Assembly: GCA_033720895.1 (NCBI GenBank)
Contig: JAWWBS010000003.1
Location: 3,791-67,790, forward strand
Source of the DNA: Gammaproteobacteria bacterium
Lineage (GTDB): Bacteria; Pseudomonadota; Gammaproteobacteria; Natronospirales; JAJUFS01
Length of the DNA stretch: 64,000 bases
Direction: 5' to 3'
In this document: positions 1 through 64,000 of the stretch, one piece after another
How the letters are laid out: each line of letters opens with the position of its first letter
How positions within the stretch are numbered: the first letter of the stretch is position 1
Made by a program: the position numbers and the translations under genes
The notes under the pieces: model-generated
The model's input: the letters and a program-made list of their open reading frames with translations, nothing else
Told to the model about the DNA's origin: nothing
The model's database searches: none

Positions 1-196
1 CCGCCTCCAGCAGCGCACTGGCCAGCGCGGGCCGGTCGGGCACGGGCACGCCAAGTACAGCAAGACTGCCTTCAAGGCGTGCCAGGTGCCGCTCGAGCAA
101 GGGCAGCCCGCCATTGACCACGCGCATGGTTTCGAACACGCCGTCACCGTACAGCAGGCCGCGATCGAACTCGCTGACATCACCCGTAAGCTTCAT
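1..196 (-). CDS. pabC: aminodeoxychorismate lyase / fold-type IV PLP enzyme, N-terminal part (gene runs off the window start)
   Basis: My own translation from the ATG at 196 gives MKLTGDVSEFDRGLLYGDGVFETMRVVNGGLPLLERHLARLEGSLAVLG. The DRGxxYGDGxFET motif is the class IV aminotransferase/PabC N-terminal signature. The start overlaps the pabB stop as ATGA. It is absent from the ORF track because it is truncated. Confidence 0.6.
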   Translation of the reverse strand, partial: MKLTGDVSEFDRGLLYGDGVFETMRVVNGGLPLLERHLARLEGSLAVLGVPVPDRPALASALLEA

Positions 197-1554
197 CCCG
201 TTTCACCCGTCAATGCACGCACCAGGCCTTTTGCCTTGGCCCGTGTCTCTTCCAGTTCGTTTTCCGGTATGGAATCGAAGACCGTACCACCGCCGGCCCG
301 AAACCGGATCTTGCGCTCGTCACGGATCATGGTGCGAATCAATATGTTCAGGTCGAGGCTGCCATCGCGATTCAGGTAACCCAGCGAGCCGGTGTAGGCA
401 CTGCGCGCACCCTGCTCCAGTTCACTGATGATCTCCATGCAGCGCACCTTGGGGCAACCGGTTATGGTGCCGCCGGGGAAGGTCGCTGCAATCGTTTCAC
501 CCGGCGTCACACCTGCGCGCAGTCGTGCCCGCACGTTGGAAACAATGTGATGCACATGGGCGTAGGTCTCGAGCACCATCAATTCGTTGACTTCGACCGA
601 GCCCGGTTCGGCAATGCGGCCGAGATCGTTACGCTCCAGGTCGATCAGCATGATGTGTTCCGCTCGCTCCTTCGGATGACCGATCAGCTCGCGCGTCAAT
701 GCCGCGTCTTCATCGGCATCGGCACCGCGCGGGCGCGTGCCGGCAATCGGGCGGGTCTGGACCGTGCCCCGCCGCGACTCGACCAGGCGTTCCGGTGACG
801 ACGACATGATCGCCTGCGCGCCAAACGTTGCCAGCGCGTTGTACGGCCCCGGGTTTGCCTTGCGCAAGCGGTCATAGATGTCGGCGTGCCTGACATCCTT
901 CCCCAGTTCCGCCTCCCACAAGCGCGAGAGGTTCGCCTGGAAGATGTCGCCATCGATGATGTAACGAATGGTTCGCTTCACGGCTGCGAGGTAGCGTGCC
1001 GGATCCTCTTCCCGCAGGCCGACGATATCCAGTCCGCAAGGCTCGAAGGCCGCCGCACCCGCTACATCCTGTCGCATCTCGTCCAGCAAGGCTTCTTGCC
1101 CTTCCTCGGCCAGGCAGTAAGTTGCCCCATCGACCTGGTCGATGATGATGGCCGCCGGGATGCGCTGTGCAACCGCGATCGGCAAGTCGTCCGGCGGCGT
1201 CAGTTGCAGCTTGGGTTCGATTTCCTTTGCCAGCTCGTAGCCGAGATACACGAACCAGCCGCCCGCGAAAGGCAGGGTTGTAGCGTCCGATCCCTCGACA
1301 GCGAGTTCTGCCTGCCATGCATCCAGTGCGGAAAGGAAACTGCCGGCATCCGAATGCGGGCCGCTCAGCTGCCAGTGCCTGTCGAGCACCAGGGACTCGG
1401 CGGGAAAGGCGAACAGGATGTCGTAACGACCTTGCTGGCCGTCGACCGCCGTGCTTTGCAGGAGATGCGGGTAGCGAGAGGGACTGGCTGCCTGCAATGC
1501 CAAGAGGTCCGGCATCGCAGGCAGCTGTTCGATCTTGAAGCGAGGCTTGCTCAC
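193..1554 (-). CDS. pabB: aminodeoxychorismate synthase component I (chorismate-binding enzyme)
   Basis: 453-aa ORF with a TrpE/PabB-type C-terminal core (PGPYNALATF, PGGTITGCPKVRCMEII, RSAYTGSLGYL). GTG start. It is followed by pabC with overlapping stop and start. Confidence 0.85.
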   Translation of the reverse strand: MSKPRFKIEQLPAMPDLLALQAASPSRYPHLLQSTAVDGQQGRYDILFAFPAESLVLDRHWQLSGPHSDAGSFLSALDAWQAELAVEGSDATTLPFAGGWFVYLGYELAKEIEPKLQLTPPDDLPIAVAQRIPAAIIIDQVDGATYCLAEEGQEALLDEMRQDVAGAAAFEPCGLDIVGLREEDPARYLAAVKRTIRYIIDGDIFQANLSRLWEAELGKDVRHADIYDRLRKANPGPYNALATFGAQAIMSSSPERLVESRRGTVQTRPIAGTRPRGADADEDAALTRELIGHPKERAEHIMLIDLERNDLGRIAEPGSVEVNELMVLETYAHVHHIVSNVRARLRAGVTPGETIAATFPGGTITGCPKVRCMEIISELEQGARSAYTGSLGYLNRDGSLDLNILIRTMIRDERKIRFRAGGGTVFDSIPENELEETRAKAKGLVRALTGETG

Positions 1555-1576
1555 GCCCGCCTGCCGACGCGTCGCG

Positions 1577-2818
1577 TCAGACCTTGCGGAAAATCAGGGT
1601 GCCGTTGGTGCCCCCGAATCCGAAGGAATTCGACATGGCGATATCGATGTTCATCTCGCGTGCGGAACCCGGCACGTAGTCCAGGTCGCAACCCTCGTCG
1701 GGATTGTCGAGGTTGATGGTCGGCGGAGCGATGTTGTCGCGAACCGCAAGCGCAGAGAACACCGCTTCGACACCACCCGCTGCACCCAGCAGGTGACCGG
1801 TCATCGACTTGGTCGAGCTGACGGCCAGCTTGTCGGCGTGCGAACCGAAAGCGCGGCGAATCGCGATGGTTTCACCCTTGTCGCCAACCTGCGTCGAGGT
1901 GCCGTGGGCATTGATGTAATCCACGTCTTCCGGCTTGATGCCGGCATCCGCCATGGCATTGCTCATGCACTGGCGCGCACCTTCACCGTCATCCGGTGGC
2001 GAGGTGATGTGATGCGCATCGCCGCTCATGCCGAAGCCGACGAGTTCGCAATAGATCTTCGCACCGCGCGCCTTGGCATGTTCGTACTCTTCCATGATCA
2101 GCACGCCCGCACCGTCAGACAGCACGAAGCCGTCACGATCCTTGTCCCAGGGACGCGATGCCTTCTCGGGTTCGTCATTGCGGGTCGACAGTGCACGCGC
2201 GGCACAGAAGCCGCCAATGCCCAGCGTCGTGGTCGCATGCTCGGCGCCACCGGCGACCATGATATCGGCATCGCCGTAGGCGATCGTGCGCGCGGCAAGG
2301 CCAATGCTGTGGGTCGCCGTGGTGCAGGCAGTGACAACGGAAAGGTTCGGACCGCGCAGGCCATACATGATCGACAGGTTGCCGGAGATCATATTGATGA
2401 TGCTGCCTGGCACGAAGAACGGCGATACCTTCTTCGGACCATCGTGCTTTTCGATCAGCAGCGAATTCTGCTCGATGGATTCGAGACCACCGATGCCCGC
2501 ACCGACGATGGCACCGATGCGGTGCGCGTTGTCTTCGGTGACTTCGAAACCGGAATCCCTGACTGCCTGTATCGAGGCTGCCATGCCGTAATGGATGAAG
2601 GCATCCATGCGTCGCGCTTCTTTCGGCGAAAGGTATTCGCCAATGTCGAAGTCCCGGACTTCACCGGCAATGCGGGTCGGGTAGTTCGACGGGTCGAACA
2701 GCGTGATCGGCCCGATGCCGCTGTTCCCGGCCTTGATGTTCTCCCAGGCTGCATCCACCGAATTGCCCACCGGCGAGACGATACCCAGGCCTGTAACGAC
2801 GACACGACGCTTCGACAC
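1577..2818 (-). CDS. fabF: beta-ketoacyl-ACP synthase II
   Basis: 413 aa. KAS II hallmarks are present: RRVVVTGLG, the active-site Cys context [24 protein letters not shown] and [12 protein letters not shown]. It sits downstream of acpP as in the canonical fab cluster. Confidence 0.95.
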
Positions 2819-2860
2819 GTTGCACCTCGAAAAGGATTTGTCAGAATTTTTACAAACGCC

Positions 2861-2898
2861 AGAAAAGGCAAAGCCGTTGCCGCCGAAGCGACAACGGC
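2861..2898 (-). terminator. putative rho-independent terminator/attenuator after acpP
   Basis: On the minus strand, GCCGTTGTCGCTTCGGCGGCAACGGC forms a hairpin (2873..2898) and is followed by TTTGCCTTTTCT. It lies between acpP and fabF. Confidence 0.45.
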
Positions 2899-2919
2899 AT
2901 CAATTCACACGCAGCGCGA

Positions 2920-3162
2920 TCAATTGTCGCCGAGGTGCTCGTTGATGTAATCGTTTGCCTGCTTCACCGTCGTGATCTTCTCGGCATCTTCGTCAGGAAT
3001 TTCGCATTCGAATTCCTCTTCCAGTGCCATCACCAGTTCAACGGTGTCCAGCGAATCCGCACCCAGGTCGTCGACGAAGGAAGCTTCCGGCTTTACTTCT
3101 TCTTCCTTGACGCCCAGCTGTTCGATGACGATCTTCTTAACACGTTCTTCAACGCTGCTCAT
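2920..3162 (-). CDS. acpP: acyl carrier protein
   Basis: 80 aa with the phosphopantetheine attachment motif [20 protein letters not shown]. Confidence 0.97.
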
Positions 3163-3336
3163 GACTTGTCAGTCCTCCAATGTTTACCCCACGGCGCTGC
3201 GGAAAAACGGGTTGCAACACCACTGCGGCGGGTATTGTAGTGAAAAGGTTCCGGCCATGCCACAAACGGCCGTTTGAATCTTCCCGGGGCCTTGATTTGA
3301 AAGGAAATCAGTGCTTCCAAGGCCCCATCCTGCCTG

Positions 3337-4080
3337 TTACGGCATGTACATGCCACCATTGACGTTGATGGTCTCGCCCGTGATGTAGCCGGCGCCCGGT
3401 CCCGCCAGGAACAGCACCGCCTGGGCGATGTCATCCGGGCTGCCAAGGCGCTCCAACGGCACCTGCGACAGCATGGCCTTGCGCGACTCTTCCGGCAATT
3501 CCTTGGTCATGTCGGTATCGATGAAGCCCGGCGCCACCACATTGACCGTGATGCCACGCGAACCGATCTCGCGGGCCATGGACTTGGTGAAGCCGACGAT
3601 GCCCGCCTTGGCGGCGCAGTAATTGGCCTGCCCGGGGTTGCCGATCAGGCCCACCACGGAAGCGATATTGATGATCCGGCCCTTCTTCGCCTTCATCATG
3701 CCGCGCATCACACCCTTCGACAGGCGGAAAATCGAGCTGAGGTTGGTCTGGATGACCGCGTCCCACTCGTCGTCCTTCATGCGCATCAGCAGGTTGTCGC
3801 GCGTGATGCCGGCATTGTTGACCAGGATGGTCGGCGTGCCGAACTTCTCGGTCGCCGCTTTCAGGAACTCGGCAATGGAATCCGCTTCGCTGACATTCAG
3901 CACCAGGCCACCGCCCTCGATACCCGCCGACTTGAAGTGCTCGTCGATGCCGGCGGCACCCTTGTCGCTGGTCGCCGTGCCGACGACCGTGGCGCCCGCT
4001 TTGCCCAGCGCTTCGGCAATCGATTTGCCAATGCCGCGCGAGGCGCCGGTGACGATAGCGATTTCTCCGTTAAGGCTCAT
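3337..4080 (-). CDS. fabG: 3-oxoacyl-ACP reductase (SDR)
   Basis: 247 aa with TGASRGIGKSIA (NAD(P) binding), NNAG and the YCAAKAG catalytic motif. It lies between fabD and acpP. Confidence 0.95.
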   Translation of the reverse strand: MSLNGEIAIVTGASRGIGKSIAEALGKAGATVVGTATSDKGAAGIDEHFKSAGIEGGGLVLNVSEADSIAEFLKAATEKFGTPTILVNNAGITRDNLLMRMKDDEWDAVIQTNLSSIFRLSKGVMRGMMKAKKGRIINIASVVGLIGNPGQANYCAAKAGIVGFTKSMAREIGSRGITVNVVAPGFIDTDMTKELPEESRKAMLSQVPLERLGSPDDIAQAVLFLAGPGAGYITGETINVNGGMYMP

Positions 4081-4097
4081 GTTCTTTCCCCGTTGTT

Positions 4098-5033
4098 TCA
4101 GCTAGTGGCTTCGATGGCCTTGGCCAGCGAATCCGAATCGATCAGTGCGACCACATCCATGCCACGCTCGATGCGGCGATTGAGGCCGGCCAGCACCTTG
4201 CCCGGACCACATTCGACCAGGCCCGTGACTCCCCGGGCCGACATGGCCTGTACCGTCTCCACCCAGCGAACCGGGCTGTGGAGCTGGGCTACCAGCGCGG
4301 CGCGAATGCCGTCCGCATCAGCGTGTTCCGCCACATCCACATTGTGGATGACTGGAATGCTTGGCGCCTGGATGCTGACATCCTTCAATCGCTCGGCCAG
4401 CGCATCGGCTGCCGGCTGCATCAGGGCACAGTGCGACGGTGCGCTGACGGCCAGCGGAATGGCGCGCTTGGCACCCGCTTCCTTGGCCAGCTCGACGGCG
4501 CGATCCACGGCTGCCTTGTTGCCCGCGATCACGACCTGCCCGGGTGCGTTGAAGTTCACCGCACTTACCACCTGGCCCTCTGCCGCCTTGTCGCAGACCT
4601 CGCGCACTGCATCGTCATCCAGGCCCAGGATGGCCGCCATCGCGCCCTCACCGGCCGGTACGGCGTCCTGCATGGCTTTGCCGCGGAATTCGACCAGCTT
4701 GATGGCATCGGCGAAATCCATGGCGCCGGCGCAGACCAATGCCGTGTATTCGCCCAGCGAATGGCCCGCCATGAAGCTCGGGCGGAATTCGGACTGGCCA
4801 CTGAACACCCGCCAGGTGGCCACACCGGCCGCCAGCAAGGCAGGCTGGGTTACTTCAGTGGAATTAAGTTTCTCTTCCGGGCCCTCCTGGCATACCTGCC
4901 AGAGGTCGTAGCCCAGTGCCTCCGAGGCGGCATCAAAAGTCTCTTTGACCACGGCGTGGTCGGCAGCCAGATCGGCCAGCATGCCGAGGCTTTGCGAGCC
5001 CTGTCCCGGGAAGACGAATGCGTAAGACATCAA
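4098..5033 (-). CDS. fabD: malonyl CoA-ACP transacylase
   Basis: 311 aa with FVFPGQGSQ and the active-site GHSLGEY motif. Confidence 0.95.
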   Translation of the reverse strand: MMSYAFVFPGQGSQSLGMLADLAADHAVVKETFDAASEALGYDLWQVCQEGPEEKLNSTEVTQPALLAAGVATWRVFSGQSEFRPSFMAGHSLGEYTALVCAGAMDFADAIKLVEFRGKAMQDAVPAGEGAMAAILGLDDDAVREVCDKAAEGQVVSAVNFNAPGQVVIAGNKAAVDRAVELAKEAGAKRAIPLAVSAPSHCALMQPAADALAERLKDVSIQAPSIPVIHNVDVAEHADADGIRAALVAQLHSPVRWVETVQAMSARGVTGLVECGPGKVLAGLNRRIERGMDVVALIDSDSLAKAIEATS

Positions 5034-5128
5034 ACACCCCTTCTCTTATTCAGTTCGATGTATTCCTGCCAGCGGCAGCGAAGCCGCGGATTATAACCGA
5101 GTCGCCGGCCAATTTCGGCCCATGGCAA

Positions 5129-5842
5129 TCAACTGTTGTCCTCATCGTGCCGTCCCGGAAGATCGTTACCAACTGGTCGACCCGCACGCCTGCCCTCGAC
5201 GGCAGCTACGATGAACCCCGCGATAAGACCTGCAACCCAGCCTGCCTGATGACCGGCAATGGCAACGGGCCCTTCGGCTAGCTCGGCAGTCATCGGCAAG
5301 GGACCTGCAAAATGCTCCCAAAGCACCTTGAGGGTCACCACGAACAGCACAGCTACCTTGATCCACGCGTCTTCGGCGTGCGGCGATTTGTCTTCTGACA
5401 ACCCCTCGTAAACAGCTGCAGCCACCAGCAAGCCATGCAGAAAGCCCGAGAGCCCCACGTACCAGTCGAAGGGCATTTCCAGGCCCAGCAGGATAGTCCC
5501 GGCCAACAGCAGGGTCGCCACCACCAGAGCCAGCCATTGCTTTGCACTGATGCCCGGGAACAAGACCGCAACCAGCAGCAAACCGAGCAGGTTCAGTCCT
5601 AGGTGGCTCCAGCCAAGGTGAACCAGCTGGCCGGTAACAAGCTGCCAGACCGCTCCCCCCCATATGGCCAGCGGCTCGAATCGCAGCACCACCTGCACTT
5701 CCGGGTTCCATTGGATCAGCGCGCTCAGGCCAATGGACAATGCTGCCAGCGCAAGCAGCGGCCAGCCAGATCGACGCAGCCAGTCACCCAGGGCTGTAAA
5801 TCCGTCGTTTAGCTTGTTCATGCGTCTGTCATTTCCCGCCAC
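5129..5842 (-). CDS. rrtA: rhombosortase (rhomboid-family intramembrane serine protease)
   Basis: Polytopic membrane ORF with WQLVTGQLVHLGWSHLGLNLLGL and the rhomboid catalytic GLSGFLHG (GxSG plus His). The start is uncertain: GTG at 5842 or ATG at 5821. Confidence 0.7.
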   Translation of the reverse strand: MAGNDRRMNKLNDGFTALGDWLRRSGWPLLALAALSIGLSALIQWNPEVQVVLRFEPLAIWGGAVWQLVTGQLVHLGWSHLGLNLLGLLLVAVLFPGISAKQWLALVVATLLLAGTILLGLEMPFDWYVGLSGFLHGLLVAAAVYEGLSEDKSPHAEDAWIKVAVLFVVTLKVLWEHFAGPLPMTAELAEGPVAIAGHQAGWVAGLIAGFIVAAVEGRRAGRPVGNDLPGRHDEDNS

Positions 5843-5929
5843 AAATCAATGGCTTTCATTGTGTATCATCGGCCGGTCAGGTGCTGTAGCACCTCCCGAT
5901 TACCCGAATTCGAAACCAGAGAGTAACCG

Positions 5930-6370
5930 ATGAACAAGCAGTCGCAGCAAGGCTTTACCCTGATGGAAGTGATGGTCGTGGTGGTCATCCTTGGCATCCT
6001 GGCCGCGGTGGTCATTCCGCGTATTGCCGACAACCCGGGCAAGGCGCGTGTCGTAAAAGCCAATTCGGACATCCGCCAGCTGGAATCTGCCCTCAATCTC
6101 TACCGCCTGGACAACTTCCAGTACCCGAGCACCGACCAGGGCCTGCAGGCACTGGTCTCCAAGCCCAGCGGCTCGCCGGAACCCCGCAATTACCAGGCCG
6201 GTGGCTACATCGAGCGCCTGCCCAAGGATCCCTGGGGCAATGCCTATGAATACCTGAACCCGGGCCGCCATGGCAGCATCGACATCTACTCCCTGGGCGC
6301 CGATGGCAAGCCGGGCGGTGAAGGTGAAGCCGCCGATATCGGCAACTGGGATCCGGAAGAATCCAACTGA
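5930..6370 (+). CDS. gspG: type II secretion major pseudopilin
   Basis: 146 aa. It has the prepilin leader plus QQGFTLMEVMVVVVILGILAA, and the conserved GspG core DPWGNAYEYLNPGRHGSIDIYSLGADGKPGGEG. Confidence 0.95.
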   Translation: MNKQSQQGFTLMEVMVVVVILGILAAVVIPRIADNPGKARVVKANSDIRQLESALNLYRLDNFQYPSTDQGLQALVSKPSGSPEPRNYQAGGYIERLPKDPWGNAYEYLNPGRHGSIDIYSLGADGKPGGEGEAADIGNWDPEESN

Positions 6371-6374
6371 TCCG

Positions 6375-6980
6375 ATGAACGCTCAGCGCGGCTTCACGCT
6401 GCTGGAACTGCTGGTTGTCATGGTATTGATGGCCGTGCTGTCGGCAGCGGCCATGTCCACGATCAACTACGCCTTTGACGAGGACACGGCTGAACGCCAC
6501 TCGGCCCGCCTGGCGCAGTTGATCACACTGGCTGCGGAAGAGGCATTGCTGACGGGCAAGGAAATGGGCCTGCGGATCGAGGATCGACGCTACAGCTTCT
6601 ATCGCCTGGACGAACGGGCCGGCCAGTGGGTGCCACTGGACGACCAGAAGCTGTTCGTCCCCCGGAGCTTGCCAGATCACCTGGCACTCGAGGTCAGCGT
6701 AGAAGGCAATGTCACCGACCTGTCCGGCAGGAGTGCCGACGATGACACCGCTGCCGATCCGGGCATCGATGCCGATCCCGAAACGCCAACAGCCACGGGC
6801 AAGGATGGCGCACCCGCGGCGACCAGCGATCCGGAGCAGGCACCCCAAGTGCTGTTCTTCTCCAGCGGCCAGACCACCCCTTTCACCCTGCGGGTACGGG
6901 ACCAGCGCGATGACCAGGAGTGGTCGCTGGACGTCGACCTGCTGGGCCGCGTGGAACGCCAGCAGCAGGACGAATTCTAG
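6375..6980 (+). CDS. gspH: type II secretion minor pseudopilin H
   Basis: The in-frame ATG at 6375 gives MNAQRGFTLLELLVVMVLMAVL, a prepilin-type N-terminus. The upstream part of the ORF-track entry starting at 6270 overlaps gspG. The gene is placed after gspG. Confidence 0.85.
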   Translation: MNAQRGFTLLELLVVMVLMAVLSAAAMSTINYAFDEDTAERHSARLAQLITLAAEEALLTGKEMGLRIEDRRYSFYRLDERAGQWVPLDDQKLFVPRSLPDHLALEVSVEGNVTDLSGRSADDDTAADPGIDADPETPTATGKDGAPAATSDPEQAPQVLFFSSGQTTPFTLRVRDQRDDQEWSLDVDLLGRVERQQQDEF

Positions 6981-7403
6981 ATGAGCGCTGGACGGCAAGG
7001 CGGTTTCACCTTGATGGAAGTGCTGGTCGCGCTGACCGTGATTGCGGTGGCCCTGGCTGCACTGATTTCCGAGACCGGTCGTGCCGCTCGCGGCGCGGGT
7101 GACATGAAACTGAAAACCTATGCCAACTGGGTCGCTGCCAACCAGCTGGCGGAGATTCGCTTGCAGCCCGGCTGGGCCGATACGGGCCGCCGCAGCGGCG
7201 AGGTGGTCATGGGACAGCCCGACAGGCGCTGGTACTGGTGGGCGGAAATCAGCAGCACGCAGGACAATGACCTGCGTCGCATCGATGTCTATGTCAGCCA
7301 CCTTGAGGATCGCCGGGAGGGCTCGCTGGTGCTGCTGACCGGCTATGAAGCCCGCCCCACCGCCAATCCGGGCGCATCGAGTGCCGAGAGCGCGACGCCA
7401 TGA
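6981..7403 (+). CDS. gspI: type II secretion minor pseudopilin I
   Basis: 140 aa starting MSAGRQGGFTLMEVLVALTVIAVALAALI. Its stop overlaps the gspJ start as ATGA. Confidence 0.88.
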   Translation: MSAGRQGGFTLMEVLVALTVIAVALAALISETGRAARGAGDMKLKTYANWVAANQLAEIRLQPGWADTGRRSGEVVMGQPDRRWYWWAEISSTQDNDLRRIDVYVSHLEDRREGSLVLLTGYEARPTANPGASSAESATP

Positions 7404-8029
7404 GCGCGAATCGCAATGACAACCGGGGCTTCACGCTGCTGGAAATGCTGGTTGCGACGGCGGTGTTTGCCCTGCTGGCCGCCATGGCCTACGGCGGCCT
7501 GAATGCCATGATCCGGCAGAAGGAAATCACCGAGGCTTCCCAGCAGGAACTGGCGGATTTTCGTCGCGCCATCACCCTCCTGGAACGTGACCTGGCCCAG
7601 GTTCAGGCCCGGCCGATTCGCGATGCCGTGTCCGGCCAGCCGGTCCCCGCGCTGACCGGCGGCGTGGCCGGCTTCTGGGCCATCGAGCTGACCCGCGGCG
7701 GCTGGCGCAATCCTGCCGGCCTGCAACGCAGTACCCTGCAACGGGTCGCCTGGAGCCTGGAAGGTGGCGAACTGGTGCGCCTCTCCTGGCCGGTGCTCGA
7801 CCAGGCCCAGGATGCCACGCCCTTGCGCGTCGTCGTGCTGGAGGATGTCGAGGCGCTCGACTTCCGTTACCTCGATGCCGGCAACGAGTGGCAGGAGCAA
7901 TGGCCATCCATCAATTCCCCCAGCGGCAATGTCCTCGAAATCGAAGAGACCCTGCCGCTGGCGATCGAATTCCGTCTGCAGCGGGACAACGGGGAATTCG
8001 TACGACGCCTGTTGGAGCTCTCGCAATGA
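7400..8029 (+). CDS. gspJ: type II secretion minor pseudopilin J
   Basis: 209 aa with NRGFTLLEMLVATAVFALLAAMAYGGL. Its stop overlaps the gspK start. Confidence 0.88.
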   Translation: MSANRNDNRGFTLLEMLVATAVFALLAAMAYGGLNAMIRQKEITEASQQELADFRRAITLLERDLAQVQARPIRDAVSGQPVPALTGGVAGFWAIELTRGGWRNPAGLQRSTLQRVAWSLEGGELVRLSWPVLDQAQDATPLRVVVLEDVEALDFRYLDAGNEWQEQWPSINSPSGNVLEIEETLPLAIEFRLQRDNGEFVRRLLELSQ

Positions 8030-8970
8030 CGCACCTGGCCTTTTCGCACAGGCAGGAAGGCAGCGCCCTGGTAATCGCGCTGGTCATTGTCGCCATTGCC
8101 ACCTTGCTCGCCACCTCGATCATGTGGTCCAACCACCTCGACCAACGGCGGCTGGAGATCCAGTTGCACGGTGAGCAGGCATGGCAATACGCACTGGGTG
8201 CCGAAAGCTGGACCGGCTTCCTGCTGTCACGCGAGGATGCCGAGGTCGATCACCTGCAGGAACCCTGGGCCACCGAGAACCTGGTCCTGCCTGTCGAGGG
8301 CGGCTTCATCGAAGGACAGCTGAGCGACCTGCAGTCGAGGTTCAATCTCAACAACCTGGTGGATGCCGAGGACAACGTCCGCCAGGAGCAACTGGATATT
8401 TTCCGTCGCCTGCTGGCCAACCTGGCACTCGATCCCATCATTGCCGACGCTACCGTCGACTGGCTGGATCGCAACATCGACCCCAATGGTTTCAATGGTG
8501 CCGAGGACGCGCTGTACACCCGTTACCAGCCCGCCTACCGCACGGCCAACCGCCCGATGCATTCCATCAGCGAACTGCGCCTGGTCAATGGCATGACGGC
8601 CGAGCAGTTCCAGTTGATCGAGCCCTTTGTCGCCGCCCTGCCAGTGCGCGTCGACGAAAACAGCATCACCCGCATCAATCTCAACACGGCACCTGCCGAG
8701 CTGCTCGCAGCCCTGTCGGACGAGCTGACGGTGCAGGATGCCGAGTCGCTGGTACAGGCCCGCATGCAGGCTCCGTTCAGCCAGGTATCGGAAGCCGAGA
8801 ACATCGTGGGACAACAACGCCTGCCTCAGGACGCGGTATCCGTGAACAGCAACTACTTCCGCTTGCGTACCCTGGTCGGCGTTGGCTCTGTGGAAATCTC
8901 GCTGTACAGTGTGCTCGAGCGGCGCAACGACGGGACGCGCGTGGTTCGCCACAGCCGCGGCACACTCTAG
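8026..8970 (+). CDS. gspK: type II secretion minor pseudopilin K
   Basis: The in-frame ATG at 8026 gives MTHLAFSHRQEGSALVIALVIVAIATLLA. GspK-type helix-hairpin-helix region INLNTAPAELLAAL is present. Operon position fits. Confidence 0.85.
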   Translation: MTHLAFSHRQEGSALVIALVIVAIATLLATSIMWSNHLDQRRLEIQLHGEQAWQYALGAESWTGFLLSREDAEVDHLQEPWATENLVLPVEGGFIEGQLSDLQSRFNLNNLVDAEDNVRQEQLDIFRRLLANLALDPIIADATVDWLDRNIDPNGFNGAEDALYTRYQPAYRTANRPMHSISELRLVNGMTAEQFQLIEPFVAALPVRVDENSITRINLNTAPAELLAALSDELTVQDAESLVQARMQAPFSQVSEAENIVGQQRLPQDAVSVNSNYFRLRTLVGVGSVEISLYSVLERRNDGTRVVRHSRGTL

Positions 8971-8992
8971 GGAAGAGGAACGAAACACACCC

Positions 8993-10213
8993 ATGGCCGA
9001 ACACCTGATCATATGGCTGGATGACGAATTGCCGACACGCGAGTCGCCGGCACGCTGGCTGGTGCTCGACGGCCAGGGCAACCGGGTCGGCCATCCCCAG
9101 CAAGGTCCGCTCGATGCAGCCGCATCACTCGCCGAGCAACGCCGGGTGGTGGTGTTGCTGCATGGCGAATCATTGCTGCTGCTGACCGCCAGCATTCCCG
9201 GTCGCAATCGCAACACCATACTCAAAGCCATTCCCTATGCACTCGAAGACCGGCTTGCAGAAGACATCGAAACGCTGCATTTCGCCTTGCTGGGCAAGGC
9301 TGAAGATGACCGTCACACGGTGCTTGTCGGGAATCGCAAGTGGCTTGCTGCCAGGCTCGATGCGCTCCGCGAGGCTGGCATCCAGGCCGATGCGTTGCTG
9401 CCGGACTATCTTGCCCTGCCCGCACCGGCAACGGGCGAGTCGGCGGTGGTCAGTCGCGAACGCCTGTTGGTGAGACTCGCGGATGGCCATGGTTTCGCCG
9501 CGCCACTGGACTACCTGGATGCCGTCTGGACCGATACTGATACAGCACCGCAGGCACTGGAGGTCGAGGATCCGGCCGCCGACGGCGCGTCAGCGGAACA
9601 GGTCATCGCGAAACTGCCTGCCCGTTGGCAATCGCTTGTCGCTTCGATCAGCAGCGACCAGTTGCTGACCCGACTGGCACGCGAGGCGTGCAAGCTCGGA
9701 CCGGGACTGCTGCAGGGCGCGCTGGCCCGCAAGCGGGAAACCGCCGGCAAGCTCGCCGCATGGCGCCTGCCCGCTGCGCTGGCTGCATTGAGCCTGCTTG
9801 TTGCCACTGGCCTCTGGGGTGCAGATGTCTGGCGCCTGCAACAGGAAGCCGCCGCGCTCGAGGGCTACAGTGACACGCTGTATCGCCGCATCTTGCCCAA
9901 TGCACGTCCGACCGCCGACCCGCGAAGCCGTATCGAACCCCTGCTGGCAGGTGGCGATGACAGCGACCATACCGGCATCGCCATGATCAGCACCCTGGGA
10001 CTGGCCATGAACGACACTGCCGGCATCGAGTTGCAACAGATCAGCTACCGCAACAACCGGCTTGAAATCCGCGTCGTGGTGCCGACCGCAGAAACCCTTG
10101 AAACACTTCGCCAGTCACTGGAAGCCAGCTCCCCCTACCGCGTTGCCATCAGCTCGGCGAATGCCGAGGGCGAAGCGCTCGAGGGCCGCATGACCATGGA
10201 GGCAAGCCCATGA
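8993..10213 (+). CDS. gspL: type II secretion inner-membrane platform protein L
   Basis: The in-frame ATG at 8993 gives MAEHLIIWLDDE. About 406 aa with one central TM segment (LPAALAALSLLVATGLWG). The stop overlaps the gspM start as ATGA at 10210. Confidence 0.8.
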   Translation: MAEHLIIWLDDELPTRESPARWLVLDGQGNRVGHPQQGPLDAAASLAEQRRVVVLLHGESLLLLTASIPGRNRNTILKAIPYALEDRLAEDIETLHFALLGKAEDDRHTVLVGNRKWLAARLDALREAGIQADALLPDYLALPAPATGESAVVSRERLLVRLADGHGFAAPLDYLDAVWTDTDTAPQALEVEDPAADGASAEQVIAKLPARWQSLVASISSDQLLTRLAREACKLGPGLLQGALARKRETAGKLAAWRLPAALAALSLLVATGLWGADVWRLQQEAAALEGYSDTLYRRILPNARPTADPRSRIEPLLAGGDDSDHTGIAMISTLGLAMNDTAGIELQQISYRNNRLEIRVVVPTAETLETLRQSLEASSPYRVAISSANAEGEALEGRMTMEASP

Positions 10214-10713
10214 AGCAGCTGTTCGCCTCCGCTCGCGACTATATCGACAGCCTGCAGGGTCGGGAGAGAATCCTGTTCTTTGCTGGCAGCACGGCGGTAG
10301 CGCTGACGCTTGCCTTCCTGCTGGTGATTGAACCCATGCTGCTCTATCAGCAACGCCTGCATGACAGTGTCGAGCGGCAGCGCGAGCTGGTGAGCTGGAT
10401 GCGCGGCGCCGCCGAGGTCCTGGGCACGCAACAAGGAACAAGCCGAGAAGCCATCCCGCCGGGCGGCCTGCTTGCCGTGGTGGACGGCGCTGCCAAGCGG
10501 TCACAGCTGGGCAACAGCCTGCAGCGGCTGAGCCAGGATGGAGACAACACGGTGCGCATCCTGCTGGAAGATGCGCCATTCGACAGCCTGCTGTTATGGC
10601 TCGACGGCCTGCAGCAACGTTTCGGTATCAGCGTCGATAGTGCCGACATCGAGCGGGCTGCAGGAGACGGCCTGGTCAATGCCACCCTGACATTGTCAGG
10701 ACCGGACGCATGA
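10210..10713 (+). CDS. gspM: type II secretion protein M
   Basis: 167 aa with an N-terminal TM segment (ILFFAGSTAVALTLAFLLVIEP). It lies between gspL and gspN with overlapping stop/start codons. Confidence 0.78.
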   Translation: MKQLFASARDYIDSLQGRERILFFAGSTAVALTLAFLLVIEPMLLYQQRLHDSVERQRELVSWMRGAAEVLGTQQGTSREAIPPGGLLAVVDGAAKRSQLGNSLQRLSQDGDNTVRILLEDAPFDSLLLWLDGLQQRFGISVDSADIERAAGDGLVNATLTLSGPDA

Positions 10714-11486
10714 CACGCTGGCACCTCCGGTTGCTGCTGTTGTTCCTGGCCAGCTTTTCACTGAGCCTGGTCGTCCACCTGCCCGCCAGCCTTGCCCTCT
10801 CCTGGGCCGGACCCGCCCTGCAGCGGTCCGGCTTGTCGCTGGCCGGGGCCGGCACGAGCGGGACCGTCTGGCAGGGCCAGGTGGACAACATCACATATCG
10901 CCGTCTCGACATTTCCCGAGTCGCCTGGGAGTGGCAGGCTGCCGACCTCCTGCGTGGCGTAATCGGCACTGCACTGCACGTTTCCCTGCCCGGCGCCGGC
11001 AATCATCAGCTCGGCGCTGACATCGAATTCGATCCGTTTGGCGGGCAGCTGGCGGTCAGCTCCCTGCAAGGCAGCGCCGATCTCTCCATTGCCTCGAAAC
11101 TGGGCCTGGTGCCGCCGGAACTGGTCAGCGGCGAGCTGCTCATCAACATTCGCAGCCTGGTGGTCGAGAACGGTGTGCCGATTGCGATCGATGGCCAGGG
11201 CGCGCTGGAAAATCTCGGCAACCTCTACCTGCCTGGCATTCCGCTCGGCAGTTACCAGGCCCGCCTCACGACCGAAGGCAATACCCTGGTGGGACGTTTC
11301 AGCGACCTGGACGCACCGGTCGAAACCCGCGGTGAAGTCACGCTGGCACCGGATGGACGCTACCAGTTGACCGCGCGCCTGCGGCCTCGGGAGAATGCCG
11401 CCCCCATTCTTGTTTCCGGCCTCGACTTTCTTGGCCCGGCTGATAACGACGGCTTCAAGACCTTCAAGACTGCTGGACGACTCTGA
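10710..11486 (+). CDS. gspN: type II secretion protein N
   Basis: 258 aa with an N-terminal TM/signal anchor (LRLLLLFLASFSLSLVVHLPA). It is the last gene of the gsp block and is start-coupled to gspM. Confidence 0.7.
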   Translation: MTRWHLRLLLLFLASFSLSLVVHLPASLALSWAGPALQRSGLSLAGAGTSGTVWQGQVDNITYRRLDISRVAWEWQAADLLRGVIGTALHVSLPGAGNHQLGADIEFDPFGGQLAVSSLQGSADLSIASKLGLVPPELVSGELLINIRSLVVENGVPIAIDGQGALENLGNLYLPGIPLGSYQARLTTEGNTLVGRFSDLDAPVETRGEVTLAPDGRYQLTARLRPRENAAPILVSGLDFLGPADNDGFKTFKTAGRL

Positions 11487-11573
11487 AATAGTCTTCATAA
11501 GCGACTGATTTCAATAAAATTCCGGCATTTTTGCTGCAAAGCGCGCCGAATCCTCAAGCAAAAGCCCGCTGTA

Positions 11574-14500
11574 TTGCATAATCTGGTAAATACCATGAGA
11601 GCATTCAAGCGGGACGCATCAACGACCGACATCTTCCGCCGCCTGGTCGAACAGACGGCCGGCACGGTCGGGCGCGAGTTTTTCCAGGCGCTGGTGCATG
11701 AACTGGCCATTTCGCTGGAGACCGATTACGCCTTTGTCAGCGAATTCGATGGCAGCCCGCCGACCACTGGTCACCTGCTGGCCGTCTATGGCAAGGGTGG
11801 CTTCGAGGAAGGCTACCGCTTTGCCGTCCCCGAGAGCCCGTCCGAACTGGTCTGCCTCGAACACGAGGTCTTGCTGCCGAAGGATGTATCGAAGCGCTTT
11901 CCGAAGGACACCTGGCTGGCCGAGCATGGCATCGAGTCCTATGCCGCCGCTGTCATGCTGGGTCCGGATGGCGTGCTGCTGGGCCACATCGGCGTACTGC
12001 ATACCGAGCCGCGCAATTTTACCGACGATTTCCTGGCCGTCCTGAAAGTCATGGCATCCCGCGCCGCGGCCGAGCACCAGCGGCTGCAGGTCGAGCGCGC
12101 GATGACCTGGTCCGAGCTGAAGTTCAGCACGGCCTTCCGCGCCTCCCCCTCGATCATCACCATAGCCGACCGGGAAACGGGCGTATTGAGTGACGTCAGC
12201 CAGGCATTTGGCGACTTGCTGGGCCACCAGCCTGACGACGTGGTGGGCAAGACCGTCGAAGCGCTGGGGATCTGGCAGGACCTGGACGATCGACAGCGAC
12301 TGCTCGCCGACCTGGATGAACGTGGCAAGGCGGCGCCCCGCGAAGCCACCATGATCGATATCGACGGCCGTATTCACCACATGCTGGTTTCCGCCGAACT
12401 GATCCAGCTCGACCGGCGTTCCTATGTGCTCTCTGCCATGCAGGACATTACGGACTTTCGCGAAACCCAGGCGTCGCTCGAGACGACCGAGCAGACCTAC
12501 AAGGCCCTGTTCAACAACAGCAGTGACTACCTGTTTCTCTACGAAGCACCCAGCAGGCAGGGCCAGGGTCGGTTTCTCGAAGTGAACGAGGCCGCCCTGA
12601 GGCGGCTTGGCTTCAGCCTGGAAGAAATGCGTGAAATGGCGCCGGCCGACCTGCTGACGCGATCCGCCCTCGCAGAAACCAATGACATCGCCGCGGAGCT
12701 CAAGGCGAAGGGGCACATGATCTTCGAATCCGAGCTGCTGGCGCGAAACGGCGAGGTCGTACCCATCGAAGCCAGTGCGCAGCTGTTCAGGCTGGACGGC
12801 AAGCCGGTCATCCTTTCCGTTTCACGTGATATCAGCGAGCGGCGTGCTGCTGAAGAAGCCAGGCAGTTGCAGATTGCAGCCATGGAGGCATCCGTCGACG
12901 GCATTGCGCTGCTCGATGGCTCGCTTCGCTATGTCTATTCGAATGAAGCTCACCAGCGACTGAATGCCTATAGCTCGGCAGACGAGATCATCGGCAAGTC
13001 GTGGCGGGAGCTGACTGTACAGGAAGACATCGAGAAGTTTGAACGCGATGTGATCAATCGCTTTCACCGCGATGGTTACTGGCGTGGCGAAGTGATGGCC
13101 CGGCGAATGGATGGCAGCCACTATCCGCAGGAACTGTCACTGACGCGCATCGACGAAGACAACGTCATCTGCGTCATTCGCGATGTCAGCGAGAGGCATG
13201 AACAGGAACGTGCCTTGCGCGAAGCCGAAGCCAAGTACCGGCAGATCTTCGAAAATGCCGTGGAAGGCATCTACCGGGCCAGCCAGGACGGCAAGCTGCT
13301 GGATGCGAACCCCGCTTTTGCCGAACTCCTCGGGTTCAAGGACAACGACGAACTGTTCGAGTCGGGCCGTCCCAGCATGGCGAACTACTTCGCCGATCCG
13401 GCCATGCGCCCGGAACTGATGCGCAAGCTGGAAGAGACCGGCGCCTACCGGGATGTCGAATACGAGTTGTTCCGCTCCGATGGTGCCCGCATCTGGGTTT
13501 CCGACAACGCCCAGGTAGTGCGGGACGAAAACGGTCGGATTCTTTATCACGAAGGCATCGTGCAGGACATCACTGCACGCAAGTCCGCAGAGGAAGCGCT
13601 TGCCCAGTCCGAGGAGAAGTACCGCACCCTGGTCGACACAAGCCAGGATGGCGTGTTCATTGCACAGGATGGATTGCTGAAGTACAGCAATTCCTCGCTG
13701 AACAAGATTCTTGGCGCCGAGGACATCGATCCCAGGACCACCGACCTGATAAGCCTGTTCCATACGGAAGACCAGTACATTGCCCGCGAGTTCCTGCAAA
13801 TTGCCTCCGCCTCCCGGCGCCCGGTTTCTTTCGAAGCCCGCTTGATGCGGCATGACGACACCGATCCGAGATTCGTTTCCGTCACGGCGACGCCTGTCTA
13901 CTACAAGGGTGGTGACGCGCTGACCGGCACCATTCGCGATGTCACGGAGCAGAAGGAAGCGGAGTCGCAGCTGCTTTACAACGCCTTCCACGATTCGCTG
14001 ACCGGCCTGCCGAATCGAACACGTTTTCTCGAGAAACTCGAATCGGCCATGGTCGAATGTCGCAACAATTCGGATGCACGCTTCGCCGTGCTGTTCCTCG
14101 ACCTTGACCGGTTCAAGCTGATCAATGATTCGCTGGGTCATCACATCGGTGACAAGTTCCTGGTGGAGATTGCCAAGCGACTCCGGAAGTGCCTGGACGA
14201 CCGGGACATTCTTGCCCGCCATGGCGGTGACGAATTCACGATTCTTGCCTACAGCGCCACAGATGCGGAGCTGGCATCCGCCCTGGCTCGTCGGTTGCAC
14301 GAAGCACTGGAGCAGCCATTCACCATTGACGGTCACGAAGTGTTCACCAATGCTTCCTTCGGTATCGTCATGCAGGCGCCCCACTATCGCCTGGCCGAAG
14401 AAATGCTGCGCGACGCGGACACGGCCATGTACCGTGCCAAGGCATCGGGGCGGTCTGCTCTCGCAATTTTCGACGACGCGATGCACCAGCGCGCGCGAGC

Positions 14501-15296
14501 CCACCTGCAGCGCGAGTCGGAACTCCGCCGGGCGATCGAACGAGAGGAAATGGTGCTCCACTACCAGCCGATCATCGACCTGAACACCCGTCACACCCTC
14601 GGCTTCGAGGCCCTCCTGCGCTGGCATCACCCCGTGCACGGCATGCTGCTGCCTGTCGATTTTCTAGACATCGCGGAAGAAAGCACCCTGATTCTCGAAA
14701 TCGGCTGGTGGGCCATGCGAAGTGCCTGCACCCGTCTCGCCGAGTGGCAGCGGCTCGACGACCAGGAAGAGCTGTTCGTGAACGTCAATATCGCGAATCG
14801 CCAGTTCTCCAGTCCGCTGCTGACGGAGATGGTCAAGGACACCCTTCAGGCGACGAAGATCCAGCCGGACCGGCTGCGACTGGAAATCACGGAAACGGTC
14901 TTCATGGACAATCCGGACATTGCCCAGCAGATCCTGCTCGAATTGCGCGAGATTGGCGTACGGCTGCAGATGGATGACTTCGGCACGGGTTATTCGTCGC
15001 TGAGCGGTCTCCGCAACTTCCCCTTGCACACGCTGAAAATCGACAAATCCTTCGTGCAGGACATTGCAGAAGACGAAAGCGACCTGTCCATTGTCAGGAC
15101 CATCGCCCAGCTGGCGAGGGACCTGAAAATGGATATCGTGGCGGAAGGCGTCGAAACCGAGGACCAGTTCCGCTTGCTGCGTGAAATTGGTTGCGAGCTG
15201 GCGCAAGGCTTCCTGTTTTCACCGGCAATGGCTGCGCGTGACGTCCCCGCCTGGCTCGAAAAAGGCCCGATCCTCGACAGGTCCGACGAGGCCTAG
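11574..15296 (+). CDS. cytoplasmic GAF-PAS(multiple)-GGDEF-EAL c-di-GMP signalling protein
   Basis: 1240 aa with several PAS-like repeats. The GGDEF domain reads ARHGGDEFTIL and has no RxxD I-site at the expected position. The EAL domain carries EALLRW, DDFGTGYSSL, KIDKSFV and EGVET. The start could also be the ATG at 11595. Confidence 0.9.
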   Translation: MHNLVNTMRAFKRDASTTDIFRRLVEQTAGTVGREFFQALVHELAISLETDYAFVSEFDGSPPTTGHLLAVYGKGGFEEGYRFAVPESPSELVCLEHEVLLPKDVSKRFPKDTWLAEHGIESYAAAVMLGPDGVLLGHIGVLHTEPRNFTDDFLAVLKVMASRAAAEHQRLQVERAMTWSELKFSTAFRASPSIITIADRETGVLSDVSQAFGDLLGHQPDDVVGKTVEALGIWQDLDDRQRLLADLDERGKAAPREATMIDIDGRIHHMLVSAELIQLDRRSYVLSAMQDITDFRETQASLETTEQTYKALFNNSSDYLFLYEAPSRQGQGRFLEVNEAALRRLGFSLEEMREMAPADLLTRSALAETNDIAAELKAKGHMIFESELLARNGEVVPIEASAQLFRLDGKPVILSVSRDISERRAAEEARQLQIAAMEASVDGIALLDGSLRYVYSNEAHQRLNAYSSADEIIGKSWRELTVQEDIEKFERDVINRFHRDGYWRGEVMARRMDGSHYPQELSLTRIDEDNVICVIRDVSERHEQERALREAEAKYRQIFENAVEGIYRASQDGKLLDANPAFAELLGFKDNDELFESGRPSMANYFADPAMRPELMRKLEETGAYRDVEYELFRSDGARIWVSDNAQVVRDENGRILYHEGIVQDITARKSAEEALAQSEEKYRTLVDTSQDGVFIAQDGLLKYSNSSLNKILGAEDIDPRTTDLISLFHTEDQYIAREFLQIASASRRPVSFEARLMRHDDTDPRFVSVTATPVYYKGGDALTGTIRDVTEQKEAESQLLYNAFHDSLTGLPNRTRFLEKLESAMVECRNNSDARFAVLFLDLDRFKLINDSLGHHIGDKFLVEIAKRLRKCLDDRDILARHGGDEFTILAYSATDAELASALARRLHEALEQPFTIDGHEVFTNASFGIVMQAPHYRLAEEMLRDADTAMYRAKASGRSALAIFDDAMHQRARAHLQRESELRRAIEREEMVLHYQPIIDLNTRHTLGFEALLRWHHPVHGMLLPVDFLDIAEESTLILEIGWWAMRSACTRLAEWQRLDDQEELFVNVNIANRQFSSPLLTEMVKDTLQATKIQPDRLRLEITETVFMDNPDIAQQILLELREIGVRLQMDDFGTGYSSLSGLRNFPLHTLKIDKSFVQDIAEDESDLSIVRTIAQLARDLKMDIVAEGVETEDQFRLLREIGCELAQGFLFSPAMAARDVPAWLEKGPILDRSDEA

Positions 15297-15307
15297 CCCC
15301 CTGCTTG

Positions 15308-18300
15308 CTACGCCTCCGAGCCCGGACGGCCGGCTGTCATGTCGGCAACCACCACCTGGTTGCGTCCGGAACGCTTCGCCTCGTACAGCGCCATGTCTGC
15401 CTTGTTGATCAGCGACGGCAAGTCACGGACGCTGTCGCCAGCGACCGCCACGCCCACGCTGACTGTCAGGCGCAATTCACCCTTGTGGGTCTCCAGCCGC
15501 AACTCCTCGATGCTCTTGCGTAACCGGTCCGCAACATCCGCCGCGACATTGATCGGTGTCTCGGGAAGCAAAATGACGAAATCCTCGCCGCCGTATCGAC
15601 CGATGATGTCGAAGTGGCGAAGATTGTTTCTGCAGGTCGAGGCGATGATCTTCAACATGCGGTCACCGATATCGCGCCCGTAGGTGTCGTTTATCTCGCG
15701 GAAATTGTCGGCATCCAGGAGGATCAGCGCGACATCCCGGTCATAACGCTTGCCACGATTGAACTCGAGCTCGGCGAGTTCGAAGAAATAGCGCCGGTTG
15801 TTGACCTGGGTAAGCGTATCGGTGGTCGACAGGTTCTGCAGTTCCGAGAACAGGCGCGCGTTGTCGAGCGCGACCAGGGCCTGCGTCAGGAAAGCCGAAA
15901 CAATATCCTGTTCCTGTTGCGAAAATGCCGGCGCCTCGCGGCCGACGATCAGGAGTGCGAACTCGTCTGCCCTCGAGAAAGCAGGAATGGCGAGGAAGCG
16001 GGAATGCTCGCTCATGCCTTCGCGCAAGACCTGCAAGCGGTCCTCGTCCGGGCTGAACACGCGGGGCTTGCGCGAATGCCGGACTTCGGCAAAGAAGCGC
16101 GAGAAGCTGCCCGGCAGCTGTCGCAGGGTCTCGCGCTCCGTATCCGTGAAGCCCTTCACGCCGGCCACCTTGATATCGACGCCCTGTTCCATGAACAGGA
16201 CGGCCTTGCGGAATGCCACCATCGCGCGAAGATTCTCCAGGAGCTCTTCGGCAATCTGTTCCGAATCAAGCGACGACGTGAGCGCCTGGGTCAGTTGCTG
16301 CAAGGTCTCGGCCCAGCGCCGCTTGTGCTGCTCATGCGCAAAAGCATGGCGTTCCTGCACGCGATGCCGGTAATAGGCCAGGCCGGCGAATACCGATGAA
16401 AGCACCAGGAATACATATATCGAATACGCCCACCAGGTGGCCCAGAACGGTGGCGTGACATGCAACAGCAAGCGCGCTTCTTCGTCGCTCCAGCGACCGC
16501 TGCTGTTGGCGCCCTGGACGCGCAAGGTGTAGCTGCCCGGGTCCAGGTTGGTATAGGTCACGTTGGGCGAACCCCTATCCATCAACCAGGTGGTATCGAA
16601 GCCCTCCAGCCGGTAGCGATAGCTGTTCTTTTCGGGCGCAGCATAATCGAACACCGAGAACTCGAACCCGAGGACGTTGTCCGACCAGGGCACAGTCAAT
16701 TCATTCAGCTCGGATATGGGGCCACCACGGGCGATTTCCTCGTTGAACTTGAAGAACTTGGAGATGGCCACCTTCGGCGGTGTTGTCCTGCGCTGGATCG
16801 ACTCGGGGTAGAAGGCACTCAGGCCATTGATGCCACCGAAAAACACCTCGCCGTCCTCGGCAACATACTGCGCACCCGAGTTGAACTCGTTGCTCTGCAG
16901 GCCATCAGTGACATCGAACTGACGGATCGCGCCGGTCACCGGATCAAGCTCGTTCAGTCCCTTGTTGGTGCTGATCCAGATCATCCCGCGACGATCTTCG
17001 ACCACACCGTAGGTGAGATCGCTGTTGAGCCCTGCGGCCATTCCCAGCCTGGTGATGCTGCCATCCGGGCGAATCCGGTTGACGCCGAAAACGGTTGCCA
17101 CCCAGAGGCTGCCGTCACTGGATTCCAGCAGGCCGATGACCTCGTCGTTACTCAATCCGTCTGCCTTGGTGTAACGCTTGCCAAAGGTGCTCGACAGCGG
17201 ATCGAAATGCACCACGCCGGCATCCGTACCCAGCCAGAAGCCACCGCGACTCGCACTGGGCGTCACGGCAAAAAGGTTGTCACTCGGCGGCGTGGACTCC
17301 GGCTTGTCCGGATCGTGGGCAATGCTCGAAAGCTCGCCCGACTTGGCATCGATTCGCCCTAGACCCTGGTAGGTCAGGGTCCAGACATTGTCTTCGGCGT
17401 CGATGAACAACTGGTTGATCGTGTTGATGTAGTACGCATCTCCACCCTCGCCCACCTGCCATTCGAACCGTTCGAAATCGTCCGTGGCCTCCCGGTAACG
17501 CGCCACGCCATAGCCGGTACCCAGCCAGACCTGCCCCTTCGAATCGATGCGAGCGGAGAGGCCGTACTCGTAATTGAGTGACGTCGGATCTTCCGGGTCC
17601 CAGGTGTAATGGCGGTACTTGCTGGTCTCCCGGTCAAGTCGGCTGAAACCTGCGTCGGTACCCACCCAGATATTGCCGTCGCTGTCCGGCTGGATCGACC
17701 AGACCACGCGATTCGGCAGCGCAAACTCGCTGTCAGGTCTTGCAGCGTAATGCCGGAAAGCGCGGGTCACCGGATTGAAGGTATTCACGCCACCTGATTG
17801 GGTACCGATCCATATGATTCCGGTGCGATCTTCGAAAAGGTCCCAGACGTAGTTGTCGCTGATGCTGCGAGGATCCGCCGGATCATGCCGATAGTTCTCG
17901 ATGCGTTCGGCATCCTTGTCCAGCCAGTAGACGCCGTTGGACAAGGTCGCCATCCAGACGGCGCCCGACTTGCTCAACAGCAACTCGTGTATGTAGACGG
18001 GCAGGCCGCCATCGACACCGAAGTCAGCCATCGAAAACTGCTTGACCACCTCAAGCTCGGCATCGAGCAGGAACAAGCCGCCCATGCTGGCCAGCCACAG
18101 GCCGCCGTCTGGCGTTGGCTCGATGGCGAAGAGCTGCGGATACCCCCCGAGAAGGGGCAATTTGTCGGCAAGGTCCACCAGCACGAACGAGTCGGTCTCC
18201 GGATCATGCAGATGCAGGCCCATCGAGGAAACGAGCCAGATTCGACCCTCGCCATCTTCCACGATATCGCTCGGCAGGTGACCGGCCTGCTCGGCCAGTT

Positions 18301-18943
18301 CCTCCGGCGACAGTTGCGGCTCGTTGTCCGCACTTGCTTCCGCATCTGCGCCAGGATCGGCCTCGCTATCGGCCTGCGCACCCTCCTCGCCAGCCGGCGC
18401 TGGCGGCGAATATTCGCTCGCCCAGGAAACCGAGGTGACCTTGCCGTCGTCAATGCGATCCACGCCACCGTAGGTAAGCACCCAGACGGCGCCACTGGAG
18501 TCCTGGTACATGCGGGTGATGACCGGGTCACTCAATGAGTCAGGGCTGCCCGGTGAATGCTTGAAACGCTGGAACTCGTCGGTCCTGAGATCCCATCGCT
18601 CGATGCCCGCAGAGGTCGTCGCCAGCCACAGCGCCTCACCCGACCGATCGACGAGAATGCTGCTGAAGGAGCTCTGTGCAAAGGATTCCTCTTTGCCCTC
18701 CTCGGCACGGAAGATCTCGAAATCATGGCCGTCAAAACGATGCAGGCCATCCTCCGTCGCCAGCCAGATGTAGCCCGTCGGATCCTGTGCGACCGAGGTT
18801 ACCGTGTTCTGCGACAAGCCGTCCTGCCAGGTGTATGCCTTGAAACGCAAGCTGGCAGCTTGCTCGCCGGCGGTTGCCGGCATGGCAAAGAACGCCAGCG
18901 TCGCGACAAGGCACCATCGTGCGACAACGGTGTGGATGGTCAT
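15308..18943 (-). CDS. periplasmic beta-propeller (two-component regulator propeller / Y_Y_Y) sensor, TM, GAF-like, GGDEF-domain protein
   Basis: 1211 aa with a signal peptide (ATLAFFAMPATAGEQ). Many W-x-G/A-T propeller repeats are present (IWIGTQSGGV, IWVGTDAGFS, FWLGTDAGVV, LWVATVFGVN). A Y_Y_Y motif YRYRLEGFDTTW...YTNLDPGSYTLRV is followed by a TM segment. The C-terminus reads RHFDIIGRYGGEDF, which is an RxxD I-site plus a variant GGEDF A-site. Confidence 0.88.
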   Translation of the reverse strand: MTIHTVVARWCLVATLAFFAMPATAGEQAASLRFKAYTWQDGLSQNTVTSVAQDPTGYIWLATEDGLHRFDGHDFEIFRAEEGKEESFAQSSFSSILVDRSGEALWLATTSAGIERWDLRTDEFQRFKHSPGSPDSLSDPVITRMYQDSSGAVWVLTYGGVDRIDDGKVTSVSWASEYSPPAPAGEEGAQADSEADPGADAEASADNEPQLSPEELAEQAGHLPSDIVEDGEGRIWLVSSMGLHLHDPETDSFVLVDLADKLPLLGGYPQLFAIEPTPDGGLWLASMGGLFLLDAELEVVKQFSMADFGVDGGLPVYIHELLLSKSGAVWMATLSNGVYWLDKDAERIENYRHDPADPRSISDNYVWDLFEDRTGIIWIGTQSGGVNTFNPVTRAFRHYAARPDSEFALPNRVVWSIQPDSDGNIWVGTDAGFSRLDRETSKYRHYTWDPEDPTSLNYEYGLSARIDSKGQVWLGTGYGVARYREATDDFERFEWQVGEGGDAYYINTINQLFIDAEDNVWTLTYQGLGRIDAKSGELSSIAHDPDKPESTPPSDNLFAVTPSASRGGFWLGTDAGVVHFDPLSSTFGKRYTKADGLSNDEVIGLLESSDGSLWVATVFGVNRIRPDGSITRLGMAAGLNSDLTYGVVEDRRGMIWISTNKGLNELDPVTGAIRQFDVTDGLQSNEFNSGAQYVAEDGEVFFGGINGLSAFYPESIQRRTTPPKVAISKFFKFNEEIARGGPISELNELTVPWSDNVLGFEFSVFDYAAPEKNSYRYRLEGFDTTWLMDRGSPNVTYTNLDPGSYTLRVQGANSSGRWSDEEARLLLHVTPPFWATWWAYSIYVFLVLSSVFAGLAYYRHRVQERHAFAHEQHKRRWAETLQQLTQALTSSLDSEQIAEELLENLRAMVAFRKAVLFMEQGVDIKVAGVKGFTDTERETLRQLPGSFSRFFAEVRHSRKPRVFSPDEDRLQVLREGMSEHSRFLAIPAFSRADEFALLIVGREAPAFSQQEQDIVSAFLTQALVALDNARLFSELQNLSTTDTLTQVNNRRYFFELAELEFNRGKRYDRDVALILLDADNFREINDTYGRDIGDRMLKIIASTCRNNLRHFDIIGRYGGEDFVILLPETPINVAADVADRLRKSIEELRLETHKGELRLTVSVGVAVAGDSVRDLPSLINKADMALYEAKRSGRNQVVVADMTAGRPGSEA

Positions 18944-19060
18944 GTTGGAGCTATCCCCTGCATTCTGCGAGTGGCGCCGCCCGGTCGAATTTCTGCGTTC
19001 CCGTCAGCGGCCGGCTACATTGCCAAAATATCGTAAAATGGCCTCTCTCGGTAGGGTCAA

Positions 19061-19807
19061 ATGGGGCTTTGGATGATGGAATTTCCAGACCGGCATCCGC
19101 CAGAGGGGTGGCTGAAGAGCCTGGCAGCAGGCCGCCACGTCACGGTGCTTTCAGGTGCTGGCCTGTCGGCAGATTCAGGCGTTCGCACCTTCAGGGACCC
19201 GCAGGACGGCCTCTGGGCCGAATACAGGCCGGAACAGCTCGCCACGCCAGGTGCCTTCGCCGCAGCGCCGACGACGGTCTGGCAATGGTACCAGTGGCGA
19301 CGGCGTGCCATCGGCGCCGCGCAACCACATGCCGGCTACCACGCCCTCGCGCGCCTTGCCGGCAGCCTGGGCTGGCAGCTGATCACGCAGAATGTCGATG
19401 GACTGCACCAGCGCGCTGGCATGACGGTACTGGAGTTTCATGGCTCCATCTGGAAAGAGCACTGCCAGCGTTGCGAGACACCCAATCCCGAAGCACCGAC
19501 GACCGCGGAAGAGCCGCCTCGATGCAGCTGCGGCGGCCTGTTCCGGCCGTCAGTCGTATGGTTCGGGGAAACGCTCGACGCGCAGGTGCTGCAGTCCGCT
19601 GCGGCGGCAATGGCGTGCGATACCCTGCTGTTGATAGGTACCTCGGCCCAGGTCTATCCCGCCGCTGCCCTTGCTGGCGAGGCTCGGTCACGCGGCGCGA
19701 CGGTGCTGGAGATGAATCCGGAGGTCACGCCGGCGCAGGTTGATTCCCGCTGGTGCTCCAGCGCCCTTGAAGGCTTGCCAACGCTGGCCAAGGCCCTGCT
19801 CGGCTGA
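19061..19807 (+). CDS. cobB: NAD-dependent protein deacylase (Sir2 family)
   Basis: 248 aa with the Sir2 NAD pocket SGAGLSADSGVRTFR, TQNVDGLH, and a Zn module CQRC...CSCGG. The start is ambiguous (19061, 19073 or 19076). Confidence 0.88.
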   Translation: MGLWMMEFPDRHPPEGWLKSLAAGRHVTVLSGAGLSADSGVRTFRDPQDGLWAEYRPEQLATPGAFAAAPTTVWQWYQWRRRAIGAAQPHAGYHALARLAGSLGWQLITQNVDGLHQRAGMTVLEFHGSIWKEHCQRCETPNPEAPTTAEEPPRCSCGGLFRPSVVWFGETLDAQVLQSAAAAMACDTLLLIGTSAQVYPAAALAGEARSRGATVLEMNPEVTPAQVDSRWCSSALEGLPTLAKALLG

Positions 19808-19815
19808 CCGGGCCT

Positions 19816-20922
19816 TCACGCCGGCAAGGCAGGCCCCAGGTCGCCCCAGCTGAGCATGGTGCCGCAGTCATCGGTCTCGAAAAGGTCGATCCGATCCATC
19901 GCCGGCAGGGCTTCCTGCGTCTGCTGGCGCATCCACCGCAACACGGCCCGCGGCGTCGGCGACCCCATACCTTCCAGGTCGTTCAGGAGGTGATGGTCCA
20001 GCTGGCGATAGGCCGGCTCGAACGCGGTCTTCACATCGCCGTAATCAACGGTCCAGCCGAGCACGTCATCCAGTGGTGCGTTGAGATGCAGACGCACCAG
20101 GTAGCTGTGCCCATGCAGAGCGGAACGCTGGTCGTCCTTCGGCAGGTCCAGCCGCAACGCGCTTTCGAAGCGCCGCTCCTTCCAGATTCGGTAGTGCATG
20201 CCATCGTAATGCGCTCCCGCCGTCCGGGTTTCGTAGACCGTCACCCAGGAGAGCGTTGCCAGCTGCGGCTTCAGGCGCTGCCAGAGCCACTGGCACAGCA
20301 TTTCGCTGGTCGGATTCTCGAGGCCTTCGATATCGTTCAGGCAGGCGTGATCCAGTTGCTGCTGCAAGGGCTGCCATGCGCGCTCCAGCTGCTCGTAACG
20401 CGTGGCCAGGGCGGCCTCGTCGGCCAGGCTGACATTGGCGTGCAGAATCACGACAAAGCCATGACCGTGCATGCGACCACACTGGTGACCGGGCGCCACG
20501 TTGGGCAACTGGTGAGCGGCTTCGAACTGGAAACGTCGCCACACATGAGCCTCGCCGCGATCATCGAGATCCACACCCTGCTGCCGCGTGCTGGCAATGC
20601 CCACTTGCCGGATCCCGGGCAGGTCCAGTTCCCCGGCCAGGCGATCTCGCAACCAGCGGGCAAGGTTTTCGTCCGTGGGCAGTTCGACCAGGTCATTCAG
20701 GTAACGGTAATCCAGCGGGCGCACGCCATCCGCCAGGGCGGCTTGCAAGCTGTTGGCCTCGCAACCCTCGACGCCACCGTAGCCCGAGGGCAAGGCCGCG
20801 CGAACTCGCGCGCGAAAGGAGTGTCCATGCAACCTGCGCGCGGGCGCATCCGCTTCGAGCACCGGCACATCGCGAGCCGCCTCGAAATCCGCCGCCGCCT
20901 GCATCAACCACTTGTCACTCAC
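19816..20922 (-). CDS. triple T-fold fusion protein of the 6-carboxytetrahydropterin synthase (QueD/PTPS) family
   Basis: 368 aa with three roughly 120-aa PTPS-like units, each containing HGH and L(D/N)xxxLND(I/L/V). The middle unit is QueD-like throughout (FEAAHQLPNVAPGHQCGRMHGHGF...LDHACLNDIEGLENPTSE). Units 1 and 3 lack the Cys and the FEAAH His. Confidence 0.8.
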   Translation of the reverse strand: MSDKWLMQAAADFEAARDVPVLEADAPARRLHGHSFRARVRAALPSGYGGVEGCEANSLQAALADGVRPLDYRYLNDLVELPTDENLARWLRDRLAGELDLPGIRQVGIASTRQQGVDLDDRGEAHVWRRFQFEAAHQLPNVAPGHQCGRMHGHGFVVILHANVSLADEAALATRYEQLERAWQPLQQQLDHACLNDIEGLENPTSEMLCQWLWQRLKPQLATLSWVTVYETRTAGAHYDGMHYRIWKERRFESALRLDLPKDDQRSALHGHSYLVRLHLNAPLDDVLGWTVDYGDVKTAFEPAYRQLDHHLLNDLEGMGSPTPRAVLRWMRQQTQEALPAMDRIDLFETDDCGTMLSWGDLGPALPA

Positions 20923-21041
20923 TGAAATCGCCTCCGATGGGCCGACAATGACAGTGGCAAACCGTCATGTATCGGAAAAACTTCTACAATGTTAGTCTCG
21001 AAATGATCAAGCCGTAACGCCTAGCTGCGTTGGGAGGCAGC

Positions 21042-21221
21042 ATGCACACCAGCCAGGATTTTCCGGTCGTTCCTCATGCCGAAAAGGTTCGGCGGTGGAA
21101 ATATGTCGCCCTGTCCCTCAATCACCGCTGCAGGTCCTGTCACAACCTGGTCGTATTCGACGAGCGCCAGCACTACTTCACCACCGGCAATTGCCAGCGC
21201 TGCACCCGACAACCCTATTGA
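21042..21221 (+). CDS. hypothetical small zinc-ribbon protein (59 aa)
   Basis: The ATG at 21042 is preceded by GGGAGG 6 nt upstream. The sequence is MHTSQDFPVVPHAEKVRRWKYVALSLNHRCRSCHNLVVFDERQHYFTTGNCQRCTRQPY, with CxxC...CxxC. I recognise no family. Confidence 0.4.
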   Translation: MHTSQDFPVVPHAEKVRRWKYVALSLNHRCRSCHNLVVFDERQHYFTTGNCQRCTRQPY

Positions 21222-21237
21222 GCACACCCGGAACGGA

Positions 21238-22215
21238 TCAGCCCGTAATGGCCTGGTAAGGCAGGTAGACGACGGCCGCCAGCAAGGCGATCACCAGCAG
21301 CAAGGCCACCAGGTTGATGACATTCTTGATCAGCTTGTACAGGGGACGGTTGGTCTTCTTCAGCTGCTTACCCTTCTCCAGCATCGGCGCCACTCCGCTG
21401 AACAAGGCATTGATGCCGCCCGCACGGTCGGAACTGTCGTTCGGAACGATCGTCAGGCGCATGAACTGGCAGTAAACCCAATTGACCAGCCTGCCAAACA
21501 GGTTCATGGGCCGGGCCACGTCACACATCAGGATCAGGCGGTACTGATCGGTTTCGTTCGCAGCGTGGTGAACATAGGTTTCGTCGAAGAGGAAAGCCTC
21601 GCCGTCCCGCCACGAGTACTTCTGGCCGTCGACTTCGATCCAGCAATCATCCGAATTGGGCGTTGCCAGGCCCAGGTGGTAGCGCAAGGAGCAGGCAAAG
21701 GGGTCGGAATGCCGACGCAGCTTGCCGCCGGGCGGCAGCAAGGTGAACAAGGCGCCCTTCACCGAGGATATCCCCTCCAGCAACTCCACCGTCCGCGGGC
21801 AGCTGCGCTGGCCGGAATGATGGGTATAGCCGTACCACTTCAAGTAGTACTTGCTCCAGCCGCTTTTGAAGAACGTGTGAAAACCGACGTCGTAGTAACC
21901 CTCGTTGCCCGGCGTCTTGATGCGATCGAATTCCTGATTCTCGTAAAGGCCCAGTGCTTCGGAACGGATGGTTTCCCAGTTGTCCCGGATGACGGCCAGC
22001 TCCGGGAAGTCTTCCAGCGAGGGCAAGGGTCTGGCCGCCCGGCGCTCGGTCGCCATGTACAGCAGGCAGTTCAGTGGTGCGAACATGGGCCAGCATTTTC
22101 GCAGGTAGGGCTTCAGGCTGGGATGGCGGTACTCGCCCCGGAACGCGTAGACGTAGGTCATCGACGCCAGCGCGAACGCAAGCAGCAGCAGCGCAATAAT
22201 GACTACGGATGTCAT
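21238..22215 (-). CDS. lpxO: aspartyl/asparaginyl beta-hydroxylase family protein (LpxO-like lipid A hydroxylase)
   Basis: 325 aa with N- and C-terminal TM helices. The Fe/2-OG dioxygenase core reads LLPPGGKLRRHSDPFACSLRYHLGLATPNSDDCWIEVDGQKYSWRDGEAFLFDETYVHHAANET. The gene symbol is tentative. Confidence 0.75.
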   Translation of the reverse strand: MTSVVIIALLLLAFALASMTYVYAFRGEYRHPSLKPYLRKCWPMFAPLNCLLYMATERRAARPLPSLEDFPELAVIRDNWETIRSEALGLYENQEFDRIKTPGNEGYYDVGFHTFFKSGWSKYYLKWYGYTHHSGQRSCPRTVELLEGISSVKGALFTLLPPGGKLRRHSDPFACSLRYHLGLATPNSDDCWIEVDGQKYSWRDGEAFLFDETYVHHAANETDQYRLILMCDVARPMNLFGRLVNWVYCQFMRLTIVPNDSSDRAGGINALFSGVAPMLEKGKQLKKTNRPLYKLIKNVINLVALLLVIALLAAVVYLPYQAITG

Positions 22216-22307
22216 CTGGAAATCCCCACTGACTGGATTCGAACCGGGAGTCTAACCCAGATGGTGCAGTGTGCCGAAATCCTGGCGGCCACGACGGCAG
22301 GCGGGCT

Positions 22308-25256
22308 TCAGCCCCCGTCGGACACGCGGACGCAGTTTCGCCCGTCGGATTTCGCCTGATAGAGGGCCTTGTCAGCCCGTGCGACCAGATCCGTCGGCAT
22401 GAGGCGACCGTTGGGAAGAGTGGTTGCCACCCCTACCGAGATGGTTGCCCCGAGACTGGTCGACTCCACCTTTTCACGCATGGCCTCGGCCAGCTGGACC
22501 GCCGCATCCTCTCTCGCACCGGGCAGGATGACGAGAAACTCCTCGCCACCATAACGAGCGACCAGGTCTTCGGCACGCCTGAGGCTTTGCGACAACATGC
22601 GGGCCAGGCGCTTCAGCAAGGCATCACCCTGCACATGACCGAAACGGTCGTTGAACCGCTTGAAGTGATCCACGTCGATGACCAGCAGGGAGAGATGACG
22701 CTCGTTATCGCGACACTGGCGCCAGACTTCATCGAGGTACTCGTCGAGCCGTCGCCGATTCGGGATCTCCGTCAAGCCATCGAGGTGGGCCATCTCGCTG
22801 AGCTGCCGGTTGGCTGACTCGAGCTCCCGGGTTCGAATGGTGACCTGCTCCTCCAGGCGCTGCGTTTCCTCGCGCAACCGCGCAAGCCTTTGCTGGGTCC
22901 AGACGCGCGCCATCCAGGCCACGCTCAGGACGCCGAGCAGCACCCAGATCACGATGGCGAACGGGGTCTGGTACCAGCTCGGGAGAACCACGAAGCGGAA
23001 CGGCGGCGCCTCCGAGATCCTGCCCTCGCTGTCCCGGCTCCTGAGCACCAGCGAGTACTCTCCCGGACGCATCCGGTAATAGGTGAAGGTGCTGGACGTC
23101 GTCCAGTTGGAGAATGAACCTTCGAGGCCGATCATGCGTGCCGAATAATAGACGGGCTCGCTGCTCTGAATGTCGGGCAAGGCGTAGTCGAAATGGATGG
23201 TTGCCGAATCACTCTCGAACTGGTGGACAATCTCGGGGTCCAGGGGCAGCGGCCGGCGGCTGTCGTCGGGAAGAATCTGTTCAATGGCCGTGAACCGGAC
23301 GTCGACTCGCGGGCGTGCAGGCAAGCCGGACACGGCATGAAACAGGATCTTGCTGCCAGCCACCAGCGCGACATCGCCGTTAATGGTACGGGCGATGCTG
23401 GCAAGGCCGCTGCGCGTCGAAACATTGACGGTTTCTTCGTGCCAGCTCGCCTCATCAGGATAACGGTGATAGACATTGCGATGATCGATGGCCCAGTACT
23501 CGCCATCATCGGCGCGACCCAGGCGCAGCAGCGCATTGTCGGCACGCAGGGAATCGAGCCCTTCGAGATCGGTGCGCTCGAAACGATCGGCATCGGAATA
23601 CAGGAAGAAACCTTCACTCGTACTGACCAGTACGCGCTCTTTGTCCTGGAAGAGCCAGGCTGACGGGGGCGATCCATAGGCCAGGCCCTCGGCTTGGCCA
23701 AGCTCGAGAATGTCCGGCGATTCAGCGTCCTGCCCTGCCACATCGAACCTGATGACACCGCCGCGCGTGGTCCCCAGGAGCAGTTTCCCGGGCGCCAGTT
23801 CGACCAGTGAAAAAACGCCTGGCGAGTTCGCCAGCTCATGGCGCCAGAGCTGCGTGATGCTTGTTCCGTCGACCCTGACGGCTGCGAGACCCAGCTCCGT
23901 GCCGACGTAGACCAGGCCGGGGTCGAAGCGGGAAGCCTGTAACAGGCGCGGATAGAAAGTACCCTCGCCCAGGTTGGACAGCCGTCGCCCGTTGTCATCA
24001 ATCATCAACAACTCGTAGGAATTTGCCAGCAATGCACGCTGGTCATCCAGCGGCAACAGATCCCAGCTGGCATGACCGTCCGTCCAGTCCAAGGCGACCA
24101 GCTCGACCTCGCCATGGCTGGCAGCGACATCGAGACGCGAGACGCCAGCAGTGGTCAGCACGTAGTAGGCATCCCCCCAGGCGCGCAAGCCCTGCATGCT
24201 GCTCGCCACACCCATGCTCTCGTCCACGATCATCCAGTGCGTCGGCCACGGCACGTGCATGATCGAGTCCATGCCACTGATAAGCACACCGGTGTCCGTT
24301 GCAACGATCCCCGAAAGGTAGCCGGTGTCGATGACGAACCGGCTCCATTCGCGAGTCGCAACATCAAGGATGAATAGTTCGCCATTCGGCGTCACCAGGG
24401 CCAGCGTGCCATCCGGCAAGCGCGTGCCGCCGCTGAAATACGAGGAGGGTGGAAAGTTCTCGGGCATGCTGACGTCGACCAGCGCACCGTCGCGAAGAAT
24501 GTGCCAGCCGCCGTCACGCTGCAGGCTCAACAGGCCGTCGTCGCCCACGGGAAACCAGCGGGATACCAGGTGTGACAGCGACTGCGTATCCGGCATGGGC
24601 TGCCATTCACCGGCCACGAGCTTTCGCAGGCCTTCCTGCCGGAACTGCAGCACCAGGTCACCATCGACCTCTGCCAGCGCCCCGAACCTTCCCTCGTGAT
24701 ACCAGCTGCGGGCCTCGCCGCTGCTGCTGTTCCATGCGAAGACGTGGTTGAGTGCCCGGAAATAGACCGTATCGCCCTGCACGACGACATCCCAGATATC
24801 GGCAAAACCCTCAGGAGGAATCTGCTCGCCGAATGCGGTCAACAGCTCGCGGAATTCATGCCCACCCGTCGCGCTTGGCCTGAGGTAGCCAAACAGGTTG
24901 TAGCCACCCACGTAAATGCGCTTTTCGCCATGGTGTTCGACCACCGGACTGAGGCTGCGAACAATGTCGTTGTTCGGCAAGGCCAGTTCCTTCCAGCGCT
25001 CGCCATCGAAAACCAGCACGCCGCCATAAGATCCGACCAGGACTTCATCATGGAAGCCGGTGGTGATATCGAAAGTCTGCGGGTAAACATCGATGTCCGG
25101 AACGAAGCGCGCCACCGGCGGCGTGCCTGGTGGCAATGATCCTGCGGGAGACGAGGCAATGGCCGACGGCAGCCACAGCGGGGCGAGCAGCAGAAGGCCA
25201 GCTGCTGGAAATACACGGGCGGCACATGCCGCAATGCTGCGCAACCGCTCGCGCAT
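22308..25256 (-). CDS. periplasmic beta-propeller / Y_Y_Y sensor diguanylate cyclase
   Basis: 982 aa with a signal peptide. A Y_Y_Y-like motif YYSARMIGLEGSFSNW...YYRMRPGEYSLVLRS is followed by a TM segment and a coiled coil. The GGDEF domain has an intact I-site and A-site (RRAEDLVARYGGEEF). Confidence 0.88.
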   Translation of the reverse strand: MRERLRSIAACAARVFPAAGLLLLAPLWLPSAIASSPAGSLPPGTPPVARFVPDIDVYPQTFDITTGFHDEVLVGSYGGVLVFDGERWKELALPNNDIVRSLSPVVEHHGEKRIYVGGYNLFGYLRPSATGGHEFRELLTAFGEQIPPEGFADIWDVVVQGDTVYFRALNHVFAWNSSSGEARSWYHEGRFGALAEVDGDLVLQFRQEGLRKLVAGEWQPMPDTQSLSHLVSRWFPVGDDGLLSLQRDGGWHILRDGALVDVSMPENFPPSSYFSGGTRLPDGTLALVTPNGELFILDVATREWSRFVIDTGYLSGIVATDTGVLISGMDSIMHVPWPTHWMIVDESMGVASSMQGLRAWGDAYYVLTTAGVSRLDVAASHGEVELVALDWTDGHASWDLLPLDDQRALLANSYELLMIDDNGRRLSNLGEGTFYPRLLQASRFDPGLVYVGTELGLAAVRVDGTSITQLWRHELANSPGVFSLVELAPGKLLLGTTRGGVIRFDVAGQDAESPDILELGQAEGLAYGSPPSAWLFQDKERVLVSTSEGFFLYSDADRFERTDLEGLDSLRADNALLRLGRADDGEYWAIDHRNVYHRYPDEASWHEETVNVSTRSGLASIARTINGDVALVAGSKILFHAVSGLPARPRVDVRFTAIEQILPDDSRRPLPLDPEIVHQFESDSATIHFDYALPDIQSSEPVYYSARMIGLEGSFSNWTTSSTFTYYRMRPGEYSLVLRSRDSEGRISEAPPFRFVVLPSWYQTPFAIVIWVLLGVLSVAWMARVWTQQRLARLREETQRLEEQVTIRTRELESANRQLSEMAHLDGLTEIPNRRRLDEYLDEVWRQCRDNERHLSLLVIDVDHFKRFNDRFGHVQGDALLKRLARMLSQSLRRAEDLVARYGGEEFLVILPGAREDAAVQLAEAMREKVESTSLGATISVGVATTLPNGRLMPTDLVARADKALYQAKSDGRNCVRVSDGG

Positions 25257-25374
25257 GGCTTCCCCCCTAGGCGGTCATGATTCGACACTAAAACGCGCGT
25301 CGAGAAGACACCGTCAGCAAATGCTGTTTTTCTGTCCGCCAGACTAGGGAATTCAAGACCTCGCCTGCGACGCC

Positions 25375-26664
25375 TTACTCCTGCTCATCCATGTCCTTGC
25401 CCGTCAGTCCTTCCAGCGACAGCAATTCGCTGGCCTTGTCCTGGTCAAGGCTTTCCACATCCTTCAACTTGCGATCCATGGCGCGGGTGCGTGTCTCGGC
25501 GCTCTCGATGGTATTCGAGACGGTACCAATCTGTTTCTTGATCTTCGCCAGCACGTCACCGAACTTGCCGAACTCTGTCTTTACCCCGGCCAGCACTTCC
25601 CAGACCTCGCTGGAACGTTTCTCGATTGCCAGCGTACGGAACCCCATGCGGAGGCTGGACAGGATGGCCGACAGCGTCGTCGGCCCCGCAACCACCACTC
25701 GATGCGTGGTCAGTAGCTCGTCCATCAGGGCCTGCTGCCGGATGACTTCGGCATAAAGGCCTTCCGTCGGCAGGAACAGGATGCCGAAATCAGTGGTGTG
25801 CGGCGGGTGAACGTACTTCTCCTTGATCTTCTTCGCTTCGTCGCGAATCGAGAGCTGCAGGCTCTTCATGGCGCGATCCACTTCCTCCTGGTCGGCCCGC
25901 TCGGATGCATCCAGCAAGCGCTGGTAATCTTCCTGCGGAAACTTGCTGTCGATCGGCAGGTAGATGCTCTTGTCGCTCTTGCCCTGCCCTGGCAGCTTGA
26001 TCGCGAACTCGACAATGTCGTTCGTGTCAGGCTTCACCTTGACGTTTCGTTCGTATTGCTCGGCTGTAAGCAGCTGTTCAAGAATGGCCGACAGCTGCAC
26101 CTCGCCCCAGGTGCCGCGCACCTTGACGTTGGTCAGCACCCGCTGCAGGCCACCGACATCGCTCGCCAGCGTCTGCATCTCGCCGAGGCCACGTTGCACC
26201 GCCTCGAGGTTCTCGCTGACGCGCTTGAAGGATTCGCCAATGCGCTTCTCCAGTGTCGACTGCAGTTTTTCCTCGACCACTTCGCGCATCTGGTCCAGCT
26301 TCTTCTCGTTGTTCGAACTCAAGGCATCGAGGCGCTTCTCCAGGGTCTCCTGCACCTTGCCCATTCGCCGTTCATTGGCCTCGGTCAATTCCTTGACCTG
26401 CGCACGAACCTCCGCCAGTGCCTGCTTCTGTGCATCCGCTGATTCCTTGCTGGCCCTGGCGAGCCGCTCACCGAGCCGCTCCAGGTTGCTGACCAGCTCT
26501 TCGCGCAAGGCCCGTTCCGCGTCGCGCGCCTCGGATCGCATGAGCTGCAACTCCTCGCGAACGCTGTCGACCACGGGCGTGGGATCCAGTGACGACTTGC
26601 GGAACAGAAGGATTCCGACGGCGACAAGCAAAAGTGCTTCTATGACAAGAACGGCGATAAGCAA
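25375..26664 (-). CDS. rmuC: DNA recombination protein RmuC
   Basis: 429 aa with an N-terminal TM segment, a long coiled coil and the RmuC C-terminal nuclease-like core (DFGILFLPTEGLYAE, VVVAGPTTLSAILSSL). Confidence 0.88.
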   Translation of the reverse strand: MLIAVLVIEALLLVAVGILLFRKSSLDPTPVVDSVREELQLMRSEARDAERALREELVSNLERLGERLARASKESADAQKQALAEVRAQVKELTEANERRMGKVQETLEKRLDALSSNNEKKLDQMREVVEEKLQSTLEKRIGESFKRVSENLEAVQRGLGEMQTLASDVGGLQRVLTNVKVRGTWGEVQLSAILEQLLTAEQYERNVKVKPDTNDIVEFAIKLPGQGKSDKSIYLPIDSKFPQEDYQRLLDASERADQEEVDRAMKSLQLSIRDEAKKIKEKYVHPPHTTDFGILFLPTEGLYAEVIRQQALMDELLTTHRVVVAGPTTLSAILSSLRMGFRTLAIEKRSSEVWEVLAGVKTEFGKFGDVLAKIKKQIGTVSNTIESAETRTRAMDRKLKDVESLDQDKASELLSLEGLTGKDMDEQE

Positions 26665-26877
26665 CGTATTTCCCTCCAGGAACTGCCAGGCTGTGCAGAC
26701 CTGTGCAGTCTACTAGCTGGGCAGGGGAAATGTACCGTCACTGGCGACAGCCATTCTCACCGCTGGCCCCGACTGCACTTGCATCGTCCCGGCGGAAGCT
26801 TGATATTGGCTGTCCTGCGGCTTTTTACCAGATGCAGCCCGCTGTAACGGCAGAAGAACTGCCAAGGATCGACTTCA

Positions 26878-27462
26878 ATGCCATTCTTTCCGGCGCGTGA
26901 CACCGCCATTGGCTCCGTCCTGACCCTCCTGGCTTTCGCGGTACTGTGGATCATCACCTACTCCGCCAACACCCTGCTCGATCCCCTGTTTTTCAAACAG
27001 GTCGGGGTGAGCTGGCTGTTCATTCCCGCCGGTATCCGGCTGCTCGCTGTGATCGTGGGGCGGTGGCAAGGCGCCCTCGGCATCATGCTGGGCACGCTGG
27101 CGACAAACCTCTACCTGTTCAGCGACCCCTATTTCATCTACGGTGCTGCGCTGTTGAGCGGCCTGGGGCCCTTGCTGGTGCTCTACCTGCTGGAATTGCG
27201 GCCCGGTTTCCGTGACAACCTGGTATTTCTTTCCATCCCGAACCTGATCGCCCTGTGCATGATGTTCGCCGCCATCAACGTGGCCCTGACGCAGGTATTC
27301 TTCCTGGCTATCGGCATTACCGATCCACTGGCTTTTGCCGGAGCTGCCACGGCAATGTTCGTGGGCGACTTCAGCGGATCGGTCCTTGTCATGGTGCTGG
27401 TATTTCCAGTGGCCCGGAAGTTCGGGCTGTTGAAGCATCCGCCCGAGCCGGAATCCGACTGA
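26878..27462 (+). CDS. hypothetical polytopic inner-membrane protein
   Basis: 194 aa with about 6 hydrophobic helices. I recognise no family. Confidence 0.55.
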   Translation: MPFFPARDTAIGSVLTLLAFAVLWIITYSANTLLDPLFFKQVGVSWLFIPAGIRLLAVIVGRWQGALGIMLGTLATNLYLFSDPYFIYGAALLSGLGPLLVLYLLELRPGFRDNLVFLSIPNLIALCMMFAAINVALTQVFFLAIGITDPLAFAGAATAMFVGDFSGSVLVMVLVFPVARKFGLLKHPPEPESD

Positions 27463-27568
27463 CCGGCCTTCGACCAGCGGACAGTCCGGACGGCTTGATG
27501 CGGATCAAGGTGCTCGCAAAGGCCTGGCAGTAGGCTCCCTCCAGTCACTGGAGAATGGGAGACCGGAC

Positions 27569-28009
27569 ATGCAATCACTGCCGCATACCTATACCGCTGC
27601 CGCATACGGACACCCGGCGGGCGTGATCCCCATCAGCAGCAAGGACCTGGACCCCATCAAGACCCAGGCGCCGCCCGAGTTTGGCGGACCTGATGGCTTC
27701 TGGTCACCAGAAACCCTTCTGACAGCAATCGTCGCCAACTGCCTGATCCTGACCTTCCGGGCGGTGAGTCGGGCGGCGAGATTCGATTGGGAAGACCTTG
27801 ACGTGAAGGTGGACGGCACCCTGGAGAAAACTCCGGAAGGCCTGCGCTTTACGGAGTTCTTCATCAAGGCGGAATTGACCATCGAGGACGAGGCGGAAGC
27901 GACGCAGGCAGAGACCTTGCTCCTGAAAGCCAAGCAACAATGCCTGCTGACCGCCTCTCTGAACGGCGAGGTCAGCCTGGATACAAAGATCAGAACTGCC
28001 GTGGCCTGA
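27569..28009 (+). CDS. OsmC/Ohr family peroxiredoxin-like protein
   Basis: 146 aa. PEFGGPDGFWSPETLLTAIVANCLILTF and KQQCLLTASL give the two conserved Cys contexts of the OsmC family. Confidence 0.75.
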   Translation: MQSLPHTYTAAAYGHPAGVIPISSKDLDPIKTQAPPEFGGPDGFWSPETLLTAIVANCLILTFRAVSRAARFDWEDLDVKVDGTLEKTPEGLRFTEFFIKAELTIEDEAEATQAETLLLKAKQQCLLTASLNGEVSLDTKIRTAVA

Positions 28010-28126
28010 GAAGCGCGGATTCTGCCTGCTTGCGCCTGTTTCTGGTGCCGCCTGTCGCGGAGAACTTCATGACCGGCGGCATGACCGTGGTGCTCAGGCG
28101 TTGATCACGTGCCTCTCTCGGACCCG

Positions 28127-28840
28127 TCAGACCCGCTCTGCCATCGAGAGAGTATTCAGCAGGCAATGTGCGAAGACCAGCGGCCACAGGTTTCGACCAA
28201 AGGCGACATAGCCGATCCCCATCGCCAGGCCGATCAAGCCGACCGTGATCGATCGCTCCGACAAGTCCTGGGAATGTCGGAAACCGAAAATCATCGCCTG
28301 CAGCAGGACAGCAATGATCGTCGCCACCCAGGTACTGGATAGCGCGCGTTCAATCCAGTTGATCAGGAACCCGCGATCCAGCAACTCCTCCAGCATGGAT
28401 TGCAGCCAGACAAAGGGAATGATCATGAAGAACATTGCCCAGTTGCCGGACAAGTCGCCGAACTTGGATACCGCCTCCTCGCCCGATGCATCCGGAGCAA
28501 CATCGAGCCCCAGCTGATCTTTCAGCACCTGGAAAACGATGATCGAGCCAATTGCAAAGGCGAAAATGAACACCGTCGCCATAACGCTCTGCTTGAAACT
28601 GCTCGGCATCCGCAGGCCGAGATCCTTCCAGAAGACCTTCCGAAAGCGCATCAAGAGACACGCCACAAGCAGCGTGGAAAGCGACCAGAGCAAACCATTG
28701 GCAATGAAGTGGAGCTCGGAGAAATACAGTTCCCGAACCAGGAACATGATCGAGATGTAGATCACGAGGTCCAGCAGGAAAACGCGTGGTGATGCATCCT
28801 GTCCGTTGGCCGCGGCCAGTCCCTTGGTACCTGGATTCAT
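28127..28840 (-). CDS. CPBP (CAAX/Abi) family intramembrane metalloprotease
   Basis: 237 aa, polytopic, with CPBP motifs EELLDRGF and FGFRHS followed by a later H. Confidence 0.75.
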   Translation of the reverse strand: MNPGTKGLAAANGQDASPRVFLLDLVIYISIMFLVRELYFSELHFIANGLLWSLSTLLVACLLMRFRKVFWKDLGLRMPSSFKQSVMATVFIFAFAIGSIIVFQVLKDQLGLDVAPDASGEEAVSKFGDLSGNWAMFFMIIPFVWLQSMLEELLDRGFLINWIERALSSTWVATIIAVLLQAMIFGFRHSQDLSERSITVGLIGLAMGIGYVAFGRNLWPLVFAHCLLNTLSMAERV

Positions 28841-28994
28841 TTGTATTTCCCTATACCGTCTGTCGAGCGAATTGCCGATTCATTCGGGCAAGGCGGATGC
28901 TGCTTGCAGGCAGCTTAACGAATTCGAAGGCAAAAAGAACAAACCAGCGGAAATGATGGCCGACGCTCCGGACGGCCTCGGCTGGAATCACCGG

Positions 28995-29032
28995 CTGAAA
29001 ACGAAGAAGCCTCGGCTTTCGCCGAGGCTTCT
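28995..29032 (-). terminator. stranded original tRNA-Pro rho-independent terminator
   Basis: A 12-bp perfect stem AGAAGCCTCGGC/GCCGAGGCTTCT (29005..29032) is followed on the minus strand by TTCGTTTTC. It lies about 10 nt 3' of the tRNA-Pro 3' fragment. Confidence 0.6.
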
Positions 29033-29042
29033 CGATGATGTC

Positions 29043-29093
29043 TGGTCGGGGTGAGAGGATTTGAACCTCCGACCACCTGCACCCCATGCAGGT
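29043..29093 (-). repeat. attL-like direct repeat: orphan 3' 51 nt of tRNA-Pro(GGG)
   Basis: Identical base for base to 31870..31920. It covers the anticodon arm, variable loop, T arm, 3' acceptor strand and CCA. Identity ends exactly at 29094. Confidence 0.9.
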
Positions 29094-29245
29094 ATCGAAA
29101 AAACCATCTTTTCCTTATATTTCAGCGGTTTATCGTCACAAAAGACCTGCATTTTTGAGTACTGTCAGGTAAATAGAATCAACAACTTACCCCTGTATAT
29201 TCCCAACCCAAAATGAAGCCACACCTTCACTAATCCGTCAGTTCC

Positions 29246-29920
29246 TCATTCACACCAAACAGAGCACTCGTTATTGCGGTCAATATTATATAGCTCAGCT
29301 GAAGCGCATGCTCCGTATGCCGAACCGTCCAAGAATATGACTCTGTCTCCAGAGTCCCATCCCATGCAATAAGTTTTCGCTTCAAAAACCTCTCCATTGA
29401 TTATGAATTTCTCATCGTTATAGGCATTACCAATTGAATAAACACTTGGTTTTGAGCATCGCCTGGGCGCTCTAAGCAATTCGACATCAAATGGTTCTTT
29501 ACCCTCAATAACCAGTTTTCCGCGTGACCTGCTTCCCATGATCAGCAGACTATCTTTCGCGTAGCCGATGTATCCGATATATCCGTATCCTTTTTTTCTT
29601 AAAATTGAACCATCCCTCAATTCAAAGTAATCGCCATCTCGATCAGATATTTTTGATTTACATACTTGAGTATTTTTTCTGACTATCCGACGCGGAGGTT
29701 CCATCCCAGAACCCTCCTTAAACTGAATGATAAGTTGCATCAGTTCATCTTGACTGTAATTCTCAAAGGCGCTGCTCGCTAAACACACGTCCACAATCAG
29801 AACGTAGCCCTGATCGCATTCACCATCGATATTCGTATTCTTTATTGGATCCGAGTGAACAGATAGAGAAACAAGCCCGAAGAAGAGAGCTGGCAGCAAT
29901 AATATATTCCTTAGTCCCAT
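29246..29920 (-). CDS. hypothetical secreted Cys-rich protein
   Basis: The ATG at 29920 has AGGAG 5 nt upstream. The signal peptide is MGLRNILLLPALFFGLVSLSVHS|DP. There are 9 Cys in the mature part, a GYGYIGYIGY stretch, and the C-terminus ends CSVWCE. I recognise no family. The ORF-track start at 30013 is less likely. Confidence 0.6.
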   Translation of the reverse strand: MGLRNILLLPALFFGLVSLSVHSDPIKNTNIDGECDQGYVLIVDVCLASSAFENYSQDELMQLIIQFKEGSGMEPPRRIVRKNTQVCKSKISDRDGDYFELRDGSILRKKGYGYIGYIGYAKDSLLIMGSRSRGKLVIEGKEPFDVELLRAPRRCSKPSVYSIGNAYNDEKFIINGEVFEAKTYCMGWDSGDRVIFLDGSAYGACASAELYNIDRNNECSVWCE

Positions 29921-30079
29921 TTGCACTCCTAGAGGCGAAGGTCGCCACAGAAACTTGCCGCTTGAATGCTTGCTAGCACCTTTCCGATAGCCAATACGAA
30001 GCGTTATCGACACGTCGATCGCTACTGAAAATTACGATACTCCCAGCTCGGCTCCACGCTTGTATGCACACAAACCGAC

Positions 30080-30577
30080 TTAAGGCCTACTGCAATCGCA
30101 GGCCCCGCAGACGCATTTAATCCACCCACATTCTGAACAAGTCTCCTGCTTTGTATTGCTTATTGGCAACTTGCAAGAAAAGCAATACGTATCACGCGCC
30201 CCCCTTTTTCCGACAATCCGCCGAATGCCCGCCGCTTTTTCCTGAGCGAAATTCTGGCGTACCTTTTCAGCCTGTTCTCTCTTTCTTCTCTGGCGATAAT
30301 ACTCTTTCTCTTCAACAATCCAGGAGAAGTTAGCACCATCCTTCCACTTGCGGTAAGCATCGATCGCGGGCGCACGATGTTTTTCCTTCGCCGAACTAAA
30401 GTAGCCCCTTGCGCTTCGATCATATTTTCCGATTTCTTGCGATTCGACTTCCCACAAGAATACATGAGGACAATCCTTCAGCTGAATAGAAGGATCGAAT
30501 ACGACAATTCCCCCCTCATATTCCCCAACCCATAGACTCACATTCTCTTCCAATTCTGTACCCCCGCTGGCTACCAC
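30080..30577 (-). CDS. hypothetical protein with C-terminal Cys8 zinc-ribbon-like cluster
   Basis: 165 aa with a GTG start and GAGG about 8 nt upstream. The middle is basic and probably helical (EEKEYYRQRRKREQAEKVRQNFAQEKAAG). The C-terminus is CFSCKLPISNTKQETCSECGWIKCVCGACDC. I recognise no family. Confidence 0.55.
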   Translation of the reverse strand: MVASGGTELEENVSLWVGEYEGGIVVFDPSIQLKDCPHVFLWEVESQEIGKYDRSARGYFSSAKEKHRAPAIDAYRKWKDGANFSWIVEEKEYYRQRRKREQAEKVRQNFAQEKAAGIRRIVGKRGARDTYCFSCKLPISNTKQETCSECGWIKCVCGACDCSRP

Positions 30578-30653
30578 ATAAAAGCCTCACCAATTCGGTC
30601 AAGCTATATCATTCTGATCCCCTAAACCCCCACCTATTGTTAGCTGCTAAGGC

Positions 30654-31535
30654 TTATCGAAAAGCAAGTCGTTTTAGTGGGGCGTGATATTGATCAATCA
30701 AGGAGTAAATAGGATCCGCCCCATGAAAAAATGATTCGGAATCAACTCCATGCTCAGTTGTTAGTTTTGCCTCTCGACGGACCGTAGAAATGGCGCCTTT
30801 TCCTACCTGCCTTTTCCACCCCGGAAAGCCAATCTGGGCAATCTTCTGAAGGGATGTGTCCTTAGGACCAAAGCCAAATTTTCTTTTTGACTTAATTTTG
30901 CAAACATCGATAAAGTTTTTATGCGGATTATCAAGGCAAAATCCGTAATCTCTTAGCCTCTGGTCCAGTTCCTGGTAAGTAATCGTGTAGTACCGGTTAT
31001 CCCTCTTTCTTGAGTTCTTTCTAATGAAGTCTGCAATCCAAATAATTTCAGGGTCATTGGAACGGCGTCCTGAAGACTTCTTTACGCGACGCTTCTTTAG
31101 ATTATTCTCAGCAATATCAACGACAAAATTCTCTAGTGGGCGCTGCTTAATAGTGGGCGATCGGTTAATCCTGGCCAGAAAATACAAAAGTACCAGCAAA
31201 CCTGTTCGTTTATTTGCATCGTGGAATGGGTGGTCCTTCACCAAACCATAAACAAGTGTGGCGCATCTTTCGAAAGGATCCTTCCACTTGTCATTGCCGT
31301 CAAAAGATACAAATTGCCGGTAAACAGCTGAATGGAGCAGATTTGGATCTCGAGGCCCCACACCACCAATGCCTCTACCCTCAGAATAGAAGTGATCAAC
31401 AATGAGGAAGTGGGCCCTCAACACATCAAGCATCCCAATTGTGTCTTTGGATGCGTACGGGTCCGATTCACCAAAATGTCTACACCACCGCTCGAACTCC
31501 GACTTAACAGCAGAATTTATGAGAATTATTTCCAA
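30654..31535 (-). CDS. Fic/Doc family protein, Doc-type (kinase-like) motif, with about 150-aa C-terminal extension
   Basis: 293 aa with a TTG start and GGAGA about 7 nt upstream. The Fic-fold core carries HPFHDANKRTGLLV, which matches the Doc variant HxFxDANKR rather than the AMPylase form HxFx(D/E)GNGR. The basic C-terminal region (KKRRVKKSSGRR...KSKRKFGFGPK) is absent from canonical Doc of about 126 aa. Confidence 0.8.
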   Translation of the reverse strand: MEIILINSAVKSEFERWCRHFGESDPYASKDTIGMLDVLRAHFLIVDHFYSEGRGIGGVGPRDPNLLHSAVYRQFVSFDGNDKWKDPFERCATLVYGLVKDHPFHDANKRTGLLVLLYFLARINRSPTIKQRPLENFVVDIAENNLKKRRVKKSSGRRSNDPEIIWIADFIRKNSRKRDNRYYTITYQELDQRLRDYGFCLDNPHKNFIDVCKIKSKRKFGFGPKDTSLQKIAQIGFPGWKRQVGKGAISTVRREAKLTTEHGVDSESFFHGADPIYSLIDQYHAPLKRLAFR

Positions 31536-31770
31536 AAATATCTCTCCGAAGTCGACTCAGACATTCAACACGTGTTAACTCGCTACAATCAAAAATGCAC
31601 GAATATTTTGGGAATATTGTTTCCCCAGAGTCTGGAGAACTACTGGCGCAAAAGAAAGTAGCAAGAGCTGAAATACCGGAAGCCTCAATCTGGCGAATCC
31701 AGAGGTGTCGAGATCTGTATGGAAATTCGAACACCTGCAGAAATGAACCGGTACCCACGGTCGATCGCGT

Positions 31771-31804
31771 GTTGGAAATATTATTTTTCCAAAATATTTC
31801 CAAC
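31771..31804. promoter_or_regulatory. perfect 12-bp inverted repeat (candidate operator or hairpin) upstream of the Doc-like gene
   Basis: GTTGGAAATATT, a 10-nt spacer, then AATATTTCCAAC. The spacer itself contains TTGGAAAAAT (minus-strand reading). Related TTGGRAATA(T/A)T copies occur at 31601..31619 and across the TTG start at 31535. Confidence 0.4.
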
Positions 31805-31813
31805 ATATTGCCA

Positions 31814-31844
31814 ACGAAAAAAGGGCGCCCAAAAAGGCGCCCTT
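31814..31844 (-). terminator. rho-independent terminator of tRNA-Pro, supplied by the islet
   Basis: On the minus strand, AAGGGCGCC-TTTTTG-GGCGCCCTT is followed by TTTTTCGTT, about 25 nt after the CCA end. Confidence 0.65.
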
Positions 31845-31869
31845 AACTCATTGTTATTGCTGAGGAATT

Positions 31870-31920
31870 TGGTCGGGGTGAGAGGATTTGAACCTCCGAC
31901 CACCTGCACCCCATGCAGGT
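31870..31920 (-). repeat. attR-like direct repeat, forming the 3' part of the intact tRNA-Pro
   Basis: 51/51 identical to 29043..29093. Confidence 0.9.
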
Positions 31921-31946
31921 GCGCTACCAGGCTGCGCTACACCCCG
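31870..31946 (-). tRNA. tRNA-Pro (anticodon GGG)
   Basis: A 77-nt cloverleaf folded by hand. Acceptor CGGGGTG/CACCCCG; D arm GCGC/GCGC; anticodon stem CCTGC/GCAGG with loop AT-GGG-GT (U33, G37); T arm GGAGG-TTCAAAT-CCTCT; encoded CCA. Confidence 0.93.
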
Positions 31947-32028
31947 AATTGTTGAATCGCCCGCGTTCGCGGGAGGCGCATGATAACCCGACCCGGCGTG
32001 GCCGGACCAGTCTCGAAACGCCTGGAAA

Positions 32029-32385
32029 TTACTTCTTGAGGAGGTGCAGAACTTCTTCCAGTTCGACGCGCAGCTGCTTGATGATCTGCTGGCTCTGCTG
32101 GGTGTCCTGCTTGGCGTTGTCGCCGGACAGCTGCTGGCGGGCACCGGTGATGGTGAAGCCCTGATCGTACAGCAGGCTGCGGATCTGGCGAATCACGATC
32201 ACGTCATGGCGCTGGTAGTAGCGGCGGTTGCCGCGGCGCTTGACGGGTTTCAGCTGGGGAAATTCCTGCTCCCAGTAACGCAAGACGTGAGGCTTGACGG
32301 CGCAGAGCTCCGAGACCTCACCGATGGTGAAGTACTTTTTGCCCGGGATGGCGGGAAGTTCGCTGTTATTCCCCGCTTCCAGCAT
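32029..32385 (-). CDS. MerR family transcriptional regulator
   Basis: 118 aa with the Mer[29 protein letters not shown]...RRYY. It lies immediately downstream of ihfA and overlaps it by 20 nt. Confidence 0.85.
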
Positions 32386-32665
32386 ATGCCTCTACCCTCG
32401 CCTTGAGTTTCTGACCGGGACGGAAAGTCACCACACGGCGGGCCGTAATGGGTATTTCTTCACCAGTCTTGGGATTGCGGCCAGGCCGCTGGTTCTTGTC
32501 GCGCAGGTCGAAGTTGCCAAAGCCGGAAAGCTTGATCTGCCGTCCATCGCCCAAGGCATTGCGGATTTCCTCAAAGAACAGGTCTACCAGTTCCTTGGCT
32601 TCCCGCTTGTTGAGGCCCAGTTCCTCGAACAGGGCTTCTGCCATTTCAGCTTTGGTAAGCGCCAT
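32366..32665 (-). CDS. ihfA: integration host factor subunit alpha
   Basis: 99 aa starting [34 protein letters not shown], with [26 protein letters not shown]. It follows pheT. Confidence 0.95.
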
Positions 32666-32699
32666 TCCGTGATCTCTGTGTTAACCCACGGTCTGATGG

Positions 32700-35075
32700 C
32701 TAATCGCGGACCTTGGCACCCAGTTCTTGCTGGAGCCTGTCACGGATTCGGGCCATCGCCTGCTCAATCTCTTCGTCATTAAGAGTGCGCGAAGAATCCT
32801 GTAAAATCAAGCTCAAAGCGATACTTTTTAGACCGGAATCTATTCGGTCGCCACGATATATGTCAAACATGCGGATGTCCTGCAAAAGCTGGGGTTCCGC
32901 GGCTTTGACGACCTCGATCAGCTGGTTTGCCGGCACGTTTTCGTCCACCAGCAAGGCCAGGTCGCGGCTGATGGCCGGGAACCTGGAGATGGGGGCCTTC
33001 TTCGGTGCCCGGGTTGCCAACAGCGGCGCCAGTCGCATCTCGAAAACGATCGCGCCCTGGCTCAGGCCCAGCTTGCCCACCAGTTGTGGGTGCAGGACGC
33101 CCATCCAGCCAATTTCTTCACCGTCCTTAAGTAATCTCGCTGTCTGGCCGGGATGAAGGCCGGGATGCTCCCCTGCTTCGGCCTTGAGCTCGCCACCCCC
33201 CAATCCGACCAGGGCAGCCACGTCATTCTTGAGATCGGCGAAGTCGACTGCACGCTCGGGCATGCCCCACTGCAGCGGCCATTGGTTGCCGGAGACCAGA
33301 CCGGAGATAACATTTTCCTGAATGGTTTCATTGGCTTGCGATATAAACCTCATGCCGGTTTCGAAGATGCGAACCCGTGATTGTTGGCGATTGAGGTTAT
33401 ATTCCAGCGCCTTGACGAGACCGGCCCATAGGTTGCGGCGCATGTGCGTCAGGTCGGCCGTGATCGGGTTCGCCAGCGGGATACCCGCCTCGCCGGACAA
33501 GGCCTCCTGGAGCTCGGCAGCCACAAAGCTGTAGGTAATGACTTCCTGGTAGCCCCGCTGGACCAGCACGTCCTTCAAGCGGGTCAGGCTGACCTCGCTT
33601 TCTGGCGCCGGGACCATCGGCTGCTGGCTCGGATACTGCACGGGTGCGATGTGGTCGTAGCCATGGATCCGCCCCACTTCCTCGACCAGGTCTTCCTCGA
33701 TCTCGATATCGAATCGATGACTCGGCGCCTGGACTTCCCAGCCGGCATCAACCGCCTTCGGCGGCATCCGGAGTGCGGTGAGAATGCGTTCGACCTCGGC
33801 ATCCGGAATGTCGATGCCCAGCAAGCTTGCCAGCCGCGCCTTTCGAAGCGTGATGCTGTTGCGCGCGGGGCGGGTTTTCGACTCGAAACCGCTGACCGGG
33901 CCCGGCTGGCCACCGGCAATGTCCATCAGCAAGCGCGTGGCGCGCTCGATGGCACGCAATTGCCCGGAAGGATCGACACCGCGTTCGAAGCGATAGCCCG
34001 CGTCCGTGTGCATGCCCAGGCGACGCGGACGGCCGTTGATGGTCGAGTTGTCGAAATAGGCGCATTCCAGGTAGATGTCGGCGGTGTCGTCCTGCACCCC
34101 AGAATCCTTGCCACCCATGATCCCGGCAATGCCCAGCAGCTGCTTGCCATCGGGACCTTTGGCAATCACCAGGACGTCATCGGATAGCTCCTTTTCCTCG
34201 CCATCGAGCAGCACCAGCTTTTCGCCCTGCCTGGCGAAACGAACGACAATGCCGCCGTCGACTTCTCGCAGGTCGTAACCATGCATGGGCTGGCCCAGTT
34301 CGATCATCACGTATTGCGTCACGTCGACCACCGGGCTGATGGGACGGATGCCGGCACGACGCAGGCGTTCCTGCATCCACAACGGCGTCTCGGCGTTCGG
34401 ATCGATGCCCTTGATGACACGGCCGAGGAAGGTCGGGCACGCTGCCTCGTCCTTCACGACCACCGGCAGGGTGTCATCGATCTCCGCTTCCACTTCCTCG
34501 TTCACCGGCACTTCGGCCTCGCCCTCGACCAGCGCCGCCACATCACGTGCGACGCCGAGCATGCCCAGGCAGTCCCCACGGTTCGGGGTGATCTCGATTT
34601 CGATGACGTGATCATCACCGCCAAGGAACTCGGTCAGCGGCTTGCCCAGCGGTGCATCGCTTGGCAGGTCCATCAAGCCTGCGTGGTCTTCCGAAAGCCC
34701 CAGTTCGCGCGCCGAGCACAGCATGCCCGACGACTCGACGCCACGCAGCTTGGCTTTCTTGATCTTCGTGCCATCCGGAAGCTTGGATCCTGGCAGGATG
34801 ACCGGCGCTTTCATGCCAGCCCGGGCATTCGGCGCACCACAGACGATCTGGTGCTCGTCCTTGCCGTCGGTCGTGACCTTGCAGACCTTCAGCTTGTCGG
34901 CATCCGGGTGCTTCTCGCAGGAGAGCACTTCACCGATGACGATACCGTCCAGCACCGGCACCGCCGGGTCCACTGCGGCCACTTCGAGGCCAGCCAGGCT
35001 CAGCCGTTCGGCGAGCTCCGCCGGGCTGTCCTGGACCTTCACGATTTCCTGCAACCATTGGTAACTGACTTTCAT
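32700..35075 (-). CDS. pheT: phenylalanine--tRNA ligase beta subunit
   Basis: 791 aa starting MKVSYQWLQE. It has a tRNA-binding domain plus B3/4, B5 and FDX-ACB regions, and follows pheS. Confidence 0.96.
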   Translation of the reverse strand: MKVSYQWLQEIVKVQDSPAELAERLSLAGLEVAAVDPAVPVLDGIVIGEVLSCEKHPDADKLKVCKVTTDGKDEHQIVCGAPNARAGMKAPVILPGSKLPDGTKIKKAKLRGVESSGMLCSARELGLSEDHAGLMDLPSDAPLGKPLTEFLGGDDHVIEIEITPNRGDCLGMLGVARDVAALVEGEAEVPVNEEVEAEIDDTLPVVVKDEAACPTFLGRVIKGIDPNAETPLWMQERLRRAGIRPISPVVDVTQYVMIELGQPMHGYDLREVDGGIVVRFARQGEKLVLLDGEEKELSDDVLVIAKGPDGKQLLGIAGIMGGKDSGVQDDTADIYLECAYFDNSTINGRPRRLGMHTDAGYRFERGVDPSGQLRAIERATRLLMDIAGGQPGPVSGFESKTRPARNSITLRKARLASLLGIDIPDAEVERILTALRMPPKAVDAGWEVQAPSHRFDIEIEEDLVEEVGRIHGYDHIAPVQYPSQQPMVPAPESEVSLTRLKDVLVQRGYQEVITYSFVAAELQEALSGEAGIPLANPITADLTHMRRNLWAGLVKALEYNLNRQQSRVRIFETGMRFISQANETIQENVISGLVSGNQWPLQWGMPERAVDFADLKNDVAALVGLGGGELKAEAGEHPGLHPGQTARLLKDGEEIGWMGVLHPQLVGKLGLSQGAIVFEMRLAPLLATRAPKKAPISRFPAISRDLALLVDENVPANQLIEVVKAAEPQLLQDIRMFDIYRGDRIDSGLKSIALSLILQDSSRTLNDEEIEQAMARIRDRLQQELGAKVRD

Positions 35076-35086
35076 TTCACATCCAC

Positions 35087-36103
35087 TTACTTGAACTGGC
35101 GCAGGAAGCGCAGGTCGTTGTCGTAATTTAGGCGTATGTCATCGATGCCATAGCGCAGCATGCCCAGGCGCTCGATGCCGATACCGAAGGCCCAGCCGGT
35201 GTATTCCTCGGGATCGATGTTGCAGGACTCCAGCACGTTCGGGTGCACCATGCCGCAGCCCAGGATTTCGATCCAGCCCGTCTGCTTGCAGATACGGCAA
35301 CCCTTGCCTTCACAGAACAGGCAGGAGATGTCGACTTCGGCACCGGGTTCGACAAAGGGGAAATACGAGGGACGGAAGCGCAGCTTCAGGTCCTGCTCGA
35401 AGAAATTCTGCAGGAAGGTCGTGAGGATGCCGCGCAGGTGTGCCATGGACACGCCCTTGTCGACCAGCAAGCCTTCGACCTGGTGGAACATCGGCGTATG
35501 CGTGACATCGTAGTCGTGGCGGAAGGTGCGACCCGGTGCGATGACACGAATCGGCGCACCCTGCTTCAGCATGGCGCGAATCTGTACCGGCGAGGTATGG
35601 GTACGCAGCAGGCGGCCATCTTCCAGGTAGAAGGTGTCCATGTCGGCGCGCGCCGGATGATCCGGCTTGAAATTCAGGGCATCGAAGTTGTGGAACTCGT
35701 CTTCGATCTCGGGACCGGTCTCGATACCGAAGCCCATGCTGCGGAAGAGCTCGTTGATGCGCTCGGTGATTCGCGTCACCGGATGCAGGCCACCCGGCTC
35801 GTGACCGCGACCCGGCAAGGTGACGTCGATGGTCTCGGCAGCCAGCTTCTCGGCCAGCGCGGCATCGGCCAGCACCTGCTTGCGCGTCTCGATCTTCTCT
35901 GCGACCTCGCGCTTGACCTCGTTGATCTTCTGGCCCGCTTCACGGCGTTCTTCCGCCGGCAGCTTGCCCAGCGACTTCAACTGCTCCGTGATGCTGCCCT
36001 TCTTGCCGAGGTAGGCCACGCGAATGTCATCCAATGCGCGCAGATCGGCTGCCGCGTCGATCGCAGCAGTGGCTTCCTGGCTCAGCTTCTCCAGTTCCTG
36101 CAC
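35087..36103 (-). CDS. pheS: phenylalanine--tRNA ligase alpha subunit
   Basis: 338 aa with class II aaRS motifs (HPARDMQDTFY-like [38 protein letters not shown]). Confidence 0.96.
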
Positions 36104-36163
36104 TGGCTTGCTCTCCCTGGCATCACTTGCCGCGAGTCATGCCGCGGGTCGCAATGCGCCAAT

Positions 36164-36201
36164 CAAAAAAACAAAAAGGGGAAAGACGCAGGCCTTTCCC
36201 C
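36164..36201 (-). terminator. rho-independent terminator/attenuator between rplT and pheS
   Basis: On the minus strand, GGGGAAAG-GCCTGCGT-CTTTCCCC is followed by TTTTTGTTTTTTT. Confidence 0.6.
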
Positions 36202-36256
36202 TCTCGCAAACGCTAGTGTTCCAGACCGATGTGCATCGGCAGAAACTTGTTCGCAC

Positions 36257-36613
36257 TTACTGCAGGCTGGCCTGTGCCTTCTCGACCAGCTTGCTGAAGC
36301 CAGCCTTGTCGAACACGGCGATGTCAGCGAGGGCCTTGCGGTCCAGCTGGACATCGGCCTTCTTCAGACCATTCATGAAGCGGCTGTAGGACATGCCGTT
36401 CACGCGTGCTGCTGCGTTGATGCGCGCAATCCACAGACGGCGGAAAGTACGCTTCTTGTTGCGGCGGTCACGGTAGGCATACTGGCCTGCCTTGATCACT
36501 GCCTGCTTGGCAACACGGAACACCTTGCGGCGTGCGTTGTAATAACCCTTGGCCTTGCGCAGCACCTTGTTGTGGCGCGCCCGGGCAATGGTTCCTCTTT
36601 TTACTCGTGCCAT
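36257..36613 (-). CDS. rplT: 50S ribosomal protein L20
   Basis: 118 aa starting [39 protein letters not shown]. Confidence 0.97.
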
Positions 36614-36628
36614 GGTTCTCTACTCCCC

Positions 36629-36823
36629 TTACGCGTAAGGCAACATCTGCTTGACGGACTTCACATCCTGCTCGGCGATCATTTCGCCGGAACGCAGCTG
36701 ACGTTTCCGCTTGGCAGACTTCTTGGTGAGAATATGACGACGATGCGACTGACCGCGCTTGAAGCCCTTGGCCGTAGCCTTGAAGCGCTTCGCGGCTCCG
36801 CGGTTGGTTTTCAACTTTGGCAT
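36629..36823 (-). CDS. rpmI: 50S ribosomal protein L35
   Basis: 64 aa starting [35 protein letters not shown]. Confidence 0.97.
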
Positions 36824-36914
36824 AACAAACTCCGCATTTCGTTATCTTCATCTTCATCCCCGGTCCGCATACGGTGGGCGGATACGAGGCGCTAAATGAT
36901 CAGTTAAAGTCTGA

Positions 36915-37439
36915 TCAGGACTGCTTCTTCTTCGGCGCGAGCATCATCACCATCTGACGACCCTCGAGCTTCGGAAACTGCTCTACCTGCGAGATCTCGG
37001 CGAGATCGTCGCGGATGCGTTCCAGCAACTTGCGACCCAGGTCCTGGTGCAGCATCTCTCGGCCGCGGAAGCGCAAGGTCACTTTCGCCTTGTCGCCCTC
37101 TTCCAGGAATCGGATCAGGTTGCGCAACTTGACCTGGTAATCACCTTCCTCGGTGCCCGGTCGGAATTTCACTTCCTTCAGTTGGGTCTGGACCTGCTTT
37201 TTCTTCGCTGCCTGTGCTTTCTTCTTCTGTTCGAAGAGGTACTTGCCATAGTCCATGATGCGACATACGGGCGGTTCGGCATTCGGTGAAACTTCAACGA
37301 GGTCGAGACCGTCTTCGGCCGCCTTCTCGAGAGCATCGCGGAGCACCATCACTCCAAGCTGTTCCCCTTCGGCATCAATGACACGTACCTGGGACACACG
37401 AATTTCATCGTTGCGTCGTGCACGTTTTTCAGTAGCGAT
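36915..37439 (-). CDS. infC: translation initiation factor IF-3 (non-AUG start)
   Basis: The conserved IF-3 body is present ([20 protein letters not shown]...[12 protein letters not shown]). The ORF-track start at 37397 is an internal GTG. The reading frame stays open back to the thrS stop codon. The ATC at 37437..37439 has GGAGG 8 nt upstream and restores the basic N-terminus [14 protein letters not shown]. Confidence 0.85.
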
Positions 37440-37442
37440 ATT

Positions 37443-39377
37443 TCAGTCCTCCAACTTAGAGCGGCCGCGGCTCGCGATTTCGGTTGCAAGCTTCTCGGCA
37501 AAATCCGAGAGGGGCATCGAGCCCAGATCCTTGCCACCACGCGTGCGCACGGCCACCGTACGATTTTCGACTTCGCGGTCCCCGATCACCACAAGGTACG
37601 GGACCTTCTGCAAAGTATGCTCGCGGATTTTAAAGCCGATCTTCTCGTTTCTCAAGTCACTTTTGGCCCGAACCCCCTGATTTTGCAGGGTTTCCGCGAT
37701 TTCGGTGACAAATTCGTCCTGACGGTCGGTAATACTGAGGACCGCGACCTGCTGCGGAGCCAGCCACAGGGGCAGGTTACCGGCGTGATGCTCGATCAAA
37801 ATACCGATAAATCGCTCCAGCGAGCCCAGAATGGCGCGGTGCAACATGACCGGCACCTGCTTGGAGCCGTCCTCGGCCACGTAGGTGGCGCCGAGGCGCT
37901 GCGGCATGGAGAAATCCAGCTGCAACGTGCCCAGCTGCCAGTGGCGGCCGATGGAATCGCGCAGCACGAACTCGTATTTCGGGCCGTAGAAGGCGCCCTC
38001 GCCCGGCTGTACGTCGTAATCCAGGCCCTGCTTCTTCAGCACGTCCTCAAGCACCTTCTCGGCCTTGTCCCAGATCTCGTCCGAGCCGACACGCTGCTCC
38101 GGACGGGTCGAGAGCTTGACGATCACGTCGCTGAAGCCGAAATCCTCGTACACCGAATTCAGCAGCTCGATGAACGACGCGGCTTCCGACTCGATCTGGT
38201 CCTCGGTGCAGAAGATATGGGCATCGTCCTGGACGAAATTGCGCACCCGCATCAGGCCGTGCAACGTGCCCGAGGGTTCGTTGCGGTGGCAGGAACCGAA
38301 TTCCGCCATCCTGAGCGGCAGGTCGCGATAGCTGTGCAGCTTCTGGTTGTAGATCTGCAGATGGCCCGGGCAGTTCATCGGCTTGACCGCGTACTCGCGG
38401 TTTTCCGAGGCCGTGTAGAACATGTCATCGCCGAACTTGTCCCAGTGACCGGACTTCTCCCACAGGGAGCGGTCCATGATCTGCGGCGTGTTCACTTCCT
38501 GGTAGCCCGCATGCCAGAGACGATTGCGGATGTAATCGCGGATCACCGTGTTGATGGTCCAGCCGTTGTTGTGCCAGAACACCATGCCCGGTGATTCTTC
38601 CTGCGTGTGAAAGAGATCGAGAATCTTCGCGAAGCGGCGATGATCGCGCTTCTCGGCTTCTTCGAGGCGGTGCAGGTATTCCTTCAGCTCGTCCTTTTTC
38701 GCCCAGGCCGTGCCGTAAATTCGCTGCAACATCTCGTTGTTCGAGTCGCCGCGCCAGTAGGCACCCGCCAGCTTCATCAGCTTGAAGGCCTTCAGCTTGC
38801 CGGTACTCGGCACATGCGGGCCACGGCAGAGATCCATCCACGCGTCGTCGCCCTCGCCCTGCTTGTAGATCGAGATTTCCTCGCCTTCCGGCAGGTCGCG
38901 AATGATCTCGGCCTTGTATTTCTCGCCGATCGATTCGAAATGCTTCGCTGCCTCGTCGCGGTCCCAGACTTCGCGGCTGACCGGCAGGTTCCTTTTCGAG
39001 AGCTCCTTCATCTTCTTTTCGATCTTGGCAAGGTCCTCCGGCGTGAAGGACTCGTCACGAGCGAAGTCGTAATAGAAGCCGTTCTCGATCACCGGGCCGA
39101 TGGTGACCTGCGCATCCGGGTACAGCTCCTGCACCGCCTGGGCGAGCAGATGCGCGGTCGAGTGACGGATGACCTCGAGGCCTTCCTCGTCGCGCTCGGT
39201 GATGATGGCAAGTTCCGCATCCTTGTCGATCACATGGGAGGTGTCGACCAGCTCGCCGTCAACCTTGCCGGCCAGCGCGGCTTTCGCCAGGCCAGGACCG
39301 ATATCGGCAGCGACATCATGTACGGAAACGGGATTATCGAAGGAACGGACGGAACCGTCGGGAAGCGTGATATTCAT
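37443..39377 (-). CDS. thrS: threonine--tRNA ligase
   Basis: 644 aa with TGS domain [13 protein letters not shown], editing domain [10 protein letters not shown] and a class II core. Confidence 0.96.
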
Positions 39378-39512
39378 TGCTGTCTCCTTGGTGGCCGCTA
39401 CGAATCGGCCAGGTTTTACCCGGATCGAAGCCTGTCGATCCGCCTGTATTGCCGACCGTTTTCAACGGCCGGAAACGAACAAGGCACCGTAGACGGTGCC
39501 TTGCTTGAATTC

Positions 39513-39589
39513 TGGTAGGCGCGATTGGATTCGAACCAACGACCCCCACCATGTCAAGGTGGTGCTCTAACCAACTGAGCTACGCGCCT
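39513..39589 (-). tRNA. tRNA-Val (anticodon GAC)
   Basis: A 77-nt cloverleaf folded by hand. Acceptor AGGCGCG/CGCGCCT; D arm GCTC/GAGC; anticodon stem CCACC/GGTGG with loop TT-GAC-AT; T arm GTTGG-TTCGAAT-CCAAT; encoded CCA. A hairpin AAGGCACCG-TCTA-CGGTGCCTT lies 3' of it. Confidence 0.92.
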
Positions 39590-39659
39590 GAAGAGGTTGC
39601 GAACAATACCGGAAGACCCGGGCCTGCGCAAGACTTTCGGGCGCCAAAAAGCCCCCCTG

Positions 39660-41681
<2,022 letters not shown>

Positions 41682-41807
41682 GGTATTCCTGTAAAGAAAC
41701 GGGTTTTGCCGCAACAGAACCGCGGCTGGCGTGGAGAAATCACGCCGGATTTCTTATGATACGCGACCTTGAACAGACATTCGTCACTTCATCAGCCGGA
41801 GCCCCCT

Positions 41808-42986
41808 ATGCTTTCAGATCGCGTCCGCAAGCTCAAACCCTCGCCGACCCTCGCGGTCACCCAGCGTGCTGCCGAATTGCGCGCCGCGGGCAAGGACATC
41901 ATCGGCCTGGGCGCCGGTGAGCCCGATTTCGACACGCCGGAGCACATCAAGCAGGGCGCCATCGATGCGATCAACAAGGGCGAGACGAAATACACGGCTG
42001 TCGACGGTACCGCTCGTCTCAAGGACGCCATCATTGCCAAGCTGAAGCGTGACAACCAGCTCGAGTACAAGCCCGAGCAGGTCCTGGTGTCCTGTGGCGG
42101 CAAGCAGAGCTTTTTCAATCTCTGCCAGGCGATTGTCGATCCAGGTGATGAAATCGTCATTCTGGGGCCTTACTGGGTCTCCTACCCGGCCATGGTCGAG
42201 CTCGCCGGCGGCCAGCCTGTCGTGGTCAACGCCGGTATCGACCAGGACTTCAAGGTCTCGGCCGAGCAGCTGGACGCAGCCATCACGCCGAAGACCAAGG
42301 CCGTGTTCCTGAACAGCCCCTCCAACCCGACCGGCAAGGCCTATTCGCATGCAGAACTGAAGGCCCTCGGCGAAGTGTTGAAGAAACACGAGCACGTTTT
42401 GGTCGCCACCGACGACATGTACGAACCCTTCCTCTGGACCGACGAGCCCTTTGCCAACGTGCTGATGCTCTGCCCGGCGCTGTACGACCGGACCCTGGTC
42501 ATGAACGGCGTCTCCAAGGCCTACTCCATGACCGGCTGGCGCATTGGCTATGCCGCCGGCCCGGCCGAGATCATCAAGGCGATGAAGAAGGTGCAGTCGC
42601 AAAGCACCTCCAACCCGGCGTCCATCTCCCAGGCCGCCGCCGCAACGGCGCTGGAGGGCGACCTGGCCGAAGTGCACAAGATGCGCGATGCCTTCCGCGA
42701 ACGGGCGGACTTCGTGATTGCCGAGCTGAACAAGATCAAGGGCCTGCGCGCGCTGCCCTCTGACGGCACCTTCTACTCCTTCCCGCACTGCGAGGAGGCG
42801 ATCAAGGAACTGGGACTGGCGGATGACGTCCAGTTTGCCGAACACCTGTTGAACGAGGCGGGTGTGGCAGTGGTCCCGGGCTCGGCCTTTGGCGCGCCGG
42901 GCTATTTCCGCCTGAGCTACGCGACCAGCCAGGAGAACCTCGAAAAAGCCATGCAGCGAATCGGCGATTTGCTGGGACGGGAATAA
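41808..42986 (+). CDS. class I pyridoxal-phosphate-dependent aminotransferase (aspartate aminotransferase-like)
   Basis: The ATG at 41808 has GGAG 7 nt upstream. The sequence begins MLSDRVRKLKPSPTLAV and contains LNSPSNPTG and SKAYSMTGWRIGY (PLP lysine). Confidence 0.88.
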   Translation: MLSDRVRKLKPSPTLAVTQRAAELRAAGKDIIGLGAGEPDFDTPEHIKQGAIDAINKGETKYTAVDGTARLKDAIIAKLKRDNQLEYKPEQVLVSCGGKQSFFNLCQAIVDPGDEIVILGPYWVSYPAMVELAGGQPVVVNAGIDQDFKVSAEQLDAAITPKTKAVFLNSPSNPTGKAYSHAELKALGEVLKKHEHVLVATDDMYEPFLWTDEPFANVLMLCPALYDRTLVMNGVSKAYSMTGWRIGYAAGPAEIIKAMKKVQSQSTSNPASISQAAAATALEGDLAEVHKMRDAFRERADFVIAELNKIKGLRALPSDGTFYSFPHCEEAIKELGLADDVQFAEHLLNEAGVAVVPGSAFGAPGYFRLSYATSQENLEKAMQRIGDLLGRE

Positions 42987-43020
42987 TTGCGGCAGACAGC
43001 AAAAGAGCGCCAACAGGCGG

Positions 43021-43049
43021 TTGACGGCTCAGGGGCGAGCCACTAGTAT
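43021..43049 (+). promoter_or_regulatory. putative sigma70 promoter of tRNA-Asn
   Basis: TTGACG (43021) is followed by a 17-nt spacer and TAGTAT (43044), then a GC-rich discriminator CCGCCCTCGC. It lies about 25 nt upstream of the tRNA 5' end. Confidence 0.4.
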
Positions 43050-43055
43050 ACCGCC

Positions 43056-43088
43056 CTCGCAAACGAGCTCTTTTCCCCTGTAGCTCAG
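43056..43088 (+). terminator. rho-independent terminator after tRNA-Asn (A/T-flanked on both sides, possibly bidirectional)
   Basis: NOTE: these coordinates are mis-stated. The true position is 43156..43188, as counted from line 43141. Sequence: AAAAGGCCGACTTC-TTTG-GAAGTCGGCCTTTTTT. Confidence 0.3.
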
Positions 43089-43149
43089 TTGGTAGAGCAG
43101 CTGACTGTTAATCAGCGGGTCCCTGGTTCGAGTCCGGGCGGGGGAGCCA
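43074..43149 (+). tRNA. tRNA-Asn (anticodon GTT)
   Basis: A 76-nt cloverleaf folded by hand. Acceptor TCCCCTG/CGGGGGA; D arm GCTC/GAGC; anticodon stem GCTGA/TCAGC with loop CT-GTT-AA; T arm CCTGG-TTCGAGT-CCGGG; encoded CCA. Confidence 0.93.
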
Positions 43150-43155
43150 GATGCG

Positions 43156-43188
43156 AAAAGGCCGACTTCTTTGAAGTCGGCCTTTTTT
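43156..43188 (+). terminator. rho-independent terminator after tRNA-Asn (A/T-flanked on both sides, possibly bidirectional)
   Basis: A 10-bp GC-rich stem GGCCGACTTC/GAAGTCGGCC is flanked by AAAA on the left and TTTTTT on the right. It begins 7 nt after the tRNA CCA end. Confidence 0.7.
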
Positions 43189-43231
43189 GTGGTCGAGGGC
43201 AGCCCTTGTCGCCGGCCTGCAGACCAACAGG

Positions 43232-44113
43232 CTAGAGCGTCCTGCTGAATTCCCTGAGATAGGCAGCAAACTCGCCCTTCAAGTCCGGATGTTGCAGGGC
43301 CAGCTCCACCGTCGCTTCCAGGTAGCCGAGCTTGGATCCGCAGTCGTAACGTTTTCCCTCGAATTCGCACGCCCAGGCCTTTTCCTTGCCGAGCAGCTGC
43401 TGGATGGCATCCGTCAGCTGGATCTCGTCACCGACACCGCGCGGCGTATTGCGCAGTGATTCGAATATGCCCGGCGTGAGAATGTAGCGACCGACTATGC
43501 CCAGCTTTGACGGCGCTGCCTGCGGTTCCGGCTTCTCGACCAGGCCACTGACTTCCACCTTGCCATCGACCAGTTCACCCACGGGCTCGATCACACCGTA
43601 TTTGCGGGTGTCCTCGGATTTGATCTGCTGCACCCCGAGCACGCTGCAGCCCGTCTGCCGATAGACCTCGGACATCTGCTGCAGGCAGTTGCTGCCAGAC
43701 GTGTTGATGAGATCATCGGCCAGCAACACGAAGAACGGTTCATCGCCAACGACCGGCTCGGCGCAAAGCACGGCATGCCCGAGGCCCAGCGCATGCGGCT
43801 GGCGAATGAAACTGCAGGTCACATGCTCCGGCACGACATTGCGGACCAGGTCCAGCATTTCCTGCTTGCCGCGGGCTTCCAGCTCGGTCTCGAGCTCGTA
43901 AGCCCGGTCGAAATGATCGGCAATGGGCCGCTTGGTGCGACCGGTGATGAACACCAGTATCTCGGCGCCCGCTGCAACGGCTTCTTCAGCCGCGTACTGC
44001 ACCAGCGGCTTGTCCACGATCGGCAGCATTTCCTTGGGAGAAACCTTGGTCGCCGGCAGGAATCGGGTACCCAGGCCCGCGACCGGCAGAACGGCTTTGC
44101 GAATCGGCTTCAT
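43232..44113 (-). CDS. galU: UTP--glucose-1-phosphate uridylyltransferase
   Basis: The ATG at 44113 gives MKPIRKAVLPVAGLGTRFLPATKVSPKEMLPIVDKPLVQY, the GalU signature. The ORF track extends 35 codons further upstream. Confidence 0.93.
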   Translation of the reverse strand: MKPIRKAVLPVAGLGTRFLPATKVSPKEMLPIVDKPLVQYAAEEAVAAGAEILVFITGRTKRPIADHFDRAYELETELEARGKQEMLDLVRNVVPEHVTCSFIRQPHALGLGHAVLCAEPVVGDEPFFVLLADDLINTSGSNCLQQMSEVYRQTGCSVLGVQQIKSEDTRKYGVIEPVGELVDGKVEVSGLVEKPEPQAAPSKLGIVGRYILTPGIFESLRNTPRGVGDEIQLTDAIQQLLGKEKAWACEFEGKRYDCGSKLGYLEATVELALQHPDLKGEFAAYLREFSRTL

Positions 44114-44232
44114 GTCATGACTTCGCGTTGAGAATCTGGCGAGGAGTATAACGAATGCAGCTGTCCGCTGTGGCTGAAAGGCAAAGGAAAGCCGGGGAAA
44201 ATTCCCCGGCTGTTGCACGACTGGGCGATGAC

Positions 44233-44496
44233 CTACCTGGAGATCAGGATGTTTTCCCGGTTCTTGTCGACCAGTGCCTTGCCGATGCCTTTTACCAGGG
44301 TGAGCTCGTCGGCCGAGTTGAAGGGTCCATGTGCTTCGCGGTACGCGACGATGGCTTCGGCCTTCACATCGCCGACCCCGACAAGCGCCTCGGCCAGCTC
44401 GGCAGCAGACGCAGTGTTGATATCAACCTCGCCGGCCATCGCCAGCGGCGCAAAGGCCAGCATGATCAGCAGCGTGATGCGTTTTATCAGGTTCAT
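44233..44496 (-). CDS. comEA: ComEA-family helix-hairpin-helix DNA-binding protein (periplasmic)
   Basis: 87 aa with a signal peptide and INTASAAELAEALVGVGDVKAEAIVAYREAHGPFNSADELTLVKGIG. Confidence 0.8.
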   Translation of the reverse strand: MNLIKRITLLIMLAFAPLAMAGEVDINTASAAELAEALVGVGDVKAEAIVAYREAHGPFNSADELTLVKGIGKALVDKNRENILISR

Positions 44497-44611
44497 GTTA
44501 TTTCCTTTCCTTGGATTGTTACGGGCCAGGCCCGGCGGATCGGTTGATCCACCGGCAAAGGAATACCAGAAAAACGGGAAATAATTCCGGACTCTGGGAA
44601 AGATCAGGCTG

Positions 44612-45796
44612 TCAGCTGGCGGAAACGTTCAGCTCGAGCCGCGGTCTCAGGGTTTCCCATGAGCGACAGCTCGGGCATTGCCAATAGAGGACGGAGCCGG
44701 AGTAGCCACAATTGTCGCAGCTGTATTGCAAGGAATCACCGCGCCATTCGCGTAGCAATTGCCGGATGAGGTTCTGCTCCTGGATATCCGCTGCCGTCTT
44801 CGACAGCTTCACGAAGCGTTTGACGGCCTCACGCACCCCTTCGAGACCCGGCGCCTCGGCCAGGAAGGTCTCCACTACCCGATCGAGCGCAGCCGAATGA
44901 ATTCCCTTGAGACGCAATGCCGCCAGGGCGATGGCGCGCCGAGCTTCGGGGCTGCTGCGACTGACCGAATCCACCAGGGACTCGAACTGGTCGAGCTTGT
45001 TCTGGTGCTGCAGCACGGCATGGATGGCGGCAAGCTGCGTCGACGCCTGTGCCGGATCGGCCTCCAGCGCCCGCTTGTAATGGCGGATGGCATGGCGCCA
45101 TTTCTGCTCCTTCTCGGCCAGCTGGGCGCTGAGCAACTGGACCCGGACGTTGCCGCGGTCGAAGGCGCCTGCCTTGCGCAGGAACCGCGCGGTACTGTTG
45201 AAATCGGCCTTCTGCAAGGCAAGCTCGGCCAGTTCGCAGTAATAATGTGCGATTTCATGACTGCGGTAGCTGCCATTTCGGCTTTCAAGATCCCGCGCGA
45301 CCTGGATGGCGCGATCCCAATCCTTCTGTTGCTCGTAGATGACCAGCAATTTCTGCAGGGCCTCGGGACCCTGTTGGCGATCGCGGGTCAGCTCGGCAAA
45401 CAGGCTCTCGGCGCGATCCAGCAGGCCGGCCTTCATGTAATCATCGCCCAGCGCTGCCAGTGCCTGGGTGCGATGACGGCGCGACAGGTTCGGCCTGGCA
45501 ATCAGGTTCTGGTGGATCCGGATGGCGCGGTCGACCTCGCCCCTTCGCCGGAACAGGCTGCCCAGCGTGAAGTGCGTTTCGATAGTGTCGGAGTCCAGCT
45601 CTGCCATGCGAATGAACACGTCCAGCGCATCGTCCGGACGCTCGTTCAGCAGATAATTCAGGCCCTTGAAGTAGTCTCGGTTGATCCCGCCCGAGCCTGT
45701 TTCGACACGCCGCGTACGACGACGGCCCAGCCACCAGCCAGCCAGCATCGCGACCAGCAGCAGGGCGGCAACCAGGATTAGATTCTCGAGTGGCAT
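44612..45796 (-). CDS. lapB: lipopolysaccharide assembly protein B (TPR plus rubredoxin-like Zn finger)
   Basis: 394 aa with an N-terminal TM segment, TPR repeats, and the C-terminal CDNCGYSGSVLYWQCPSCRSW. It follows lapA. Confidence 0.9.
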   Translation of the reverse strand: MPLENLILVAALLLVAMLAGWWLGRRRTRRVETGSGGINRDYFKGLNYLLNERPDDALDVFIRMAELDSDTIETHFTLGSLFRRRGEVDRAIRIHQNLIARPNLSRRHRTQALAALGDDYMKAGLLDRAESLFAELTRDRQQGPEALQKLLVIYEQQKDWDRAIQVARDLESRNGSYRSHEIAHYYCELAELALQKADFNSTARFLRKAGAFDRGNVRVQLLSAQLAEKEQKWRHAIRHYKRALEADPAQASTQLAAIHAVLQHQNKLDQFESLVDSVSRSSPEARRAIALAALRLKGIHSAALDRVVETFLAEAPGLEGVREAVKRFVKLSKTAADIQEQNLIRQLLREWRGDSLQYSCDNCGYSGSVLYWQCPSCRSWETLRPRLELNVSAS

Positions 45797-45812
45797 GACT
45801 TGCCCTGTCGCG

Positions 45813-46106
45813 TCAGCTGTTCCGGAGCGGCAGGCTGCGCAGGTTCTTCAGCTCGGCCTCCATCGCCCGGCGCTCCTTGCGCATGCGCCGCACCTCGCCG
45901 CGGGCACGGAAAATGGCAATCACCATGACCAGCAAGCCAAGGACAAAACCGCTGGACAGGGCCAGCAACAGCACCCAGGGCAAGGGCATGGTGGTGGTAC
46001 CCAAGAGGTAATCGATATCCACCGGCGTGGCATTCAGGGCCGCGAAACCGACCACGATGGCGATCAGCAACAACAGCAATAAGGCGGTAATCAGGTACTT
46101 AGGCAT
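45813..46106 (-). CDS. lapA: lipopolysaccharide assembly protein A
   Basis: 97 aa with two TM helices and a basic, probably helical tail. It lies between ihfB and lapB. Confidence 0.8.
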   Translation of the reverse strand: MPKYLITALLLLLLIAIVVGFAALNATPVDIDYLLGTTTMPLPWVLLLALSSGFVLGLLVMVIAIFRARGEVRRMRKERRAMEAELKNLRSLPLRNS

Positions 46107-46137
46107 GGGGTCTCACGTCTGCTCCAAGGTGCAGAGA

Positions 46138-46470
46138 TCAATCCTGACCGCTGGCCTGGCGGGCATCGGCAGCATCCAGTTCGCGCTGGAAGCCTTCATT
46201 GACCCGCTCGCGGAGGTCCTTGCCAGGCTTGAAATGTGGCACGTACTTGCCCGACAGCGCGACCGCCTCACCGGTCTTGGGGTTGCGCCCCATGCGCGGT
46301 GGCCGGAAATGCAGCGAAAAGCTGCCGAAGCCGCGGATTTCAATCCTGCGCCCATCAGCCAGTGAATTGCTCATCTGCTCGAGCATTGATTTCACAGCCA
46401 ATTCGACGTCCTTGGCCGGCAGGTGCGACTGCTTGCGGGCCAGGATTTCGATGAGTTCGGACTTTGTCAT
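46138..46470 (-). CDS. ihfB: integration host factor subunit beta
   Basis: The ATG at 46470 gives [33 protein letters not shown], with [22 protein letters not shown]. The ORF track extends 33 codons further upstream. Confidence 0.93.
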
Positions 46471-46594
46471 TATTATGGTTCCTGCCAGATTTTTCTTTGC
46501 GAATTGGGCACTTACGCAAAGTAAATCAGAAAAAAGGCGACTGTTCCAGTAGAACAGCCGCCTTTTCAACGACTTAAGCCAATTTTCAGCCTTT

Positions 46595-48265
46595 TCAGTC
46601 CTTGTTCATCTGCTCCTTGAGCAGATCACCCAGGCTGGTACCGGCAGATTCGTCGGCCTTGGCGTAGTTCGCCACGGCCTGCTGCTCTTCCTGGTACTCC
46701 TTGGCCTTGATGGACAGGCTGATGGAGCGATTCTTGCGATCCACACCGATGATGCGGGACTCGACTTCCTCGCCTTCCTTGAGGACCTTGGAGGCGTCTT
46801 CGACGCGCTCGCGGGCCAGCTCGGAAGCACGCAGGTAGCCTTCGATGCCGTTGCCGAGATCGATGCGGGCGCCCTTGGCGTCCACTTCCAGCACCGGACC
46901 GGTGACCAGCGAACCCTTCGGGTGCTCGCCCAGGAACAGGGAGAACGGATCCTGGTCCAGCTGCTTCACGCCGAGAGAAATGCGCTCACGCTCCGGATCG
47001 ACCGACAGTACGACCGCTTCCACTTCGTCGCCCTTCTTGAAGTTGCGCACGGCTTCGTCGCCGACCGCATCCCAGGCGATGTCCGAGAGGTGAACCAGGC
47101 CGTCGATGCCGCCGTCGAGGCCGACAAAGATGCCGAAATCGGTGATCGACTTGATCTTGCCCGAAATCTTGTCGCCCTTGCCGTGGGTCGCAGCAAACTC
47201 GTCCCAGGGGTTCGGCACGCACTGCTTCATGCCAAGGCTGATGCGGCGACGTTCTTCGTCGATATCCAGCACCATGACTTCGACTTCGTCGCCAATCTGG
47301 ACGACCTTGCCCGGGTTGACGTTCTTGTTGGTCCAGTCCATTTCGGAGACGTGCACCAGGCCCTCGACGCCTTCTTCGATCTCGACGAAGGAACCGTAGT
47401 CGGCCAGGTTGGTGACGCGGCCGAACATGCGGGCACCCACCGGGTAACGGCGAGCGATGCTTTCCCAGGGATCGTCACCCAGCTGCTTGAGGCCGAGCGA
47501 CACGCGATTGCGCTCGCGATCGAACTTCAGCACCTTGACGTCGATCTCGTCGCCGACATTGACGACTTCGGACGGATGCTTGACGCGCTTCCACGCCATG
47601 TCGGTGATGTGCAGCAGGCCGTCGATGCCGCCGAGGTCGACGAACGCACCGTAATCGGTGAGGTTCTTGACGATACCCTTGACGACGATGCCTTCCTGCA
47701 GCTTCTCGAGCAGCTTCTCGCGCTCTTCGCTGTACTCCTCTTCCACGACGGCGCGACGCGAAACCACCACGTTGTTGCGCTTGCGGTCGAGCTTGATGAC
47801 CTTGAATTCGAGTTCCTTGCCTTCCAGGTAGGCGGTGTCGCGCACCGGACGGACATCGACCAGCGAGCCCGGCAGGAATGCACGGACTTCGTCGATATCG
47901 ACGGTGAAACCACCCTTGACCTTGCCGGAGATGTAGCCCTTGACGATCTCGCCGGCGTCAAACGCCTCTTCGAGACGGTTCCAGCTACGAGCACGGACCG
48001 CTTTTTCGCGCGACAGGCGCGTTTCGCCAAAGCCGTCTTCAACCGCGTCCAGCGCGACCTCGATGTCGTCACCTTCCTTGACCGACAGTTCACCGTTTTC
48101 GGTCTGGAACTGTTCGATGGGAATGACACCTTCGGACTTCAGGCCGGCGTTGACGATGACGACGTCACCGCGGATTTCCACGACCTGCGCGTTCAGCAGT
48201 GCACCAGGCTTCAGGGTTTCCTGGTTAAGGCTTTGTTCGAGAAGTTCAGCAAATGATTCAGACAT
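46595..48265 (-). CDS. rpsA: 30S ribosomal protein S1
   Basis: The ATG at 48265 gives [13 protein letters not shown], followed by six S1 repeats. The ORF track extends 29 codons further upstream. Confidence 0.96.
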
Positions 48266-48444
48266 TAGATGTTTACCTATGCCCCCGTGGGGCGTTTCAT
48301 TGCCGCGACAACCATCCTGGTGTCCCGGGTTGCTTAAAAAAAATGGGCCCATGCATCCTGCACGGTGCCCGCTTCGTTAGCGCCCGCTTCGGTCTTGCGA
48401 CGTCGGCGAACGGTCTATCGAACTGGCTGGCCGGAAACCCTTCT

Positions 48445-49146
48445 TCAGTCCAGTTCCGGGAAACGTTCCCGGACGGTTTCCAGCACCTGTGTCAGCACCG
48501 CTGCAATGCCGGCATCGCTGGTGTCGATCTCGATGGCATCGTCAGCGGGCCGCAGCGGCGACACTTTCCTGGAGGCATCCCGCGCGTCGCGCTCGGAAAT
48601 CTCCCGGAAAAGGTCGGCGATATTAGCAGCAATTCCCTTTTCCCTCAACTGCTTATGGCGTCTTTCCGCCCTTTCCTCGGCACTCGCCGTCAGGAAGAAT
48701 TTCAGGCCTGCATCGGGAAAGATCACGGTGCCCATGTCACGGCCATCCGCCACCAGTCCAGGCGGCTGGCGGAAGTCCTTTTGCAGCCCGACCAGCGCCT
48801 CGCGAACCGTCGGCATGACAGCAACCTTGGACGCCTTGTTGCCGGTCGTCTCGGCCCTGACTTCAGCCGTAACTTCTTCATTATCAAGGAAAATTCTCTC
48901 GCCACCGGCCTCAGTGACCGTAAAGCGGATATCGAGTTCCGGCACCAGCGCGGCGATCGCTGCCTCGTCTTCCACGCCTCGGCGCTCGGCCGCCATCGCC
49001 ACCAGGCGGTACAGGGCGCCTGAATCCAGGAAGTCGAAACCGAGCTCGTCGGCGAGCAAGCGGCTGATGGTGCCCTTGCCGGAGCCGCTGGGCCCGTCAA
49101 TGGTGATGACCATCGCTTGATCATTGTTTTTTTCATTAACCGTCAT
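48445..49146 (-). CDS. cmk: cytidylate kinase
   Basis: P-loop ITIDGPSGSGKGTISRLLA. The start overlaps the aroA stop as ATGA. An alternative start is at 49113. Confidence 0.92.
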   Translation of the reverse strand: MTVNEKNNDQAMVITIDGPSGSGKGTISRLLADELGFDFLDSGALYRLVAMAAERRGVEDEAAIAALVPELDIRFTVTEAGGERIFLDNEEVTAEVRAETTGNKASKVAVMPTVREALVGLQKDFRQPPGLVADGRDMGTVIFPDAGLKFFLTASAEERAERRHKQLREKGIAANIADLFREISERDARDASRKVSPLRPADDAIEIDTSDAGIAAVLTQVLETVRERFPELD

Positions 49147-50465
49147 TCAGAAACCTCGATTTCCTTGATGTCGATGCCAAGGCTGGACAAGTCACCCCTG
49201 AAGCGAGGATAGCTTGTCGCCACATTGGCAACATTGCGGATGGTCACCGGTCCCTGCGCCACCGTCGCCGCGATGGCGAAAGCCATGGCAATGCGGTGAT
49301 CCCCGAAGCTGTCCACCTCGCCGCCCTGAAGCTTCCCTCCGGTGACATCCAGCCCGTCCGCATACTCTGTGACCTCGATGCCGAGCGCTCGCAGGCCGGC
49401 CGCCATCGCGGCCAGGCGGTCACTTTCCTTGACCCGAAGCTCGGCCGCACCCCGCAAACGCGTAGTGCCCTCGGCGCAGGCAGCGGCCACCAACAGCACG
49501 GGGATTTCGTCGATGGCCAGCGCCACGTCGTCCGCATCGATATCGACCGCCCGCAGGGCCGAGGGTTCCACATCGATGTCGGCCCACCCTTCCCCGCTGC
49601 CCCTGTCGCGACGTTCCAGCTCGAACCGTGCGCCCATGCGAGTCAGGACGCGCAACAGGCCATCGCGGGTGGCATTGATGCCGACGCCCTCGAGCTGGAT
49701 CGCAGCCCCCTCCTGCAGCAGCCCGAGGACCAGGAAAAAAGCCGCCGAGGACAGGTCGCCGGGCACTTCCAGACGCCCCGGGCTGTCGAGCTTCGGCACG
49801 GGCTCGAGTGCAATCACACTGCCCTGCCGTTCGAGCGGCACGCCAAAGCCCTGCAGCAGGGTCTCGGTGTGATTGCGGCTGACAGCCGGTTCGGTGATGC
49901 GCGCGTGCCGGCCCGCCGCAAGCGCCGCCAGCAACAGGGCCGATTTCACCTGTGCCGAAGCCATCGGCATGGCGTAGTCGATGTCCCGCAGCGCCTGCGA
50001 GCCCTGGATGCGCAACGGCGGTGTGCCGTCGGAATCGGTAGTGATGGCGGCACCCACAGCATTCAAGGGGTCCGCAATTCGCCGCATCGGGCGTTGCATC
50101 AAGGAGGCGTCGCCGACCAGCTCGCTGTCGAAGGGCTGTGCTGCCAGCAGGCCGGCGAGCAGGCGCATGCCAGTGCCCGAATTGCCACAATCGATGGGAC
50201 CGACAGGTGCCTGCAAGCCACAGAGGCCGCGACCCTGGACCAGCCAGTCCTCACCGTCAGGACGAATATCGATGCCCAGCGCCTGCATCGCCTGCAGGGT
50301 ATTCAGACAGTCCTCGCTGGCGAGCAAGCCATGGATGCGGGTCTCGCCTTCGGCCAGGGCGGCCAGGATCAGGGCGCGGTGGGATATCGACTTGTCACCG
50401 GGCACGGCCACCGAGCCTGCTGGTGGCCGGCCCGAGACGGGCTGGACGACAAAGTCAACGCGCAT
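49143..50465 (-). CDS. aroA: 3-phosphoshikimate 1-carboxyvinyltransferase
   Basis: 440 aa with PGDKSISHRALILAALAEG, LDCGNSGTGMRLLAGLLA and the EPSP synthase C-terminus. Confidence 0.94.
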   Translation of the reverse strand: MRVDFVVQPVSGRPPAGSVAVPGDKSISHRALILAALAEGETRIHGLLASEDCLNTLQAMQALGIDIRPDGEDWLVQGRGLCGLQAPVGPIDCGNSGTGMRLLAGLLAAQPFDSELVGDASLMQRPMRRIADPLNAVGAAITTDSDGTPPLRIQGSQALRDIDYAMPMASAQVKSALLLAALAAGRHARITEPAVSRNHTETLLQGFGVPLERQGSVIALEPVPKLDSPGRLEVPGDLSSAAFFLVLGLLQEGAAIQLEGVGINATRDGLLRVLTRMGARFELERRDRGSGEGWADIDVEPSALRAVDIDADDVALAIDEIPVLLVAAACAEGTTRLRGAAELRVKESDRLAAMAAGLRALGIEVTEYADGLDVTGGKLQGGEVDSFGDHRIAMAFAIAATVAQGPVTIRNVANVATSYPRFRGDLSSLGIDIKEIEVSE

Positions 50466-50488
50466 GTCAGCTTGCCCCTGACTTGATG

Positions 50489-51619
50489 TCAGCTTCCAAC
50501 AATACGCCTCAAGGTACTGATAAGTCTGCGGTTTTCATCGGGAAGCCCGATGGAAATCCGCAGGTGTTCGGTCAGACCGTACGGCGCCAGGGGGCGAACA
50601 ATGATGCCCTCCTCCAGCAATGCCTGGTTGATCGCCTTGGCATCACCGACCTTGACGGTCAGGAAATTGCAGACCGAGGGAATGTATTCCAACCCCATGT
50701 CGGTGTACGCCGCGGTCATCTGGGCGAGGCCCTCGCGATTCAGTTCGACGGTCTTGCGGATATGCGCCTGGTCTCCCAGTGCGGCGACGGCAGCCGCCTG
50801 CGCCAGCAGGTTCGGATTGAAGGCGAGGCGCAAGCGGTTCAGAAGGTCCGTCAGCACCGGGTTGGCCAGCGCGTAACCGACGCGCAGGCCCGCCAGGCCA
50901 AAGGCCTTGGAGAATGTCCGCAGCACGATCAGGTTGTCGTAGTCCTTCACCAGCTGCGAACCATCCGTGTAGCGCGGATCTTCGACATACTCGGTGTAGG
51001 CCTCGTCCAGCACCACGACGACATCCTTCGGCACGGCGTCGAGGAATTTCCGGAGGCTCTCGCCATCGACAAAGGTACCGGTCGGGTTGTTCGGGTTGGC
51101 GATGAACACGACGCGGGTGGTGTCGTCGACCTGCGCCAGCATCGCATCGAGGTCATGGCCGTAAGGCTGCTCGTCATGATCCGGCGGCAGGGCATCGGCA
51201 AAGCGCATCTCCGCGCCCGTCGATTTGCCGGTGATGAAGTAGATGGCAAAGGCATACTGCGACATCACGGCAGAGCGCCCGCTGTCCAGGAAGGCTCGCG
51301 AAATCAGTTCGATCAGGTGATCCGAACCCGAGCCCAGCGTGATGTGGTTCTGGCCGATGTCGTGGTAGTCGGACAGTATCCGCTTCAGGTCGAAACCGTT
51401 GCCATCCGGGTAGAGCCCGACCTGGTCAGCCAGCCTTTTCACCGCCTCGATGGCCTTCGGGCTCGCCCCCAGGGGGTTCTCGTTGGATGCCAGCTTGATG
51501 ATGTCGTCGAGCCCCAGTTCGCGCTTCAGCTCGCTGATTGGCTTGCCCGCCTGGTAAGGCTGCAGGGTACGCACGCCTTCGACGCACAGGTCCAGGAATC
51601 GCTCGTCTTGCTTGCTCAT
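50489..51619 (-). CDS. hisC: histidinol-phosphate aminotransferase
   Basis: 376 aa with KLASNENPLG, NPNNPTG and RTFSKAFGLAGLRVGY (PLP lysine). Confidence 0.9.
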   Translation of the reverse strand: MSKQDERFLDLCVEGVRTLQPYQAGKPISELKRELGLDDIIKLASNENPLGASPKAIEAVKRLADQVGLYPDGNGFDLKRILSDYHDIGQNHITLGSGSDHLIELISRAFLDSGRSAVMSQYAFAIYFITGKSTGAEMRFADALPPDHDEQPYGHDLDAMLAQVDDTTRVVFIANPNNPTGTFVDGESLRKFLDAVPKDVVVVLDEAYTEYVEDPRYTDGSQLVKDYDNLIVLRTFSKAFGLAGLRVGYALANPVLTDLLNRLRLAFNPNLLAQAAAVAALGDQAHIRKTVELNREGLAQMTAAYTDMGLEYIPSVCNFLTVKVGDAKAINQALLEEGIIVRPLAPYGLTEHLRISIGLPDENRRLISTLRRIVGS

Positions 51620-51644
51620 TTTCTTCTACCTGTTCTTTCCGACG

Positions 51645-52823
51645 TTACAGGGCGCGCACGTTCAGCACGCCTTCGATACTGCTGATCCGCTCCAGCGTTT
51701 CCGACGGCACTGCCTTGTCGACATCGACCAGGGTGTAGGCCACGTCACCACGTGACTTGTTCAACAGGTCGATGATGTTCAAGCCGGCCTCTGCCAGGGC
51801 GGTGGTGATCTGACCCACCATGTTGGGCACGTTGGCATTGGCCACGGCAAGGCGGAAGCCGCCTTCAGTGCGCGGCATCTTGACCGTCGGGAAATTCACC
51901 GAGTGGCGAATGTTGCCGTTTTCCAGGAACTCTCGCAGGTTGTTGGCCACCATCACTGCGCAGTTTTCTTCCGCTTCCAGCGTGGAAGCACCGAGATGCG
52001 GCAAGGCAATGACTTTCTCGTGCTTGATCAGGCGTTCGTCCGGGAAATCGGTGACATAGGCATGCAGCTGGCCATCATCCAGCGCAGCCAGCACGGCGTC
52101 CTCGTCGACGATGCCGTCGCGCGCAAAGTTCATGATCACGCTGCCCCTGGGCATGAGGCGAATGCGCTCCGCATTGATGATGCCGCGCGTGGCATCGACC
52201 AGCGGAACGTGCACCGTCAGGAAGTTCGACCGTGCGCAGAGGTCATCGAGACTGAGCGCCTCGCCAACACTGGCGGAAAGCTCCCAGGCACGCTCGACCG
52301 TGATCTGCGGATCGAAACCCAGCACCTTCATGCCAAGCTCCTCGGCCGTGTTCGCCACCTTCACGCCGATCGCACCGAGACCGATGACGCCCAGCGTGCG
52401 GCCCGGCAATTCGAAACCCACATACTGTTTCTTGCCCTGCTCCACCGCCGTATGGATATCGGCATTCCCCTCCAGGCCTCGCGTGTAATTCCAGGCCTGG
52501 GGAATGTTGCGCGATGCCAGCAGCATGCCGGCAATCACCAGTTCCTTTACGGCATTGGCATTGGCACCCGGCGCATTGAATACCGGCACGCCAAGCGCCG
52601 TCATCCTGTCCAGCGGGATGTTGTTCACGCCTGCGCCGGCACGAGCAACAGCCTTGACCGTCTCCGGGATGTCCATGTCATGCATCTTGAACGATCGCAG
52701 GATGATTCCGTCGGGATGACCGATCTCGGAGGCGACCTCGTACTGTTCGCGAGGCAACTGGTCCAGGCCCACCGTGGCGATGTTGTTCAGCGTGAGAATC
52801 TTGAAACGCGAAGTATCAGCCAT
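51645..52823 (-). CDS. serA: D-3-phosphoglycerate dehydrogenase (2-hydroxyacid dehydrogenase with C-terminal ACT domain)
   Basis: The ATG at 52823 gives [18 protein letters not shown] motif [13 protein letters not shown] is present. The ACT-like tail is [28 protein letters not shown]. The start overlaps the end of serC. Confidence 0.85.
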
Positions 52824-53916
52824 GGCTCTTCTCGAACTCCTGCATGAAGGCAATCAGGGCATCCACACCTGCTTCCGGCATGGCGTTGTAGATGGACGCG
52901 CGCATGCCACCAACGGAGCGATGACCCTTGAGGGAGGTCAGGCCCGCTTGCTCGGCTTCCTTGAGGAACACGGCATCAAGCTCGGGATCCTTCAGGGTGA
53001 ACGGCAGGTTCATGCGCGAACGCACCGCGGGCGCCACCGGATTGGTGTAGAAGTCCGACGCATCGATGGCGGCATAGAGCTTCTCCGCCTTGCGGATGTT
53101 CACCTTCTCGATCGCCTCGACGCCGCCCTGCTGCTTCAACCAGTCGAACACCAGGCCCGCCAGGTACCAGGGATAGGTCGGCGGCGTGTTGAACATGGAG
53201 TCGCCGTCGGCGTGCGCGCGATAGCTGAGCATGCGCGGCAGGTTGTCAGGAAGGTTGTCGAGATGATCGTCGCGAACGATCACGACGGTGAGACCGGAAG
53301 GACCGATGTTCTTCTGCGCCCCGGCGTAGATGACGTCGTACTTCGACACGTCGATCGGACGCGACAGGATGCAGGACGACATGTCGGCGACCAGGGGCTT
53401 GCGCTTGCCATCTTTTCCGACCGGGGTCTCCGGCGGCTGCTGGAACTCCACGCCATGGATGGTTTCGTTCGGGCAGAAATGCACGAAGGCCGCATCATCA
53501 CTGAACTTCCAGTCTTCCCTTGCAGGAATGTCGGTGTAGCTGCTCGCCTTGCCATCGGCCACGATATTCACTTCGCACAGATGCGCCACTTCCTTGATCG
53601 CCTTGTCGGACCAGGCACCGGTGCGGAAGAAGTCGGCCTTCTTGCCGCCCTTCAACAGATTCAAGGCCGACATGCTGTACTGCAGGGACGCGCCACCCTG
53701 CAGGAACAGGACCTTGTAGTTATCGGGAATCGCCAGCAGTTCGCGAAGGTCTGCCTCGGCCTGCTCTGCCACCGCAATGAATTCCTTGGAGCGATGACTG
53801 ATCTCCATCACCGACATGCCGGTATCGCGGAAGTCCAGGAATTCATCCCTGGCCCTTTCCATGACCTCGTTCGGCAACATTGCCGGTCCGGCACTGAAGT
53901 TGTATGCGCGCTTCAT
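52816..53916 (-). CDS. serC: phosphoserine aminotransferase
   Basis: The ATG at 53916 gives [22 protein letters not shown], with [18 protein letters not shown] (PLP lysine). The ORF track extends 25 codons further upstream. Confidence 0.94.
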
Positions 53917-54019
53917 GCTTGTTCCCCCTGGACTGTCGAAAACTGCGGCTCTGGCCAACTGGTAACTGCTAATGAAAAACGGCGAGGTCACCCTCGCCGC
54001 TCATGCATTGTTGCTGCGA

Positions 54020-56590
54020 TCACTCTGCGACGGCGCCGGCGTCCTCTCCCTCGCCGTCTTCCTCGCCATCGCTCTCGATGCGTTCCACACCGATCAGGCG
54101 CTCGCCATCGCCAAGGCGAATCAGGCGTACGCCCTGGGTATTGCGACCGATCACCGATACGTCCTCGACACTGGTGCGAACCAGCGTTCCGGCATCGGAG
54201 ATCAGCATGATGTGATCTTCCTCGGTAACCAGCTTGGCCGCCACGACCGCGCCATTGCGCTCGTTGGCCTGGATGGAAATCACGCCCTGGCCGCCACGAC
54301 CCTGGGTGTTGTATTCCTCGATACTGGTGCGCTTGCCGTAACCGTTCTCGGTTGCGGTCAGGATGAAGCCTTCTTCGATGATGATGAGGTCCGTGACCCG
54401 CTCGCCCTTGGCCAGCTTGATGCCACGCACACCAGCGGCGGTACGGCCCATGGCGCGAACGTCCTCTTCCTTGAAACGGATGCCCTTGCCGTTCGAGGCC
54501 TGCAGGAACACGTCCTTGCCGCCATCGGTCAATGCCACGCCAACCAGGCGATCTTCGTCACGCAGGTCCACGGCAATGATGCCGTTGGAGCGCGGCCGGC
54601 TGAACGCGTCCAGCGGGGTCTTCTTGACGGTGCCGGATTCGGTCGCGAAGAAGATGAAGAAGCCTTCGGTGTATTCGCGCACCGGCAGCACGGCCGAAAT
54701 GCGTTCGTCCTGCTCCAGCGGCAACAGGTTCACGAAAGGCTTGCCACGGGAACCGCGACTGGCCATCGGCAACTGGTAGACCTTCAGCCAGTAACACTTG
54801 CCGCGGTTCGAGAAACACAGCAGCGTGTCATGGGTGTTCGCCACCCAGAGTTTGTCGACGAAATCCTCGTCCTTCATGGTCGTTGCCGCCTTGCCGCGCC
54901 CGCCGCGCTTCTGCGCACGATAGGCATCCAGCGGTTGCGCCTTCGCATAACCATGATGCGACAGCGTCACGACAACGTCTTCTTCCTCGATGAGATCCTC
55001 GTAGGAGAGCTCGGAATAATCGACATTGATTTCAGTACGGCGCTCGTCGCCATACTGATCGCGAATCTCGACAAGCTCCTCGCGAATCACTTCCATCAGG
55101 CGCGTCTCGTTGCCGAGGATCTCGCGCAGCTCCTGGATGCGCTCCAGCAGCGTCTTGTACTCCTCGACGATCTTGTCCTGCTCGAGACCCGTCAGGCGAT
55201 GCAGTCGCAGTTCCAGGATGGCCTGGGCCTGCGCTTCGGACAGTCGATACTTGCCGTCGACCAGGCCGAACTCCTTGCCAAGACCGTCCGGGCGCGATGC
55301 TTCCGCGCCGGCTCGCGCCAGCATGTCGCTGACAACGCCGGGCTCCCACTCGGTGGCCACCAGGCCCGCCTTGGCTTCCGCCGGGCTCGGGGACTTCTTG
55401 ATCAGCTGGATGACCGGATCGATATTCGCCAGCGCGACCGCCAGGCCTTCCAACACGTGCGCACGCTCGCGCGCCTTGCGCAGGTCGAACACCGTACGGC
55501 GGGTGACGACTTCGCGACGATGGCGAATGAATGCCTCGAGCATGTCCTTCAGCGGCAGCAGCTTGGGCTGGCCATCGACCAGCGACACCATGTTGATGCC
55601 GAATACCGACTGCATGGCGGTCTGCTGGTAGAGGTTGTTCAGGATGACTTCGGCGTTTTCGCCCTTGCGCAGCTCGATCACCACGCGCATGCCGTCCTTG
55701 TCGGATTCGTCACGCAGCTCGGTAATGCCCTCGAGCTTCTTCTCCTTGACCAGCTCGGCGATGCGTTCCAGCAGGCGCGCCTTGTTAACCATGAACGGCA
55801 GCTCGTGCACGATGATGCGCTGCTTGCCGGCCTTTTCCATGTCTTCGATTTCGGCGCGAGCGCGCATGTAGATGCGGCCACGACCGGTGGCATAGGCTTC
55901 CTGGATACCGCGCACGCCATTGATGATGCCGGCCGTCGGCAGGTCCGGGCCCGGGATGTGCTCCATCAGGTCGGCGAGCTGCAGGTCCGGGTTGTCGATC
56001 AGCGCCACGCAGGCATTCACGACTTCAGTCAGGTTGTGCGGCGGAATGTTCGTCGCCATGCCGACCGCGATACCGGACGAGCCGTTGATCAGCAGGTTGG
56101 GCAGGCGCGTCGGCAGGACTGCCGGCTCCCATTCGGACTCGTCGTAGTTCGGAATGAAATCGACGGTTTCCTTTTCGATATCCGCCAGCATTTCATGCGC
56201 GATCTTGGCCATGCGAACTTCGGTGTAACGCATCGCTGCCGGCGAATCGCCGTCGATGGAACCGAAGTTGCCCTGCCCATCGACCAGCATGTAACGCAGC
56301 GAAAAAGGCTGCGCCATGCGAACCATGGTGTCGTAGACCGCTGAGTCGCCATGCGGATGGTACTTACCGATGACGTCACCGACCACGCGGGCCGATTTCT
56401 TGTAGGGCTTGTTGTAGTCGTTGCCCAGTTCCTTCATCGCATACAACACGCGGCGATGAACGGGCTTCAGACCGTCACGGACGTCTGGCAGTGCGCGGCC
56501 CACGATCACGCTCATGGCGTAATCGAGGTACGACTGCTTCATTTCGTCTTCGAGGTTTACGTGCGAAATTTCGCGGGCAAAGTCAGCCAT
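54020..56590 (-). CDS. gyrA: DNA gyrase subunit A
   Basis: 856 aa with [20 protein letters not shown] (QRDR), the catalytic AAMRYTE, a beta-pinwheel CTD and an acidic tail. Confidence 0.97.
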
Positions 56591-56777
56591 GCGGGAGGTC
56601 GCTATCCTTGTTTGAGAACGGGTCGGTTCCGGGTCTGTAAACCGGCGGTGACACGGGCCCTGCAGCGGGTCCCGTGGTGGGCAATTTCTGCTCTATTTTT
56701 CACCACCGAATCGAAGCATTCATGCTATCACAGCAGGCCTATCCAGGGGACTTTTTTAGGGCTGAAAAACCGCCAAT

Positions 56778-57809
56778 TCACGACCTGAAAACATGCTTCA
56801 TCGCCGCCTTGTCCGGCGACTCCAGGACCCCGCGGTCGGTGACCAGCAAGTCAACGCATTCAGCGGGTGTGATATCGAATGCAGGATTGACGACCGTGAT
56901 GCCAGCCGGCGGCTCGTCCATTCCGGCAGCGGCGAGAATCTCCCCGGCTGGCCGGTTTTCAATGGTGATTTCTTCACCATCCTGGATGGACATGTCGACC
57001 GTGGACGTTGGCGCAACCACCATGACTTTCGCGCCATGGGCTTTGGCCAGCCGGGCCAGGCCATAGGTGCCGATCTTGTTGGCAACATCACCGTTGGCGG
57101 CAATCCGGTCAGCGCCGACAATCAACCAGTCGATGCCTGCGGTCCGCATGACATGACCGGCTGCGCCCTCGGTAATGAGCCGCCCGCGGACACCCGCCTG
57201 GCTGAGCTCCCAGGCCGTCAGGCGAGCACCCTGTTGCCAGGGCCGGGTCTCGGTGAAATGGACGGAGGCGAGCTTGTCTTCGACCGCCGCCTGCATGATC
57301 ACGCCCAGCGCCGTACCAAACCCCCCGGTGGCCAGCGAACCGGTATTGCAGTGAGTGAACACCCTGGCGCCAGGCAGCAGCTTCGCGGCACCCAGGGCCG
57401 CCATCGCGCGGTTCATTTCACGGTCCTGCTCGGCAATCCGCTGTGCGACGGCCACCAGGTCCTCGAATTCCTGACTCTCGACCAGCGCCTGTCGCATCCT
57501 GTCGATGGCCCAGTGCAGGTTGACCGCTGTCGGGCGGGCATCGGCCAGGCGGATCAAGGCGGCCTCGAAACCTGGCTCGTCATCCTTGGCCAGGTAGTCG
57601 CGAACAGCCAGGCAGACGCCGTAGGCGGCGGCAATGCCGATGGCAGGCGCCCCGCGCACTGCCATGCCGGCGATGGCCTCGCCGACCGCATCGCTGTCCC
57701 GGGCCTCCAGCCAGCGGATCTCGGCGGGCAATTTTCGCTGGTCTAGAATGCGAAGATGGTCATTTGCCCACTGGAGCGGCAGAATAGGCTGTGTAACAGT
57801 CTGGTTCAT
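56778..57809 (-). CDS. mtnA: S-methyl-5-thioribose-1-phosphate isomerase
   Basis: 343 aa of the eIF-2B alpha/beta/delta-like family, with VRGAPAIGIAAAYG, THCNTGSLATGGFGTALG and GADRIAANGDVANKIGTY. Confidence 0.9.
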   Translation of the reverse strand: MNQTVTQPILPLQWANDHLRILDQRKLPAEIRWLEARDSDAVGEAIAGMAVRGAPAIGIAAAYGVCLAVRDYLAKDDEPGFEAALIRLADARPTAVNLHWAIDRMRQALVESQEFEDLVAVAQRIAEQDREMNRAMAALGAAKLLPGARVFTHCNTGSLATGGFGTALGVIMQAAVEDKLASVHFTETRPWQQGARLTAWELSQAGVRGRLITEGAAGHVMRTAGIDWLIVGADRIAANGDVANKIGTYGLARLAKAHGAKVMVVAPTSTVDMSIQDGEEITIENRPAGEILAAAGMDEPPAGITVVNPAFDITPAECVDLLVTDRGVLESPDKAAMKHVFRS

Positions 57810-57920
57810 GGCATCAAAAATAGAATAAAGTGCGTGAAATCAGCAGGTTTTCTGATATATTTAGAGCAGTTTAGGAGCAAACGAAACTGCTCGGCGTCAA
57901 TTGCGAGGATTCAAAATAGC

Positions 57921-58442
57921 ATGGGCCAACGGCTGCAGTGGATACTTTTTGCGGTTTTGCTGGGTGCGAGCTTCGGCGCACAATCGGCTGAACCTGCCTC
58001 TGCCGAGGGTGCTGCAACCGGCATCCCGGCCTTTCCTGCGTCCTTCGAATGCAGCGCCGGTTCCGACGACTGCCCTTCCGTGCTGAAAGAACCGCAGTCG
58101 ATGGTATTCGTGACCCGCATCCCCTTCCAGACCGGCAGCGCCCTGCTGACCGAGCAGGCGAAGAACGAGCTGTTGCGCTTCCTGGTCGAGCTCGAGTCCT
58201 TTTCAATCGTGCAGGGCTTTTCGATTGTCGGGCACTCGGACCCCAGTGGCCCGGAGGACTTCAATCGCTGGTTGTCGGAAAAGCGCGCCGCACAGGTCAG
58301 CTGGCACTTCCGCCAGAGCGGTGTTGATCCCCGCACCATCGACATCTCCGGTGCCGGTTCTTTGCAACCTTATGTTGGTGCCATCGACCCGGCAGAACAC
58401 CGTCGCGTCGAAGTTCGCGTCACCGTCCGCCCGTTCCTCTGA
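57921..58442 (+). CDS. OmpA-family (OmpA_C-like) periplasmic protein
   Basis: The ATG at 57921 gives the signal peptide MGQRLQWILFAVLLGASFGAQSAEP. OmpA_C-like region: FQTGSALLTEQAKNEL...IVGHSDPSGPEDFNRWLSEKRAAQV. Confidence 0.75.
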   Translation: MGQRLQWILFAVLLGASFGAQSAEPASAEGAATGIPAFPASFECSAGSDDCPSVLKEPQSMVFVTRIPFQTGSALLTEQAKNELLRFLVELESFSIVQGFSIVGHSDPSGPEDFNRWLSEKRAAQVSWHFRQSGVDPRTIDISGAGSLQPYVGAIDPAEHRRVEVRVTVRPFL

Positions 58443-58555
58443 TCCAGCCGCAACAAGTCCGGTGACGGCTGCGTTTCTGCGGCCGTTGCGCTAGGCTTTG
58501 CAAAAATTCCCGCAGCCGCTGAACAGCGTGCCTGCCAAGCCGCGAGGAGATCACG

Positions 58556-59386
58556 ATGCAAGATATCCTGAACCTGCTCAATGATTACGACTGGCAACAG
58601 CTGCTGCTCCACTGGGGCAGCCGGATTCTCATTGCCCTCGCGATCTTCGTCGTGGGTCGCTGGGTCGGCAAATTGCTGGGACGACTGATTCGCAACGTGG
58701 TCGGTAAGGCCGGCATGGACAACCTGCTGGCAGGTTTCCTCGGCAAGCTCGTGTCGGTTGCGATCACTGCAGTCGCCTTGATTGCCGCACTCGACCAGGT
58801 CGGGGTAAACACCACATCACTGGTGGCCGTACTTGGTGCGGCCGGCCTGGCCATCGGCCTGGCCCTGCAGGGCTCGCTGTCGAACTTCGCGTCCAGCATC
58901 ATGATCATGATCTTCAAGCCCTTCCGCGTTGGAGATTTCGTGGATGCCGGTGGCACCTCGGGCACCATCCAGGAAATCGGCATGTTCCACACGCGCCTGA
59001 CGACCACCGACAACCAGCTGATCATCGTGCCCAACAGCGCGATCATGGGCGGCAACATCATCAACTACACCATCAACGACACGCGACGCATCAACGAAAC
59101 CATCGGAATCAGTTACGGCGATGACCCGGCGAAGGCACGCGAGCTGCTGTTCCGGATCATTCGCGATGATGACCGCATTCTTTCCGAACCCGACCCGATC
59201 GTGTGGCTCAACCAGTTCGGCGACTCGAGCGTCAACCTGGTCATCCGTTGCTGGACGAAGACGGAAGATTACTGGCAGACCCGCGCAGACCTGCTCGAGG
59301 CCATCAAGAAAGCCTTCGATGAACACGGCATTTCCATTCCGTTCCCGCAGCGGGTCATCCACCAGTATTCACATTCCGTTGATTGA
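58556..59386 (+). CDS. small-conductance mechanosensitive channel (MscS family)
   Basis: 276 aa with three TM helices followed by the MscS beta domain (FKPFRVGDFVDAGGTSGTIQEIGMFHTRLTTTDNQLIIVPNS). Confidence 0.9.
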   Translation: MQDILNLLNDYDWQQLLLHWGSRILIALAIFVVGRWVGKLLGRLIRNVVGKAGMDNLLAGFLGKLVSVAITAVALIAALDQVGVNTTSLVAVLGAAGLAIGLALQGSLSNFASSIMIMIFKPFRVGDFVDAGGTSGTIQEIGMFHTRLTTTDNQLIIVPNSAIMGGNIINYTINDTRRINETIGISYGDDPAKARELLFRIIRDDDRILSEPDPIVWLNQFGDSSVNLVIRCWTKTEDYWQTRADLLEAIKKAFDEHGISIPFPQRVIHQYSHSVD

Positions 59387-59450
59387 GTGGCAGCGGGCAG
59401 CCTGCCTGTCCGCCACCCTGCATGTACCGATTCGAAAGGAAATCAGTTGA

Positions 59451-60788
59451 ATGAGCACTGAGCATCCCGCCGCGCTCGAAATCATTGCCCCCGAATGGAT
59501 CATTCCGGTGCGCCCACGGGGCGAGGTCCTGACCCGGCATGCGGTGGTTGTTGAAAAGGGCCGAATCGGCTCCATCCAGCCCGTCGAAGAGGCCATCGCC
59601 CAGCATCCGGAAGCGACACTGACTCGCCTTCCGGGCCAGGCGCTGCTGCCCGGCTTCGTGAATGCACATGGCCATGCTGCCATGACGTTGCTGCGCGGCC
59701 TCGCCGACGACCTGCCCCTGCACAGCTGGCTGAATGATCACATCTGGCCAGCCGAAGGAAAATGGGTCAGCCAGGAGTTCGTTCGCGATGGTGTGGAACT
59801 GGCGATCGTCGAGATGCTGGCGGGTGGCACGACCACCTTCAGCGACATGTATTTCTTCCCGGGCGCAACTGCTGGTGCAGCACAACGGCTCGGCATACGC
59901 GCGGCCATCGGCATCGTGGTGATCGAATTCCCGACCGCCTGGGCCGACAATCCGGACGAGTACATTCGCAAGGGCCTGGCAGTTCGTGATGATTTCAAAT
60001 CCGACGACGGCCTGAGCTTTTTCTTTGCCCCGCACGCACCCTACACGGTCAGCGATGACAGCCTGCAGAAACTCCAGGGCATCGCCAACGAAATCGACCT
60101 GGGCATCCAGATGCACGTGCATGAAACCAGCGGTGAAGTGGCGGATGCCGTTGCAGCCAACGGTCAGCGCCCGTTGGCCCGGCTCGACGAGCTCGGCCTG
60201 CTGGCGCCGAACTTCATGGCCGTGCACATGACCGCACTGAGTGAAGAAGAAATCGACCTGGTCGCATCACGAGGTGCCCATGTCATTCACTGTCCGGAAT
60301 CTAACCTGAAGCTCGCCAGTGGTTTCTGCCCGGTGGCCGCATTGCAGGCAGCCGGCGTCAACGTGGCGCTCGGGACCGACGGTGCTGCCAGCAACAACGA
60401 CCTCGACATGCTGGGCGAGCTGCGCACCGCCGCCATGCTGGCCAAGGGCGTCGCCGACACGCCGACCGCCGTTCCTGCGGAGGTCGCACTGGAGATGGCA
60501 ACACTGAATGGTGCAATGGCGCTGAACATGGCACAGGACGTCGGCAGCATCGAAGTCGGCAAGCGCGCCGACCTGGTCGCTATCGACCTGTCGGCGCCGG
60601 CAACGACACCGGTATTCAATCCCATCTCGCAGGTCGTGTATGCGGCCAGTCGCGACCAGGTCAGCAATGTCTGGGTGGGTGGCCGACGTCGCCTAGAAAA
60701 CCATCGCCTGGTCGACATCGATGTCGACGGCATCATGTCGCGGGCGCGCCAGTGGCGCGAGCGCATTGCAGCGGAGGACAGGTCATGA
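59451..60788 (+). CDS. mtaD: 5-methylthioadenosine/S-adenosylhomocysteine deaminase (TRZ/ATZ amidohydrolase)
   Basis: 445 aa with LLPGFVNAHGHAAMTLLRG, HVHETSGEV and GTDGAASNNDLDM metal-ligand motifs. The stop overlaps the ubiG start as ATGA. Confidence 0.85.
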   Translation: MSTEHPAALEIIAPEWIIPVRPRGEVLTRHAVVVEKGRIGSIQPVEEAIAQHPEATLTRLPGQALLPGFVNAHGHAAMTLLRGLADDLPLHSWLNDHIWPAEGKWVSQEFVRDGVELAIVEMLAGGTTTFSDMYFFPGATAGAAQRLGIRAAIGIVVIEFPTAWADNPDEYIRKGLAVRDDFKSDDGLSFFFAPHAPYTVSDDSLQKLQGIANEIDLGIQMHVHETSGEVADAVAANGQRPLARLDELGLLAPNFMAVHMTALSEEEIDLVASRGAHVIHCPESNLKLASGFCPVAALQAAGVNVALGTDGAASNNDLDMLGELRTAAMLAKGVADTPTAVPAEVALEMATLNGAMALNMAQDVGSIEVGKRADLVAIDLSAPATTPVFNPISQVVYAASRDQVSNVWVGGRRRLENHRLVDIDVDGIMSRARQWRERIAAEDRS

Positions 60789-61504
60789 GCGACAACAAGC
60801 ACCCGAATGTCGATCCGGCTGAAATTTCCAAGTTCGATGGCCTGGCATCGCGGTGGTGGGACCCGGAAGGCGAGTTTCGCCCGCTGCATGCCATGAATCC
60901 CGTTCGTCTCGACTGGATTCGCCAGCGGGTCGGCTCGCTGGAGGGGCTGCGCATGCTCGACGTGGGCTGTGGCGGCGGCATCCTGGCCGAATCACTCGCC
61001 GAAGCCGGCGCCGAGGTGGTCGCCATCGACCTTGCCGAAGCACCGCTGGCCGTCGCCAGGCTGCACCAGCTCGAATCCGGCGTGGCGGTCGACTATCGGC
61101 ACGTGGCGGTGGAAACGCTGGCGGCCAGCGAACCGGGCTCGTTCGATGTCGTGACCTGCCTGGAGATGCTGGAACACGTACCCGACCCGGCCTCTGTCGT
61201 TGCGGCCTGTCGCACGCTGCTGAAGGCTGACGGCCACGCTTTCTTCTCGACCATAAATCGCAACCCGAAATCGTTTCTCATGGCTATCGTCGGTGCCGAA
61301 TACGTCATGCGGCTGTTGCCGAGGGGAACGCACGAATACGCACGTTTCATTCGTCCCTCCGAACTCGACAGCTGGCTGCGCAGTGCCGGGCTTGACCTGG
61401 CTGACCTCACCGGCATGCATTACAACCCGTTCACGCATGCATTCAGGACGGGGGGCAATGTCGATGTGAACTACATCGCACACGCTCGTCCCGAGGGAAA
61501 CTGA
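60785..61504 (+). CDS. ubiG: 3-demethylubiquinone-9 3-O-methyltransferase
   Basis: The ATG at 60785 gives [35 protein letters not shown]. SAM motif [15 protein letters not shown] is present. Confidence 0.93.
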   Translation: [239 protein letters not shown]

Positions 61505-62184
61505 TGGGGCGCGAACTCGAGCTCCGTGCCGTGCTGTTCGATCTCGATGGCACGCTCGCCGACACCGCGCTGGACATGGGCCAGGCGATCAATCGCCTGC
61601 GCATCGAACACGAGCTCGAGCCCTTGCCGCAGGAAAAGATCCGGCCCTGGGTTTCGATGGGCTCCCGCGGTTTGCTGAAGATCGCCTTTTCGGTCGAAAC
61701 CGAACACGCCGACTACGAAGACCTGAAGCGTCGCTTCCTGGACCTCTATGTCGCCAACCTGGCAACGCATACCACGCTGTTCCCTGGCATGGACGCCGCA
61801 ATCCGCTATCTCGCGGCCAATGGCATCACCTGGGGCATCGTCACCAACAAGCCCGGCTGGCTGACCGATCCCCTGCTCGATCAAATGGCGCTCGATATCA
61901 AGCCGGCCTGCGTGGTCAGCGGTGATACGGTCGAGCACGCCAAGCCCCACCCGGCCCCTGTGCTGCATGCACTCGATGCAATCCAGGCGCCGGCGACAAA
62001 CACCTTGTTCATCGGCGATGCCGACCGCGACATTGCTGCAGGTCGTGCTGCGGGCTGCACCACCATGGCGGCCACCTACGGCTACATCACCGACGATGAC
62101 GATGTGGCTGGCTGGCAGGCCGACTTCGAACTGGCCCGGCCCGAAGATCTGCTGCCCTGGTTGCAGGCGCGCAAGTCCGCCTGA
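61504..62184 (+). CDS. HAD-superfamily phosphatase (phosphoglycolate phosphatase / MupP-like)
   Basis: 226 aa with the motifs FDLDGTLADT, TNKP and GDADRDIAAG. It is placed after ubiG, as mupP/gph homologues are in other gammaproteobacteria. Confidence 0.8.
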   Translation: MGRELELRAVLFDLDGTLADTALDMGQAINRLRIEHELEPLPQEKIRPWVSMGSRGLLKIAFSVETEHADYEDLKRRFLDLYVANLATHTTLFPGMDAAIRYLAANGITWGIVTNKPGWLTDPLLDQMALDIKPACVVSGDTVEHAKPHPAPVLHALDAIQAPATNTLFIGDADRDIAAGRAAGCTTMAATYGYITDDDDVAGWQADFELARPEDLLPWLQARKSA

Positions 62185-63038
62185 TGAGCAGCAGCATGGC
62201 CAACGCAACCTTGCGCGAGATCGAATCGCTGGCGATGGCATCGGGTTCGGACTGGATGTACAGCCGGCTGTTCCTGCCACGCGACCAGCAGCCCGCTTTC
62301 AACGCCATGCTTGCATTGCGCACCGAAGTCGGTGCGCAAGTCGCCCGCGTTTCCGAGCCGGCTGTTGCCGAGGCAAAGCTGGAGTGGTGGCGCGCGGAGA
62401 TCCAGCGAGTCGCCGAGGGTCGAGGCGTCCATCCCCTGGCCAGCGGCATCGTGACGACCTGCACTGCCCACGGAATCGCAGTCGAATACCTGCTGGAACT
62501 TGTCGACGCCATCGACATGCGCATGCTGCCGGGACGATTGCTGTCAGCCGCCGACGAAAAGCTGTTCCGGTACCGGCATGACGGCGTGCTGGCAGAGCAA
62601 GCCAGCCTGCTCGCCGGTCATGACAGCAGGCAGGAGCTTGAGCTGGCGCGCGCGCTGGGGGAACTGCGCTCGCACGTCGATGCCCTGCGGACACTGGCGC
62701 GACAACTGGCGCAGGGCAATCCACTGTTTGCCGACGCCAGTCTCGATGCAGCGGCAGTGGACCGCCATGCCCCGACCAGCGAACAGCTGGAACGCTTTTT
62801 GACAGTCCAGTGGCAACGCTGGGACCATTTGCGTGTCGCCGCACGAACCTTGCTGCAGGAAACGAATCCAGCCGCCGCGCTGGCAGTCCAGTGGGCCTTG
62901 CTGGAAGACGACTACCGGAGAATGCAGCGGCAACGCGATCAGTTGCCCAACCGCGAACCGCGGCTGGCCGGCCCGCTGCGGCGCCTGTTCATCGCCTGGC
63001 GAGCGGCCAGGCGCAGTCGGCGACGGGCTCGTCGCTGA
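62184..63038 (+). CDS. squalene/phytoene synthase superfamily protein without Asp-rich motifs
   Basis: 284 aa. LFLPRDQQPAFNAMLALRTEVGAQVARVSEPAVAEAKLEWWRAEI resembles the N-terminal helix pair of SQS_PSY/NDUFAF6-like proteins. I see no DxxxD-type motif at the expected places. Confidence 0.5.
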   Translation: MSSSMANATLREIESLAMASGSDWMYSRLFLPRDQQPAFNAMLALRTEVGAQVARVSEPAVAEAKLEWWRAEIQRVAEGRGVHPLASGIVTTCTAHGIAVEYLLELVDAIDMRMLPGRLLSAADEKLFRYRHDGVLAEQASLLAGHDSRQELELARALGELRSHVDALRTLARQLAQGNPLFADASLDAAAVDRHAPTSEQLERFLTVQWQRWDHLRVAARTLLQETNPAAALAVQWALLEDDYRRMQRQRDQLPNREPRLAGPLRRLFIAWRAARRSRRRARR

Positions 63039-63057
63039 AGCCAACAACGGAAGCACC

Positions 63058-63822
63058 ATGGAAAAGCAGAATCTCAAGACCATTCCCGACATCGACCTGG
63101 CACCCGACTGCCTGGCCGGAAAAGTCATTCTTGTCACCGGCGCCAGCGCCGGCATAGGCCGTGCCGTCGCCCTCGAGATGGCGCGCCACGGAGCGCAGCT
63201 GATCCTGCACGGCCGCAAGGTCGACAAGCTGGAAGTGCTGTATGACGAGATCGAGGCACTTGGCGCCCCCCGACCCAGCATCTGTCCGCTGGACATGGAA
63301 GCCGCCGTGACCGAGGACTACGATGCGCTGGCCGACAGCATCCTGCAGGAGTTCGGACGCCTGGACGGCCTGTTGCACAATGCGGGCATCCTCGGGGACA
63401 AGTCACCCATCGAGCACTACGACCCCGTGCTGTGGCAGCGCGTCATGCTGGTCAACGTGAATGCCCCGTTCCTGCTCACCCGCGCACTGCTGCCGGTCCT
63501 GAAGAAAAGCGAGGATGCGAGAATCCTGTTCACCTCCTCGGGCGTGGGCCGCACCGGGCGTGCCTACTGGGGCGCCTATGCCGTCTCCAAGTTTGCCACC
63601 GAAGGGCTGATGGAAACGCTGGCCGATGAACACGAGAACACCGCCAACCTGACAGTCAATGCCATCAACCCGGGAGCGACGCGCACCGCGATGCGAGCCA
63701 AGGCCTACCCCGGCGAAGACCCGCAAACGGTGAAGACGCCAGAGTCACTGGCACCGAGCTATGTCTGGCTGTTCAGTGAAGCAGCAAGGGATTTCCAGGG
63801 AATATCCTTCGACCCTGCCTGA
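63058..63822 (+). CDS. yciK: YciK-family SDR oxidoreductase
   Basis: The ATG at 63058 gives MEKQNLKTIP. TGASAGIGRAVA, HNAG and YAVSKFATEG are present. The ORF track extends 75 codons further upstream into the preceding gene. Confidence 0.85.
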   Translation: MEKQNLKTIPDIDLAPDCLAGKVILVTGASAGIGRAVALEMARHGAQLILHGRKVDKLEVLYDEIEALGAPRPSICPLDMEAAVTEDYDALADSILQEFGRLDGLLHNAGILGDKSPIEHYDPVLWQRVMLVNVNAPFLLTRALLPVLKKSEDARILFTSSGVGRTGRAYWGAYAVSKFATEGLMETLADEHENTANLTVNAINPGATRTAMRAKAYPGEDPQTVKTPESLAPSYVWLFSEAARDFQGISFDPA

Positions 63823-64000
63823 GCAAGGCAAGACAGAACCGGGCGTCCACGCCCGGCCCGTATTTCCGGGGGGACAGGGCCAGGCGCAGAAGCCCGCGGG
63901 ACAAAATCGTCCCCGAGCATTCATGCGCAATCGAGTGTCGAGATAGCTCGATCCCTGTTGGGCTATTCGCCCTCGAGAGGAATGCCTGCCTCGTGATACA

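Follow-up and report, generated by a model that had tools for sequence, protein, structure and literature searches.

An integrase-less 2.8-kb islet between tRNA-Pro(GGG) and a displaced 3' piece of the same tRNA in a gammaproteobacterial metagenome-assembled genome

The tRNA-Pro(GGG) gene and the 51-bp repeat

The window analyzed is a stretch of 64 kb (64,000 nucleotides) from a contig of a metagenome-assembled genome (MAG). An intact tRNA-Pro(GGG) gene of 77 nt was identified on the minus strand at positions 31870-31946 by ARAGORN and Rfam (tRNA, 62.6 bits). It is the closing member of a pheT-ihfA-merR-tRNA-Pro block which is conserved in about 55 gammaproteobacterial loci. The 3'-most 51 nt of the gene (31870-31920), which start at canonical position 26, include the anticodon and T arms and reach to CCA, are repeated directly at 29043-29093 with 100% identity and a start-to-start distance of 2,827 bp. 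The identity ends sharply on both sides, with tgtc versus aatt outside the repeats and atcg versus gcgc inside. The sequence-only reading of this DNA had proposed the identity, its abrupt loss and the assignment to the tRNA, and each was borne out: 51 of 51 nucleotides agree, the bases differ at both edges, and the two tRNA programs place the repeat as described. The proximal copy constitutes the tRNA-proximal att core (attL). The distal copy, a displaced tRNA-Pro 3' fragment (attR core) which lies downstream of the tRNA in the same orientation, gave a weak tmRNA/tRNA-clan match on the minus strand in Rfam. No third copy of either core half was present within the 64-kb window, and by our own arithmetic a perfect 51-mer repeat in 64 kb is about 20 orders of magnitude below chance expectation.

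Each copy is followed by a terminator on the minus strand. An intrinsic terminator supplied by the islet (31811-31844; 10-pair stem with seven GC pairs, then a T-run) starts 26 nt past the tRNA and has a minimum free energy of -27.7 kcal/mol (z = -5.7). The second, behind the displaced fragment at 28997-29032 (-30 kcal/mol, z = -5.5), showed sub-threshold Rfam sRNA-terminator matches at 29005-29032. It is the ancestral tRNA-Pro terminator and identifies the DNA that originally lay downstream of the tRNA.

Composition and gene content of the islet

The islet body (29094-31869; 2,776 bp) is compositionally foreign and had no match in the phage, plasmid and viral-contig collections searched. Its GC content is 44.4%, that of the remaining sequence 61.3% (z = -12); segments of equal size elsewhere never fall below 0.581. 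The tetranucleotide distance of the islet has z = +19.6. GC3 values are 0.40-0.49 in the islet genes versus 0.63-0.83 in the flanking genes, and the drop in GC starts no more than about 100 bp from each repeat. The AT-richness, which had earlier been judged by eye, is thus real, and the GC and k-mer profiles have a sharp discontinuity at the islet. The view that this is the sole clearly horizontally acquired DNA in the window also held as far as composition is concerned, since the islet is the only strongly anomalous region.

Two non-coding arms flank the genes. The tRNA-proximal spacer (31536-31869; 334 bp from the tRNA to the first gene) has no ORF with a family match, and the arm adjoining the distal repeat (29094-29245; 152 bp) has no significant ORF. 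The motif TTGGAAATATT occurs in the spacer at 31608-31618, 31772-31782 and 31793-31803, and a fourth copy (31525-31535) overlaps the start of the first gene; four copies were found in the whole window where 0.25 were expected, and the cluster includes an 11-nt perfect inverted pair. Apart from the tRNA, no non-coding RNA in the islet exceeded the Rfam thresholds.

The cargo consists of three intact genes, all on the minus strand. The first (30654-31535, start codon TTG) encodes a solitary Doc-like protein of 293 aa with a Fic fold and an additional C-terminal domain of about 140 aa. It was matched by Pfam Fic (1.4e-12), by TIGR01550 DOC_P1 (46 bits, against a cut-off of 38.65) and by phrog_577 (Doc-like toxin, moron category) and phrog_18015 (function unknown); PHROG matches in the islet are confined to this protein. 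Among the candidates retrieved 911 homologues were recognized, with conservation spanning the full length, and the motif HPFHDANKR (H102 to R110) is invariant in 33 Doc-like sequences. In the predicted model (pLDDT 85.9) residues 35-150, approximately, adopt the Doc fold, this N-terminal domain resembling P1 Doc (3k33) with a target-normalised TM-score of 0.75 and a probability of 1.0. The C-terminal domain is modelled as alpha-beta-beta-beta-alpha plus helices, for which the structure comparison gave no lead beyond a weak resemblance to 1whz. As a candidate antitoxin or partner, no conserved neighbouring ORF of 28 aa or more was found upstream in 71 homologous loci, and none of 60 aa or more to either side among 85 such loci. 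Judged from its sequence, the gene appears to be phage-moron-type cargo encoding a solitary protein with a Doc-like toxin domain. Tyrosine recombinase genes lie directly upstream of the closest JGI homologues in 5 of 40 informative loci. A few Doc-like/Fic homologues lie near tRNAs, and none of these has a displaced fragment. In loci L099, L100 and L103 an integron-cassette arrangement was considered and ruled out, the repeated element being a small gene and not attC or att.

The second gene (30080-30577) is an ORFan. Its product has 165 aa (157 aa as annotated by NCBI), with a C-terminus that is rich in Cys and resembles a zinc ribbon; the database matches of this protein were limited to itself, and it belongs to no family in Pfam, NCBIfam, PADLOC or PHROGs. 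The third (29246-29920) encodes a predicted secreted protein of 224 aa with a signal-peptide-like N-terminal segment. Its conserved C-terminal domain of about 65 aa carries four cysteines (C185, C205, C219, C223) that are invariant among the 19 homologues, one of which sits among IS66, HipA and GmrSD genes. The model of this protein was too poor for a fold search (pLDDT 55), only the all-beta C-terminal domain being confident. Compared with their homologues, none of the three genes looks truncated. The cargo is of a type found in mobile elements.

No recombinase domain was detected in any islet ORF with Pfam, NCBIfam or PHROGs, and no relaxase or conjugation domain was found in the islet. More generally, neither an integrase, an excisionase, a transposase or a transfer function nor a remnant of one was found there. 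A tblastn search of the non-coding arms and of the whole window with nine tyrosine recombinases, seven of which came from prophages at the same tRNA-Pro site, returned noise only. Since there is no recombinase in the islet or the window and the cargo comprises three non-recombinase genes, the islet is non-autonomous.

Prophages at the same tRNA, relatives and assemblies

The same tRNA-Pro core was found in 16 IMG/VR stretches (L182-L197). The displaced fragments measure 50, 51, 53 and at least 55 nt in L196, L186, L185 and L183, respectively, and begin at the same point as that of the islet, whose 51-nt identity block lies within this range. One prophage, on a 46-kb viral contig, is represented by both of its ends (L187 and L196). 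In six stretches (L188, L195, L194, L197, L190 and L193) a protein with Phage_integrase and Phage_int_M domains is encoded on the opposite strand, 87-266 nt from the tRNA's 3' end; in the islet this position is occupied by the 334-bp non-coding spacer instead. The prophages at this site, too, carry a hairpin directly after the tRNA.

Two gammaproteobacterial contigs (L031 and L034) have integrase-less DNA between tRNA-Pro and a displaced fragment. The fragment in L034 has exactly the 51-nt boundary of the islet, with five mismatches, and a gene between its repeats also neighbours tRNA-Pro in a genome which lacks the fragment (L021). In L031 the DNA between tRNA and fragment has the GC content of the host. 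In Gammaproteobacteria, elements have landed repeatedly in the tRNA-Pro(GGG) gene which closes the pheST-ihfA-merR block.

The host organism was found in one sample only, and public data include no close relative. Among GTDB species representatives, PheT-based loci of 80 species gave no relative nearer than 62% PheT identity, and the CPBP and OsmC genes of the left flank were absent from all of these loci. Exact-protein look-ups of MerR and OsmC returned the same sample only. No related islet was detected in phage or plasmid records, in a protein search of viral contigs, or in 95 loci with Fic homologues, and the islet's combination of genes is unique; nor was an integrase-bearing relative with the same cargo found in the data searched.

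The contig of the MAG spans both junctions, and in ENA scaffold_2 pheT, the intact tRNA, the entire islet and the left flank follow one another without interruption. In a second assembly the left contig ends exactly at 29093, the inner end of the distal repeat, and overlaps the right contig by exactly 55 nt, which corresponds to 4 nt of flank plus the repeat. In the Logan assembly (k=31) the islet forms a separate contig of 2,833 bp. The junctions have no independent replication because all assemblies probably derive from one sample. The contig break in the second assembly hints at an empty-site allele.

Origin of the islet and comparison with known systems

An intact tRNA gene and a displaced 3' fragment on either side of a piece of DNA are the signature of site-specific integration with regeneration of the tRNA (PMC4383910). 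In this case it is the one left by tyrosine integrases that recombine at a tRNA site centred on the anticodon. The islet is probably the integrated, non-autonomous remainder of an integrative element, most likely the end of a prophage. A tyrosine integrase would have recombined the element's attP with the anticodon-centred attB of tRNA-Pro(GGG) and so inserted the element there; the 51-nt identity block starts on the 5' side of the stem of the anticodon arm and reaches to CCA. Integration would have regenerated the tRNA and provided it with a new terminator from the element, while the old 3' fragment and the original terminator were pushed 2.8 kb downstream. We infer that an integrase catalyzed the insertion and that its gene, which normally lies about 90-270 nt from the tRNA at this site, was lost by deletion rather than absent from the start. 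What is left are both att cores, two short non-coding arms and the three intact cargo genes. The islet, having no recombinase, is incapable of moving on its own; in principle it could be excised by an integrase which another element supplies and whose specificity matches.

The sequence-only reading had regarded the islet as a site-specific integrative element of unusually small size. The first part stands insofar as foreign DNA lies exactly between an intact tRNA and a displaced 3' fragment and prophages use the same segment of this tRNA, but self-sufficiency does not, there being no integrase, excisionase, transposase or transfer gene or remnant. The repeat-to-repeat length is indeed small; it does not denote a compact autonomous element, the size being explained by the absence of the integrase and other mobility functions.

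Carrying no integrase, the islet is most likely what was left stranded of an ordinary integrative element, or else a hitch-hiker of one. The presence of an islet terminator after the regenerated tRNA and of the ancestral terminator after the displaced fragment argues for a remnant. Against it, neither a shortened gene nor a piece of an integrase testifies to a deletion, the cargo combination is unique, the ORFan has no homologue, no relative with an empty site was found and the assemblies probably share a single sample.

It is possible, but in our judgement unlikely, that the islet is a functional miniature element which never needed its own integrase and is moved in trans by that of a co-resident prophage or island specific for tRNA-Pro(GGG). 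It would have kept intact attL, attR and arm sequences, and the Doc-like gene would stabilise or defend it. Both cores are perfect, no gene is truncated, and prophage integrases of this specificity are common; the other two repeat-bounded inserts without integrase, at the same tRNA in other taxa, are in keeping with such a lifestyle. No second copy or relative of the islet was found in the data searched, however, and no helper integrase within the 64-kb window, and the L034 insert includes the gene known from the fragment-free locus. The contig end at 29093 with its 55-nt overlap is what would be expected of a de Bruijn branch between an occupied and an empty allele, but this argument is indirect, and the stated assembler settings are MEGAHIT defaults, among which k = 55 does not occur (PMC10767986). 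Likewise, the clustered TTGGAAATATT motif with its inverted pair in the tRNA-proximal arm would suit such an element, but the surrounding DNA is AT-rich, and of the four copies one is simply the start of the gene. The fuller proposal of a still-mobile, integrase-less 2.8-kb parasite of tRNA-Pro(GGG) prophage integrases, polymorphic in the sampled population and stabilised or defended by a self-contained two-domain Doc-like toxin, appears quite unlikely; were it true, the inserts of L031 and L034 would be further examples of the same lifestyle.

An assembly artefact, in which AT-rich foreign DNA or a free 2.8-kb circle was threaded in through the shared tRNA-Pro sequence, is very improbable. 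The source is a MAG, the 3' half of the tRNA is conserved across taxa, the islet forms a contig of its own in the Logan assembly and the second assembly breaks at the repeat. A chimera would nevertheless require the 51-bp sequence at both ends of the fragment, which would then itself be a repeat-bounded or circular att-bearing element. Moreover, scaffold_2 is continuous, the window contig crosses both junctions, and these should be covered by reads because 51 nt is less than the final k of the usual assemblers.

A local duplication of the tRNA 3' half around long-resident DNA whose AT-richness would serve some function is extremely improbable: the host-like GC of the L031 insert would agree with it, but the GC, GC3 and tetranucleotide usage of the islet are extreme outliers, its cargo is of mobile-element type, the fragment boundary is that of prophage att sites and a perfect repeat speaks against great age. 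A transposon with target-site duplication was ruled out because terminal inverted repeats are absent and known duplications of this kind are far shorter than 51 bp.

The preferred reading, a decayed prophage or island end, can be set against known systems. The Islander criteria call for an intact tRNA and its cognate fragment on the same replicon, a length of 2-200 kb and a tyrosine integrase gene inside, the fragment being a terminal (3') piece downstream of the tRNA in the same orientation (PMC4383910). The islet is delimited by an intact tRNA-Pro(GGG) and the cognate fragment; this is a 3' piece running to CCA, downstream and on the same strand as the tRNA, and 2,827 bp falls within the length range. 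Only the tyrosine integrase is missing, and Islander's integrase filter would reject the islet; finders which require an integrase miss such islets by design.

With the tRNA-Pro(GGG) prophages the islet shares the intact tRNA with its equally oriented displaced fragment, an identity block of some 50 nt which starts on the anticodon stem's 5' side, the element's hairpin and a foreign composition. The prophages have an integrase 87-266 nt from the tRNA and phage genes, whereas the islet has neither an integrase nor phage structural or regulatory genes and measures 2.8 kb as compared with the 46-kb viral contig carrying the L187/L196 prophage.

The Doc-like protein has the Doc-type Fic motif HxFxDANKR and the fold of P1 Doc (PDB 3k33, 3dd7, 3kh2). 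In the Phd/Doc module, however, the toxin is a single domain of about 125 aa with an adjacent cognate antitoxin, while the islet protein has 293 aa with a second conserved domain and neither a Phd-like nor any other conserved partner (71-85 loci). Solitary two-domain proteins of this type form a large uncharacterised family in defence and mobile contexts and may merit a study of their own.

Cis-mobilizable elements (CIMEs) were defined for decayed ICEs and IMEs of Firmicutes, in streptococcal families; a CIME retains attL and attR, derives from an ICE or IME and is mobilisable by a related element (PMC5704250). The islet keeps attL and attR, both 51-bp cores being perfect, without integration or transfer genes; by analogy, further elements could accrete there, or a related integrase could excise it. 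It differs in that nothing ties it to conjugation and that its site is used by phage integrases in Gammaproteobacteria. The islet is most likely a CIME-like, decayed prophage or island end that keeps both att sites. If it were mobilised in trans, the CIME concept would be widened from streptococcal ICEs to phage integrases in Proteobacteria, and mobile DNA that integrates into tRNA genes would gain a lower size limit. The anatomy of the islet agrees with how tDNA islands and CIMEs are defined (PMC4383910, PMC5704250), and the islet is a clean textbook case of tRNA-targeting elements leaving small integrase-less islets.

Repeat, tRNA gene and genomic setting

Positions 29043-29093 and 31870-31920 match at every base, with a spacing of 2,827 bp between the copies, and at either edge of both the similarity breaks off sharply. 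An intact tRNA-Pro(GGG) gene of 77 nt was located at 31870-31946 on the minus strand (ARAGORN; Rfam, 62.6 bits), and the repeat is therefore its 3' 51 nt, from canonical position 26 to CCA. Neither half of the core has a third copy in the window. The islet body between the repeats (29094-31869; 2,776 bp) has a GC content of 44.4% against 61.3% in the remaining window. It was the lowest (z = -12), every other window of the same size having at least 58.1%; its tetranucleotide distance gave z = +19.6, and GC3 was 0.40-0.49 for islet genes versus 0.63-0.83 for flanking genes. The perfect repeat at the tRNA 3' end, its abrupt limits and the AT-richness between the copies, the last uncomputed at the time, had been proposed in a sequence-only reading, and all were borne out.

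The tRNA gene ends a conserved block on the minus strand comprising pheT (32700-35075), ihfA (32366-32665) and a MerR-family gene (32029-32385), the order from pheT to tRNA-Pro(GGG) being shared by about 55 gammaproteobacterial loci. A gammaproteobacterial-type locus of this kind was also found in L036, a contig of a metagenome-assembled genome (MAG) that is labelled Candidatus Bathyarchaeota, and is probably contamination of that MAG. Past the distal repeat lie genes for a CPBP/Rce1-like membrane protease (28127-28840) and OsmC (27569-28009). On the tRNA strand, the displaced fragment is followed by a strong terminator hairpin (28997-29032; -30 kcal/mol, z = -5.5), which is the original tRNA terminator. 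The hairpin following the regenerated tRNA (31811-31844; -27.7 kcal/mol, z = -5.7) is a different terminator and part of the AT-rich DNA. The polarity of the insertion event follows from the two hairpins together.

The attachment site and its other occupants

A 38-nt part of the repeat core was used to query IMG/VR and was present in 16 viral-contig stretches, the majority with a complete tRNA-Pro(GGG) gene. The displaced fragments in L183 (at least 55 nt), L185 (53 nt), L186 (51 nt) and L196 (50 nt) each start on the anticodon stem's 5' side; a single 46-kb prophage has L187 and L196 as its opposite ends. Related tyrosine integrases (Phage_integrase plus Phage_int_M, 353-433 aa) were identified in six stretches (L188, L195, L194, L197, L190 and L193), on the strand opposite the tRNA and 87-266 nt from its 3' end; L182 carries a seventh at 724 nt, beside a tRNA-like copy that is imperfect at its 5' end. 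Given the same fragment boundaries and these integrase-bearing prophages, the islet sits in the anticodon-centred attB of a phage-integrase family. Such use of attB agrees with the principle and the site classes set out for tRNA-gene islands (PMC4383910).

At the position equivalent to the integrase gene the islet has a 334-bp non-coding spacer (31536-31869). No integrase remnant was detected by tblastn, using the seven site integrases and two others, in the spacer, in other non-coding parts or in the 64-kb window. Four copies of TTGGAAATATT, allowing one mismatch, occur at 31525-31803 and nowhere else in the window (0.25 expected in the 64 kb); those at 31772-31782 and 31793-31803 form a perfect 11-nt inverted pair. 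The copies may represent an operator or the arm sites of an integrase, or have arisen by chance in such AT-rich DNA.

In two further loci, DNA lacking an obvious integrase separates tRNA-Pro(GGG) from a displaced 3' fragment, over 3.8 kb in L031 (4158-8038) and 4.9 kb in L034 (4874-9876). The L034 fragment has a boundary identical to that of the islet's 51 nt, with five mismatches, and the L031 fragment is closer to the consensus tRNA than to the anticodon stem of its own host. In six different Gammaproteobacteria (L003, L005, L006, L025, L062 and L077) the contig ends 0-2 nt from the tRNA-Pro 3' end, a kind of break characteristic of sites that are repeated or variable. The genes immediately downstream of tRNA-Pro vary strongly among taxa and include restriction-modification genes. 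The tRNA-Pro(GGG) site is a recurrent landing pad, at which decay into integrase-less islets appears to be common. In a Motiliproteus MAG (L028, 13157-13700), a pair of intact tRNA-Pro(GGG) genes precedes a degenerate tandem array of three or more copies, repeating roughly every 100 nt.

Gene content of the islet

Three genes, all intact and all on the minus strand, make up the islet, and domains of recombinase, transposase, relaxase or excisionase type are absent from all ORFs. This combination was found nowhere else among phage, plasmid and viral-contig collections or the loci of Fic homologues.

The gene at 30654-31535 encodes a Doc-like protein of 293 aa, matching Pfam Fic, TIGR01550 DOC_P1 and phrog_577 ("Doc-like toxin", moron category). 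Its 911 retrieved homologues are usually about 294 aa long, and an alignment of 33 showed conservation along the full length, with the Doc-type motif H102-P-F-H-D-A-N-K-R110 invariant. The public annotation (P0001, 259 aa) begins at an internal Met; since the 34 residues upstream are conserved among homologues (R16, W17 and G34 invariant), translation probably starts at the TTG at 31535 and P0001 is too short. In the AlphaFold model (pLDDT 85.9) the N-terminal domain aligns structurally with P1 Doc (3k33; TM-score 0.75, normalised to the target). An extra C-terminal domain, folded as alpha-beta-beta-beta-alpha plus helices, matched no Pfam family and only weakly one structure, 1whz; phrog_18015, a phage family, is matched across both domains.

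Homologues are solitary genes within variable accessory regions, near TIR-domain, OLD/AAA_15, SieB-like and ICE-type genes and IS elements. No conserved neighbour or small upstream ORF was seen in 71-85 loci, so the gene does not belong to a canonical Phd/Doc pair. In 5 of the 40 loci whose upstream sequence was long enough, the gene immediately upstream codes for a tyrosine recombinase. Three metagenome contigs, L099 (180-2325), L100 (310-2355) and L103 (1406-3549), have in common a 2.1-kb module of tyrosine recombinase (359 aa) and Doc-like genes, 75-87% identical in DNA and with unrelated flanks, which may be a very compact mobile unit. The Doc-like gene fits a moron-type gene riding the integrase-proximal end of integrative elements. 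In L089 (7762-9876), Doc-like and TIR-domain genes lie in low-GC DNA beside tRNA-Asn, between imperfect 45-nt direct repeats (80%), with look-alike terminator-like hairpins downstream spaced about 670 nt.

The gene at 30080-30577 encodes an ORFan of 165 aa with a Cys-rich C-terminus, whose sole database match is itself. The product of the third (29246-29920) is 224 aa long, with an N-terminus resembling a signal peptide and a conserved C-terminal domain with four invariant cysteines. In L088 (6775-11395) a 59%-identical homologue lies amid transposase genes of the IS66 family and adjoins HipA and GmrSD-type genes, which suggests that this gene likewise travels with mobile or defence DNA.

Origin of the islet

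The insertion very probably took place by the mechanism of tyrosine-integrase elements, at a tRNA site centred on the anticodon. The sequence-only reading, in which an integrative element targeted tRNA-Pro and regenerated it from attP, holds as regards the signature of site-specific integration at a phage attB; as a self-sufficient element it does not, there being no integrase or remnant, and the islet is non-autonomous. Its likeliest history, with fair confidence, is that of a decayed prophage or island end, which would have retained the two att sites together with a few genes of cargo.

The main rival, a never-autonomous hitch-hiker still mobilised in trans, is distinctly less probable. The perfect repeat cores and the lack of any truncated gene favour it, as do contig ends in the assemblies; the absence of a second copy or relative of the islet counts against it. 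The source is an uncultured gammaproteobacterium known from one sample only, with three assemblies recorded. Scaffold_2 of ENA/SPIRE ERZ28654253 (L086/L096) starts at pheT, continues across the tRNA and the entire islet and reaches 29039, differing from the window by five SNPs, every one outside the islet. Scaffold_108 (L097) enters from the left and ends at exactly 29093, the inner edge of the distal repeat, so that the two overlap by 55 nt (29039-29093; the 51-nt repeat and 4 nt of flanking sequence). This stop fits a graph branch between an occupied and an empty allele, hinting at polymorphism of the islet within the population; it is a hint only, because the SPIRE paper gives MEGAHIT defaults, whose k list lacks 55 (PMC10767986). 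In the Logan k=31 assembly the islet is its own contig of 2,833 bp with both ends inside the repeat, as expected for a repeat longer than k.

That the islet was joined to the tRNA by an assembly artefact is very unlikely; the window contig reads through both junctions, and even an artefact would presuppose an att-bearing molecule, either circular or bounded by repeats. A local duplication enclosing native DNA is at odds with the islet composition and is the least credible explanation.

The preferred reading, a decayed prophage or island end, has precedents: integrase-less islets flanked by tRNA fragments, and cis-mobilizable elements (CIMEs), are already known (PMC4383910, PMC5704250), and the islet adds an example from a poorly sampled lineage.

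Follow-up and report, generated by a model that had tools for sequence, protein, structure and literature searches.

A long Doc-type Fic protein with an added basic C-terminal domain and no conserved partner gene, borne on a tRNA-Pro islet

Introduction

AMPylating Fic enzymes carry the active-site motif HxFx(D/E)GNGRxxR, whereas the Doc toxin of phage P1 carries HxFxDANKR and acts as a kinase on EF-Tu. The Doc-type motif, written more broadly as HxFx(D/N)(A/G)NKR, has a lysine in place of the second glycine of the AMPylases and lacks the arginine found three residues after it. Kinases of the P1 Doc type phosphorylate EF-Tu (at Thr382 in E. coli) and hold ATP in an inverted orientation. Doc is the textbook example of a Fic-fold enzyme turned kinase and, to our knowledge, is known only as a small toxin restrained by a separate protein, Phd; we know of no characterized Doc enzyme that is not a translation toxin. 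Toxins of the Fic/Doc superfamily normally need such an antidote.

Here we describe a Doc-type gene located in a 64,000-nucleotide stretch of gammaproteobacterial DNA (the window; contig JAWWBS010000003.1). Its product, which we call long Doc, represents a widespread and uncharacterized family that, by sequence, has kept the Doc active site, lacks an antitoxin gene and has gained a basic domain. A search of the literature found no paper on the long form of Doc. The family raises the question of how one polypeptide keeps a translation-poisoning kinase safe, and we argue that long Doc could work on its own as a toxin or as a device against phages.

Results

The long-Doc gene occupies positions 30654-31535 on the minus strand of the window, an intact open reading frame of 293 codons plus a stop codon that begins with TTG. 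The initial annotation had drawn attention to an HPFHDANKRTG motif in a protein more than twice the size of Doc, and this description is accurate: the product has 293 aa, compared to 126 aa for P1 Doc, and the active-site loop HPFHDANKRTG forms its residues 102-112 (nt 31200-31232, minus strand). The same annotation favored TTG as the start codon. We consider this start correct because a ribosome-binding site read from the sequence, GGAGAG (31542-31547, minus strand), is placed 6 nt 5' of it, and because homologs of 294 aa, which begin with ATG, align over their full length from residue 1 (MEI...). The NCBI record of the same protein (P0001) has 259 aa and begins at Met34, 33 codons late, and it is probably too short.

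The gene lies within a low-GC islet of 2.78 kb (29094-31869) that has three ORFs, all on the minus strand, and no integrase. The GC content of the islet is 0.42-0.49, compared to about 0.60 in its flanks, which hold pheT, ihfA, a MerR-like gene and a CAAX protease gene. One end of the islet abuts an intact tRNA-Pro(GGG) gene (31870-31946, minus strand), whose 3' 51 nt (31870-31920) constitute the left copy of a direct repeat. The right copy (29043-29093, minus strand) is a perfect 51-nt duplicate of this 3' part of the tRNA. The native tRNA terminator, at about 28998-29031, now follows the partial tRNA copy, and a terminator-like hairpin borne by the islet (31821-31844, minus strand) is found just downstream of the intact tRNA.

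Profile searches assigned the protein to the Doc branch of the Fic superfamily. Residues 37-120 matched the Pfam Fic family PF02661 (E 1.4e-12; 48.7 bits, cutoff 24), and the protein scored above the cutoff of the NCBIfam model for P1 Doc (TIGR01550, DOC_P1; 46.1 bits, cutoff 38.65). It also matched PHROG 577, "Doc-like toxin" (E 1.4e-18), a group placed in the category "moron, auxiliary metabolic gene and host takeover". P1 Doc was the top match among solved structures, both by sequence and by fold, at an identity of about 22% across the aligned Doc domain. In Foldseek comparisons with the PDB, the N-terminal half aligned with P1 Doc (3k33 and 3dd7) at a TM-score on target of 0.70-0.77, whereas FICD-type AMPylases reached about 0.27. 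The AlphaFold2 model and its Foldseek matches to Doc and FICD show the helical fold of Fic proteins, in which two core helices flank the motif loop. This loop reads H102-P-F-H-D-A-N-K109-R110-T-G-L113, such that a lysine takes the position of the second glycine and no arginine follows three residues past the motif. The inhibitory motif [ST]xxxE[GN] is absent from the window protein, and the matches to it in 12 of 227 family members are scattered and look like chance.

Taken as a sequence-based assignment, then, the protein is a member of the Doc (kinase-type) branch and not of the AMPylase branch, and kinase activity is predicted for it. The initial annotation had claimed a kinase-type enzyme and had named a profile search as the check on whether the protein would instead fall into an AMPylase or non-catalytic Fic clade; the motif, the two profile scores above their cutoffs and the best structural match all place it with Doc. 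It is highly improbable that long Doc is an AMPylating or other non-kinase Fic enzyme, or a catalytically dead scaffold. The plasticity of Fic chemistry and the presence of one FICD homolog among the weak sequence matches speak for such an enzyme, but Lys109 stands where an AMPylase has glycine, the terminal arginine is missing, the TIGR01550 score exceeds its cutoff, the fold is that of Doc to a far greater degree than that of FICD, and the inhibitory motif is absent. The catalytic residues are, moreover, near-invariant. Among 227 family members, the phenylalanine and the asparagine of the loop are present in all, the histidine in 224, the lysine and the arginine in 225 each, and the aspartate in 214 (with asparagine in 11 others). 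Because the catalytic loop is almost invariant, the enzyme is under selection to stay active.

The window protein belongs to a large and widespread family and is not an oddity of the window. At E <= 0.001, searches returned 911 clusters (90% identity), and among the best 120 of these 911 nearly all had 293-298 aa and aligned over the full length; an exhaustive profile search returned 281 clusters (50% identity) at E <= 1e-30. The hosts include Gamma-, Beta- and Alphaproteobacteria, Bacteroidota, Acidobacteriota, Planctomycetota, Gemmatimonadota and others, in a patchy distribution. NCBI automatically names these proteins "type II toxin-antitoxin system death-on-curing family toxin".

To describe the architecture of the protein, we relied on an AlphaFold2 model built on 41 homologs (57-71% identity, full length), which had a pLDDT of 87.9 and a pTM of 0.84. 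The model shows four predicted parts: an N-terminal helix, the Doc fold, a variable basic loop and a basic C-terminal domain. Acidic in composition, the N-terminal extension (residues 1-34; 31434-31535, minus strand) includes a helix spanning residues 8-21 and a near-invariant R16 and W17. It is missing from P1 Doc and from a shorter sister subfamily of 260-280 aa that carries HPFHNGNKR. This 34-aa extension was not mentioned in the initial annotation. The Doc-type Fic domain follows (residues 35-177; 31005-31433, minus strand), as delimited by Pfam, NCBIfam, Foldseek and the alignment with P1 Doc.

The lysine- and arginine-rich part of the protein proved to be of two kinds. The initial annotation had described a K/R-rich C-terminal region of about 150 aa, with its K/R runs as a conspicuous feature. 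An extra C-terminal domain does exist (residues 178-293), but the region is not a single unit, for KKRRVKKSSGRR is a loop within the Doc fold. This variable basic loop (residues 146-161, LKKRRVKKSSGRRSND; 31053-31100, minus strand) precedes the last helix of the Doc domain. We place it inside the Doc domain because, in an alignment that includes P1 Doc and distant members of the family, residues 162-173, which follow the loop, pair with the final helix of P1 Doc. The loop was modeled with a pLDDT of about 54, falling below 50 at residues 154-156. Nor are the K/R runs conserved: across the family the loop is 7-25 residues long with a mean charge of +1.9, compared to +7 in the window protein.

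The C-terminal domain (residues 178-293; 30657-31004, minus strand) is conserved and present across the wider family; it consists of a core (178-256) and a helical tail ending in PLxRLAxR. When the C-terminal region was modeled alone, the confidence of the tail and of helix 162-173 fell from about 90 to 60-73, and that of the beta-core stayed high. This loss of confidence in the absence of the Doc domain hints that both elements are packed onto that domain. Mean-field direct coupling analysis of 208-226 full-length sequences yielded top pairs that were indel and alignment artifacts. We also considered whether the tail, DPIYSLIDQYHAPLKRLAFR, is a fused version of the helix with which Phd binds Doc. 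Visual comparison gave 5-6 identities to residues 54-73 of P1 Phd plus a terminal arginine (the terminal residue is R in 165 and K in 45 of 227 members), but hhalign gave no significant match and settled on another helix, and this candidate was rejected.

The core of the domain has an alpha-beta-beta-beta-alpha topology in the AlphaFold2 models of both the full-length protein and the domain alone. The extension had been expected not to be a commonly annotated domain, and indeed no Pfam family covers the C-terminal domain, and its sequence matched none of the PDB structures. A search with this domain alone returned short proteins only, with no fusion to other domain types. Whether searched alone or in the full protein, its closest folds were three independent HicA structures (1whz, 6g26 and 4p78), although these matches were weak (Foldseek E 0.1-0.6; TM-score on target 0.55-0.61). 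At the sequence level, hhalign against E. coli HicA was not significant (probability 0.3%), and the Pfam HicA family PF07927 was matched by one of 15 sequences only (E 0.18). Of 227 members, 98 carry H205, which lies near the position of the catalytic histidine of HicA. Because this position is not conserved, a role as an RNase seems unlikely for the C-terminal domain. The core is strongly basic throughout the family, with a net charge of +7.9 +/- 2.4 across some 79 residues and a pI of 10. This family-wide basic charge, together with a fold resembling that of dsRBD and HicA proteins, lends indirect support to nucleic-acid binding by the core, one of the roles that the initial annotation had suggested.

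We then looked for a partner gene. The 334-bp leader contains two ORFs (31504-31806 and 31575-31832, both minus strand), neither of which matched a Pfam family at E <= 1. The statement that no Phd-like ORF precedes the gene is borne out by these two ORFs, and the same holds across about 45 related loci. A test for phd-doc adjacency (Phd/YefM, AbrB/MazE, Xre, YhfG and others) found no adjacent small antitoxin gene. When all ORFs within 1.5 kb of the gene were compared at 41 loci, no small neighbor formed a cluster across lineages, and no HicB-like neighbor was found. Two neighbors recurred. The first comprised two pieces of a class II ribonucleotide reductase gene (nrdJ) at six loci, in Gammaproteobacteria (Xanthomonadales) or unclassified MAGs. 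A functional role for nrdJ as an upstream partner was rejected; with all of its loci in Xanthomonadales or unclassified MAGs, it was read as a common insertion site. The second was a Swt1-like HEPN pair, found at three loci.

The other ORFs of the islet were also considered as partners. One, of 165 aa (30080-30577, minus strand), begins 76 nt downstream of the Doc gene and has a Cys-rich C-terminus and no Pfam family; among 5.8 billion proteins its own record was the sole match, and no copy was found in related loci. The other, of 255 aa (29246-30013, minus strand), has a signal-peptide-like segment and belongs to no known family. Both were rejected as partners, being without homologs in related loci. 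Two apparent two-gene versions of the family, in which a Doc gene seemed to be followed by a separate gene for the C-terminal domain, were likewise set aside; genuine pairs of this sort would have marked the domain as an antitoxin. One arises from a frameshift in a T6 run and the other from an in-frame TAA; because both lesions fall inside the Doc domain, the two split copies are pseudogenes. Such copies fit a gene that can be costly to carry.

These results bear on the possibility that long Doc belongs to the usual type II or type III toxins and that its antitoxin has escaped recognition, be it a fast-evolving small ORF, an antisense or repeat RNA in the leader, or a gene acting in trans. The usual need of superfamily toxins for an antidote argues for such an antitoxin, as does the leader RNA, which is predicted to fold more stably than shuffled controls (z = -3.1). 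One locus (L035) has an upstream RHH-like ORF, a weak match (E 0.016) under the Pfam cutoff. However, the nearby ORFs vary in almost every locus and form no cluster across lineages, the 165-aa downstream ORF is an orphan, and in a P2-like prophage and in inoviruses the gene stands alone amid unrelated genes. An RNA antitoxin or an operator was also sought and appears unlikely: the leader has no tandem repeats and no match to an Rfam family, and upstream palindromes are not enriched in related loci. We therefore consider an unrecognized antitoxin quite unlikely. The family is inherited as a single gene without a conserved partner.

Members of the family are carried on mobile or defense elements, the defense islands being several individual loci. 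In a Xanthomonas P2-like prophage, the family member is a moron with tail gene S on one side and baseplate gene J on the other, and a 7.9-kb replicative form of a Salmonella inovirus also bears a copy. In Vibrio filamentous prophages the gene is found in the accessory locus; the variable locus of these prophages has been reported as enriched for defense genes (PMC11630473). Outside phages, a Klebsiella IncF plasmid bears a member near a TIR gene, a member adjoins a TIR protein gene at one locus, and an OLD-like ATPase gene is near the member at another. One island combines the family member with genes for a Fic_N-Fic protein, a PIN protein and HigBA, and one mobile element carries it with YqaJ, DUF932 and RadC genes. 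Tandem paralogs occur in Pseudoxanthomonas. Against PADLOC-DB v2, partial matches only were found (PDC-S23, S05 and S04, Fic core, residues 67-145), to candidate systems whose architecture differs.

Carriage by phages also suggests a function other than toxicity. Long Doc could be a "moron" kinase that modifies a host or rival protein, or an RNA-bound complex, in the service of takeover, lysogeny control or anti-defense. Such a kinase would not poison its own cell and would therefore not need an antitoxin. Both temperate and chronic phages bear the gene, and the category of PHROG 577 includes morons and host takeover. On the other hand, all characterized Doc enzymes, so far as we know, are translation toxins, the pseudogenes at loci L069 and L071 are hit in the catalytic domain, which suggests a cost, and the gene frequently lies outside phages, in the company of TIR, OLD-like, HEPN, PIN and HigBA genes. 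In favor of such a function, phage kinases that disarm defenses are known, for example the T7 kinase (PMC13645617). On balance, we regard a non-toxic kinase of this kind as rather unlikely.

Discussion

We propose that long Doc works alone as a Doc-type kinase toxin, with its C-terminal domain either directing or gating it, and that it serves in phage defense or in competition between mobile elements. We give this reading a probability of about one half (0.5). As P1 Doc does, long Doc would transfer phosphate from ATP to a translation factor, most probably EF-Tu, and protein synthesis would be arrested. Kinase activity and toxicity are predicted here from homology at about 22-30% identity, and the choice of EF-Tu as the putative target is extrapolated from P1 Doc, to which long Doc is about 22% identical across the aligned Doc domain. 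The basic dsRBD/HicA-like domain would fill the role that the separate Phd antitoxin plays in P1, and it might do so in either of two ways: by anchoring the kinase on RNA or on the translation machinery, or by restraining it until a trigger such as phage infection. The gene would then be a one-gene toxin for abortive infection or for inter-element competition.

A more specific and doubtful version of this proposal treats the protein as a single-chain toxin-antitoxin, or immune sensor, which would make it the equivalent, within the Doc family, of CapRel and of the class II/III Fic proteins. The C-terminal domain and its tail, with or without the N-terminal helix, would occupy the groove that binds Phd in P1 Doc, keeping the kinase inactive, and a phage RNA or protein would release it to phosphorylate EF-Tu by binding to the basic dsRBD-like domain. 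Phosphorylation would in turn halt translation in the infected cell. If this version were true, long Doc would provide the first case of a Doc kinase regulated in cis, as well as a new one-gene defense system spread across many phyla and kinds of mobile element.

Should the added domain prove to be a sensor or a brake, long Doc would be a compact new weapon against phages or rival elements, and Doc would gain a new class of regulation. A protein that does its host no harm would imply, instead, that Doc-type kinases act on targets other than EF-Tu. Either way, the automatic name given to long-Doc genes, "type II toxin-antitoxin system death-on-curing family toxin", misleads.

Comparison with described systems

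P1 Doc (3k33, 3dd7) is the closest described protein, having the same fold and HxFxDANKR loop as long Doc, and both proteins are borne on mobile elements. However, P1 Doc is a single domain of 126 aa, whereas the 293 aa of long Doc include an N-terminal helix, a loop insertion and a C-terminal domain of 115 aa. A separate gene encodes Phd, whose C-terminal helix neutralizes P1 Doc, whereas long Doc has neither Phd nor a conserved partner.

The HicA/dsRBD proteins (1whz, 6g26, 4p78) may share a topology with the C-terminal core of long Doc, which is strongly basic, as an RNA binder would be. The C-terminal domain of long Doc differs from HicA in having no significant sequence similarity, an unconserved catalytic histidine, no HicB and an extra helical tail. 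Judged by its sequence and by the catalytic residue, it does not belong to the HicA family, and at most the fold is common to both.

The class II and class III AMPylases among Fic proteins, as classified by Engel et al. 2012, are said to carry an inhibitory helix in the same polypeptide. Together with CapRel(SJ46) and EzeT, they come nearest to long Doc in concept. What they may have in common with long Doc is the concept of a Fic fold that operates without a separate antitoxin, with a regulatory element in cis, as we propose for long Doc. The class II and III proteins are AMPylases with a [ST]xxxE[GN] helix, whereas long Doc lacks this motif and has a Doc-type active site.

Doc proteins are usually single-domain (PMC4454073). 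The toxin of a phd-doc module is a single domain of about 120-140 aa, whereas long Doc has 293 aa with three added elements. Long Doc lacks the hallmarks of such a module, as it has no adjacent antitoxin and is not single-domain.

Toxin and antitoxin are fused in a single chain in CapRel(SJ46) (PMC9712102) and EzeT (PMC4826407). Like long Doc, these proteins combine a toxin with a C-terminal domain in one chain, have no partner and are borne on prophages or with defense genes. Their toxin folds (toxSAS and zeta kinase, respectively) are unrelated to that of long Doc, for which autoinhibition and phage sensing are proposals. Finally, SoFic has been described as a single-gene Fic anti-phage system, next to which a small regulatory protein is now reported (PMC12249575). 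SoFic differs from long Doc in being an AMPylase with another architecture, but it too is a Fic-fold protein, and SoFic acts alone as a defense toxin.

The long Doc gene lies in a miniature genomic islet of low GC content (2.78 kb, window 29043-31946), with a perfect direct repeat of 51 nt, derived from the 3' end of tRNA-Pro(GGG), at its edges. No gene for an integrase or other recombinase was found within these 2.78 kb, and the islet represents a decayed island or else an element mobilised in trans. The islet has two other ORFs, both on the minus strand. The first (window 30080-30577, 165 aa) has a Cys-rich C-terminus, CFSCK...CSECGWIKCVCGACDC, that resembles a zinc ribbon, and a search of 5.8 billion proteins returned its own record as the sole match, with no homologue. 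The second (window 29246-30013, 255 aa) contains several Cys residues, and an internal Met in it precedes a segment resembling a signal peptide, MGLRNILLLPALFFGLVSLSVHS; it had no family match in Pfam, NCBIfam or PADLOC.

Some 250 nt before the start of the Doc gene, just inside the islet, is a near-perfect palindrome, TTGGAAATATTTTGGAAAAATAATATTTCCAA (window 31783-31815), and a related sequence, TTGGAAATAAT, is found at the start codon of the gene itself (window 31515-31535). The 296-nt leader folds better than its shuffled counterparts (z = -3.1). This feature may serve as an operator or as a site of recombination, or it may have no function at all. In the public annotation the long Doc protein (P0001, 259 aa) begins at Met34; the conserved N-terminal helix (window 31434-31535), which homologues encode from an ATG, is thereby omitted from that record.

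Tandem paralogues were identified in Pseudoxanthomonas (L030 4450-6105 and L034 2278-3936), where a long Doc of the HPFHDANKR motif type has, immediately after it, a 249-aa relative that carries HAFENGNKR and the same C-terminal domain. Two further gene copies (L069 2639-3453 and L071 2596-3468) carry inactivating mutations within the Doc domain: in one a T6 run is frameshifted, and the other has an in-frame TAA. Each is reported as two genes by gene callers.

Upstream of the long Doc in L015 is a class II ribonucleotide reductase (28-3213) of 1062 aa, compared to 719 aa for its homologue in L024, and it appears to carry an intein-like insertion. In three unrelated phyla, a two-gene pair adjoins the long Doc (L014 167-1359, L045 940-2099 and L037 7150-8482). 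One gene of the pair has a Swt1-like HEPN signature, R-N-x-x-x-H, and the pair appears to form a defence or toxin module of its own.

Finally, small filamentous phages in two different genera carry distant relatives of the long Doc (24-28% identity) as cargo, one in Vibrio (L009 6746-7348) and one in Salmonella (L067 3998-4732), both adjoining the replication and regulation module.
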